A DNA stretch of 15,907 nucleotides, from the NCBI RefSeq assembly GCF_003334335.1, contig NZ_QOWQ01000058.1. The stretch is one strand, 5' to 3'. The stretch's first letter is position 1. The number at the start of each line of letters is the position of its first letter. A model generated the notes under the pieces. The model was not told the origin of the DNA. It saw nothing but the letters and a program-made list of their open reading frames with translations, and did not search any database. Shown here piece by piece: positions 1 to 15,907 of this stretch. Source of the stretch: Escherichia coli (GTDB taxonomy: Bacteria > Pseudomonadota > Gammaproteobacteria > Enterobacterales > Enterobacteriaceae). A program made the translations under genes and the position numbers.

Positions 1-119
1 TTACAGAAAAAATACCGCTCACCGCCCTGTACCGTCAGGTCGATTTCCCAGAGCACCACCCGCGGTGACTGCTCTGACTTAACCGACTCGTTCAGACTTT
101 CTTCGTGAATATCCTGCAT
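1..119 (-). CDS. minor tail protein L (lambda gpL-like), N-terminal fragment; gene runs off the left edge
   Basis: The minus-strand ATG at 119..117 overlaps the upstream stop (TGATG). The translation MQDIHEESLNESVKSEQSPRVVLWEIDLTVQGGERYFFC... parallels the lambda gpL N-terminus as I recall it (MQDI...VVLWEIDLT..GGERYFFCN). It sits directly after the gpM-like gene. Confidence 0.85.
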   Translation of the reverse strand, partial: MQDIHEESLNESVKSEQSPRVVLWEIDLTVQGGERYFFC

Positions 120-460
120 CAGTTCACCACCTGCTCAATCGTACAACTGAAATCACTGTACCTGGCGTTATCTGTGACGCTCCACTCCCGGCACACCACC
201 CTCACCGTCCGGTTATGTTTCGGTGGTCGCCACAAAAAGGCACGGTAACCACCATGCCACGATAAAAATTCATCCAGCCAGCGCCGGGTTGGTTCATCCG
301 TCACCCGGAACACCGCCTGAAACGTCTTCAGTCTGGCATTAAGTCCCGTCGGTCGGCGCTGTTCATAACCGTCACCAAACCGAACCCTCACCACCGACGG
401 TTTCTCACTCACCTGCATCCCTTCACGCGGGACCAGATGCAGCGTTTTTATCTCAGCCAC
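119..460 (-). CDS. minor tail protein M (lambda gpM-like)
   Basis: 113-aa ORF with a GTG start at 460 that overlaps the tape-measure stop by 8 nt. The motifs VRFGDGY.QR.P.GLNA.LKT, HGG...FLW.PP and the C-terminal EQVVN match lambda gpM from memory. It lies between the tape measure and gpL, as in lambda. Confidence 0.85.
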   Translation of the reverse strand: MAEIKTLHLVPREGMQVSEKPSVVRVRFGDGYEQRRPTGLNARLKTFQAVFRVTDEPTRRWLDEFLSWHGGYRAFLWRPPKHNRTVRVVCREWSVTDNARYSDFSCTIEQVVN

Positions 461-3400
461 TCAGCATTCCTCCGTCACGTCGCATGGATAACATCACCGC
501 CTGCACCCGCTGGTCAATCAGCTGCACAAGACTGCCTGCCGCCTCCGGCCCTATCTGTCCGTTAGCGCCGTCATTCTGAATGGCGATATGGTAGACCGGG
601 GAATACACCAGACCCGCACTGCCGTTCATACTGCCCACCGCGCGTACACCCAGCGAGCCATCCGCCGCCCGGGTCAGGGGCATTATGGCTTCAGGTCCTG
701 CTTCCCCCATCAGCCCGGCCCCTTTTGCAAAGGCAAAGTACGTGGGCGTATCCACAATACTGTTGCTGTACGCGCTCAGGTTTGCCGAGGTATACACGCC
801 GCCTTTTGCATTGGCCACCGCACCGCCCAGCCAGTCACCAATGCTGCCAATAAATCCTCCTGCACCGGACATACTGTTTGCCGCCGTCTTGATCCCGTTG
901 ACAATCGCGGCATTCATAAGAACTTTTGATATTTCCTGCAGTACGGATGAGGCCCAGTTGCGCCATTCCACTTTGTTTCCGTTCAGCATCTCCGTGATGT
1001 TATTCACCAGTCCTGAAATCCCCTCCGTTGCCAGCTGTGCTGCCTGAGAGGCGTAATCGGATGCATTGTCCACCCAGTTACTGAGCCCCTCCTGCAGCCC
1101 TTTCTGCCAGTCCGCACGCTGCACATCCGATTCGGCATAAAAGGCTGCCTGGTCCTTAAGGCGTTCGCTCAGATACTGCGCGTTCTGTGTCCGTGCCTGT
1201 CTGTAAAAATCCTCACTGATATCCCCGGTCTGATACTGAGACTGAAGGTCCGCATCCTTCTGGCGGAAGCTGTCGCGGATCTGCTGCAACTCCCGCATGC
1301 GTTCCCTGGCTCGTTCTCCCTGCCCGTACCCCAGCAGTTCGGCTTCATTTGATGCACGCGCAGCCACATTATCATTCTTCAGGGTCTCTTCCCGGGATCG
1401 CAACTGTTCCCGGATTTTTTGCTGGTCAATCAGGGCCGCGTTACGCAGCAGTTCCTGCTTCTGCATCTCCGTCAGGGTTTTCAGTTCGCCCTGCGCAGTC
1501 TGGTACTTCAGCTTCGCCAGCTCTGTATTCTGACCCGCCAGTGCCAGTTGCTCTTTCTGCTGCTTCAGTAGCCGGGAAAAACTGTCTTCCGCTTTTTCCG
1601 TCTCTGATTTTCCACCCCGGGATTTAGGTTTGTTCGCCTCGTTATTACGCCAGGCTTCCAGAGCATTACTGATATAACGCTGTCTCGCCTCCTGATACGA
1701 ATCCCCCACAAAACCAAGGTCATCCGCCGCATACCCCAGCCGGGCACGCTCTTTTTCCTCCCCCTTCAGTCGGGACAGGGCCAGCTCACGTTCTGTTTTT
1801 GTCAGGGCGCTCTGCTGTTTATCATCCAGGGTGGCCTGCGGCAGCCGTAACGGTACATTCACCAGTCCCTGACGCTGCTGAAGCAGTTCATTCCCCAGCC
1901 CCAGCAGACGGTTGAATTCCGTATGCTGACCGTTCATAACCAGCATGGACTGGTACACCTTATTCTGCTCTGCCGCCTGCTGACGAATTAACGCCACACG
2001 ACGGTCTTCCAGCCCGGCAAGCACATCCTGAATGGACTGCGCTTTTTCCTGCATCTGTGCCAGACGGGACTGCTCAACGGCAAGCTGCTCTGTTGCCTGA
2101 GAAAGCCCTTCCGTTACGGTCTTCACCGATGTCAGATGGTTTATCATGAATCCGTCACCGGTTGTCCAGCCAGGGTTAGCCAGAACATACTGATATCCAG
2201 CGATTTTTTCCTGCAGGGATTTCACCCGGCTGGCCTGTTCATCAATCAGCCGGTTCTGCTCTGCCAGCGCCGCCCGTGTTCGTCCTTCATTATCTGAGGC
2301 TTCAGGCAAAGACATTGACGGCGTTTTATGCGCGATTTCATCTATCGTCAGTGCATACTGGCGCGCTGACTCCCTGGCCTGCTCCTGATTCTGGTACAGC
2401 GTATACCATGCTGCTGCCCCCAGCATCACCAGTCCGGGTACGCCACCAACCAGTCCCAACGCACCAGTCATCAGACGTGAGCCCACCGCCGTTGTACTGT
2501 TCAGCGCATTCTGGGCTGCGGTTCTGGCAGCAATATTTCTGTTCAGGCGTTCCTGTGTGGCCGCCAGACGGGCTTCTGCAGCAATCTGCATCTCCGTCCC
2601 GCGGGCTGCCGCCACAGCCTGCTGTGCACGGTACACGGCTGCCCTTGCCCGCGCCGTGGCAATCTGCGTCCCCCTGAGCTGTGCTTCCGCCAGTGCCACT
2701 TCATTACGTGCTGCCGTCACAAGTCCTGCCGTGGCAGACACCGCTCCGGAGGCCATATTGCCAAAGTACCGGGCAACCCCGACGGCAACCAGCGCCCCCG
2801 CTGCTGTTGCCACATTATCAATATTACCGGCAACACCGTTCAGCACGCCGGAGAGCGTTTTCGTCGCTCCGCTGGCTTCATTCGCGCCACCCACCCAGGC
2901 CATAAAGGCGTTTTCCACCTTTGTGATCCCGTCAGAGACCGTTTCCGGCATGGCGGCATATTCATCACGCAATACCCCCAGCTGGCTGATTAACGCAGGA
3001 ACGACTTTATCCGCCGTCAGTTTGCCGTCGTCCGCCATCGCCTTAAGGTCTTTACGGGCCACGCCCATACCCGCAGCCAGTGCACGTACGATCCGGTCTC
3101 CGCTTTCATTGACCGAATTAAATTCCTCACCGCGTAACACACCCTGTGCCAGCGCCTGGCTGAACTGGGTGATCACCGAGCCCGCCTCTGCCGTACTGGC
3201 ACCGGAGATTTTCAGCCCCGTGGAAATGGCCTCCGTCACCTTCAGTACATCACCGGCACTGTAGCCATATTCACGCATTGAGGCTGCCGAGCGGGCAAAC
3301 AGGGCCGCATTATCTGAAAATGCCGTGCCCGTCCGCTGGCTGATATCCATCAGCACTTTCTGTGATGACGAAAATTCATCGGATGACTGCGACGCCTGTT

Positions 3401-3695
3401 TCAGTCGGGCATTCACGGAACTCCATTCATCGGCCAGAGAAATCAGGTGTCCGGTGGCAAAGGCACCTGCAAATGCCCCCGCCGTTCCGGCAGCTGAAGC
3501 GCGGATTTCCGTCAACTGGCTGTTCAGCTCAGCCAGGGCGCGTCGCTGCTCCCGGGCGACTGCGGCAGCCTGACGCCCGCCATTCTGCAGGGTCCGGTAA
3601 TATTCACTGCCCATGCGGGAAGCCCGCTGGATCTCCGACTGGAATGACTGCGAATTTGCCGAAATTTTGATAATCAGTTCACGTAACGTCGCCAT
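453..3695 (-). CDS. tail tape measure protein (lambda gpH family)
   Basis: 1080-aa ORF rich in Ala/Gln/Glu/Arg, with long helical stretches and Gly/Ala-rich hydrophobic segments. The C-terminal GEAGPEAIMPL..ADGSLGV motif is typical of lambda-family tape measures. An SD (GGAGAAAGGTGA) precedes the ATG at 3695. It sits after the G/T chaperones and before gpM. Confidence 0.92.
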   Translation of the reverse strand: MATLRELIIKISANSQSFQSEIQRASRMGSEYYRTLQNGGRQAAAVAREQRRALAELNSQLTEIRASAAGTAGAFAGAFATGHLISLADEWSSVNARLKQASQSSDEFSSSQKVLMDISQRTGTAFSDNAALFARSAASMREYGYSAGDVLKVTEAISTGLKISGASTAEAGSVITQFSQALAQGVLRGEEFNSVNESGDRIVRALAAGMGVARKDLKAMADDGKLTADKVVPALISQLGVLRDEYAAMPETVSDGITKVENAFMAWVGGANEASGATKTLSGVLNGVAGNIDNVATAAGALVAVGVARYFGNMASGAVSATAGLVTAARNEVALAEAQLRGTQIATARARAAVYRAQQAVAAARGTEMQIAAEARLAATQERLNRNIAARTAAQNALNSTTAVGSRLMTGALGLVGGVPGLVMLGAAAWYTLYQNQEQARESARQYALTIDEIAHKTPSMSLPEASDNEGRTRAALAEQNRLIDEQASRVKSLQEKIAGYQYVLANPGWTTGDGFMINHLTSVKTVTEGLSQATEQLAVEQSRLAQMQEKAQSIQDVLAGLEDRRVALIRQQAAEQNKVYQSMLVMNGQHTEFNRLLGLGNELLQQRQGLVNVPLRLPQATLDDKQQSALTKTERELALSRLKGEEKERARLGYAADDLGFVGDSYQEARQRYISNALEAWRNNEANKPKSRGGKSETEKAEDSFSRLLKQQKEQLALAGQNTELAKLKYQTAQGELKTLTEMQKQELLRNAALIDQQKIREQLRSREETLKNDNVAARASNEAELLGYGQGERARERMRELQQIRDSFRQKDADLQSQYQTGDISEDFYRQARTQNAQYLSERLKDQAAFYAESDVQRADWQKGLQEGLSNWVDNASDYASQAAQLATEGISGLVNNITEMLNGNKVEWRNWASSVLQEISKVLMNAAIVNGIKTAANSMSGAGGFIGSIGDWLGGAVANAKGGVYTSANLSAYSNSIVDTPTYFAFAKGAGLMGEAGPEAIMPLTRAADGSLGVRAVGSMNGSAGLVYSPVYHIAIQNDGANGQIGPEAAGSLVQLIDQRVQAVMLSMRRDGGMLSG

Positions 3696-3713
3696 TCACC
3701 TTTCTCCGGGCGT

Positions 3714-3734
3714 AAAAAAACCGCCTCAGCGGTT
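3714..3734 (-). terminator. terminator-like hairpin between gpT stop and tape-measure start
   Basis: The minus strand reads AACCGC-TGAG-GCGGTT followed by a T run (7 T including the stem end). It starts 9 nt after the TGA at 3743. The stem is short, so it may be an attenuator or mRNA-stability element rather than a full stop. Confidence 0.4.
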
Positions 3735-3742
3735 CTCATCAT

Positions 3743-4422
3743 TCATGACTGTGCTGCAAAGCTCAGCGCGTCTTCCAGCGCCGCAAACGGATCCACCTCC
3801 GGCTTATCCTCATCCTCGCCCCAGCAGAGCATGGCGTCCTTCAGTGCAACATTCATCCCCTGTGCCCCAAAAACCGCTTTCACGATCTGTGCATTACGGA
3901 TATCCCCGCGCTCATCACCCAGCGGGGATACCCTGTCGAACTCCATCCACATCATCGCCTCGCTCGCACTCAGGCTGTGCTGCAGTTCGGATAAGGTGCG
4001 CCCCAGACGGAGCGCAAGTCGCATCAGAAAGCGAATTTCCGGGCGGGCTACTTTTTTCTGGCCGACTCTGCATCAGCGATCAGTTCCAGTGCCTGACGCA
4101 GCAACCGGGCATGTACCGGACCATAGACGGCCAGCACCTGCTCACGGTCGTCCGGAGTGAACACCCGTTGCAGATCCGTATCACACAGGACATCGCAGAA
4201 CAGCGTCACATCCGCTTCCAGGTTACGGCGGGTTTTCGCCACCACCGACAGGGTATCGTCATCCTCTCCATCACCATTGAGCACTTCCTGCCACAGATAC
4301 CAGGCCTCTGCCGAAGGCTCCCGCAGCACCACGCTGACATTTCTCCATTCCGGCACCTTCACCGTTTTATGACGGAACCCCGACAGTCTGGCCAGCGCCA
4401 GTGTTTTCAGATCTTTTGCCAT
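3743..4422 (-). CDS. tail assembly chaperone G-T fusion made by programmed -1 frameshift (gpGT analogue)
   Basis: A -1 slip at A-AAA-AAG (4057..4051) moves reading into the frame of ORF 3743..4024. That frame is open from the slip site (AAA GTA GCC CGC CCG GAA ATT CGC TTT CTG ATG...), giving ...SARKKVARPEIRFLMRLALRLG.... This is the conserved G/GT arrangement of long-tailed phages. Confidence 0.8.
4048..4422 (-). CDS. tail assembly chaperone (gpG analogue)
   Basis: 124-aa acidic ORF between the major tail protein and the tape measure. It ends ...ADAESARKK* with the slippery A-AAA-AAG immediately before the stop. Confidence 0.85.
   Translation of the reverse strand: MAKDLKTLALARLSGFRHKTVKVPEWRNVSVVLREPSAEAWYLWQEVLNGDGEDDDTLSVVAKTRRNLEADVTLFCDVLCDTDLQRVFTPDDREQVLAVYGPVHARLLRQALELIADAESARKK
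4051..4057 (-). promoter_or_regulatory. -1 ribosomal frameshift slippery heptamer A-AAA-AAG
   Basis: The plus strand reads CTTTTTT at 4051-4057, which is A AAA AAG in the gpG frame. It is followed at once by the gpG stop TAG (4050..4048). Confidence 0.8.
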
Positions 4423-4427
4423 AAGCC

Positions 4428-5144
4428 TTATCCGCCCGCACCATTAACCGTTACTGTACACGCATCAGAGGTAATGCTCTGCGGCTGTTCTGCAGAATCC
4501 GTTACCTCGCAGGTATAAGCCCCCTTATCACCTGACTGCGTATTGGCTTTACTGAAAGTGTCAGTAGTCTGTCCCTCTACCGGCTGACCATCCTTCTTCC
4601 AGGCGTATTTATACGGCGGCGTTCCCCCGTTGGCACTGACTGACATTGTCAGCAGCGCACCGGTATTCACGGCAAGTGTCTTCTCCGGATTTTTCACAAA
4701 CGCCAGCGGTACCACAAAGGACACCGGTTTGCCTTTCAGACGCAGTGAAAACGTTGCTGCCACCACGCCGTTGGTACCGGATGACCAGGTGTGCTGACGC
4801 ACTTCCGCCAGGAACTTAAAGCCCTTACCGGACGGAAACTGCACCTTAAACGCATACACCGTGTCATTGTCATAGGCATCACGCAGGGCGTTCTGGGCCT
4901 GATTCAGATAAAAATTACCCGACATGGAAATCTCGGACGACGCCCCCAGACCGTTGATGTTCTCCTGCTCTGTGGAGCAGAGCGTGGTCACATCAATATC
5001 CTGTTTCTGACCGGCGGTGAACTGGACTTCCTTGATGGTGCAGTCCAGGCGCAGATATTCCGCCTTATCCATAGTTTCAGCAGTCGCCGGGGCAGATGAA
5101 ATCATCACCTGCGTCAGCTGTGAGCGTTCATACAAAGCAGACAT
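4428..5144 (-). CDS. major tail (tube) protein with C-terminal Ig-like domain
   Basis: 238-aa ORF with a strong SD (AGGAGGCAGA-ATG), positioned upstream of the G/GT chaperones. The C-terminal ~90 aa (TLAVNTGALLTMSVSANGGTPPYKYAWKKDGQPVEGQTTDTFSKANTQSGDKGAYTCEVTD...) has the Y.W.KDG...D.G.Y.C.V pattern of Ig (I-set-like) domains known to decorate phage tail tubes. Confidence 0.85.
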   Translation of the reverse strand: MSALYERSQLTQVMISSAPATAETMDKAEYLRLDCTIKEVQFTAGQKQDIDVTTLCSTEQENINGLGASSEISMSGNFYLNQAQNALRDAYDNDTVYAFKVQFPSGKGFKFLAEVRQHTWSSGTNGVVAATFSLRLKGKPVSFVVPLAFVKNPEKTLAVNTGALLTMSVSANGGTPPYKYAWKKDGQPVEGQTTDTFSKANTQSGDKGAYTCEVTDSAEQPQSITSDACTVTVNGAGG

Positions 5145-5160
5145 TCTGCCTCCTGATAAT

Positions 5161-5181
5161 AAAAAACCCGCACGCGGCGGG
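5161..5181 (-). terminator. terminator-like hairpin upstream of the major tail gene
   Basis: The minus strand reads CCCGC-CGCGT-GCGGG followed by TTTTTT, about 30 nt after the stop of the tail-completion gene and just before the SD of the major tail gene. Confidence 0.45.
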
Positions 5182-5210
5182 GTATGGGTTTTGTAGAAAA
5201 AAAGAAAAAG

Positions 5211-5555
5211 TCACACCGTGACCTGAAACTCCAGGGTTGCACGGTAACAGCGGTTTTCCGGAATATAGTCCTGCATTTCACTGACGGATCCCGGGGCCAG
5301 CAGCATTATGGCTTCACGGGCGTCCTGACGTATCTGACGCGCCTGCGTCACAGTCCCGGCATAAACGTCTATCTGCACCGACACTGAGGACTCCGCCTGC
5401 CCGCCCATCACGTCCGCAGACACCGATGAAATCAGGCTGAAAACCACCCACGGAAGCGCCACCGACGGCCTGCCATCCAGCAGGGGGACCACATACGGGT
5501 ACACCTGCCCGCCGGCAAGATGCGCCAGATGAGGATACAAATCCGCCTCCGTCAT
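5211..5555 (-). CDS. tail completion / tail terminator-type protein (DUF3168-like, HK97 gp11 position)
   Basis: 114-aa ORF whose start overlaps the upstream stop by 4 nt (ATGA-type). It is the last of the four small head-tail genes before the major tail gene. The sequence pattern (VYPYVVP...PWVVFSLIS....V.V.VY) resembles DUF3168 proteins by eye. Confidence 0.7.
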   Translation of the reverse strand: MTEADLYPHLAHLAGGQVYPYVVPLLDGRPSVALPWVVFSLISSVSADVMGGQAESSVSVQIDVYAGTVTQARQIRQDAREAIMLLAPGSVSEMQDYIPENRCYRATLEFQVTV

Positions 5556-5998
5556 CGTCTCAGTACCTCATCAATGGCCCGGTTCATCCGCGCAATCGCC
5601 ACCCGGGCTGCCTGTTCACTGCGCACATCAAACGCCGGGCGCACAAACGGGTGCGGTGGCATATTCACGGTCCCCATTTCCACAAACCGCCAGTAGAAAG
5701 CATTGCGCGGGTTATCCGCCTTCATGGTGTTATCGCTGTTACCGGTGTCCGGATTAACACCACGGATATGGACACCGGATTCCATCCCGCCATCGCGGGA
5801 GCGCCGGGAAAGGACCACCACATTGCGGCGCAGTTTTCCCCTGCGTACCGGTGCCCGTGACACCACTTCTTCTTTCAGCACATTCGCACCCGCACGGGTT
5901 GCCTCACGCAGCACCCGGTTATTTTCCGCACCACTCAGAAGCTGCAAATCACGGCTTATTTCTTCAAGTCCCGAAAAATCCAGCAGGGTTTCGATCAT
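5552..5998 (-). CDS. HK97 gp10 family head-tail protein (tail attachment/neck)
   Basis: 148-aa ORF. The N-terminal L..L...........L.EA.RAGANVL.EEV..RAPVR.G.LR pattern is typical of the HK97 gp10 family. It has ATGA overlaps with both neighbours. Confidence 0.75.
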   Translation of the reverse strand: MIETLLDFSGLEEISRDLQLLSGAENNRVLREATRAGANVLKEEVVSRAPVRRGKLRRNVVVLSRRSRDGGMESGVHIRGVNPDTGNSDNTMKADNPRNAFYWRFVEMGTVNMPPHPFVRPAFDVRSEQAARVAIARMNRAIDEVLRR

Positions 5999-6345
5999 TT
6001 TTCCCCTCCCAGCCGACAGAGAATTTCCAGGCGCCCGCCGGTCGCATCCGGCACGGGCACCCCGACAACATTCAGGATACAGTCACGCCAGGGACCACTC
6101 AGCACATGAAGTCGTGACGCTGCCGTGATTTCCCGACCGGACTGACCGCGCACCCAGATGCGGATTTCCGCCTGCGCCATTTCCGCACCGGACTGCATCC
6201 GCTCCCGGCTGCTCCTGCCACGGATATCCGCATGAATTTTCCCGCATGACACCCATTCTTCCGTCATTTCTCCGGCAGCGTTACGGGTTAACACCGGATT
6301 CAGAACACTTATCATCTGTGTCAGACGACCTGCAGATATTGCCAT
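5995..6345 (-). CDS. head-tail adaptor / head closure protein
   Basis: 116-aa ORF in the expected position after the gp6-like connector. Its size and pattern (G.L...I.........D..G.....W......A.I.........) fit the phage head-tail joining protein family. Confidence 0.7.
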   Translation of the reverse strand: MAISAGRLTQMISVLNPVLTRNAAGEMTEEWVSCGKIHADIRGRSSRERMQSGAEMAQAEIRIWVRGQSGREITAASRLHVLSGPWRDCILNVVGVPVPDATGGRLEILCRLGGEK

Positions 6346-6354
6346 TCCCCCTCC

Positions 6355-6681
6355 TCATAACACCGTCGGACAACGCAAATCGTAAATCAGCACGGAAACA
6401 GAAAACGGCAGCTCCCCCTGAAGCAGTTCTTCCCGCTCCGCAAGATCCGGATTCCGGTACAGCATCCCGGTCAGTCGCATGGCAGCCCCCTTCATCCGGG
6501 TTAATGCCTCGCCCGGGATCAGTTCACCGTCCTCACGAATCACTTTATCCCGGCTGCCCTGAATGTAGGCCAGCAGCACGGCGGTAGCCTGACGAACCTT
6601 GTCCATCAGCATGTCATCATCCGCGTCATGGTCGACACGCAGATGTGCCTTGATCTCTTCCAGTGTCAGTAATGCCGTCAT
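6355..6681 (-). CDS. head-tail connector protein (gp6-like, Phage_connect_1 type)
   Basis: 108-aa ORF. The N-terminal LTLEEIKAHLRVDHDADDDML...A....Y is the classic gp6-like DNA-packaging/connector signature. Confidence 0.8.
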   Translation of the reverse strand: MTALLTLEEIKAHLRVDHDADDDMLMDKVRQATAVLLAYIQGSRDKVIREDGELIPGEALTRMKGAAMRLTGMLYRNPDLAEREELLQGELPFSVSVLIYDLRCPTVL

Positions 6682-7901
6682 TTTCCGCCTCCTGCATCCC
6701 GCCCACGTTTTGCAGCCAGGGTCCAGGCTGATGAATGAGCTTCTCCGGGTTTATCGCCGGTCATGCTGTTGCAGTGCCACAACGAGCCGCCCCACGTCAC
6801 TGTATCGCCGGGGTGGTAGATTTCACCGGCTCTGAACACACCGCGGTAGAGCATCACCGGCAGGGAAAATGTTTTTTCCGTACGCTGACCACTGCTCTGC
6901 AGGACCACCACAGAGAACAACCGCTCACCCGTCATGCTGACGTCAATATCCGCCACCCCGTCAACCAGGCATTCCCATCCCCGCATCCCGTGCGTTTTTT
7001 CATACGCCCGCCAGAGTCCGCCCTGGTGTGTGGCATACGTGCCCCGGGGAAAGGATTTTTGATCGTCAATGGCGGGGAGTATTTCCAGTGCCGTGGCATC
7101 ACGCCCGCCCTGCGGAGCCGGCAGGGCACTCACCGCATCCAGAACCGCCTTCTGCAGAACATCCGGATCGTAGTCACGACCGTCGCGCGGAACAGGAATA
7201 TGGCTTACCGCCTCCTTCACCATCTGCTCAAGCATCGGACGCACATCATCGGGAGTGATACTTTTACCGTTCGCCGGTACAGGAATATTTGCGACCGCAT
7301 CATTCACCGCCTTCTGCAATACTTCCGGATCGTAGTCACGACCATCACGCGGAACAGGGATATGACTTACCGCCTCCTTCACCATCTGTTCAAGCATCGG
7401 ACGCACATCATCCGGGGTGAGACTTTTACCGTCCGCTGGCTGCGGAATATTTGCGACCGCATCATTCACCGCCTTCTGCAGAACATCGGGATCATAGTCA
7501 CGACCGTCGCGCGGAACAGGGATATGGCTTACCGCCTCCTTCACCATCTGCTCAAGCATCGGACGCACATCATCGGGGGTAATACTTTTGCCGTCCGCCG
7601 GTACCGGAATATTCGCAACCGCATCATTCACCGCCTGCTTCAGTACTTCCGGATCGTAATCACGACCATCACGCGGTACCGGAATGGCCCCCACAGCGTC
7701 ATCCACCATCGCCTGCAGAACCAGACGCACCTCATCCACCGTCACATGCTTCTGTAATACCGCCGACAGGGAAGTCAGTTTCTCTTCAAACGCTTGTGCC
7801 TGCGAGGCCATCTTCCCCTCAAATGTGCGCTGTAAATCCGCCAGCACTGTGGAGAATTCTTCACCCAGCGCACGGATAATGGACAGTTCACGCTCTGTCA
7901 T
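6678..7901 (-). CDS. tandem-repeat virion-module protein with carbohydrate-binding-like C-terminus (function unknown; candidate head/neck fibre or decoration protein)
   Basis: 407-aa ORF with ATGA overlaps to the portal stop (7898-7901) and the connector start (6678-6681). It has a coiled-coil-like N-terminus, then 3.5 copies of a 54-aa unit. The C-terminal globular part ends IYHPGDTVTWGGSLWHCNSMTGDKPG...W. Confidence 0.85.
   Translation of the reverse strand: MTERELSIIRALGEEFSTVLADLQRTFEGKMASQAQAFEEKLTSLSAVLQKHVTVDEVRLVLQAMVDDAVGAIPVPRDGRDYDPEVLKQAVNDAVANIPVPADGKSITPDDVRPMLEQMVKEAVSHIPVPRDGRDYDPDVLQKAVNDAVANIPQPADGKSLTPDDVRPMLEQMVKEAVSHIPVPRDGRDYDPEVLQKAVNDAVANIPVPANGKSITPDDVRPMLEQMVKEAVSHIPVPRDGRDYDPDVLQKAVLDAVSALPAPQGGRDATALEILPAIDDQKSFPRGTYATHQGGLWRAYEKTHGMRGWECLVDGVADIDVSMTGERLFSVVVLQSSGQRTEKTFSLPVMLYRGVFRAGEIYHPGDTVTWGGSLWHCNSMTGDKPGEAHSSAWTLAAKRGRDAGGGK
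7125..7685 (-). repeat. in-frame 162-bp tandem repeat, ~3.5 copies (54-aa protein unit)
   Basis: The units IPVPRDGRDYDP(E/D)VL..AVNDAVAN plus IP(V/Q)PA(D/N)GKS(I/L)TPDDVRPMLEQMVKEAVSH repeat at aa 73-259. The DNA copies are clearly alignable by eye and differ mainly at synonymous positions. Confidence 0.95.
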
Positions 7902-9262
7902 TTTCGCAGTATCCCCCTGAACATCGCCTTCACCGCATCACGCTCTGTTTCGCTTATGGCCTTATTACCGTCAGACGCGCCCTCCTGGCGTGTGCCTGAC
8001 GACGTTTTCCCGGAAGACGCGAACGGATCCTCACGGGCATCACGACGGGACAGCGCCTCCAGACTGTAGTTCTGCTGCTGAAGATACAGTGCATCGCCTC
8101 CTGCCAGGGGCGGCAGATTCTCACGTTTACGGGCCTCATTGGGCGTGAGAAGCGTATTTTTCACCGCATCCCCCAGCGTTTTCATGCGACGTTCGCTGTC
8201 CATTCTCAGCAGCGTGGTGACGTCAAACTCCGTGCTCTCGTTTTCCCCTGTTTCCAGCGCCTCATCCAGTAACAGCTCAATGGACTCAATCAGCGTCTGC
8301 AGACACTGGGAATAATACTGCTGCTCCAGCGCCTCCACGTTGTCACTGGAAGGCGGTTGTCCCACACCAATCTTGTAGGCCGGGACACGGAACACCGAAC
8401 AGACAATTTCAGCCGTCATTTTCAGCTGTTCCACCGTCTGCGCATCCACCGGTGAAAACGTCGTGGGGTTATATTTCGCCCCGTTGCTCAGGATCGCCGT
8501 TTTCCCCGCATTTTCGCCGGTATACCCGCTGTCCCAGTTGCTCTTCAGTTTTTTCGCATTTTCTTCCGTTATACTGCCGGGGATCTCAATCACCCCGGAC
8601 GGCCTGCCGCCATTTCTGAAAAAAGACGTTGAATTTGCCTGAATATGATGCCCCTGCGTGGCAGCCAGCCCGGCAGCATACACCGGCGGCAGCCCCACAA
8701 GCGGATGAAAAAAACAGTTAAACCGGTCGTGGATCACTTCCCTGGCAGGCACCGTCACCGCCTCCGTGATCCCGCAGTTCCGGTCCGGTGTAATGCGATA
8801 GAACACCTCGCCGTCATCCGCCACCAGAGGTTCAACCCGGCTCCAGTCCAGAATACGCAGTTCTTTGATCTGCCCCCGGGAGTTACGGATTTTCAGCACC
8901 ACCGTATTGCCGTGACGCAGTTTGGCGTTCAGCCACAGTTCAAAAAACTGGATACGATTCTGCTGTGCATTGGGACGACGACAGAGACGGGCAATATCCC
9001 CCCGGCGCGTTTCCCTGCGTATCCCATGCGCATCCGTCTGCATAAGACGCAGCCGCATTTTGGCGATATCCTGGGATATCAGCGAAATACATGCAAACAC
9101 CGCATGAAAGGAGAGGACGGCTTCAGGATCGGCTTTCACGCCCTGCTGCCAGGCGCCGGAAAAGGGCTCAGCCACCGCCTGAAACAGGCTGGTCCAGCCC
9201 ACCTCTTTTACATCACGTCCTGATTTCTGGTTTTTTCGGGTTCGCCGCAAAAGGTTCCACAT
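7898..9262 (-). CDS. portal protein (HK97 family)
   Basis: 454-aa ORF with several features typical of Phage_portal (HK97-type) proteins: SF.AVFACISLISQDIAKM.L.L, RPN..Q....F.E.W...L..GN, FF.NGGRPSGV..., GENAGK.AIL..GAKY, DAQ..E...... and FRVP. Confidence 0.9.
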   Translation of the reverse strand: MWNLLRRTRKNQKSGRDVKEVGWTSLFQAVAEPFSGAWQQGVKADPEAVLSFHAVFACISLISQDIAKMRLRLMQTDAHGIRRETRRGDIARLCRRPNAQQNRIQFFELWLNAKLRHGNTVVLKIRNSRGQIKELRILDWSRVEPLVADDGEVFYRITPDRNCGITEAVTVPAREVIHDRFNCFFHPLVGLPPVYAAGLAATQGHHIQANSTSFFRNGGRPSGVIEIPGSITEENAKKLKSNWDSGYTGENAGKTAILSNGAKYNPTTFSPVDAQTVEQLKMTAEIVCSVFRVPAYKIGVGQPPSSDNVEALEQQYYSQCLQTLIESIELLLDEALETGENESTEFDVTTLLRMDSERRMKTLGDAVKNTLLTPNEARKRENLPPLAGGDALYLQQQNYSLEALSRRDAREDPFASSGKTSSGTRQEGASDGNKAISETERDAVKAMFRGILRK

Positions 9263-9429
9263 TCGCCATGCTCCGCATCACGTTTCTTTTTCTGACCTGC
9301 CGGACGTCGCACTGTGATGTACTCCGCCTTCCCCAGGCGAACCAGCACCTCCGCACACGGCTGTGCCACATCACGGATATCCCCGGCCCGGGCATCATGC
9401 GTGCCCTGCAGATACTGGATTTTTGCCAT
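9208..9429 (-). CDS. hypothetical small protein between capsid and portal genes
   Basis: 73-aa ORF (MAKIQYLQGTHDARAGDIRDVAQPCAEVLVRLGKAEYI...) that fills the capsid-portal gap. Its 3' end overlaps the portal start by 55 nt, it has no clear SD, and I recognise no homology. Confidence 0.4.
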   Translation of the reverse strand: MAKIQYLQGTHDARAGDIRDVAQPCAEVLVRLGKAEYITVRRPAGQKKKRDAEHGECGTFCGEPEKTRNQDVM

Positions 9430-9473
9430 CAGTTACTGCGGGAAGCTCGCGCCTCCCGCCCTCCTCATCAGAC

Positions 9474-10835
9474 TCAGCCGCCGGACGCAGTTCCGTAGTT
9501 CACACCGGTGATCACCGCCACTGCCGCGGTACGGCGACGACGCCAGTTGATCCAGCGCTCCGCACGGATGGCCACGCTGCCTGTCTGGAACATGGAAACC
9601 AGCTCCACCGGGGACGGCGTGGTACTGTCGCCGGTCGGCTCAGACTGCATTTCCAGTGATGCCTCGCGGGACATATCCACTGCCACGCCGCCGTCATCCG
9701 CCAGATAAATATCCGGGGCATTCACCAGCACCAGCTGGTCACCCACGTACTGGGAGACAATCACCGGCAGCCCCTGGAAGGAGCCACCCAGCAGGGTCAT
9801 GTCCGGGTATTCCTTCTGACCCAGCGCATTTTTACGCATGGACAGTGCCAGGGCATTGGTGCTGGACATCAGCCAGACCGCACCGGTGGGCTGCAGGTTT
9901 GCTGCCACAAACTGTCCAAACGCAGCCTCTGCATCCGCATCCGGGTTACCGGTTGATGCCGTGCCCTTCACATCATGGGTGATGGACGCCGGGGAGACAT
10001 CTGCCACTGCGGCTTTTTTCGGGTCCACAAAGTCTGTATCCAGACGCGCCACCACCGCTTCCGCCAGCGCATTACGGACCAGTGCATCAGCAGCCGGACT
10101 GGAAAAACGGATCAATTCTTCCGTCAGTACCGCAATGGCCGACACTTTCGCATGACTGAAGGTGATGGATTCAAAATCAAACTTCGTCAGGGGTTTTGCC
10201 TTACCCTCACCCACCCAGCCGGCAGCACCGCCGGACACCTGGGCGTGCACACGGATATTGAACGGCACCTGACGAAGTGCAGGGATCCCGCCCTGACCAA
10301 ATCGCCCGATAATGGTCTGCGGACGCAGGTAATCAATAAAGTCCTGTGCGTATTCCTGATATTCAGACAGGCTGCCTGCCCACTGCGGATCCGTGGTGGT
10401 CCCCGCGCCCACTGCCGATTTCAGGACATGATGCAGACGACTGTCATCCGGATACTGACGACGGGCCACTTCCAGGGCTTCAGATCGGACGCCTTTAGCC
10501 GCAGCCAGCGATTTGGCAAAGCGGGCGAAGCCAATCCCCTTATCCAGTTTCTGCTCCACACGGATCACCGGCGCAGAAGCCACCGCGGCCACATTCCCGT
10601 TACCGGCCTGTTTCACCGGCTGCGCCGTGGCGGCCTTACCGGCTTCCAGTTCACGCAGGCGCTTCAGGTGCGCATCCACCTGACGGATTTCCGCTGCGGT
10701 GTTGTCGTAATGCTCTTCCTCCTCCACATCCAGCGTGCGCCCTTCCTCTGCGGCTTTGGTCATGACCTCCTCAAGGGAGGCTGCCAGCGCTGCACGCTTG
10801 TTTTCAAAACTTTTAATCTGTTCGCCAATATTCAT
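9474..10835 (-). CDS. candidate independently initiated major capsid protein (in-frame internal start within the fusion ORF)
   Basis: ATG at 10835 (MNIGEQIKSFENKRAAL...) is preceded by AAGGAAAAGACCATA, an SD-like AAGGA about 10 nt upstream. It sits exactly at the protease/delta-domain boundary, and the 453-aa product would have normal HK97-type capsid size. Confidence 0.45.
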   Translation of the reverse strand: MNIGEQIKSFENKRAALAASLEEVMTKAAEEGRTLDVEEEEHYDNTAAEIRQVDAHLKRLRELEAGKAATAQPVKQAGNGNVAAVASAPVIRVEQKLDKGIGFARFAKSLAAAKGVRSEALEVARRQYPDDSRLHHVLKSAVGAGTTTDPQWAGSLSEYQEYAQDFIDYLRPQTIIGRFGQGGIPALRQVPFNIRVHAQVSGGAAGWVGEGKAKPLTKFDFESITFSHAKVSAIAVLTEELIRFSSPAADALVRNALAEAVVARLDTDFVDPKKAAVADVSPASITHDVKGTASTGNPDADAEAAFGQFVAANLQPTGAVWLMSSTNALALSMRKNALGQKEYPDMTLLGGSFQGLPVIVSQYVGDQLVLVNAPDIYLADDGGVAVDMSREASLEMQSEPTGDSTTPSPVELVSMFQTGSVAIRAERWINWRRRRTAAVAVITGVNYGTASGG

Positions 10836-11411
10836 TATGGTCTTTTCCTTATGAAAAACGGTTGTTGACTGTGCCGCAGCGCCGGCAGAAGATGCGATTT
10901 TCACCACCGGTTTCCGGTTGCCGGACGCGGCAGAAAACGGGCGGTCGTAAGATTTAATGGTCCGGATGGTGCATTCCGCATTCGCGGGCACGGTGACGGC
11001 AGACACCTCCATCAGTTCCCAGCGCATAAAATGCAGTCCGCCTCCGTCCAGAAAGGTGTATTCATGGGGACGGAAGCCCACGGACAGCCCCCTGACCAGC
11101 CCGGTCTTAATGGCCGCCCAGACCTCATCCAGCCGGGCAGCCAGTTGCGACGGCATATCCGGTACGGGCTTCACCAGTGTTGCCGTGATTTCCAGCCCTT
11201 CGCTGACCCGGCGCACCGTACACTGCCCCACCGGGCGGGAATGGTCATGCTGCCAGAGAAACGGGATCGCACTGCCAAACTCCGCGCCCTCCGGCTCCAG
11301 GATGTCACCATCCCGATCCGGAGAAGGCGTTGACGCAATCCCGGTGATCACCCGTTCATCCTCACTGAAGGATTTCACCGTCAGCAGGGAACAGGCCCGT
11401 TTAAGAGTCAC
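9474..11411 (-). CDS. prohead protease - major capsid protein fusion (HK97 family domains)
   Basis: Single 645-aa ORF with a GTG start at 11411, 5 nt after AGGAGG. Residues ~1-165 resemble HK97-type prohead serine protease (ITGIASTPSPDRDGDILEPEGAEF ... GLSVGF ... EVSAVTVPAN). Residues ~193-260 form an acidic coiled coil resembling a delta/scaffold domain. Residues ~270-645 resemble HK97-fold major capsid protein. Confidence 0.85.
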   Translation of the reverse strand: MTLKRACSLLTVKSFSEDERVITGIASTPSPDRDGDILEPEGAEFGSAIPFLWQHDHSRPVGQCTVRRVSEGLEITATLVKPVPDMPSQLAARLDEVWAAIKTGLVRGLSVGFRPHEYTFLDGGGLHFMRWELMEVSAVTVPANAECTIRTIKSYDRPFSAASGNRKPVVKIASSAGAAAQSTTVFHKEKTIMNIGEQIKSFENKRAALAASLEEVMTKAAEEGRTLDVEEEEHYDNTAAEIRQVDAHLKRLRELEAGKAATAQPVKQAGNGNVAAVASAPVIRVEQKLDKGIGFARFAKSLAAAKGVRSEALEVARRQYPDDSRLHHVLKSAVGAGTTTDPQWAGSLSEYQEYAQDFIDYLRPQTIIGRFGQGGIPALRQVPFNIRVHAQVSGGAAGWVGEGKAKPLTKFDFESITFSHAKVSAIAVLTEELIRFSSPAADALVRNALAEAVVARLDTDFVDPKKAAVADVSPASITHDVKGTASTGNPDADAEAAFGQFVAANLQPTGAVWLMSSTNALALSMRKNALGQKEYPDMTLLGGSFQGLPVIVSQYVGDQLVLVNAPDIYLADDGGVAVDMSREASLEMQSEPTGDSTTPSPVELVSMFQTGSVAIRAERWINWRRRRTAAVAVITGVNYGTASGG

Positions 11412-11474
11412 ATCAGCCTCCTGAAAATAAAAAAACCGCCGGAGCAGTTCGTGATGGTTACAGTGTGAACAGGG

Positions 11475-13136
11475 TTATATGAAAAAAACCGCATATTCTT
11501 TCTTTTTCGGTTCCGGGTTAAGGGACATCAGGGAGACCGCATTGAACAGCGCCATCAGCGGGTCAATTTTTCCCCGTCCACTGGTCTGTTTGGTGATAAG
11601 AATGGCGTTACCTTTAGGCTCCACCCGGGCATTGCCGACACACCAGGCCATCAGGGGCTGGTCACCATGCACCAGCACCCCTTCAGCCAGTTTGCGCTCG
11701 GTGGTTTTAATGGCCCCGCCCAGTTTCCAGCCCTGGCTTATCCCCACCACAATTCCGTCGGGGATCCCGGCTTCCGCCAGTGAATCCAGAATCTGCCCCA
11801 CCCCTGACGGGTCAATACCGATATGGTCCAGTAACTCAGCCTCATGAATACGACGCACATACTCCGCCACTTCCGCCGTGTCATCCCCGACACGCCGGAC
11901 AATGGTCATATCTCCACAGGCAACAAGATCCTGAAACCGGGACGCCTCGCTCTTCCGTCGGACCACCGCGGTTTCATGCGCCCAGGCATGGCCCCAGCCC
12001 AGCCATTCGCGGGTCTCCCGGTCACGCCCAATCACATACATCCCCAGCAGATCATCCAGCCCTCCGCCGTCAATCCCCACCGTCACCACATCAGCACGAC
12101 GCAGGATATCGTCCAGGCTGATACAACGGCCCTGCTCTTCCCAGAAATCAGCCCCCGCCCAGCGGTCAGAGCGCAGGGCAAGACCAATTTCCACATTGGC
12201 GTGTTTTGACATGAACCCCCGGAATGTCTCTTCACCGGCTTCCCGGGCTTTACGGTACTCCCGGTACAGAAAGGCCTCATCCACTGAATAGCCGAGATTC
12301 GGATTGACCATGGCGAGGTTTTCCATCAGCAGGTGAGCCCCGCTTTCCACCATTTCAGGAGGGTGTTCAAATATCACCGGCAGAAAGTGCGGATCATGAA
12401 TTTTGCCGTCACGCACATCCCGGGCGTACTGCAGTTTCTGTCTGAACACCCCGGCGGGCGGTTCATTCGACTGGGTGGTCGTATACACCACAAACCCTTC
12501 CGGGCGGGAGGCAAGGCCGCCTATGGCTTCACGTAACATGTCCTCCGCCTTGCACTGCTTGCCAAACAGCCACAACTCATCAATCAGCGTACCCACGGAC
12601 TTGATACCGGACACCGTATTCGGATCGGCTGCCACCACCTTCAGGGTGGTGTCTGTCACCCTGTGGGTGATGGTCCGGATATGGGTCTGTACCTGGCAGA
12701 GGTCATCCAGATCATCGTCACGTCGTACCATATCCCGGGCAGGGTTGAAGGCGTTGGCCGCCACCTCCACAGTCGGGGCCAGAATCGTGTAACCCGCCGC
12801 CTGCCGCCAGTTCAGTAACAGCGCCGTCATCATGATCCCCGCGGCCAGCGTGGACTTCGAGTTTTTCTTGGGGATAAGGATAAAAACTTCCTTGATATGG
12901 CGTACACCGGTCTGCGCATCGTAGGAGCCAAACAGGGCCGCCACCAGGTCAAACACCCACGGTGCACAGGACTCCCCGAACGTAGGGCTACCAGGTGCAT
13001 CCACAATCCGCAGTTGTTTAAAAATCGCCAGGGCATGTGCGGCCTCGTCCGGATAAATCGGATCCGGAATAATCGACAGCCCCTTTTTCAGGCGCTCAGC
13101 CCAGTCCGGGCAGGCTGTGCTCCATACAGGTATCAT
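11475..13136 (-). CDS. terminase large subunit (Terminase_1 / HK97 gp2-like)
   Basis: 553-aa ORF whose start overlaps the terS stop (ATGA). A deviant Walker A (ILIPKKNSKST) follows in the N-terminal ATPase part, and acidic nuclease-type motifs lie in the C-terminal half (VGIDGGGLDDL..., IGIDPSG). Confidence 0.9.
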   Translation of the reverse strand: MIPVWSTACPDWAERLKKGLSIIPDPIYPDEAAHALAIFKQLRIVDAPGSPTFGESCAPWVFDLVAALFGSYDAQTGVRHIKEVFILIPKKNSKSTLAAGIMMTALLLNWRQAAGYTILAPTVEVAANAFNPARDMVRRDDDLDDLCQVQTHIRTITHRVTDTTLKVVAADPNTVSGIKSVGTLIDELWLFGKQCKAEDMLREAIGGLASRPEGFVVYTTTQSNEPPAGVFRQKLQYARDVRDGKIHDPHFLPVIFEHPPEMVESGAHLLMENLAMVNPNLGYSVDEAFLYREYRKAREAGEETFRGFMSKHANVEIGLALRSDRWAGADFWEEQGRCISLDDILRRADVVTVGIDGGGLDDLLGMYVIGRDRETREWLGWGHAWAHETAVVRRKSEASRFQDLVACGDMTIVRRVGDDTAEVAEYVRRIHEAELLDHIGIDPSGVGQILDSLAEAGIPDGIVVGISQGWKLGGAIKTTERKLAEGVLVHGDQPLMAWCVGNARVEPKGNAILITKQTSGRGKIDPLMALFNAVSLMSLNPEPKKKEYAVFFI

Positions 13137-13696
13137 CCGTTGCCCTCATTATCGTTATTCACCACCAGTCGGGGTGGCGGTGGCACCGCAAAACGGTTAG
13201 CCGCTTTTTTCGCGGCATCACCTTTTGCCGATTTTTTCCCGGTATCCCCTTTTTTATGGTGCGTGAACTGCGCCAGACGCCAGGCCGCATCCAGTGCCAG
13301 TTTCGGATCAATGCAGAGGTTTTCCACCAGGATCCGCCCCATGGCTTTCACCGGATCGGGAAGACCATCCTCCATATATTCAATACCAGGAGACATCACC
13401 GCGGACGGTGGCATCTCCGGATTGTTTTCGTCCGGCTGTGGTATTGCAGCCGCCTCACGACGACGGGGTTTATCCTCCTGCTCTGATTTTTTCTGCCGGT
13501 AAACAGGAACCTCATCCACCTCCACCGTCTCGCATTGTTTACGGGCTATAAACGCAAGCACCTCCGGATCTTTTGCCAGCTGCGAGCCTTTAACCCTGGC
13601 GGTCTTCGCCGAATAACCGGCGGCAATGGCTGACGCTGTTTTGTTTTTCCCGGACATGAGCGCCAGCGCAAATTTTCGTTTTTGCGTTGTCAGCAC
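13133..13696 (-). CDS. terminase small subunit (Terminase_2-type N-terminal HTH)
   Basis: 187-aa ORF with a GTG start after GGAGGAGG. The N-terminus KRKFALALMSGKNKTASAIAAGYSAKTARVKGSQLAKDPEV matches the ...F...Y....N...AA..AGYS.KTA...GS.L pattern of Terminase_2 small subunits. It lies immediately upstream of terL. Confidence 0.85.
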   Translation of the reverse strand: MLTTQKRKFALALMSGKNKTASAIAAGYSAKTARVKGSQLAKDPEVLAFIARKQCETVEVDEVPVYRQKKSEQEDKPRRREAAAIPQPDENNPEMPPSAVMSPGIEYMEDGLPDPVKAMGRILVENLCIDPKLALDAAWRLAQFTHHKKGDTGKKSAKGDAAKKAANRFAVPPPPRLVVNNDNEGNG

Positions 13697-13770
13697 AGCC
13701 TCCTCCCGGGTCCAGAACGCACTCAGCCGGGTATGGTTCAGCCCATTTTTCCCGGCGTCTCATGCCGCAA

Positions 13771-13894
13771 ATGTTAACTGCTGCCTGGTTAACATTTTCT
13801 GAAAAAGCCAGTTAACATTTTTTCCGCACAACAAACTGAATAATAAAGATAAAAACCGCAAAAATGCCCGGGCAGCCAGTTAACATGTTAACTG
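13771..13894. promoter_or_regulatory. array of (CA)GTTAACAT sites in the HNH-terS intergenic region; probable terminase recognition (cosB-like) region
   Basis: ATGTTAACTG lies at 13771-13780 and GGTTAACAT at 13787-13795; these two form an inverted pair. GCCAGTTAACAT lies at 13807-13818. GCCAGTTAACATGTTAACTG at 13875-13894 contains a perfect 18-bp palindrome (13877-13894). An A/T-rich tract at 13831-13865 separates the site groups. Confidence 0.45.
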
Positions 13895-13986
13895 CCCTGA
13901 AACGGGAATTTTTTCTCTGCGTGAGAGGGGGCGCGGTGTCCAAAGCGATCGTTTTTTACGCCGGATGATACCCCCCCCGGGTTGGG

Positions 13987-14352
13987 TTACAGTCCGATGA
14001 TGTCGTCCTCTCTGCCACTACCTCCGGACACCTCCGGCAGCGTCGGGTCCGGCATACCACTCGCCGCTTCACGAGCAGACTTTTGTCGATGGCATTCGGC
14101 ACAGAGCGTCCAGAGATTCGTCTCCTCATTACCACCACCGAACTGAAGTGCAATTCGGTGATCGAGTTCACTGTCACAGAGGTCAACCACACGACCACAG
14201 ATACAGCACTGCCCGGCGTCCCTCAGCCAGATATGACGCTTGAGGGAAACACGTGCACTGCCACTGACACGACGCTGCTCCCCCTTCAGAATATTCACCC
14301 GTCGGGTATTCAGTGTTTTGATTCTGCTCTGGAGTGTACGAAGCTCAGCCAT
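13987..14352 (-). CDS. HNH endonuclease (terminase-associated, HK97 gp74-like position)
   Basis: 121-aa ORF with C.IC....-DH...-N-...C..CH (CCICGRVVDLCDSELDHRIALQFGGGNEETNLWTLCAECHRQK), i.e. an HNH/zinc-finger core. It lies just upstream of the intergenic region and terS, as in HNH-dependent cos phages. Confidence 0.9.
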   Translation of the reverse strand: MAELRTLQSRIKTLNTRRVNILKGEQRRVSGSARVSLKRHIWLRDAGQCCICGRVVDLCDSELDHRIALQFGGGNEETNLWTLCAECHRQKSAREAASGMPDPTLPEVSGGSGREDDIIGL

Positions 14353-14393
14353 GTAAAATCCCCGTCATATGGCAATCAGTAAAGGAAATAAAT

Positions 14394-14594
14394 ATGTCAT
14401 CGAAAAACCGGACCCGCAGAACCACAACCCGCAATATCCGTTTCCCCAATCACATAATTGAACAGATCAACATCGCCCTTGAGCATAAAGGGTCCGGTAA
14501 CTTTTCAGCGTGGGTTATTGAAGCCTGCAGGAGAAGGCTGGCAACAGATGCAACGCATCTGCGCCCGGCCAGCATGAAAAATAACGAGAAATGA
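14394..14594 (+). CDS. YlcI/YnfO-like small ribbon-helix-helix protein (DUF3950-type as I recall)
   Basis: ATG at 14394 is preceded by AAAGGAAATAAAT. The 66-aa product is MSSKNRTRRTTTRNIRFPNHIIEQINIALEHKGSGNFSAWVIEACRRRL.... It has a strand-helix-helix pattern like Arc/CopG and closely resembles my recollection of E. coli prophage YnfO/YlcI. It is the only convincing plus-strand gene. Confidence 0.75.
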   Translation: MSSKNRTRRTTTRNIRFPNHIIEQINIALEHKGSGNFSAWVIEACRRRLATDATHLRPASMKNNEK

Positions 14595-14725
14595 ACGTTC
14601 GGTTACAGGAGCAGGTACCCACTGTCCTCCAACAATATTTCATCTTCATATCCGACGGAACAAGACTTACCCTGCCGGGATGTACAGAATAACAACAGAG
14701 TGATAATTAATTTCTGATGAAATAA

Positions 14726-15058
14726 TCAGGGTGCAGAAGGACTAAAGATAAACGTTTTCTTCACGCCTTTACACGGCCTGTCCTTCTCAAATCGCCATTT
14801 TGCCATCGCCTTTACAACCTGCTCATCAAACAAATGGTGCGGCTCTGAACGGATAAACTCAATTCGGGTGACAGTACCATCAGCACCAATATCAAACTTC
14901 ACATCAACCCGTCCCTTTATATAATTTGCCGCTGCATAGGCCGGATATTGTGGTAATGCCTTAACCAACTGTCGGGGCATATCTGTTTTATGTTGCGTAC
15001 AGCCCATAACCAGAGAAGACAACAAAATAATTAACGGAAGATTTCTTTTCATTTTCAT
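14726..15058 (-). CDS. lipoprotein consisting of a TonB C-terminal domain (moron)
   Basis: The N-terminus MKMKRNLPLIILLSSLVMG|CTQHK has a signal peptide and lipobox with Cys+1 and Thr+2. The mature ~90 aa (LPQYPAYAAANYIKGRVDVKFDIGADGTVTRIEFIRSEPHHLFDEQVVKAMAKWRFEK) matches the TonB_C signature P.YP..A....I.G.V.V.F.I..DG.V......S.....FD..V..A...W.F. The gene is visibly more AT-rich than the flanking phage genes. I prefer the ATG at 15058 over the GTG at 15067. Confidence 0.85.
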   Translation of the reverse strand: MKMKRNLPLIILLSSLVMGCTQHKTDMPRQLVKALPQYPAYAAANYIKGRVDVKFDIGADGTVTRIEFIRSEPHHLFDEQVVKAMAKWRFEKDRPCKGVKKTFIFSPSAP

Positions 15059-15068
15059 TCCCGGCACA

Positions 15069-15093
15069 GATAAGAATAAGTCTTATTCTAACA
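15069..15093 (-). promoter_or_regulatory. candidate extended -10 promoter (TGTTAGAAT) overlapped by a Fur-box-like palindrome upstream of the TonB_C lipoprotein gene
   Basis: The minus strand reads TGTTAGAAT at 15093..15085. The plus strand reads GATAAGAATAAGTCTTATT at 15069-15087, matching 13/19 of the Fur consensus GATAATGATAATCATTATC. The core AGAATAAG-T-CTTATTCT (15073-15089) is a perfect 8+1+8 palindrome, and the ATG at 15058 lies ~11 nt beyond the box. Confidence 0.3.
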
Positions 15094-15396
15094 ATGCCAC
15101 CCTGTCGGTCATCAATCCTCTGCTTAATGGCAACGACAATTATCCGACTTAAATCACAAATCAGACACATGACATAACAGAGCTTGCGAGGTAACACATC
15201 GTCCGGTTTCTTCCACCATCGCACCGGACCAGCGACCATGAGGGGACAACGCCGCGCTCCGTTAACGCGGTAAACCCCGGTGTGTATCGTTTTTGATTAT
15301 CCCCGCACACTCTCGCAGAGGAGTCTCCCTGTCGGGCTGCGGTCTCTGTTAATGCAGGAATACGGCGACAATACCGCGCATGGATAATAAGGTCGC

Positions 15397-15621
15397 TCAA
15401 CACACTGGCTGTAATGCAGCGGATACCATGCGGCATTTAGCGGCATTCATCGTACTCTCAACGGTTAGCTCTTCATTCGTGGCATTCACCTGAAAGGTCC
15501 GGGAGTGTAATTGCGTACATTTACCACTGAACGAACCTTCAACAAGAACACGACCACGCTGCAAAATACGGAACGGAATTGTTCCCTGAAAAGGCTTTAC
15601 GGTTACCAGTAATTTCTTCAT
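15397..15621 (-). CDS. hypothetical 74-aa protein translationally coupled to Rz
   Basis: Its ATG overlaps the Rz stop (ATGA at 15618-15621). The product is MKKLLVTVKPFQGTIPFRILQRGRVLVEGSFSGKCTQLHSRTFQVNATNEELTVES.... It looks beta-rich, has no signal peptide or lipobox, and matches no family I recognise. The C-terminal ~18 aa look low-quality, so it may be a truncated gene. Confidence 0.45.
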   Translation of the reverse strand: MKKLLVTVKPFQGTIPFRILQRGRVLVEGSFSGKCTQLHSRTFQVNATNEELTVESTMNAAKCRMVSAALQPVC

Positions 15622-15907
15622 GCATTCTCCGGATAATAAAAAGCCAGCTTAGTGCACTGAGTGCGGATATATTCCTGCGCCCCTTCCAGCTGCTTCTGCA
15701 TTGTCATCAACCGTTCTCTGAGGATGAAATAATCCCGTTCAGCGGTGTCTGCCAGTCGGGGGCCGGTTGCATTATCCACGCCGGAGGTGCCGGTGGCTTC
15801 ACGCACGGTACCGGGGCAGGTGGCGTTGATCCGCAGGCGCTTACGACCAGCGGCAACGTCAGCGCGCAGAGTTTCATTTTCAGCTCTCGCATCGGCTAAT
15901 TCCCTCG
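15618..15907 (-). CDS. Rz: i-spanin Rz, C-terminal part (gene continues beyond the right edge)
   Basis: The frame is open from the window edge: RELADARAENETLRADVAAGRKRLRINATCPGTVREATGTSGVDNATGPRLADTAERDYFILRERLMTMQKQLEGAQEYIRTQC.... This is near-colinear with lambda Rz as I recall it (...AENDALRDDVAAGRRRL...REATTASGVDNAASPRLADTAERDYFTLRERLITMQKQLEG...). Confidence 0.9.
   Translation of the reverse strand, partial: RELADARAENETLRADVAAGRKRLRINATCPGTVREATGTSGVDNATGPRLADTAERDYFILRERLMTMQKQLEGAQEYIRTQCTKLAFYYPENA
15707..15892 (-). CDS. Rz1: o-spanin Rz1 lipoprotein, embedded in the +1 frame of Rz
   Basis: The product is MRELKMKLCALTLPLVVSA|CGSTPPAPVPCVKPPAPPAWIMQPAPDWQTPLNGIISSSENG. It has a lipobox (VSAC), a proline-rich mature part, and the lambda Rz1-like motif CVKPP.PPAWIMQP.PDWQTPLNGII. 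It lies entirely inside the Rz reading frame. Confidence 0.9.
   Translation of the reverse strand: MRELKMKLCALTLPLVVSACGSTPPAPVPCVKPPAPPAWIMQPAPDWQTPLNGIISSSENG

What the first reader, a model, noticed from the sequence alone, without database searches (positions are those of the whole stretch)
6678..7901. Repeat-built protein with a CBM5/12-like C-terminus inserted between portal and head-tail connector
The 407-aa ORF is translationally coupled on both sides by ATGA overlaps, to the portal stop and to the gp6-like connector start. It is therefore an integral member of the head/neck module rather than a loose moron. Canonical HK97-type modules have no gene of this kind at this position. Its architecture is a coiled-coil-like N-terminus (aa 1-52), then seven to eight ~27-aa half-units of the pattern IP.P.DG....P(D/E)V......V..AV.. 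arranged as 3.5 copies of a 54-aa unit (162-bp DNA period, 7125-7685), then a ~120-aa globular domain. The DNA copies differ mostly at synonymous sites, for example CGC GAC GGT versus CGT GAT GGT for R-D-G. That points to the repeat number and sequence being maintained by selection on the protein rather than by recent slippage. The C-terminus IYHPGDTVTWGGSLWHCNSMTGDKPG...SAW fits by eye the carbohydrate-binding module 5/12 signature (Y..GD.V....G..[YW].[AC]...T...PG...W). My hypothesis is a trimeric head- or neck-attached fibre/decoration protein that displays a glycan-binding tip on a spacer whose length is set by repeat number.
Basis: partly seen in the sequence, partly recalled or inferred. 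Interest (0 to 1): 0.65.

Follow-up and report, generated by a model that had tools for sequence, protein, structure and literature searches.

The report
Portal-partnered repeat fibre protein, uncharacterised family
The 407-residue gene is real and belongs to a very widespread, unnamed phage family built like a three-chain fibre; it is always encoded right after the portal gene and in about 30% of E. coli relatives is fused to the portal by one extra G, so it is more likely a portal appendage than a free glycan-binding head fibre.

Summary

New points:
- The C-terminal domain defines a large family (5,235 clusters at 50% identity) with no Pfam or NCBIfam model and no solved structure. RefSeq calls it "phage portal protein"; 1,245 of 5,426 complete E. 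coli genomes carry it.
- Members share an N-terminal helix, a freely variable spacer and the conserved C-domain. In 65 of 149 representatives the spacer is collagen-like, which implies trimers.
- The gene directly follows the same portal clade across alpha-, beta- and gamma-proteobacteria.
- Its Shine-Dalgarno sequence is the G5 run in the portal's last codons. In IMG/VR, G5 (split) occurs 95 times and G6 (in-frame 859-aa portal fusion) 41 times. G4 and G7 never occur.
- Repeat number varies among relatives, so it is not fixed.
- The C-domain is the most conserved part and lacks the canonical CBM aromatic pair, so glycan binding is unsupported.

Best reading: a low-copy trimeric appendage anchored at the portal C-terminus. 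Whether it lies inside or outside the head is unresolved.

The parts
6678..7901 (-). CDS of the 407-aa protein (called X here), stop codon included
   Evidence: PHROG 2271 profile positions 455-859 and phrogs 8767/16748. No Pfam family above threshold and no NCBIfam family.
7913..7917 (-). G5 run (C5 on the + strand) inside the portal's last codons (Arg-Gly). It is the Shine-Dalgarno-like element 11 nt upstream of X's ATG, and the site where one extra G fuses portal and X.
   Evidence: A purine-rich element 7-11 nt upstream of X's start is present in all 36 diverse loci inspected. IMG/VR scans: G5 95, G6 41, G4 0, G7 0.
7898..7901 (-). ATGA overlap of portal stop and X start
7749..7895 (-). 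N-terminal long alpha-helix, aa 3-51 (putative anchor or oligomerisation helix)
   Evidence: AlphaFold helix 3-51, pLDDT about 90. Heptad test not significant.
7686..7745 (-). Degenerate first half-repeat, aa 53-72 (VTVDEVRLVLQAMVDDAVGA, resembles the 29-aa half)
   Evidence: helix 55-71
7125..7685 (-). Repeat array, aa 73-259: three 54-aa units (25-aa half IPVPRDGRDYDPxVLxxAVNDAVAN plus 29-aa half IPxPAxGKSxTPDDVRPMLEQMVKEAVSH) and one extra 25-aa half. Each half is a ~12-aa Pro/Asp/Gly loop followed by a 13- or 17-residue helix.
   Evidence: TRF period 162, 3.3 copies. Motif spacing and synonymous:non-synonymous counts. Secondary structure.
6681..7115 (-). Conserved C-terminal all-beta domain, aa 263-407; the family-defining part
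   Evidence: 5,235 clusters at 50% identity with E<=1e-3. AlphaFold pLDDT 92.9. Invariant G266 G295 G308 W309 G315 D366 P385 L395 G400.
6711..6848 (-). CBM5/12-like sub-domain, aa ~352-397
6678..6681 (-). ATGA overlap of X stop and adaptor start
7898..9262 (-). HK97-type portal gene (454 aa), the conserved upstream partner. Its last ~70 residues beyond the Pfam domain are a low-complexity tail.
   Evidence: A portal homologue lies directly upstream of X in 75 of 80 genome loci.
6355..6681 (-). gp6-like head-tail adaptor gene (108 aa), the downstream neighbour

Best explanation
X is a low-copy structural appendage of the portal vertex, built as a three-chain modular fibre.

Expression. X is translated by coupling to the portal gene. 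Its ribosome-binding site is the G-run inside the portal's last Arg-Gly codons, and its ATG overlaps the portal stop.

Parts. The N-terminal ~50-residue helix is the end that sits at the portal C-terminus. The acidic helix-loop repeats, which are collagen or Pro-rich repeats in other members, form a length-tolerant spacer. The conserved C-terminal beta domain, ending in a CBM5/12-like module, most likely acts as the folding and registration knob of the trimer. It may also bind some conserved ligand.

Location. One extra G converts the two genes into a single portal-X polypeptide. That form is common and occurs in phage records from induced or propagated phages. I therefore infer that X works while tethered to the portal C-terminus. 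In known portals this end is on the capsid-interior (crown) side, so X would be a detachable counterpart of a portal C-terminal extension.

Shown: the anatomy, family, synteny, coupling signals, fusion polymorphism and folds. Inferred: the trimer, attachment to the portal, the interior location and any role in DNA organisation or ejection.
For: Synteny. X lies directly after the same portal clade (39-70% identity) in 75 of 80 loci from alpha-, beta- and gamma-proteobacteria. The start always overlaps or abuts the portal stop, with a purine-rich SD 7-11 nt upstream.

Fusions. Portal and X form one in-frame 859-aa CDS in phage 2851 and in vB_EcoS-783R2. They are split in BP-4795. IMG/VR exact scans give G5 95, G6 41, G4 0 and G7 0. 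Only the coupled and the fused states exist. The equally likely one-base deletion does not occur. On a tree of 100 haplotypes there are at least 8 state changes with root G5, and both states occur on flanks identical over 1.2 kb. X is intact in most loci of both states. An independent 1,237/1,248-aa portal-X fusion exists in Pantoea (P0150, L111).

Trimer. 65 of 149 family representatives carry at least 5 G-X-Y triplets, up to 47.

Conservation. The C-domain is conserved about as much as the portal and MCP of the same loci. This fits a structural role better than a host-range role.

Precedent. MuF/SPP1 gp7 genes also lie immediately downstream of portal genes, and gp7 binds the portal inside the head (PMC5576092).
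Against: - No virion data exist for any member, so presence in particles and location are not shown.
- A long, freely variable spacer (none to over 700 aa), collagen rods of up to ~40 nm, and a tip resembling tail-fibre tips and chitin-binding modules are typical of exposed fibres, not internal proteins.
- The spacer is strongly acidic, net -16, which is awkward next to packed DNA.
- In the fused allele the SD and ATG are kept, so free X could still be made by internal initiation. The fusion might then be merely tolerated.
- G4 and G7 may be missing because they damage the portal tail rather than because X is needed.
- Outside E. coli, fusions are rare: 1 of about 75 loci.
- AlphaFold was run as a monomer only. 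The oligomeric state was not modelled.
Confidence: 0.4

Rival explanations
1. External neck or collar whisker, fibritin-like, essentially the first reader's model. The N-terminal helix docks on the outside of the portal-adaptor junction. The spacer projects a trimeric knob that binds a common surface glycan or peptidoglycan and aids adsorption. Portal-fused alleles are tolerated accidents, and free X is still made from the retained SD and ATG.
For: - Fibre architecture, with collagen-like spacers in 65 of 149 representatives.
- The tip has a CBM5/12-like fold and resembles phage fibre tips.
- Spacer length varies very widely.
- The gene sits between the portal and adaptor genes and is coupled to both.
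- The composition is acidic.
- The SD and ATG are conserved in fused alleles.
Against: - The fusion places X's N-terminus at the portal C-terminus, which is inside the head in solved portals (established knowledge).
- The fused state is frequent (30%) and recurrent, while G4 and G7 are absent.
- The CBM match is sub-threshold and the canonical aromatic pair is not conserved.
- The tip is the most conserved part across very different hosts, unlike receptor-binding tips.
Confidence: 0.35
2. Ejected internal (pilot-like) protein. X is packaged at the portal and leaves through the tail with the DNA. The CBM5/12-like domain then engages the GlcNAc-containing glycan of peptidoglycan in the periplasm.
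For: - The position after the portal is like MuF/gp7.
- It has a chitin-binding-domain-like fold.
- The conserved C-domain is compatible with a ligand common to all proteobacteria.
Against: - A covalent portal fusion cannot be ejected unless it is cleaved, and no cleavage evidence exists.
- A folded trimeric knob and collagen rods are poor substrates for passage through a tail tube.
- The aromatic binding residues are absent.
- There is no MuF-type domain.
Confidence: 0.1
3. Non-virion assembly factor, or a decoration protein placed elsewhere on the capsid. Its linkage to the portal would reflect only co-expression.
For: - Tight translational coupling alone shows co-expression, not binding.
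- In three Sphingomonas loci a shorter protein with the CBM-like end follows the MCP gene directly.
Against: - A decoration protein needs hundreds of copies, yet X is coupled to a 12-copy protein.
- X co-occurs with one portal clade in 75 of 80 loci.
- The fusions imply physical proximity.
Confidence: 0.1
4. X is simply the C-terminal part of a long portal protein, and the split form in this window is a pseudogenising frameshift. Several GenBank records annotate it this way.
For: - Records call X 'portal protein' or 'portal protein (pseudogene)'.
- The PHROG 2271 profile spans both parts.
Against: - The split state is ancestral and universal in outgroups.
- It makes up 70% of E. coli-type loci.
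- It has its own SD and ATG.
- It is intact in 46 of 53 distinct split loci.
- It occurs in BP-4795.
- X has no similarity to the portal fold. The Pfam portal domain ends at portal residue 382.
Confidence: 0.05

Closest known systems
T4 fibritin (Wac) and other segmented trimeric neck or collar fibres
   Same: N-terminal attachment region, a rod made of short helical segments separated by loops, and a small C-terminal beta domain that could nucleate trimer folding. The gene lies next to neck-protein genes. Copy number is expected to be low.
   Different: No sequence or fold match to fibritin or foldon appeared in any search. The C-domain is ~140 aa, not 30. Heptad periodicity is not demonstrated. 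X is found fused to the portal C-terminus, which fibritin never is.
MuF / SPP1 gp7 minor head proteins
   Same: The gene lies immediately downstream of the portal gene. gp7 binds the portal and is present in few copies in the head (PMC5576092).
   Different: No Pfam Phage_Mu_F or Phage_min_cap2 match. In X the conserved part is C-terminal and the N-terminus is only a ~50-aa helix. In MuF proteins the conserved domain is N-terminal and the C-terminus varies.
Carbohydrate-binding module family 5/12 (chitin-binding domains of ChiB, ChiC, ChiA1 and chitin deacetylases)
   Different: Below the Pfam gathering score. The aromatic pair following the motif in chitinases aligns with non-aromatic residues. 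Here the module is embedded in a larger seven-strand beta domain that has no match.
Collagen-like phage fibre and tail-fibre proteins with CBM5/12-type ends (BFVD entries annotated 'Collagen triple helix repeat', 'ChiC_BD')
   Same: Many family members have long G-X-Y spacers. Foldseek finds such viral proteins at E 1e-7 to 1e-4.
   Different: TM-scores are low (0.2-0.4), so only the small end module is shared. Those proteins are tail-module genes. X is locked to the portal gene.
C-terminal extensions of portal proteins (for example the P22 portal barrel)
   Same: In the fused alleles X is literally a C-terminal portal extension that begins with a long helix.
   Different: P22's barrel is a single ~120-residue helix per subunit with 12-fold symmetry (own knowledge). 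X is 245-570+ aa, is probably trimeric, ends in a globular domain, and is ancestrally a separate polypeptide.

Membership tests
CBM5/12 (Pfam PF02839) | Sequence score at or above Pfam's gathering threshold (26.2 bits) | tested here: not met
   19.1 bits, E=0.0014, aa 357-387. The family profile against PDB chitin-binding domains gives only E 0.0025-0.05.
CBM5/12 (Pfam PF02839) | Small three-stranded beta fold of chitin-binding domains | tested here: met
CBM5/12 (Pfam PF02839) | Exposed aromatic residues that stack on the glycan | tested here: not met
   In the HMM alignment to 2rts the chitinase 'KYW' aligns with consensus 'n-e-d' of the family and with N-S-M here. Only one template alignment was inspected.
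CBM5/12 (Pfam PF02839) | Binding of chitin, peptidoglycan or another glycan | not testable with these tools
   Needs purified C-domain and glycan, peptidoglycan or LPS binding assays.
Phage portal protein (as annotated in GenBank, RefSeq and PHROG 2271/1289) | Portal fold or domain (Pfam Phage_portal, TIGR01537) | tested here: not met
   X has no Phage_portal or TIGR01537 match. The upstream 454-aa protein carries the whole domain at residues 54-382. The 'portal' label comes from fused alleles.
MuF / SPP1 gp7 minor head protein | MuF domain (PF04233 or PF06152) | tested here: not met
   No match at E<=0.1. The MuF3 and MuF4 profiles of PMC5576092 were not available.
MuF / SPP1 gp7 minor head protein | Gene immediately downstream of the portal gene | tested here: met
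   75 of 80 loci. Same rule as in PMC5576092.
MuF / SPP1 gp7 minor head protein | Binds the portal and is packaged in the head | not testable with these tools
   Only indirect evidence: in-frame portal fusions.
Fibritin-like segmented trimeric fibre | Trimeric state | tested here: inconclusive
   Inferred from collagen-like G-X-Y spacers in 65 of 149 relatives. Not modelled or measured for this protein.
Fibritin-like segmented trimeric fibre | Heptad-repeat coiled-coil segments | tested here: inconclusive
   Helices are predicted, but the heptad test on aa 3-51 is not significant.
Fibritin-like segmented trimeric fibre | Homology to fibritin or foldon | tested here: not met
   No hit in PDB sequence or fold searches.
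Programmed -1 frameshift site joining portal and X | Conserved frame relation and slippery sequence across relatives | tested here: not met
   X is in the -1 frame in some lineages and the +1 frame in others. A_AAA_TGA is not conserved (C_AAA_TGA in several Enterobacteriaceae).

The most novel reading that the evidence does not exclude
X defines a previously unrecognised class of virion component: a trimeric, length-variable fibre tethered to the crown side of the portal inside the capsid. A one-base change in its own Shine-Dalgarno G-run switches it between a non-covalent and a covalent portal appendage. The G5/G6 run would then act as a natural, recurrent switch of portal architecture in Stx-converting and many other proteobacterial prophages.
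Probability: 0.2. Interest if true: 0.8.

Novelty: new variant of a known kind. Interest (0 to 1): 0.55.

Why it matters
- **Prevalence.** The gene is in 23% of complete E. coli genomes, with up to 8 copies each. It is in the long-tailed Stx1 and Stx2c phages and in prophages of alpha-, beta- and gamma-proteobacteria.
- **Lack of description.** It has no curated family and no solved structure, and its database name ("portal protein") is wrong.
- **What would follow.** If it is a portal-tethered appendage, it adds a component to the HK97-type head that model phages lack. It may affect DNA retention or ejection, or adsorption, in Stx phages.
- **Natural experiment.** The G5/G6 polymorphism provides matched split and fused phages (BP-4795 and 2851) for testing this.
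- **Annotation.** Split alleles should not be called pseudogenes, and X should not be called portal.

Tried and rejected
- **PDB sequence search with X.** It returned only designed helical repeats at E 0.018, which is uninformative.
- **Spurious Pfam hits.** TetR_C_35, FliG_N, DUF4244 and the precomputed PF28083 (QatB, 'faint') are sub-threshold matches to the helical repeats and were discarded.
- **Exact-sequence look-up of X.** Not on record.
- **Programmed frameshifting at the junction.** Rejected as a conserved feature, because the frame offset and the slippery motif are not conserved.
- **Idea that only fused alleles carry truncated X.** This was seen in the first 81 loci. It was withdrawn after de-duplication and more loci: 7 of 53 split and 3 of 17 fused are truncated.
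- **Heptad test for a coiled coil.** Not significant.
- **'Fibritin protein' label in vB_EcoS-783R2.** It belongs to the Ig-domain tail tube protein, not to X.
- **Literature searches.** Three searches found no study of this protein. The phage 2851 paper is not held.
- **Tool failures.** The afdb50 fold library was unavailable. The search for related loci failed on alignment A1 and worked on the trimmed A2.
- **Not possible.** AlphaFold multimer modelling was not available.
Full report
**1. What is in the window**

All genes of the region are on the minus strand. The order is:
- TerS (13696-13133)
- TerL (13136-11475)
- a 645-aa prohead protease/scaffold/major-capsid fusion (11411-9474)
- a small ORF
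- an HK97-type portal (9262-7898, 454 aa)
- the 407-aa ORF, here called X (7901-6678)
- a gp6-like adaptor (6681-6355)
- head completion, gp10-like and gp17-like proteins
- a tail tube protein with an Ig domain
- chaperones and the tape measure protein

The closest phage records are long-tailed Stx1/Stx2c-converting phages and their relatives: 2851, BP-4795, YYZ-2008, 1717 and vB_EcoS-783R2.

**2. Check of the observation**

The coordinates and both ATGA overlaps are correct.

TRF reports a 162-bp period with 3.3 copies at 7144-7676. In protein terms the unit is 54 aa, made of a 25-aa half and a 29-aa half. Each half starts with [IL]PxP. There are three full units (aa 73-234), one further half (235-259) and a degenerate half before aa 73.

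The full copies differ at 14-24 of 162 nt. Synonymous codon differences number 11-16 and non-synonymous ones 3-5. The sequence of the repeat is therefore under purifying selection.

AlphaFold gives the following:
- a confident helix at aa 3-51
- alternating 13- and 17-residue helices separated by ~12-residue Pro/Asp/Gly loops of low confidence
- a very confident all-beta C-terminal domain (pLDDT 92.9 when modelled with 143 homologues)

A simple heptad test on the N-terminal helix is not significant.

**3. The CBM5/12 claim**

- By sequence the match is sub-threshold. Pfam gives 19.1 bits against a 26.2-bit cut-off, E=0.0014. A family profile hits chitinase binding domains in the PDB at E 0.0025-0.05.
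- The aromatic pair that follows the motif in the aligned chitinase domain corresponds to non-aromatic residues in the family.

The fold is shared, but membership and glycan binding are not established. The preceding seven-strand part of the domain has no match.

**4. The family**

The C-terminal 145 aa find 5,235 cluster representatives (50% identity clusters) at E<=1e-3, and 327 at E<=1e-30. The domain is always at the C-terminus of proteins of ~190-660 aa.

Pfam, NCBIfam and the PDB hold no model of it. PHROGs and GenBank/RefSeq label it "portal protein" or leave it unnamed. The precomputed PF28083 hit is a faint QatB match and is spurious.

Members share three parts:
- an N-terminal helix
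- a spacer
- the C-domain

The spacer is interchangeable. It can be PxPxDGKS-type helix-loop repeats as here, LPxPEPLPDI repeats, or collagen-like G-X-Y runs. At least 5 triplets occur in 65 of 149 representatives, at least 8 in 42, and the maximum is 47. Collagen triple helices need three chains, so the family is most likely trimeric. This is an inference.

Among E. coli-type relatives X is 353, 407, 461, 515 or 569 aa. Gene spans run from 4.6 to 10.6 repeat lengths. Repeat number is therefore free to vary in whole 54-aa units.

**5. Genomic context across bacteria**

I examined 80 loci from species-representative genomes of Enterobacterales, Pseudomonas, Burkholderiales, Rhizobiales, Sphingomonadales and others.
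- 75 have a homologue of this portal (39-70% identity) directly upstream of X.
- 70 have the protease/MCP fusion before that.
- The adaptor follows where it is detectable.

The same order is annotated in Salmonella phage FSL SP-016 and Rhizobium phage RHph_X2_26.

X's start always overlaps or abuts the portal stop (ATGA, TGATG or longer overlaps). A purine-rich Shine-Dalgarno element lies 7-11 nt upstream, inside the portal's last codons. The frame offset is -1 in some lineages and +1 in others, so there is no conserved recoding signal.

**6. The portal fusion**

In phage 2851 the portal and X are a single 859-aa CDS. The only relevant difference from the window is G6 instead of G5 in the run TTCAGGGGG(G)AT. 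That run is X's SD. BP-4795 has the split arrangement, ORF58/ORF59.

Exact scans of IMG/VR gave:

| G-run length | State | Stretches |
|---|---|---|
| G4 | other frame | 0 |
| G5 | split | 95 |
| G6 | fused in frame | 41 |
| G7 | other frame | 0 |

Further points:
- Both states occur on flanks identical over 1.2 kb.
- On a neighbour-joining tree of 100 haplotypes at least 8 changes are needed, and the root is G5.
- Outgroups are all split, so the split state is ancestral.
- X is intact in most loci of both states: 46 of 53 split and 14 of 17 fused.
- An independent fusion with a ~700-aa Pro-rich spacer occurs in a Pantoea prophage (P0150 and L111).

A one-base deletion should arise about as often as an insertion. 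The complete absence of G4 and G7 therefore argues that the fused state is selectively acceptable. States that break both coupling and fusion are not acceptable.

**7. Interpretation**

The robust conclusions are these. X is a conserved structural-module protein, co-expressed with and evolutionarily locked to one portal clade. It is built like a trimeric fibre with a dispensable-length spacer and a conserved beta knob.

The fusions are Rosetta-stone evidence that X's N-terminus operates next to the portal C-terminus. In every solved portal (SPP1, P22, T4, phi29, HK97; established knowledge, not tested here) that terminus lies in the crown, inside the capsid.

I therefore favour a portal-tethered appendage on the interior side, confidence 0.4. 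It would be analogous in position to MuF/gp7 (PMC5576092) and to portal C-terminal extensions.

The main rival is an external neck whisker, confidence 0.35. It fits the following better:
- the collagen rods and the unconstrained spacer length
- the acidic composition: pI 4.96, repeats net -16
- the resemblance of the tip to tail-fibre tips

The rival requires that fused alleles are merely tolerated and that free X still comes from the retained SD and ATG.

The C-domain is conserved at the level of the portal and MCP, across hosts as different as Rhizobium and E. coli. This argues against a host-range-determining receptor tip in either model. It favours a folding or registration role, or a universal ligand.

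**8. Novelty and score**

Fibres with coiled or collagenous shafts and small beta tips are a known kind. New here are:
- an unnamed, very large family locked to the portal gene
- its systematic mis-annotation as portal
- the recurrent one-base split/fused polymorphism located in its own SD

No experimental work on it was found. I rate it a new variant of a known kind, interest 0.55. It would rise to about 0.8 if the interior, portal-tethered reading is confirmed.

Noticed in passing
window 9474-11411 (-): A 645-aa single polypeptide combines a prohead protease (Peptidase_S78, aa 48-152), a helical linker and an HK97-fold major capsid protein (aa ~386-635). It is encoded BEFORE the portal gene, an unusual order for HK97-like modules. 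This fusion co-occurs with X in 70 of 80 loci.
   Followed up: partly
window 9208-9429 (-): A small ORF (73 aa) lies between the capsid fusion and the portal and overlaps the portal start. It is annotated as a hypothetical protein in BP-4795 (ORF57), PPompW_699 and FSL SP-016. Function unknown.
   Followed up: no
window 4428-5144 (-): The tail tube protein carries a C-terminal Ig-like domain (Ig_2/Ig_3/I-set). The record of vB_EcoS-783R2 labels this gene 'fibritin (wac) protein', which looks like a mis-annotation.
   Followed up: partly
window 4048-4422 and 3743-4024 (-): A pair of ORFs matches Phage_TAC_1 and Phage_tail_T in a relative. This is the usual G/GT-type tail assembly chaperone pair, normally joined by a -1 frameshift. 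The slippery site was not examined.
   Followed up: no
window 13200-13253: A 27-bp tandem duplication (2.0 copies, 85% match) lies within the 3' part of the small terminase ORF.
   Followed up: no
L293 (E. coli LR025101.1, 2236338-2244080): In this genome the fused portal-X gene is interrupted by an IS21-family element (IstB plus transposase). This leaves a 580-aa ORF that databases list as 'phage portal protein, HK97 family'.
   Followed up: partly
L148, L154, L162 (Sphingomonas genomes): Shorter proteins that share only the CBM5/12-like end of X lie directly after the capsid gene, with no portal gene upstream. They may be a different use of the same end module.
   Followed up: no
window 6678-6690 versus L001 7205-7225: X's C-terminal end also varies by one substitution: GGC GGA AAA TGA (…GGGK*, ATGA overlap with the adaptor) here, and GGC TGA (…GG*, a 2-nt gap) in phage 2851. 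This gives 407-aa and 405-aa forms.
   Followed up: partly
E. coli genome collection: DNA of the C-terminal domain occurs in 1,245 of 5,426 complete E. coli genomes at 2,918 places, up to 8 per genome. Six places are on plasmids. RefSeq always names it 'phage portal protein'.
   Followed up: partly

What the first reader, a model, noticed from the sequence alone, without database searches (positions are those of the whole stretch)
9474..11411. Prohead protease and major capsid protein in one ORF, with an internal in-frame SD+ATG at the domain boundary
HK97-type phages normally encode the protease and capsid as separate adjacent genes. Here a single uninterrupted 645-aa frame carries a protease-like N-terminal domain, a Gly/Ala/Ser linker, an acidic coiled-coil (delta/scaffold-like) segment and the capsid fold. 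Exactly at the linker/coiled-coil junction there is an ATG (10835) preceded by AAGGA at suitable spacing. The locus could therefore make two nested products with a common C-terminus. One would be a minor full-length protease-capsid fusion that co-assembles and so delivers protease into the prohead. The other would be an abundant capsid protein from the internal start. This is the same logic as the nested in-frame lambda C/Nu3 pair. Fusion ORFs of this type are named in genome annotation, but whether the internal start sets stoichiometry is not evident from sequence alone.
Basis: partly seen in the sequence, partly recalled or inferred. Interest (0 to 1): 0.55.

Follow-up and report, generated by a model that had tools for sequence, protein, structure and literature searches.

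The report
Protease-capsid fusion gene with internal start
This is the well-known fused head-protease/capsid gene of long-tailed Shiga-toxin prophages, and comparison with hundreds of relatives shows that the start signal inside it is kept by selection, so it very probably makes two nested proteins, though nobody has shown this at the bench.

Summary
A 645-codon ORF lies on the minus strand (11411→9474, GTG start). It carries an HK97-type S78 protease domain, a disordered linker, a helical delta-like segment and an HK97-fold capsid domain. An in-frame ATG (10835-10833, codon 193) follows AAGGA by 10 nt.

The ORF is not an artefact. It occurs as one CDS in 1255 of 5426 complete E. coli genomes and in plaque-forming Stx phages.

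In this sequence alone the ATG+SD is not beyond chance: 6 of 11 in-frame ATGs have an SD-like core. Comparison changes that:
- Loci were chosen by motifs away from the junction. All 77 fused ones have a start codon at this boundary, 73 ATG and 4 GTG, so every Val there is GTG.
- 72 of 80 distinct junctions have an SD core. In distant relatives it is AGGAGGG, often the best SD-like site in the gene.
- Stand-alone capsid genes begin at exactly this Met.
- In the enteric relatives the boundary is the GC minimum of the ORF, and in the window it is also the least structured stretch.

Best reading: two nested products, a 69 kDa protease-capsid fusion and a 48 kDa capsid precursor, by the lambda C/Nu3 logic. 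Their ratio is untested. The fusion is already known; the conserved internal start is a modest new variant.

The parts
9474..11411 (-). Full ORF of 645 codons plus stop (9476-9474): protease, linker, delta-like domain and capsid protein; predicted 69.1 kDa
   Evidence: single CDS in 1255 E. coli genomes
11417..11422 (-). Shine-Dalgarno AGGAGG of the first start; 5-nt spacer
   Evidence: pairing energy -10.3 kcal/mol
11409..11411 (-). First start codon, GTG; relatives outside the near-identical E. coli phage group have ATG at the homologous position
10971..11375 (-). HK97-type (Peptidase_S78) prohead serine protease domain, aa 13-147; His55 codon at 11249-11247, Ser110 codon at 11084-11082
   Evidence: Pfam; H55 and S110 invariant in 91 sequences and aligned with His and Ser of HK97 gp4; confident AF2 model
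10836..10970 (-). Disordered, basic, Gly/Ala/Ser/Thr/Lys-rich linker, aa 148-192; poorly conserved in sequence and length
   Evidence: pLDDT below 50 at aa 148-189; composition; alignments
10846..10850 (-). Internal Shine-Dalgarno AAGGA, 10 nt before the internal ATG; encoded by Lys-Glu codons
   Evidence: an SD core is present in 72 of 80 distinct junctions of relatives through different amino acids
10805..10865 (-). AT-rich, weakly structured stretch around the internal start (about 30% GC against 59% for the gene); approximate bounds
   Evidence: 60-nt GC minimum of the ORF lies within 6 nt of the ATG in 18 of 19 loci; fold energy -5.8 against a gene mean of -18 kcal/mol
10833..10835 (-). 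Internal in-frame ATG, codon 193; proposed start of a 453-aa, 48.2 kDa delta-capsid precursor
10626..10835 (-). Delta-like (scaffold-like) acidic helical hairpin, aa 193-262
   Evidence: helices 195-223 and 229-262, pLDDT about 97; pI 4.85
10536..10625 (-). Flexible segment, aa 263-292, between the helical hairpin and the capsid fold; likely region of the maturation cleavage (inferred)
   Evidence: no secondary structure and lower pLDDT
9477..10535 (-). HK97-fold major capsid protein body, aa 293-645
   Evidence: Pfam Phage_capsid; Foldseek matches to Bxb1, HK97, D3 and T5 capsids, E 2e-15 to 1e-9

Best explanation
The ORF is the head-morphogenesis gene of a Pankowvirus-type lambdoid (Stx-converting) prophage. 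It fuses an active HK97-type serine protease, through a flexible linker, to a capsid protein that carries its own N-terminal scaffold-like (delta) domain.

The gene holds two translation initiation sites in one frame.
- Ribosomes starting at GTG 11411 make the 69 kDa protease-delta-capsid fusion. This is the only source of protease.
- Ribosomes starting at ATG 10835 make the 48 kDa delta-capsid precursor.

Both products co-assemble into the prohead through their shared delta-capsid part. The N-terminus of a delta domain points inward, so the fused protease ends up inside the shell. There it removes the delta domains and itself, leaving the mature capsid protein of about 350 aa. The ratio of the two initiation rates would set the number of protease copies per prohead.

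Shown: the domain architecture, the conservation of the catalytic residues, and the conservation of the internal start codon and SD.
Inferred: that both products are made, that they co-assemble, the cleavage, and which product is in excess.
For: Architecture.
- Pfam S78 plus Phage_capsid.
- AF2 domains, with the disordered linker ending just before Met193.
- HK97 fold.
- His55 and Ser110 invariant.

Not an artefact.
- 93 phage records.
- 1255 of 5426 complete E. coli genomes.
- Fused relatives at about 75% identity across Enterobacterales.
- Fused architecture in 145 of the best 150 representatives at 38-54% identity.
- Viable phages phi330 (PMC12502783) and PAJU2, whose ORF003 is annotated 'prohead protease fused capsid protein'.

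Internal start under selection.
(a) Protein representatives found without reference to the junction: 130 of 145 fused ones have Met within 8 residues upstream of the conserved Glu197 column. Most of the rest have Val there. Met frequency in the 40 linker residues upstream is 0.5%.
(b) DNA set found through motifs in the protease and the capsid fold: all 80 loci have a start codon at the boundary, 76 ATG and 4 GTG (73 and 4 among the 77 fused). Every Val case is GTG.
(c) 72 of 80 distinct junctions have a 4-nt SD core at -17 to -8, against 11% of codon positions in the window gene.
(d) In the 45 distant junctions only aggAGGgc and ATGAA are conserved within 70 nt. There the SD is among the best 0.3-1% of sites in the ORF.
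(e) The SD is written through different residues: KE, KG, QG, PKEG, PEEG, PQEG, LEG.
(f) The GC minimum of the ORF sits on the internal ATG in 18 of 19 mainly enteric loci, and in the window the least structured stretch does too. The internal site is less structured than the first start in 50 of 64 loci.
(g) Separate capsid genes start at the homologous Met. In Burkholderia phage vB_SBP39 the protease stop lies 13 nt before it. In L074 an in-frame TAA lies directly before it.
(h) Each stand-alone capsid protein has a fused nearest neighbour. The fused state is therefore old and widespread, not a set of recent accidents.
Against: - There is no direct evidence for either product: no proteomics, N-terminal sequencing or ribosome profiling for this gene was found. 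The phi330 mass-spectrometry maps published cover only the short-tailed phages.
- In the window and its enteric relatives the internal SD is weak (-5.6 to -6.2 kcal/mol) and its 10-nt spacing is long. It is statistically unremarkable on its own.
- Ribosomes elongating from the first start pass through the internal site and could interfere with initiation there.
- The first start has the stronger SD in 29 of 64 loci, so 'fusion minor, capsid major' is not established.
- A T=7 prohead could probably hold a protease on every subunit. That is my own rough volume estimate, not a computation made here, but it means a single product is not physically excluded.
Confidence: 0.75

Rival explanations
1. 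Single polyprotein only. Every capsid subunit is made with its own protease, which cleaves itself off after assembly. The internal ATG and SD are a relic of the time when protease and capsid were two genes and are not used to any meaningful extent.
For: The ORF is uninterrupted. In the window alone the ATG+SD is not above chance. The junction does derive from a former gene start, because separate capsid genes begin there. The window keeps an out-of-frame TAAGGA 16 nt before the ATG, the same distance as the protease stop plus SD in Burkholderia phage vB_SBP39.
Against: A relic would decay. The linker around it is unalignable at 40-55% identity, yet all 77 fused loci keep a start codon, and the only substitute seen is GTG. 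The SD persists through changing amino acids and is the only conserved feature besides the ATG. Fused genes dominate across deep divergence, so repeated very recent fusions are unlikely.
Confidence: 0.17
2. The continuous frame is a sequencing or assembly artefact, or a decayed prophage gene, that hides a stop codon or frameshift between two real genes.
For: Database chimeras do exist near this gene, for example P0001 (terminase plus capsid, 1079 aa) and P0004 (capsid plus portal, 784 aa). A few true relatives are unfused.
Against: The same frame is present in 1252 complete E. coli genomes at full length, in 92 phage records, in a protein cluster of 9916 member sequences, in relatives from many genera, and in the plaque-forming phage phi330, which was Sanger-sequenced (PMC12502783).
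Confidence: 0.01
3. Free protease is released by a programmed frameshift, or by termination at the out-of-frame stop codons next to the junction (TAA at 10851-10849 and at 10837-10835). The capsid protein is then made by coupled re-initiation at ATG 10835.
For: Both alternative frames hit a TAA within 20 nt upstream of the internal ATG. T- and A-runs precede it in the window and in enteric relatives.
Against: There is no canonical slippery heptamer in the zero frame. The out-of-frame stops are what an AT-rich stretch gives by chance. They are absent from the GC-rich relatives, whose junctions read for example gaagcccgaggagggcgatATG, although these keep the ATG and SD.
Confidence: 0.03

Closest known systems
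Phage lambda C / Nu3 nested genes (established knowledge, recalled, not tested here)
   Same: A long ORF has the prohead protease at its N-terminus. An in-frame internal start gives a shorter product with the same C-terminus. The shared C-terminal part takes the protease into the prohead.
   Different: In lambda the shared part is a scaffolding protein and the capsid protein gpE is a separate gene. The lambda protease belongs to the ClpP/S49 type, not S78. Here the shared part is the capsid protein itself with its delta domain.
Phage HK97 gp4 (protease) and gp5 (capsid protein with delta domain)
   Same: The same protease family, with the His and Ser positions aligned. The same capsid fold. 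An N-terminal helical scaffold-like domain. The capsid start lies right at the end of the protease coding sequence; in HK97 the stop is followed by 2 nt and then ATG.
   Different: HK97 has two genes and, from recalled literature, targets the protease non-covalently. Its gene order is terminase, portal, protease, capsid. Here the order is terminase, protease-capsid, portal.
[quoted passage not shown] 2010, cited in PMC12315714) and gp5 of Pseudomonas phage MD8 (PMC8508860); also Paracoccus prophages (PMC6536676)
   Same: One ORF encodes protease, a scaffold-like middle part and the capsid protein.
   Different: Those carry a ClpP/lambda-C-like protease and a lambda/Mu-like scaffold and capsid. 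This gene carries an S78 protease and an HK97 gp5-like delta domain. The papers I could read do not discuss an internal start. I could not read Effantin 2010.
Pseudomonas phage PAJU2 ORF003, annotated 'prohead protease fused capsid protein'
   Same: A true homologue (about 38% identity over linker and delta domain) in an isolated phage, with the same gene order. Its Met197 is preceded by AGGAGGG, the best SD-like site upstream of any in-frame ATG in the gene at -10.8 kcal/mol.
   Different: It has a much stronger internal SD than the window. Its publication was not available to me, so I do not know whether its virion proteins were N-terminally sequenced.
Herpesvirus UL26 / UL26.5 and phage Mu I / Z (recalled, not tested)
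   Same: A protease-scaffold fusion plus an in-frame shorter scaffold with the same C-terminus, the short form in excess.
   Different: In herpesvirus the short form comes from its own promoter and mRNA. No promoter-like site lies upstream of ATG 10835. The carrier there is again a scaffold, not the capsid protein.

Membership tests
HK97-type prohead serine protease (Pfam Peptidase_S78, MEROPS S78) | Significant match to the family profile | tested here: met
   PF04586, 35.5 bits against a cut-off of 21, aa 48-152; PHROG 80 'head maturation protease', E 2e-40
HK97-type prohead serine protease (Pfam Peptidase_S78, MEROPS S78) | Catalytic His and Ser present | tested here: met
   His55 and Ser110 are invariant in 91 homologues. 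They align with the His in FFNHK and the Ser in GMSVGF of HK97 gp4. That these are the catalytic residues is recalled knowledge.
HK97-type prohead serine protease (Pfam Peptidase_S78, MEROPS S78) | Proteolytic removal of the delta domain inside the prohead | not testable with these tools
   Needs biochemistry
HK97-fold major capsid protein with N-terminal delta domain | HK97 fold | tested here: met
   PF05065, 53.1 bits against a cut-off of 24.2; Foldseek matches to Bxb1, HK97, D3 and T5 capsid proteins, E 2e-15 to 1e-9
HK97-fold major capsid protein with N-terminal delta domain | N-terminal helical scaffold-like domain of about 100 aa that is removed on maturation | tested here: inconclusive
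   A helical hairpin at aa 195-262 is predicted with high confidence. Its removal and the cleavage site are unknown.
Nested in-frame gene pair for protease delivery (lambda C/Nu3 type) | Internal in-frame start codon with its own ribosome-binding site inside a protease-carrying ORF | tested here: met
   ATG 10835 with AAGGA. A start codon is kept in all 77 fused relatives and an SD core in 72 of 80 distinct junctions.
Nested in-frame gene pair for protease delivery (lambda C/Nu3 type) | Two polypeptides with a common C-terminus are actually made, the shorter in excess | not testable with these tools
   No proteomic or ribosome-profiling data were found
Gifsy-2-type tripartite capsid gene | Protease, scaffold and capsid protein in one ORF | tested here: met
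Gifsy-2-type tripartite capsid gene | ClpP/lambda-C-like (S49/S14) protease domain | tested here: not met
   The only protease family matched is S78. The window gene is therefore an analogue, not a member.

The most novel reading that the evidence does not exclude
S78 protease-capsid fusion genes as a class, with hundreds of sequence clusters in Proteobacteria, are nested gene pairs. The capsid protein itself is the vehicle that carries a dosed number of protease molecules into the prohead. The dose is set by two competing translation start sites in one frame. Lineages switch between covalent (fused) and non-covalent (separate genes) delivery by gain or loss of a single stop codon while the internal start site stays in place.
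Probability: 0.6. Interest if true: 0.5.

Novelty: new variant of a known kind. Interest (0 to 1): 0.45.

Why it matters
How a fixed, small number of protease molecules gets into each prohead is a standing question in capsid assembly. HK97 is reported to use a docking tail (recalled). Lambda, Mu and the herpesviruses use a nested scaffold. Here the capsid protein itself would be the carrier, with the dose set at translation.

The gene sits in about a quarter of complete E. coli genomes and in the long-tailed Stx1 and Stx2 phages, so its products matter for reading proteomes and for annotation. Current annotation gives one CDS, named either 'major capsid protein' or 'prohead protease', and misses the second product.

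The system is easy to test: one Met codon, one SD, and a plaque-forming phage (phi330).

It is not a surprise in kind. A phage-assembly specialist would see it as the expected solution.

Tried and rejected
- Single-sequence statistics. SD pairing energy and SD-core counts in the window gene do not single out codon 193. The case therefore rests on comparison with relatives.
- First scan of genome contigs. The tool chose the pattern M[NA]I[AG]E[QHS]IKS, so the Met was selected for. I used those 18 loci only for the SD and composition. I repeated the test with sets chosen independently of the junction.
- Internal promoter, by analogy with herpesvirus UL26.5. No sigma-70-like site lies in 10700-11600.
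- Frameshift or termination at out-of-frame stops near the junction. These stops are not conserved in GC-rich relatives.
- Sequence search of solved structures. Only a weak match to the Bxb1 capsid protein came up. The fold search was informative instead.
- Literature.
  - Duda et al. 2013 (PMC3709472) is not held.
  - Effantin et al. 2010 and the PAJU2 paper are not held.
  - The phi330 paper shows peptide maps only for short-tailed phages.
  - No paper found discusses an internal start in an S78-capsid fusion. The library lacks most subscription journals, so prior description cannot be excluded.
- A Val at the junction as an ordinary hydrophobic substitute. Rejected for the four cases where DNA was available, all GTG. 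It remains untested for the roughly ten Val-carrying representatives known only as proteins.
Full report
WHAT IS THERE. The ORF of the finding lies on the minus strand, from 11411 down to 9474. It has 645 codons and starts with GTG, and AGGAGG lies 5 nt upstream of that start. On the same strand it sits in a head and tail module:
- small terminase, 13696-13133;
- large terminase, 13136-11475;
- this gene;
- portal, 9262-7898;
- a 407-aa ORF;
- head-tail connector proteins;
- tail tube with an Ig-like domain;
- tape measure protein.

The DNA is 98-99.6% identical to long-tailed Stx-converting phages: 2851, YYZ-2008, JLK-2012, BP-4795, WGPS6 and phi330. In those records the gene is called 'major head protein/prohead protease', 'major capsid protein' or 'phage prohead protease'. 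These phages belong to the genus Pankowvirus. Phage phi330 is a plaque-forming siphovirus with a 55 nm head (PMC12502783).

DOMAINS.
- Pfam finds Peptidase_S78 at aa 48-152 and Phage_capsid at aa 386-635.
- An AlphaFold2 model built on 91 homologues (mean pLDDT 84.6) gives a confident protease domain at aa 13-147. A linker at aa 148-189 has pLDDT below 50. Two long helices follow at 195-223 and 229-262, then a loose segment at 263-292 and a confident C-terminal domain.
- Foldseek matches the C-terminal domain to the capsid proteins of Bxb1, HK97, D3 and T5.
- His55 and Ser110 are invariant in the family. They align with the His and Ser of HK97 gp4.
- The helical segment is acidic, pI 4.85. The linker is basic and 33% Gly+Ala+Ser.

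Met193 sits two residues before the first confident helix, exactly at the linker/helix boundary.

IS THE FUSED FRAME REAL? Yes.
- The full-length gene is present in 1252 of 5426 complete E. coli genomes, with up to 7 copies per genome. PGAP annotates it as one CDS.
- A protein cluster of 9916 member sequences represents it.
- Fused relatives at about 75% identity occur in Salmonella, Enterobacter, Klebsiella, Serratia, Kosakonia and Pantoea.
- An exhaustive profile-free search of 1.84 billion representatives found 1195 proteins at E below 1e-30. Of the best 150, at 38-54% identity, 145 have the fused architecture.
- HK97 itself has two genes. In this clade fusion is the rule.

IS THE INTERNAL START MORE THAN CHANCE? 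Taken alone, no.
- AAGGA pairs with the anti-SD at -6.2 kcal/mol, and 17% of codon positions in the gene do as well.
- 6 of the 11 in-frame ATGs have a 4-nt SD core at suitable spacing.

Four independent lines of evidence change the picture.

(1) Homology to a real gene start. Burkholderia phage vB_SBP39 has separate protease and capsid genes, and its capsid Met1 aligns with Met193. Stand-alone capsid proteins among the representatives start at query residues 193-196. In locus L074 the two genes are in the same frame and are separated only by a TAA directly before the ATG.

(2) Conservation of the start codon. Among the 145 fused representatives, 130 have Met within 8 residues upstream of the conserved Glu197 column, and 102 of these sit at -4 or -5. 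Most of the others have Val there. Met frequency in the 40 linker residues upstream is only 0.5%. I then collected DNA from IMG/VR through motifs in the protease (ELSxVxxPA) and in the capsid fold (WVGxGxxKP). The junction played no part in that selection. All 80 loci have a start codon at the boundary, 76 ATG and 4 GTG. Of the 80, 77 are fused, and these carry 73 ATG and 4 GTG. The four Val cases are all GTG. A hydrophobic position in a helix would be expected to drift to Leu or Ile. Replacement only by GTG is the signature of a start codon.

(3) Conservation of the SD at the nucleotide level.
- 72 of 80 distinct fused junctions carry GGAG, AGGA or GAGG at -17 to -8. The background is 11% of codon positions in the window gene.
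- In the 45 distant junctions (41-55% identity), only aggAGGgc at -14 to -7 and ATGAA are conserved within 70 nt.
- In those genes the site ranks among the best 0.3-1% of positions in the ORF. Across all 64 comparable loci it is stronger than the SD of the first start in 35.
- The motif is written through different amino acids: Lys-Glu in the window; Lys-Gly or Gln-Gly in other enterics; Pro-Lys-Glu-Gly, Pro-Glu-Glu-Gly, Pro-Gln-Glu-Gly or Leu-Glu-Gly elsewhere.

(4) Context.
- In 18 of 19 loci (the window and its mainly enteric relatives) the 60-nt GC minimum of the whole ORF lies within 6 nt of the internal ATG, at about 30% GC against 55-60% for the gene.
- In the window the predicted folding energy there is -5.8 kcal/mol against a gene mean of -18±5, which puts it in the least structured 1.3% of windows.
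- The internal site is less structured than the first start in 50 of 64 loci.
- In the wider IMG/VR set the GC minimum lies within 15 nt of the internal start in 35 of 65 loci. This composition signal is therefore mainly a feature of the enteric branch. The GC-rich branch has the very strong SD instead.

EVOLUTION. Each of the 8 stand-alone capsid proteins has a fused protein as its nearest relative. Fusion is therefore old and dominant, and separation has arisen several times. A start site that was no longer used would not survive this much divergence in a linker that is otherwise unalignable. In the window an out-of-frame TAAGGA lies 16 nt before the ATG. That is the same distance as the protease stop plus SD in the Burkholderia phage. 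It may be a trace of the former gene end, or it may be coincidence.

MECHANISM.
- Two products are expected, of 69.1 kDa from GTG 11411 and 48.2 kDa from ATG 10835.
- The fusion is the only source of protease.
- Delta domains point into the prohead (established for HK97, recalled), so an N-terminal extension would place the protease inside.
- After assembly the protease would remove the delta domains, the linker and itself.
- In the window the first start combines a weaker start codon (GTG) with a strong SD and a more structured site (-10.9 kcal/mol). The internal start combines ATG with a modest SD and an open site. This fits a minor fusion and a major capsid precursor but does not prove it. 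Enteric relatives outside the E. coli group use ATG at the first start.
- No promoter-like site precedes the internal ATG, so both products would come from the same late mRNA.

RIVALS.
- A single polyprotein with a relic start site is the main alternative. It is disfavoured by the conservation pattern but is not physically excluded.
- An artefact is excluded.
- Frameshifting at the nearby out-of-frame stops is not supported, because GC-rich relatives lack those stops.

COMPARISON WITH WHAT IS KNOWN.
- The fusion itself is known. The annotations date from the first Stx-phage genomes.
- PAJU2 ORF003 is labelled 'prohead protease fused capsid protein'.
- PHROG 4523 is named 'major head and protease protein'.
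- Analogous ClpP-type tripartite genes are described for Gifsy-2, MD8 and Paracoccus prophages.
- Nested in-frame starts that deliver a protease are known for lambda C/Nu3, Mu I/Z and herpesvirus UL26/UL26.5 (recalled). In all of them the carrier is a scaffolding protein.
- I found no paper that describes a conserved internal start in S78-capsid fusions. The library lacks the most relevant subscription papers, so I cannot exclude that it has been noted.
- I rate it a new variant of a known kind, of moderate interest.

VERDICT. The stoichiometry, and the existence of the two polypeptides themselves, remain to be shown experimentally.

Noticed in passing
window 7898-13696 (minus strand): The gene order is small terminase, large terminase, protease-capsid, portal. 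In HK97 the portal gene precedes protease and capsid. Pseudomonas phage PAJU2 and Burkholderia phage vB_SBP39 share the order seen in the window.
   Followed up: partly
window 6678-7901 (minus strand): A 407-aa ORF starts with an ATGA overlap on the portal stop codon. It matches positions 455-859 of an 859-residue PHROG profile named 'portal protein' (phrog_2271, E 4e-270). Elsewhere, portal and this ORF are therefore called as one protein. Whether that reflects a real fusion, a frameshift product or mis-annotation is open.
   Followed up: no
window 11433-11450 (minus strand): A terminator-like hairpin followed by a T-run lies between the large-terminase stop and the SD of the head gene. One such site is no more than shuffled sequence gives.
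   Followed up: no
window 10849-10851 (minus strand); L001 2083-2098: An out-of-frame TAAGGA lies 16 nt before the internal ATG. The in-frame protease stop plus SD (TAAGGA) of Burkholderia phage vB_SBP39 lies at the same distance from its capsid ATG. This may be a trace of the ancestral gene end, or coincidence.
   Followed up: partly
L074 2092-2097: In this IMG/VR relative the protease and capsid genes are in the same frame, separated only by TAA directly abutting the ATG (aagTAAATG). One point mutation would interconvert the fused and unfused states.
   Followed up: partly
proteins P0001 and P0004: Database entries near-identical to the window protein are fused to the large terminase (1079 aa) or to the portal (784 aa). 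Each is a single sequence, and P0004 comes from a short contig. They are probably frameshift or assembly artefacts, a reminder that fused calls need checking.
   Followed up: no
window 4428-5144 (minus strand): The tail tube protein carries a C-terminal immunoglobulin-like domain (Pfam Ig_2 and Ig_3, aa about 150-233).
   Followed up: no
L001 2050-2085 against window 10806-10835: MAFFT placed the C-terminal tail of the separate Burkholderia protease (VAIDLSFRSFQ) against the first residues of the delta domain (MNIGEQIKSFE). This could be an alignment artefact. It could also hint that the free protease docks by imitating the delta N-terminus.
   Followed up: no

Follow-up and report, generated by a model that had tools for sequence, protein, structure and literature searches.

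Why does a 290-bp gap between an HNH endonuclease gene and terS, the gene for the small terminase, carry a cluster of GTTAAC repeats, and is this gap the place where the phage DNA is cut for packaging? The gap lies in a 15,907-bp stretch of Escherichia coli DNA (contig NZ_QOWQ01000058.1), which is referred to in its full length as the window. Judged by homology to a near-identical phage with mapped ends, the gap is the packaging (cos) site of an E. coli prophage. The repeats are most likely docking sites for the small terminase, TerS. Positions relative to the cut are given as +n, where +n corresponds to window position 13926-n, and the minus strand of the window is the gene strand.

Genes surrounding the gap

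The gene order on the minus strand is HNH, the 290-bp gap, terS, terL, a protease-capsid fusion and the portal, and a DUF3950 gene is divergent from these. The two flanking genes are the ones named in the original prediction, HNH and TerS, and both are supported by Pfam. The genes closest to the gap, and the part of the gap adjoining terS, are as follows.

14394-14594, plus strand: DUF3950 (YlcI/YnfO, RHH-like) gene, adjoining HNH
13987..14352, minus strand: HNH endonuclease gene (Pfam HNH, 31.1 bits against a cut-off of 21.4; labelled HNH endonuclease in BP-4795)
13697..13768, minus strand: leader before terS, less conserved and ending in the terS ribosome-binding site GGAGGAGG (13699-13706)
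13133..13696, minus strand: terS, small terminase, with a GTG start (Pfam Terminase_2, PF03592, 36 bits against a cut-off of 26.1)
11475..13136, minus strand: terL, large terminase, ATPase and nuclease (Pfam TerL_ATPase and TerL_nuclease)

The HNH gene has the same position as gp74 of HK97, directly upstream of cos. According to Pfam, the downstream head genes encode a fusion of Peptidase_S78 and Phage_capsid and a Phage_portal protein. Its gene content places the locus in the HNH-dependent HK97-type cos group.

The mechanically called open reading frame of the DUF3950 gene, 14334-14594 on the plus strand with a GTG start and 86 amino acids, is too long. In relatives the protein starts with MSSKNR, corresponding to the ATG at 14394 and a product of 66 amino acids. 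The corrected start leaves just 41 bp to the divergent HNH start at 14352.

The HNH-terS region is 94-99.6% identical to that of the long-tailed Stx phages BP-4795, 2851, 1717, YYZ-2008 and Lys8385Vzw, and the same HNH-cos-terS-terL order is found in the Lys8385Vzw/BP-4795 group (Marienburgvirus). We found the 290-bp gap at 2999 places in 1277 of 5426 complete E. coli genomes, almost all of them chromosomal and with at most 7 copies per genome. It belongs to long-tailed Stx1/Stx2 phages, the movers of Shiga-toxin genes. Loci encoding relatives of TerS were gathered from genomes, viral contigs and individual protein look-ups, the intermediate relatives coming from the protein look-ups.

Within the leader, an alignment of 18 sequences shows lower conservation except for the ribosome-binding site and the motif CTGAGTG. 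The annotation of Lys8385Vzw places the terS start 45 nt upstream. We rejected this start, as MLTxQKRKF is the family-conserved N-terminus and GGAGGAGG precedes the GTG. An Rfam scan of 13600-14100 gave no match at E <= 1.

Cut site and cohesive ends

The ends of phage Lys8385Vzw, whose TerS is 95% identical to that of the window, were determined with PhageTerm (PMC7946995); they are 3' cohesive, with the sequence CGCCCCCCCT, and lie where the record ends. Direct end-mapping in the E. coli group comes from this one relative only. The record ends with GGACAC followed by CGCCCCCCCT and begins with CTCACGCAGAGAAAAAATTCCCGTTTCAGGGCAGTTAACATGTTAACTGG. This junction aligns base for base with the minus strand of the window, which reads GGACAC, then CGCGCCCCCT and, after the cut, CTCACGCAGAG, i.e. 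13926-13935 followed by 13925. Because of this base-for-base alignment, the cohesive 10-mer is placed as follows.

13926..13935, minus strand: cut site (cosN equivalent), 10-nt cohesive sequence CGCGCCCCCT on the gene strand, by homology to the mapped ends of Lys8385Vzw

The cohesive sequences of the two phages, CGCCCCCCCT and CGCGCCCCCT, differ at one base. By homology, then, the cut site of the window is 13926-13935, and the mature left end would begin at 13925 and run downward, with a 3' overhang. That the mapped ends of Lys8385Vzw fall at the homologous position bears out the proposal that the gap between HNH and terS is cos.

Two unrelated GenBank records agree on the position of cos. Both ends of the record of Burkholderia phage Bcep176 carry the 10-mer CGCACGTTCC, which immediately precedes CTCACGCGCAGAAAA and is at the homologous position, and the record of Acinetobacter phage fEg-Aba01 begins with CGCACGCACAAAAAAAATTCCC, at the homologous +1.

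A G/C-rich block, GAGAGGGGGCGCGGTGTCC, had been singled out from the sequence as similar to cosN of lambda. The block does hold the cut site, although it lies at 13923-13941 and not at 13922-13940. Its likeness to the lambda site is limited to composition; the ends are, by homology, of the 10-nt 3' type known from HK97 and SfV and not of the 12-nt 5' type.

The cohesive 10-mer is polymorphic among near-identical phages (loci L001 and L091-L107), where it reads CGCGCCCCCT, CGCCCCCCCT, CGCCCCCCGT, CGCGCCCCGT or CGCGCCCCCC. Therefore, co-resident prophages in one genome may carry cohesive ends that are non-complementary.

A conserved core around the cut

The sequences on both sides of the cut form a core with two parts.

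13936..13978, minus strand: upstream half of the cos core, with a G8 run, CGATCGC, and GGACAC just before the cut
13904..13925, minus strand: left-end core CTCACGCAGAGAAAAAATTCCC, +1 to +22, with an A6 tract at +12 to +17

The G8 run, correctly noted beforehand as a C8 run at 13971-13978, lies at -46 to -53, and a GATC is found at 13947-13950 within CGATCGC. This GATC is kept in most Enterobacterales relatives. Relatives were searched for the core by a Hamming scan. The core, consisting of the G run, CGATCGC and GGACACCGCGCCCCCT before the cut and CTCACGCAGAGAAAAAATTCC after it, is conserved at the DNA level in more than 60 loci with TerS proteins that are only ~30-50% identical. A 21-nt probe for the left end (+1 to +21) had 0-5 mismatches in most Enterobacterales relatives; distant relatives differ more. 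The core is, in our reading, probably what the conserved TerL/HNH machinery acts on.

The GTTAAC repeat array

The original prediction held that GTTAAC hexamers occur in the gap far above chance, and our counts agree. The window has 7 copies against a mean of 1.86 in shuffled sequences, and 5 of the 7 lie in the gap, within ~120 bp (13773, 13788, 13811, 13879 and 13887). The 229 bp that separate the cut site from terS hold 5 copies of the heptamer TGTTAAC, compared to a single copy in the rest of the window (15,679 bp). Exact copies of the decamer CAGTTAACAT occur at 13771-80(-), 13809-18(+), 13877-86(+) and 13885-94(-). Allowing up to one mismatch returned the same four matches only. In 200 shuffled sequences the mean was 0.62, and the number was always below four.

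A repeat search confirmed that 13877-13894 is a perfect 18-bp palindrome, CAGTTAACA/TGTTAACTG. The five hexamers, the four decamers and this palindrome all fall within 122 bp. It also returned a 16-nt family, AGCCAGTTAACATTTT, with three copies at 13783, 13806 and 13874, and two copies of ATGTTAACTGC. The longer sequence GCCAGTTAACAT is repeated at 13807 and 13875, just as first reported. One site, described from the sequence as a 9/10 match at 13787-13795, needs adjustment: it reads TGGTTAACAT at 13786-13795 and matches 8/10 of the decamer, while its GTTAACAT is exact. From the cut towards terS, the array consists of the following elements.

13877..13894, no strand assigned: proximal site pair, palindrome CAGTTAACATGTTAACTG, 18 bp, +32 to +49
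13829..13865, minus strand: A/T-rich spacer with T/A tracts each 9-10 bp and an IHF-like core, ATTCAGTTTGTTG, at 13829-13841
13806..13821, no strand assigned: distal site S3, AGCCAGTTAACATTTT; on the gene strand AAAATGTTAACTGGCT, ~+108 to +117
13783..13798, no strand assigned: distal site S4, GCCTGGTTAACATTTT; on the gene strand AAAATGTTAACCAGGC, ~+131 to +140
13769..13781, no strand assigned: distal site S5, AAATGTTAACTGC; on the gene strand GCAGTTAACATTT, ~+146 to +155

Site S5 has the opposite orientation to S3 and S4. When 18 distinct GTTAAC-type gaps were aligned, neither the motif cores nor TTATTCAnnTTGTT varied, unlike their flanks; the invariant positions include ATGTTAAC in S3 as well as sites S4 and S5. 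The sequence TTATTCAnnTTGTT is unchanged even between divergent GTTAAC-type loci, and the other long-gap types again show ATTCA...GTT. The IHF-like core (+85 to +97) agrees with WATCARNNNNTTR at 12 of 13 positions, a match that is weak when taken alone, as the window holds 18 such matches where 13.3 are expected.

The layout is kept across relatives. In brief, a proximal palindrome is followed by a T-tract spacer with an IHF-like core and then by a distal cluster, the whole spanning +32 to +155. Even in lineages with other motifs, sites recur at the same positions, +32, ~+107, ~+131 and ~+148. This conserved spacing fits the resemblance to cosB proposed at the outset, in which a spacer, IHF-like and probably bent, is flanked by repeats, and so does the co-variation of the motif with the recognition helix of TerS that is described below. 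By analogy, the array is cosB-like, and as such it is an expected kind of element.

The paper on Lys8385Vzw gives the cohesive-end sequence only, without the GTTAAC array, the conserved core or the co-variation with TerS (PMC7946995). A full-text literature search with the cohesive-end and palindrome sequences gave, among the matches listed, no paper with the repeat sequences and no phage-related match.

TerS and its co-variation with the repeats

AlphaFold predicts a four-helix HTH domain in residues 1-56 of TerS (helices 4-14, 19-25, 33-41 and 44-56), with pLDDT >92 for residues 1-50, followed by a disordered linker and a C-terminal helical region. In the predicted structure, the recognition helix is 33-41, and residues 32, 35 and 38 are on it or capping it. 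The linker (residues ~60-107, window 13375-13520) is hypervariable in both length and sequence and is predicted to be disordered, with pLDDT <50.

The best fold match found with Foldseek is the DNA-binding domain of SF6 G1P (4ZC3, TM 0.84, rmsd 1.6 A), and profile matches were obtained to 4ZC3, 3ZQP and 2CMP. The structural matches are the small terminases of SF6, PaP3 and NV1, and not Nu1; the sole Pfam match is Terminase_2. TerS is an SPP1/SF6-type HTH protein and not a homologue of Nu1.

Comparing the HTH region of TerS with the repeat motif found at the same locus gave these classes.

KTARVKGSQ (Thr32/Val35), with GTTAAC: the window, BP-4795, L086 and L173
KTAKVKGSQ, with GTTAAC: Pantoea locus L021
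KSARCKGSQ (Ser32/Cys35), with GTTTAT(ACCC)/GTTTAC: L085, L087 and L177
KTARVKGWQ (Trp38), with AAAAGTTACAC (GTTACAC): L089 and L175; two satellite lineages

Within each class all copies of the motif change jointly with TerS residues 32, 35 and 38. In the Ser32/Cys35 relatives, for example, the palindrome becomes TATAAACATGTTTATA. For one TerS, P0066, with the HTH sequence GKSARCKGSQ, GTTTAT sites were predicted from the protein alone and then confirmed at its locus, L171, which has the palindrome TATAAACATGTTTATA at +32 plus three copies of TGTTTATACCC. This TerS is 52% identical to that of the window, and in its N-terminal domain it is no closer to one E. coli class than to the other. When only unique HTH/site combinations are counted, Thr32 is found with xTTAAx in 14 of 15, the exception being the Trp38 class with GTTACA, and Ser32 with xTAAAC in 12 of 13.

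We regard this co-variation as strong circumstantial support, though not as proof, for TerS being the reader of the repeats. It should be noted that the sites and the N-terminal coding region of TerS are adjacent and heritable as one recombination module, so that the co-variation is not a phylogenetically independent proof. Taken with the HTH domain, it suggests that TerS binds the GTTAAC repeats.

Displacement of terS

In most of the distant relatives, terS has its start at +40, where it reads ATG TTA ACn and follows GT(A/T)AAC. A single GTAAACATGTTAAC element straddles the terS start codon in these short-gap relatives. The ATG in the palindrome of the window (13884-13886, +40 to +42) is homologous to this short-gap start (loci L005-L020 and L110-L137), and the real terS of the window, beginning GTG CTG ACA, starts at +230. 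Because the palindrome ATG is positionally homologous to the short-gap start codon, we conclude from the alignments that the terS start is displaced by ~190 bp in the E. coli Stx-phage lineages. By the same comparison, terS in the lineage of the window has moved ~190 bp downstream, the element was kept as a perfect palindrome and three copies were added. A DNA site may, in turn, be what constrains the conserved N-terminus of TerS, Met-Leu-Thr (ATG TTA ACn).

A multi-site array is not essential to the TerS family, since many relatives, with terS at +40, manage with one GTAAACATGTTAAC. At the distant loci of fEg-Aba01 (L183 1-75), L159, L163 and L164, 2-3 copies of AAGTTAA(A/C) are found between the left-end core and terS. 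Judging from the sequences compared, the ancestor of the whole TerS family seems already to have had a GTTAA-type repeat immediately inside the left end.

Small open reading frames starting at the ATGs of the repeats were considered and rejected. The palindrome ATG opens MLTGCPGIFAVFIFIIQFVVRKKC followed by a stop, and in relatives these frames have 24, 24, 14 and 5 codons and encode peptides that are not conserved.

Alternative explanations for the repeats

The repeats might be operators of DUF3950, or of another phage or host regulator, that control terS and the late operon and have no role in packaging. The DUF3950 gene adjoins HNH, palindromes and inverted pairs are typical of operators, and the sole promoter-like match in the gap, on the antisense strand and with 9/12 positions, is formed by the repeat motifs themselves. 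The DUF3950 protein, however, is 94% identical between the window, with GTTAAC, and locus L088, with GTTTAT, and just 70% identical between the window and BP-4795, which have the same motif. Its sequence does not track the motif, and we therefore also rejected DUF3950 as a specificity partner. Neither the genes called upstream of the L171 array nor the satellite-like islands gave a DUF3950 match. Scanning the gap for a sigma-70 promoter in gene orientation and for a terminator found neither. Transcription of lambdoid late genes normally comes by read-through from pR', which we also count against operators. The RHH operator that the original prediction offered as its alternative does not agree with the identities across and within motif classes, and we consider an operator function of whatever regulator highly unlikely. 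The displacement of terS leads to another account, according to which the repeats are dead leftovers, partial duplicates of the ancestral terS 5' end (ATG TTA ACn, Met-Leu-Thr) that arose from an insertion of ~190 bp. Short-gap terS starts with ATGTTAAC at exactly +40, where the palindrome ATG sits, and the third copy, ATGTTAACCAGGCAGCAGTTAACATTTGCGGCA, by eye loosely resembles the 5' coding sequence of terS. Leftovers would hardly be expected to behave as this array does: it persists at the same positions in lineages with TerS down to ~50% identical, all copies in a locus switch together to a new motif, and the motif cores are invariant, whereas the flanks are variable. In addition, the start-codon half-site, once non-coding, matches the other half perfectly (GTAAAC-AT-GTTAAC compared to ATAAAC-AT-GTTTAT or GTTAAC-AT-GTTAAC), and the small open reading frames mentioned above are not conserved. 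We find an origin as mere debris very improbable.

It is also conceivable that TerS binds the repeats mainly for autorepression, of translation or transcription, and that packaging recognition resides only in the core with its A-tract, as in HK97. Overlap of the element with the terS ribosome-binding site and start codon in the short-gap relatives would suit such a role. Moreover, a site of 15 bp that includes an A-tract (+15 to +29) is sufficient for TerS of HK97, and a comparable A6 is present here at +12 to +17. However, the sites of the window are 75-200 bp away from the real terS ribosome-binding site and start, on the upstream side, a distance too large for occlusion. The TerS of the window has an SF6-type HTH, unlike gp1 of HK97. 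In the satellite-like islands, the shared cut-site core is accompanied by a TerS and repeats that are particular to the island, a combination that is sensible if the repeats set packaging specificity. On balance, we think it unlikely that autorepression is the main function of the repeats. By analogy with HK97, the conserved A-tract core could be the main TerS site.

Comparison with known packaging systems

The cosB of lambda is organized as R3-I1-R2-R1 between cosN and Nu1, with TerS-site repeats of ~16 bp, an IHF-type bend, and terS ~200 bp from the cut. The gap in the window likewise has ~16-bp repeats between the cut and terS, and the proximal site is parted from the distal sites by a putative IHF-type element. 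Unlike lambda, the window encodes a TerS with a Terminase_2/SF6-type HTH in place of the winged helix of Nu1, and an HNH partner is present. The overhangs are, by homology, 10-nt 3' as opposed to 12-nt 5', and there is no similarity to the lambda R sites.

In HK97, cos has a 10-nt 3' overhang and TerS recognises one 15-bp site, +15 to +29, using a channel and an arginine clamp, with no HTH array. The window resembles HK97 in having HNH upstream of cos, a probable 10-nt 3' overhang, an A/T tract no more than 30 bp past the cut, and terS on the left end. In HK97, a G9 run precedes the cut by 43-51 nt (L179 682-690), compared to the G8 run of the window at -46 to -53. A G8-G9 run ~45-50 nt upstream of the cut is common to this prophage family and HK97, in surroundings that are not alignable. 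HK97 differs from the window in that its terS is at +50 without a repeat cluster, and the core sequences of the two cannot be aligned.

The TerS of the window belongs to the same family as G1P of SPP1 and SF6 (Terminase_2) and has the same N-terminal fold (4ZC3 and 2CMP, TM 0.81-0.84). G1P binds repeated boxes in intrinsically bent DNA. Whereas the window has a cos system, packaging in SPP1 and SF6 is headful (pac), without an HNH partner or defined cohesive ends.

Satellite-like islands

An island of ~8.5 kb was found in E. coli GCA_012987925.1 (L180 3446-11944), and others at L089/L090, L108/L109 and L175/L176. The first of these is inserted between a sulfatase-family gene (DUF3413/Sulfatase) and a response-regulator gene beside the ccm operon. 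It encodes an integrase, an AAA_25 primase/helicase and a 307-aa protein with a capsid fold, and it has the same cos core as well as two copies of AAAAGTTACAC. Its TerS is 46% identical to that of the window and has the HTH sequence KTARVKGWQ. Genes for TerL, HNH and the portal are absent, and because of this the island has the appearance of a cos-type phage satellite that brings its own TerS. A related remnant, beside an Ag43-type autotransporter, has AlpA, ~7 GTTACAC-type sites and TerS. If the islands are indeed satellites, they could divert the TerL and HNH of a helper to their own DNA. This strategy would be distinct from carrying the helper cos, from Rpp and from that of the cf-PICIs.

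Proposed mechanism and implications

We consider it likely that the gap is the cos of a BP-4795-type lambdoid siphophage, with a family-wide cut-site core and a lineage-specific, cosB-like array that is bound by TerS. In the core, composed of the G run, GATC, GGACAC, CGCGCCCCCT and CTCACGCAGAGAAAAAATTCC, TerL and the adjacent HNH protein would introduce staggered nicks, giving 10-nt 3' overhangs. The array would be on the packaged left end, with the ATGTTAAC palindromic pair at +32 to +49, a spacer of ~55 bp and three sites at +108 to +155. We suggest that the spacer is intrinsically bent and probably bound by IHF, and that the N-terminal HTH domains of an oligomeric TerS bind the proximal and distal sites, which the bend would join. 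The resulting nucleoprotein complex would set TerL and HNH on the cut site, and packaging would start towards terS. In this scheme we infer TerS as the binder, the bending of the spacer by IHF and the order of events.

More tentatively, we speculate that the locus reflects a modular, swappable code, in which a shared core for TerL and HNH is combined with private hexamers read by the TerS helix, and which satellites exploit. This is a possibility that we hold less probable than not. If true, Thr32/Val35 would read GTTAAC, Ser32/Cys35 GTTTAT and Trp38 GTTACAC, so that the code would lie in 2-3 residues of the recognition helix. The substitutions T32S/V35C in TerS would then shift its preference from GTTAAC to GTTTATACCC arrays. 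For finding further loci by a metagenome scan, we suggest the sequence GGACACCGCNCCCCNNCTCA.

The cohesive end has been published for a near-identical phage, and the general picture of cos packaging is unchanged by our analysis. The cut site and the probable recognition sites tell which DNA can be packaged by these phages, and by any satellite or plasmid that carries the sites. The pairing of repeats with TerS offers a testable residue-to-base code for a small terminase, and the motif class makes it easy to assign co-resident prophages to groups of packaging specificity.

Follow-up and report, generated by a model that had tools for sequence, protein, structure and literature searches.

A TonB C-terminal domain encoded as a predicted lipoprotein by an AT-rich prophage cassette of Escherichia coli, a candidate outer-membrane TonB decoy

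The window analysed here was a 15,907-nt stretch of E. coli DNA (contig NZ_QOWQ01000058.1 of RefSeq assembly GCF_003334335.1). A program-made list of open reading frames placed an ORF on its minus strand at 14726–15067. The likeliest start of the gene was the ATG at 15052: RefSeq begins WP_000828068.1 there, and a GGGA stands 6 nt before it; other candidate starts, farther upstream, were ATG at 15058 and GTG at 15067. The gene had been annotated before without characterisation (the RefSeq name of WP_000828068.1 is “TonB family protein”), and no functional study of any phage-borne or lipoprotein TonB_C protein was found in the literature. An 83-aa ORF (14988–15239), annotated in JLK-2012, overlaps the gene and spans the upstream non-coding part of the cassette described below. 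The features of the locus were as follows.

14607–15210, minus strand: AT-rich moron cassette of 604 bp (empty-site alignment with vB_EcoS-569R3; low GC)
14726–15052, minus strand: coding sequence of the TonB_C lipoprotein, 108 aa, stop codon included (ORF list; RefSeq WP_000828068.1)
14741–14977, minus strand: TonB C-terminal domain, aa 26–104 (Pfam/NCBIfam matches, gapless alignment, AlphaFold and Foldseek)
14999–15010, minus strand: lipobox V-M-G-C, aa 15–18 (Cys18 is the predicted lipidated residue and Thr19 the +2 residue)
15002–15052, minus strand: signal peptide MKRNLPLIILLSSLVMG, aa 1–17 (positive N-region followed by a hydrophobic core, read from the sequence)
15038–15056, no strand assigned: second Fur-like 19-mer, minus-strand GAAAATGAAAAGAAATCTT (12.6 bits, spanning the start codon)
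15069–15087, no strand assigned: Fur-box-like 19-mer GATAAGAATAAGTCTTATT (13/19 matches, 8.3 bits; aligns with strong Fur boxes of other lineages)
15073–15089, no strand assigned: perfect 8-1-8 palindrome AGAATAAG-T-CTTATTCT (shares bases with both the -10 and the predicted transcription start)
15085–15093, minus strand: extended -10-like sequence TGTTAGAAT (promoter scan 9/12, with TG; -35-like ATGACC at 15107–15112)

The cassette was located in an E. coli lambdoid prophage, with the lysis genes on one side and the HNH/terminase genes on the other. Alignment with phage vB_EcoS-569R3 gave nearly identical flanks from which precisely positions 14607–15210 were missing, and a CGGTT(A/T)C microhomology was present at the cassette junctions. 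The cassette held no gene but that of the TonB_C lipoprotein, preceded by 158 nt and followed by 119 nt. GC content was 43.4% for the gene and 42.5% for the cassette, against 52% for the immediate flanks and 55–60% for the structural genes. A reading made earlier from the sequence only had called the gene an AT-rich moron, and its clean boundaries and absence from vB_EcoS-569R3 confirmed a true moron. Four phage lineages that differ in their lysis and packaging modules used this same slot, behind Rz/Rz1 and ahead of the terminase genes. The gene was on the late-operon strand, and is therefore expected to be transcribed also in lytic growth. A terminator scan from the stop codon (14726) to the convergent ynfO gene detected no site resembling an intrinsic terminator.

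The protein matched Pfam TonB_C over aa 36–93 (E=1.3e-14). Scores against PF03544 (54.8 bits, cut-off 24.6) and TIGR01352 (54.5 bits, cut-off 27.1) were above the curated thresholds, and a Pfam scan of the protein found no families other than TonB_C and TonB_2. Only the last ~80 model positions of the NCBIfam TonB equivalogs could be aligned, with 49–74 bits against cut-offs of 265–448. Residues 26–104 aligned without a gap to residues 153–231 of E. coli TonB at about 37–42% identity (1u07, 2gsk_B and 2grx_C were also aligned). Read from this alignment, the YP motif (TonB Y163/P164) and all five TonB aromatic residues (F180, F202, W213, Y215 and F230) were kept. The domain held the beta3 edge strand, and the protein ended a few residues past it. 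AlphaFold gave a pLDDT above 95 over aa 28–104. The best Foldseek matches of the model were 1u07, 2gsk_B and 2grx_C (TM 0.88–0.91, rmsd 1.1–1.4 Å), and superposition on TonB in its complexes with BtuB (2gsk_B) and FhuA (2grx_C) gave an rmsd of 1.1–1.2 Å. By sequence and by predicted structure, the closest protein to the domain is the TonB of enterobacteria, rather than TolA or FusB.

No other part of TonB accompanied this complete domain. The sole N-terminal hydrophobic segment was the signal peptide of a lipoprotein, with LVMG|C at its end (aa 14–18, Thr at +2), as the sequence-only reading had placed it, and there was no anchor for coupling to ExbB/ExbD. Seven residues (TQHKTDM) separated Cys18 from the domain, in place of a proline-rich rod spanning the periplasm. 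The earlier description, a lipoprotein consisting of a bare TonB C-terminal domain, therefore stood, and so did its corollary that a protein with neither membrane anchor nor proline-rich spacer is incapable of energy transduction. The pLDDT of ~50 over the signal peptide was as expected of a cleaved leader. Cys18 was invariant in a 25-sequence family alignment, and the lipobox was found in 41/41 near-full-length unique homologues, in which the +2 residue was Ser, Ala, Thr or Val and in none Asp. With no Asp retention signal at +2, an outer-membrane location is predicted for the lipoprotein. The family also had a signature of its own, unlike true TonB (YPxYA, SEP/STP, HLFD and KWRFE). At the positions of TonB Q160 and R166, which we take from the 2006 complex structures to be receptor-interface residues, the protein had Leu33 and Tyr39, the latter nearly invariant across the family.

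Upstream of the gene, the extended -10 TGTTAGAAT was present with the -35-like ATGACC 16 nt upstream of it, but the match was not significant alone (2 such sites in 1.4 kb, 2.0 expected). The P0035 phage lineage (44% identical) had kept it as TGTTAG[T/A]AT, and phage 21 as TGTCAGAAT. The palindrome overlapping it, also noted in the earlier reading, was real and perfect; one within 60 nt of a start codon has P ~0.003, and the whole window held only two distinct perfect palindromes of 8-1-8 size. Among relatives, the P0003 variant (88% identical) had kept it, P0009 had a degenerate form, and half of it was deleted in phage 21. Its folding energy as RNA was only -4.1 kcal/mol. Over 13600–15907, Rfam gave no family match at E<=1; neither the palindrome nor the conserved block upstream is therefore a known RNA element.

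The proposed Fur box was a real 13/19 match to the consensus, but a weak one when taken alone (8.3 bits, P ~0.1). The window contained five 13/19 matches, three of them in the AT-rich stretch, and the chance of one such match per 200 AT-rich bases was P ~0.05 by consensus count and ~0.11 by position weight matrix (PWM). The PWM was calibrated on nine MG1655 Fur promoters, whose real sites reached only 12–16/19 (7.4–17.7 bits, leave-one-out). Given such values and five 13/19 matches in one window, the consensus count neither supports nor rejects the site, and it was replaced by the PWM together with a comparative test across the family. The top PWM match of the whole window was the second 19-mer at 15038–15056; 0.5% of control start-codon regions reach its 12.6 bits, a score to which Lys codons may have given rise.

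As for the comparative test, 9/11 family lineages, phage and chromosomal, had a Fur PWM match of at least 13 bits (range 13–19) no more than 100 nt from the start. The background of such matches was 1 in 820 windows, and 0/99 control upstream regions had one. The strong boxes overlapped the -10 at a position homologous to the site of the window, and they lend the Fur proposal more support than the window sequence alone can give. Since strong boxes occur at the homologous position in nine of the eleven lineages, iron control is probably ancestral in the family. The site is missing from the phage 21 subfamily; to judge from these sequences, iron control has probably become degenerate in the lineage of the window and been lost in phage 21. 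For the copy in the window itself, the 19-mer at 15069–15087 is a candidate Fur site.

Among 5426 complete E. coli genomes, 417 (8%) had the gene type of the window and 1225 (23%) had the phage 21 type. Carriers included Stx1a-converting phages and the classical phage 21. Between the gene of the window and its phage 21 orthologue, dN/dS was 0.12 at a dS of about 1.5 (saturated), which marks a working gene and not a “TonB fragment”. The same lipoprotein family was also found as single genes in non-phage chromosomal contexts of other bacteria (e.g. Pantoea agglomerans), and a locus search with a narrower family alignment gave eight genome loci, mostly of Pantoea and Erwinia. In view of these chromosomal members, the function is not intrinsically anti-phage. 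The phage 21-type homologue in prophage Perceval (72% identical) is transcribed 8-fold above the prophage background in an uninduced LF82 lysogen, and Perceval carries iron and manganese uptake morons, including sitABCD, beside its TonB_C homologue (PMC9928086).

Taken together, sequence, predicted fold and the analogies below suggest, at a little under an even chance, that the protein is an outer-membrane-tethered TonB mimic which occupies Ton boxes and so damps TonB-dependent entry of phages and bacteriocins. Tethered ~7 residues from its lipid, the lipoprotein would sit beside the periplasmic face of TonB-dependent transporters (FhuA, FepA, Cir, Fiu, BtuB and others) and would bind their Ton boxes as TonB does, by beta-strand pairing on its beta3 edge. 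Having no ExbBD link, it could exert no pulling force, and would therefore compete with TonB and lower TonB-dependent import. The presumed benefit would be a lysogen more tolerant to T1/phi80-type phages, group B colicins, catecholate microcins and sideromycins. In the wider family, a Fur-repressed promoter would have the protein made just when iron starvation derepresses the receptors; the Fur site would have degenerated in the E. coli lineage of the window and been deleted in that of phage 21. The C-terminus of the carrier-phage J protein was 50–53% identical to those of lambda and 434, and the carrier phages probably use porins as receptor. With such a J tip, any exclusion would be aimed at other phages or toxins and not at the carrier’s own receptor.

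A decoy function, and with it exclusion of T1/phi80-type phages or colicins, would be consistent with two precedents. According to the passages of PMC9841981 that cite them, Howard et al. (2001, J Bacteriol 183:5885) reported that an overexpressed periplasmic TonB domain inhibits iron import via TonB-dependent transporters, and Tuckman and Osburne (1992) that a Ton-box pentapeptide lowers colicin killing and phi80 infection. For the present protein, binding to Ton boxes, competition with TonB and a protective phenotype are predictions. By extension, the unrecognised and widespread family could be one of Fur-controlled, outer-membrane-tethered TonB mimics in Enterobacterales chromosomes and prophages, acting through the shared Ton box as general gatekeepers of all TonB-dependent transporters; we regard this broader proposal as possible, at somewhat less than an even chance.

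Several points count against a decoy. Fur-repressed genes usually favour iron acquisition, and an inhibitor of iron uptake induced through Fur looks costly as a single chromosomal gene outside prophages. As there are far more TonB-dependent transporters than TonB molecules, a decoy may have to be present in high copy number; the published dominant-negative effects required overexpression. The TonB interface residues Q160 and R166 differ in the protein, as given above. Moreover, the Fur site of the window is weak, no intrinsic terminator was detected downstream of the gene, PADLOC matched no defence-system model to the protein, and the late-operon strand leaves room for a late lytic role.

An alternative that the present data do not separate from a decoy, but which we consider unlikely, is an accessory that assists or tunes TonB-dependent uptake, carried as a prophage iron-fitness gene like sitABCD. 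In iron starvation, unloaded transporters might have their Ton boxes held or shielded by the tethered domain, which would focus the scarce TonB on loaded ones; or the domain might free TonB after the transport cycle. Fur boxes kept across the family, non-phage chromosomal copies included, are the usual mark of iron-acquisition genes, and the metal-uptake morons beside the Perceval copy point the same way. We know, however, of no mechanism by which a TonB domain without connection to ExbBD could aid transport, and the only experimental precedent, a periplasmic TonB domain, was inhibitory as described in the citing passage of PMC9841981. The signature that sets the family apart from true TonB would rather suit a TonB-like fold re-used for another partner (peptidoglycan, an envelope protein or ExbD) and serving envelope stability or virulence. 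The TonB/TolA fold does bind varied partners (e.g. FusB–ferredoxin and TolA–phage g3p, whose structures were among those listed by Foldseek), and bor, a lambdoid moron which gives serum resistance, occupies the same hot spot in phage 21. This proposal is nonetheless improbable, as the family-wide Fur boxes tie the gene to iron and TonB physiology and both sequence and structure are nearest to enterobacterial TonB.

A late lytic function, either spanin-like at lysis or an inactivation of the phage’s own receptor that spares progeny from debris as with T5 Llp, would explain the position of the gene directly after the lysis genes and on the strand of Rz/Rz1 and the terminase genes. The protein also matched PHROG 1267 (E=6e-43), labelled “Rz-like spanin”; the other PHROG matches were 34172, 812, 29243 and 5155, and none of the five was annotated as an exclusion protein. 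The label is probably a positional mis-annotation. An i-spanin would have a membrane anchor and coiled coil and an o-spanin would be a small proline-rich lipoprotein nested in Rz; the predicted model was instead a globular TonB domain, and both identities were rejected. Besides, the window already had a separate Rz1-type ORF at 15707–15892 (Pfam Rz1 was found in the equivalent gene of L105), close phage relatives manage without the cassette, and the Perceval homologue is transcribed in the uninduced lysogen. Blocking of the own receptor was judged unlikely because of the lambda/434-like J tip, which points to a porin and not to a TonB-dependent transporter. A late lytic role is accordingly very unlikely. 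A functionless, decaying fragment of a captured tonB is scarcely credible. Several database records do label family members “TonB fragment” or “partial tonB-like membrane protein”, and some members are truncated or frameshifted, but the low dN/dS over saturated synonymous divergence and a signal peptide and lipobox acquired and then kept in every near-full-length homologue effectively refuted it; the conserved regulatory box and the presence of the two gene types in hundreds of E. coli genomes also stand against it.

Should the decoy reading be true, one 10-kDa protein would close every TonB-dependent gate, giving prophages and some bacteria a broad-spectrum protection that works on another principle than Cor and Llp, which block specific receptors. 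It would bear on the host range of T1-like, phi80-like and other TonB-dependent phages in phage therapy, on colicin and microcin ecology in the gut, and on susceptibility to siderophore-conjugated antibiotics (e.g. cefiderocol-type compounds and albomycin), whose uptake requires TonB. If the accessory explanation were true instead, a new component of TonB-dependent transport would be revealed. Any phenotype would be widely relevant as the gene is common in E. coli, and the family-wide Fur box is a concrete regulatory prediction.

Compared with E. coli TonB (P02929, residues 153–235), the lipoprotein has in common the domain, its fold, the YP motif and the five aromatic core residues. It differs in lacking the N-terminal anchor, the proline-rich rod and the ExbBD link, with a predicted lipid anchor in the outer membrane instead, in stopping a few residues past beta3, and in having family-specific residues at the Q160/R166 positions. 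With the periplasmic TonB C-terminal fragments of Howard et al. (2001), as presented in PMC9841981, it would share a receptor-binding domain in the periplasm uncoupled from the energy source; those fragments were soluble, overexpressed laboratory constructs, whereas the present gene is a natural one for a predicted lipid-anchored protein, under purifying selection in prophages and some chromosomes.

Like the lambda morons Bor and Lom, the gene is one for a predicted outer-membrane protein that would be expressed in the lysogen, and it occupies the same region, between Rz and the packaging genes; in phage 21, bor and the TonB_C gene are adjacent. The folds are unrelated, however, and bor is on the opposite strand whereas the TonB_C gene is on the late-operon strand. 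Cor of phi80, N15 and HK022 is a small phage lipoprotein of the Llp kind acting on FhuA. Llp of T5, a small phage lipoprotein in the inner leaflet of the outer membrane, works from the periplasm on a TonB-dependent transporter (bioRxiv 10.64898/2026.03.26.714494). The protein described here would belong to the same kind of small phage-encoded lipoproteins but has no sequence relationship to them, the Pfam and PHROG scans having given only TonB-type families. Cor and Llp block FhuA, the encoding phage’s own receptor, whereas the TonB_C lipoprotein would target the Ton box of all transporters.

The gene encoding the TonB_C lipoprotein lies in the following open reading frame.

14726–15067, minus strand: TonB_C open reading frame, spanning the earlier finding

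Its most plausible start was ATG 15052, which RefSeq also uses for the 108-aa WP_000828068.1 ("TonB family protein") and which has GGGA 6 nt upstream. The encoded protein begins with MKRNLPLIILLSSLVMG|CTQHKTDM and continues as a TonB C-terminal domain. It matched Pfam TonB_C at E=1.3e-14, and full-length TonB NCBIfam models through their last ~80 positions only, far under the cut-offs. Residues 26–104 were aligned without gaps to residues 153–231 of E. coli TonB (1u07, 2gsk_B, 2grx_C; E about 1e-16). An AlphaFold model from 25 family sequences had pLDDT >95 throughout the domain, and was superimposed on BtuB-bound TonB (2gsk_B) with an rmsd of 1.1 Å (TM 0.91) and on FhuA-bound TonB (2grx_C) with an rmsd of 1.2 Å. 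The protein has neither a membrane anchor nor a proline-rich rod; its description as a bare TonB C-terminal domain in the sequence-only reading was correct.

The window was an E. coli lambdoid prophage with the minus-strand order Rz/Rz1, a hypothetical gene, the TonB_C gene, HNH, terS, terL, capsid, portal and tail genes. Near-identical copies of the TonB_C gene were present in Stx1a-converting phages and in phages JLK-2012 and Lys8385Vzw. Phage vB_EcoS-569R3 shared this backbone and its flanks were nearly identical, yet it lacked exactly 14607–15210, a 604-bp cassette consisting only of the TonB_C gene and flanking non-coding DNA and bounded by CGGTT(A/T)C microhomology. GC content was 42.5% in this cassette versus 52% in its flanks and 55–60% in the structural genes. 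Both the proposed moron status of the gene and its AT-richness were thus borne out. One gene converges on the cassette.

14394–14594, plus strand: YlcI/YnfO (DUF3950) gene

It was the sole plus-strand gene in that part of the late region and was retained in phages without the cassette.

Just upstream of the cassette, a non-coding-looking block (15211–15400) was 97–98% identical in >100 Stx-converting phages without the TonB_C gene, and its conservation with phage 21 exceeded that of the gene. It contained a conserved hairpin (CCGCG-N9-CGCGG, 15252–15270), and no Rfam match was found for the block. In the portal region, two overlapping ORFs (6678–7901, 407 aa; 7898–9262, 454 aa) were present; RefSeq flags a frameshift in the portal gene of a 99.8%-identical prophage, and two "portal protein" CDSs are annotated in JLK-2012. 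The split reflects either a genuine defect or programming.

Three elements were located in the putative promoter region upstream of the TonB_C gene.

15085–15093: extended −10-like TGTTAGAAT, from a promoter scan
15069–15087: Fur-like GATAAGAATAAGTCTTATT, matching 13/19 of the consensus
15073–15089: perfect palindrome, from a palindrome search

All had been pointed out from the sequence, and the palindrome was indeed perfect, but neither other element was significant alone: the scan count equalled that of shuffles, and five 13/19 Fur matches occurred in the window. Calibration employed nine genuine MG1655 Fur-regulated intergenic regions (fepA-fes, fepD-entS, fepB-entC, fhuA, tonB, exbB, cirA, fiu and fecI), whose best consensus matches were only 12–16/19. 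A Fur position weight matrix (PWM) from these regions gave leave-one-out scores of 7.4–17.7 bits, and the window site scored 8.3 bits (P about 0.11 in 200 AT-rich bases). The top PWM match of the window (12.6 bits) was GAAAATGAAAAGAAATCTT on the minus strand at 15038–15056, spanning the TonB_C start codon and lying 12 nt from the Fur-like site; 0.5% of control start regions scored as high. It may form a two-site array with 15069–15087 or merely reflect Lys codons. The only other perfect palindrome of comparable size in the window (CAGTTAACATGTTAACTG, 13877–13894) lay in the intergenic region separating terS from the HNH endonuclease gene, a place where a cos or terminase recognition site of the HK97-like kind would be expected.

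By an exhaustive HMMER search with follow-ups, many ~110-aa proteins of 34–49% identity and shared architecture were detected, and 94 loci (42 unique proteins) were collected. A lipobox was present in 41/41 near-full-length unique proteins, with S, A, T or V but never Asp at +2. In four phage lineages the gene was located directly after Rz/Rz1 and ahead of the terminase genes, despite differing lysis and packaging modules. Further lineages were single chromosomal genes in non-phage surroundings, including beside ahpCF, beside an acetyltransferase gene and amid metabolic genes (Pantoea agglomerans); source organisms include Pantoea, Erwinia, Rahnella and Sodalis. For one P. agglomerans protein (P0195; L017/L018, 7001–7399), the annotated start (132 aa) was probably misplaced: the annotated N-terminal extension enclosed both a strong Fur box and TATAAT, and an internal Met yielded a normal 108-aa lipoprotein. 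Among remote matches (P0034, P0036, P0043 and others), many of the top distant ones were 370–670 aa with 3–5 tandem TonB_C domains.

Another E. coli subfamily, sharing 72% identity with the window type, was carried by the classical phage 21, ev017, Perceval and the PhiR phages. Among 5426 complete E. coli genomes, 417 contained the window type and 1225 the phage 21 type. The gene is annotated as "TonB C-terminal domain protein" in phage 21 and as [quoted passage not shown] in ev017 and PhiR47_2. Between the two types dN/dS was 0.12 (dS about 1.5), indicating purifying selection, so labels such as "fragment" or "partial" are misleading; judged by this sequence comparison, the TonB_C gene is a working gene. 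PHROG 1267 ("Rz-like spanin", lysis category) matched the protein end to end (E=6e-43). Given the TonB fold of the protein and a separate Rz1 in the window, this label is very probably an annotation error, very probably arising from the gene position beside lysis genes and the lipobox. In phage 21 (L012, 2227–2520) the gene and bor were ~480 bp apart on opposite strands; the Rz-to-cos hot spot thus holds two morons for lipoproteins assigned to the outer membrane.

The comparison with other lineages was decisive: at the same position, overlapping a −10 element and 10–46 nt ahead of the start codon, they had strong predicted Fur boxes.

Predicted Fur boxes in homologue lineages (lineage; homologue locus; PWM score)
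P0035-type phage; L042; 19.0 bits
Pantoea chromosome; L026; 18.5 bits
"MLKFL" phage lineage; L045, L048; 18.3 bits
Chromosomal P0040; L006; 18.1 bits
Chromosomal P0046; L009; 16.6 bits
P0037; L005; 16.0 bits
Pantoea lineage; L032, L033; 14.3 bits
Klebsiella-phage lineage; L070; 13.7 bits
Erwinia/Pantoea lineage; L029; 13.0 bits

Scores of at least 13 bits were obtained in 9/11 lineages (clusters at 62% identity) versus 1/820 background windows and 0/99 control upstream regions (nominal binomial P about 3e-25, the lineages being not fully independent). Retention across so much divergence argues for selection on the Fur box. The P0035-type promoter (CTGTTAGTATTGATAATTATTATC) was aligned by MAFFT with TTGTTAGAATAAGACTTATTCTTATC of the window, so by position the window palindrome descends from a Fur box. 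Upstream sequences of the phage 21 subfamily retain TGTCAGAATAAGAC but not the palindrome's second arm (a 14-base gap in the alignment), and contained no Fur-like site. We read Fur control as probably the ancestral state of the family, which has decayed to an uncertain form in the window lineage and was lost in phage 21. The single expression datum available fits this reading: the phage 21-type gene LF82_160 ("TonB fragment") of prophage Perceval, listed as a moron, was transcribed in the lysogen 8-fold over prophage background in iron-replete LB (PMC9928086).

The most likely mechanism, which we propose tentatively, is that the TonB_C lipoprotein is a TonB-competing decoy. A short tether of ~7 residues would confine the domain to the periplasmic rim of TonB-dependent transporters, where it would bind their Ton boxes through the β3 edge strand (aa 94–103 in the model) as TonB does. 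Unconnected to ExbBD, it would compete with TonB and not energise transport. According to work cited in PMC9841981, overexpressed periplasmic TonB domain inhibited iron import via TonB-dependent transporters, and a Ton-box pentapeptide reduced TonB-mediated colicin killing and phi80 infection. The J C-terminus of JLK-2012 shared 50–53% identity with its lambda and 434 counterparts and 68–69% with those of phage 21-type carriers; with such a lambda/434-like terminus, the carriers probably use porins. The advantage would thus be to keep out other TonB-dependent phages and bacteriocins, rather than to block the carrier's own receptor. Ancestral Fur control would turn the decoy on exactly as receptor levels rise.

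The chromosomal non-prophage copies, likewise behind predicted Fur boxes, suggest a physiological role in iron-starved cells, in which inhibiting iron uptake would seem costly; a tuning or accessory function is less likely than the decoy but a serious alternative. Binding of a partner other than Ton boxes is improbable, and would fit a family-specific conserved signature at receptor-interface positions: Leu33 and the nearly invariant Tyr39 align with Q160 and R166, which TonB is reported to use at the receptor interface (2006 complex papers). The TonB_C gene is on the late-operon strand and is therefore also expressed in lytic growth, and yet a lysis-linked or Llp-like role seems very improbable.

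The gene itself is not new, being already annotated, with one homologue already listed as a moron. What appears new is the recognition that these lipoprotein TonB mimics make up one coherent family in which a Fur box is conserved, along with the decoy hypothesis; no functional test of a family member and no natural TonB decoy were found in the literature, the precedent being laboratory only. The gene is frequent in E. coli, with Stx1a-converting phages among its carriers, and the hypothesis could be tested at little cost and has implications for susceptibility to phages, colicins and siderophore-antibiotics. Compared with the lipoproteins of temperate phages that block receptor function by receptor-specific binding, the TonB_C lipoprotein would act by TonB mimicry.
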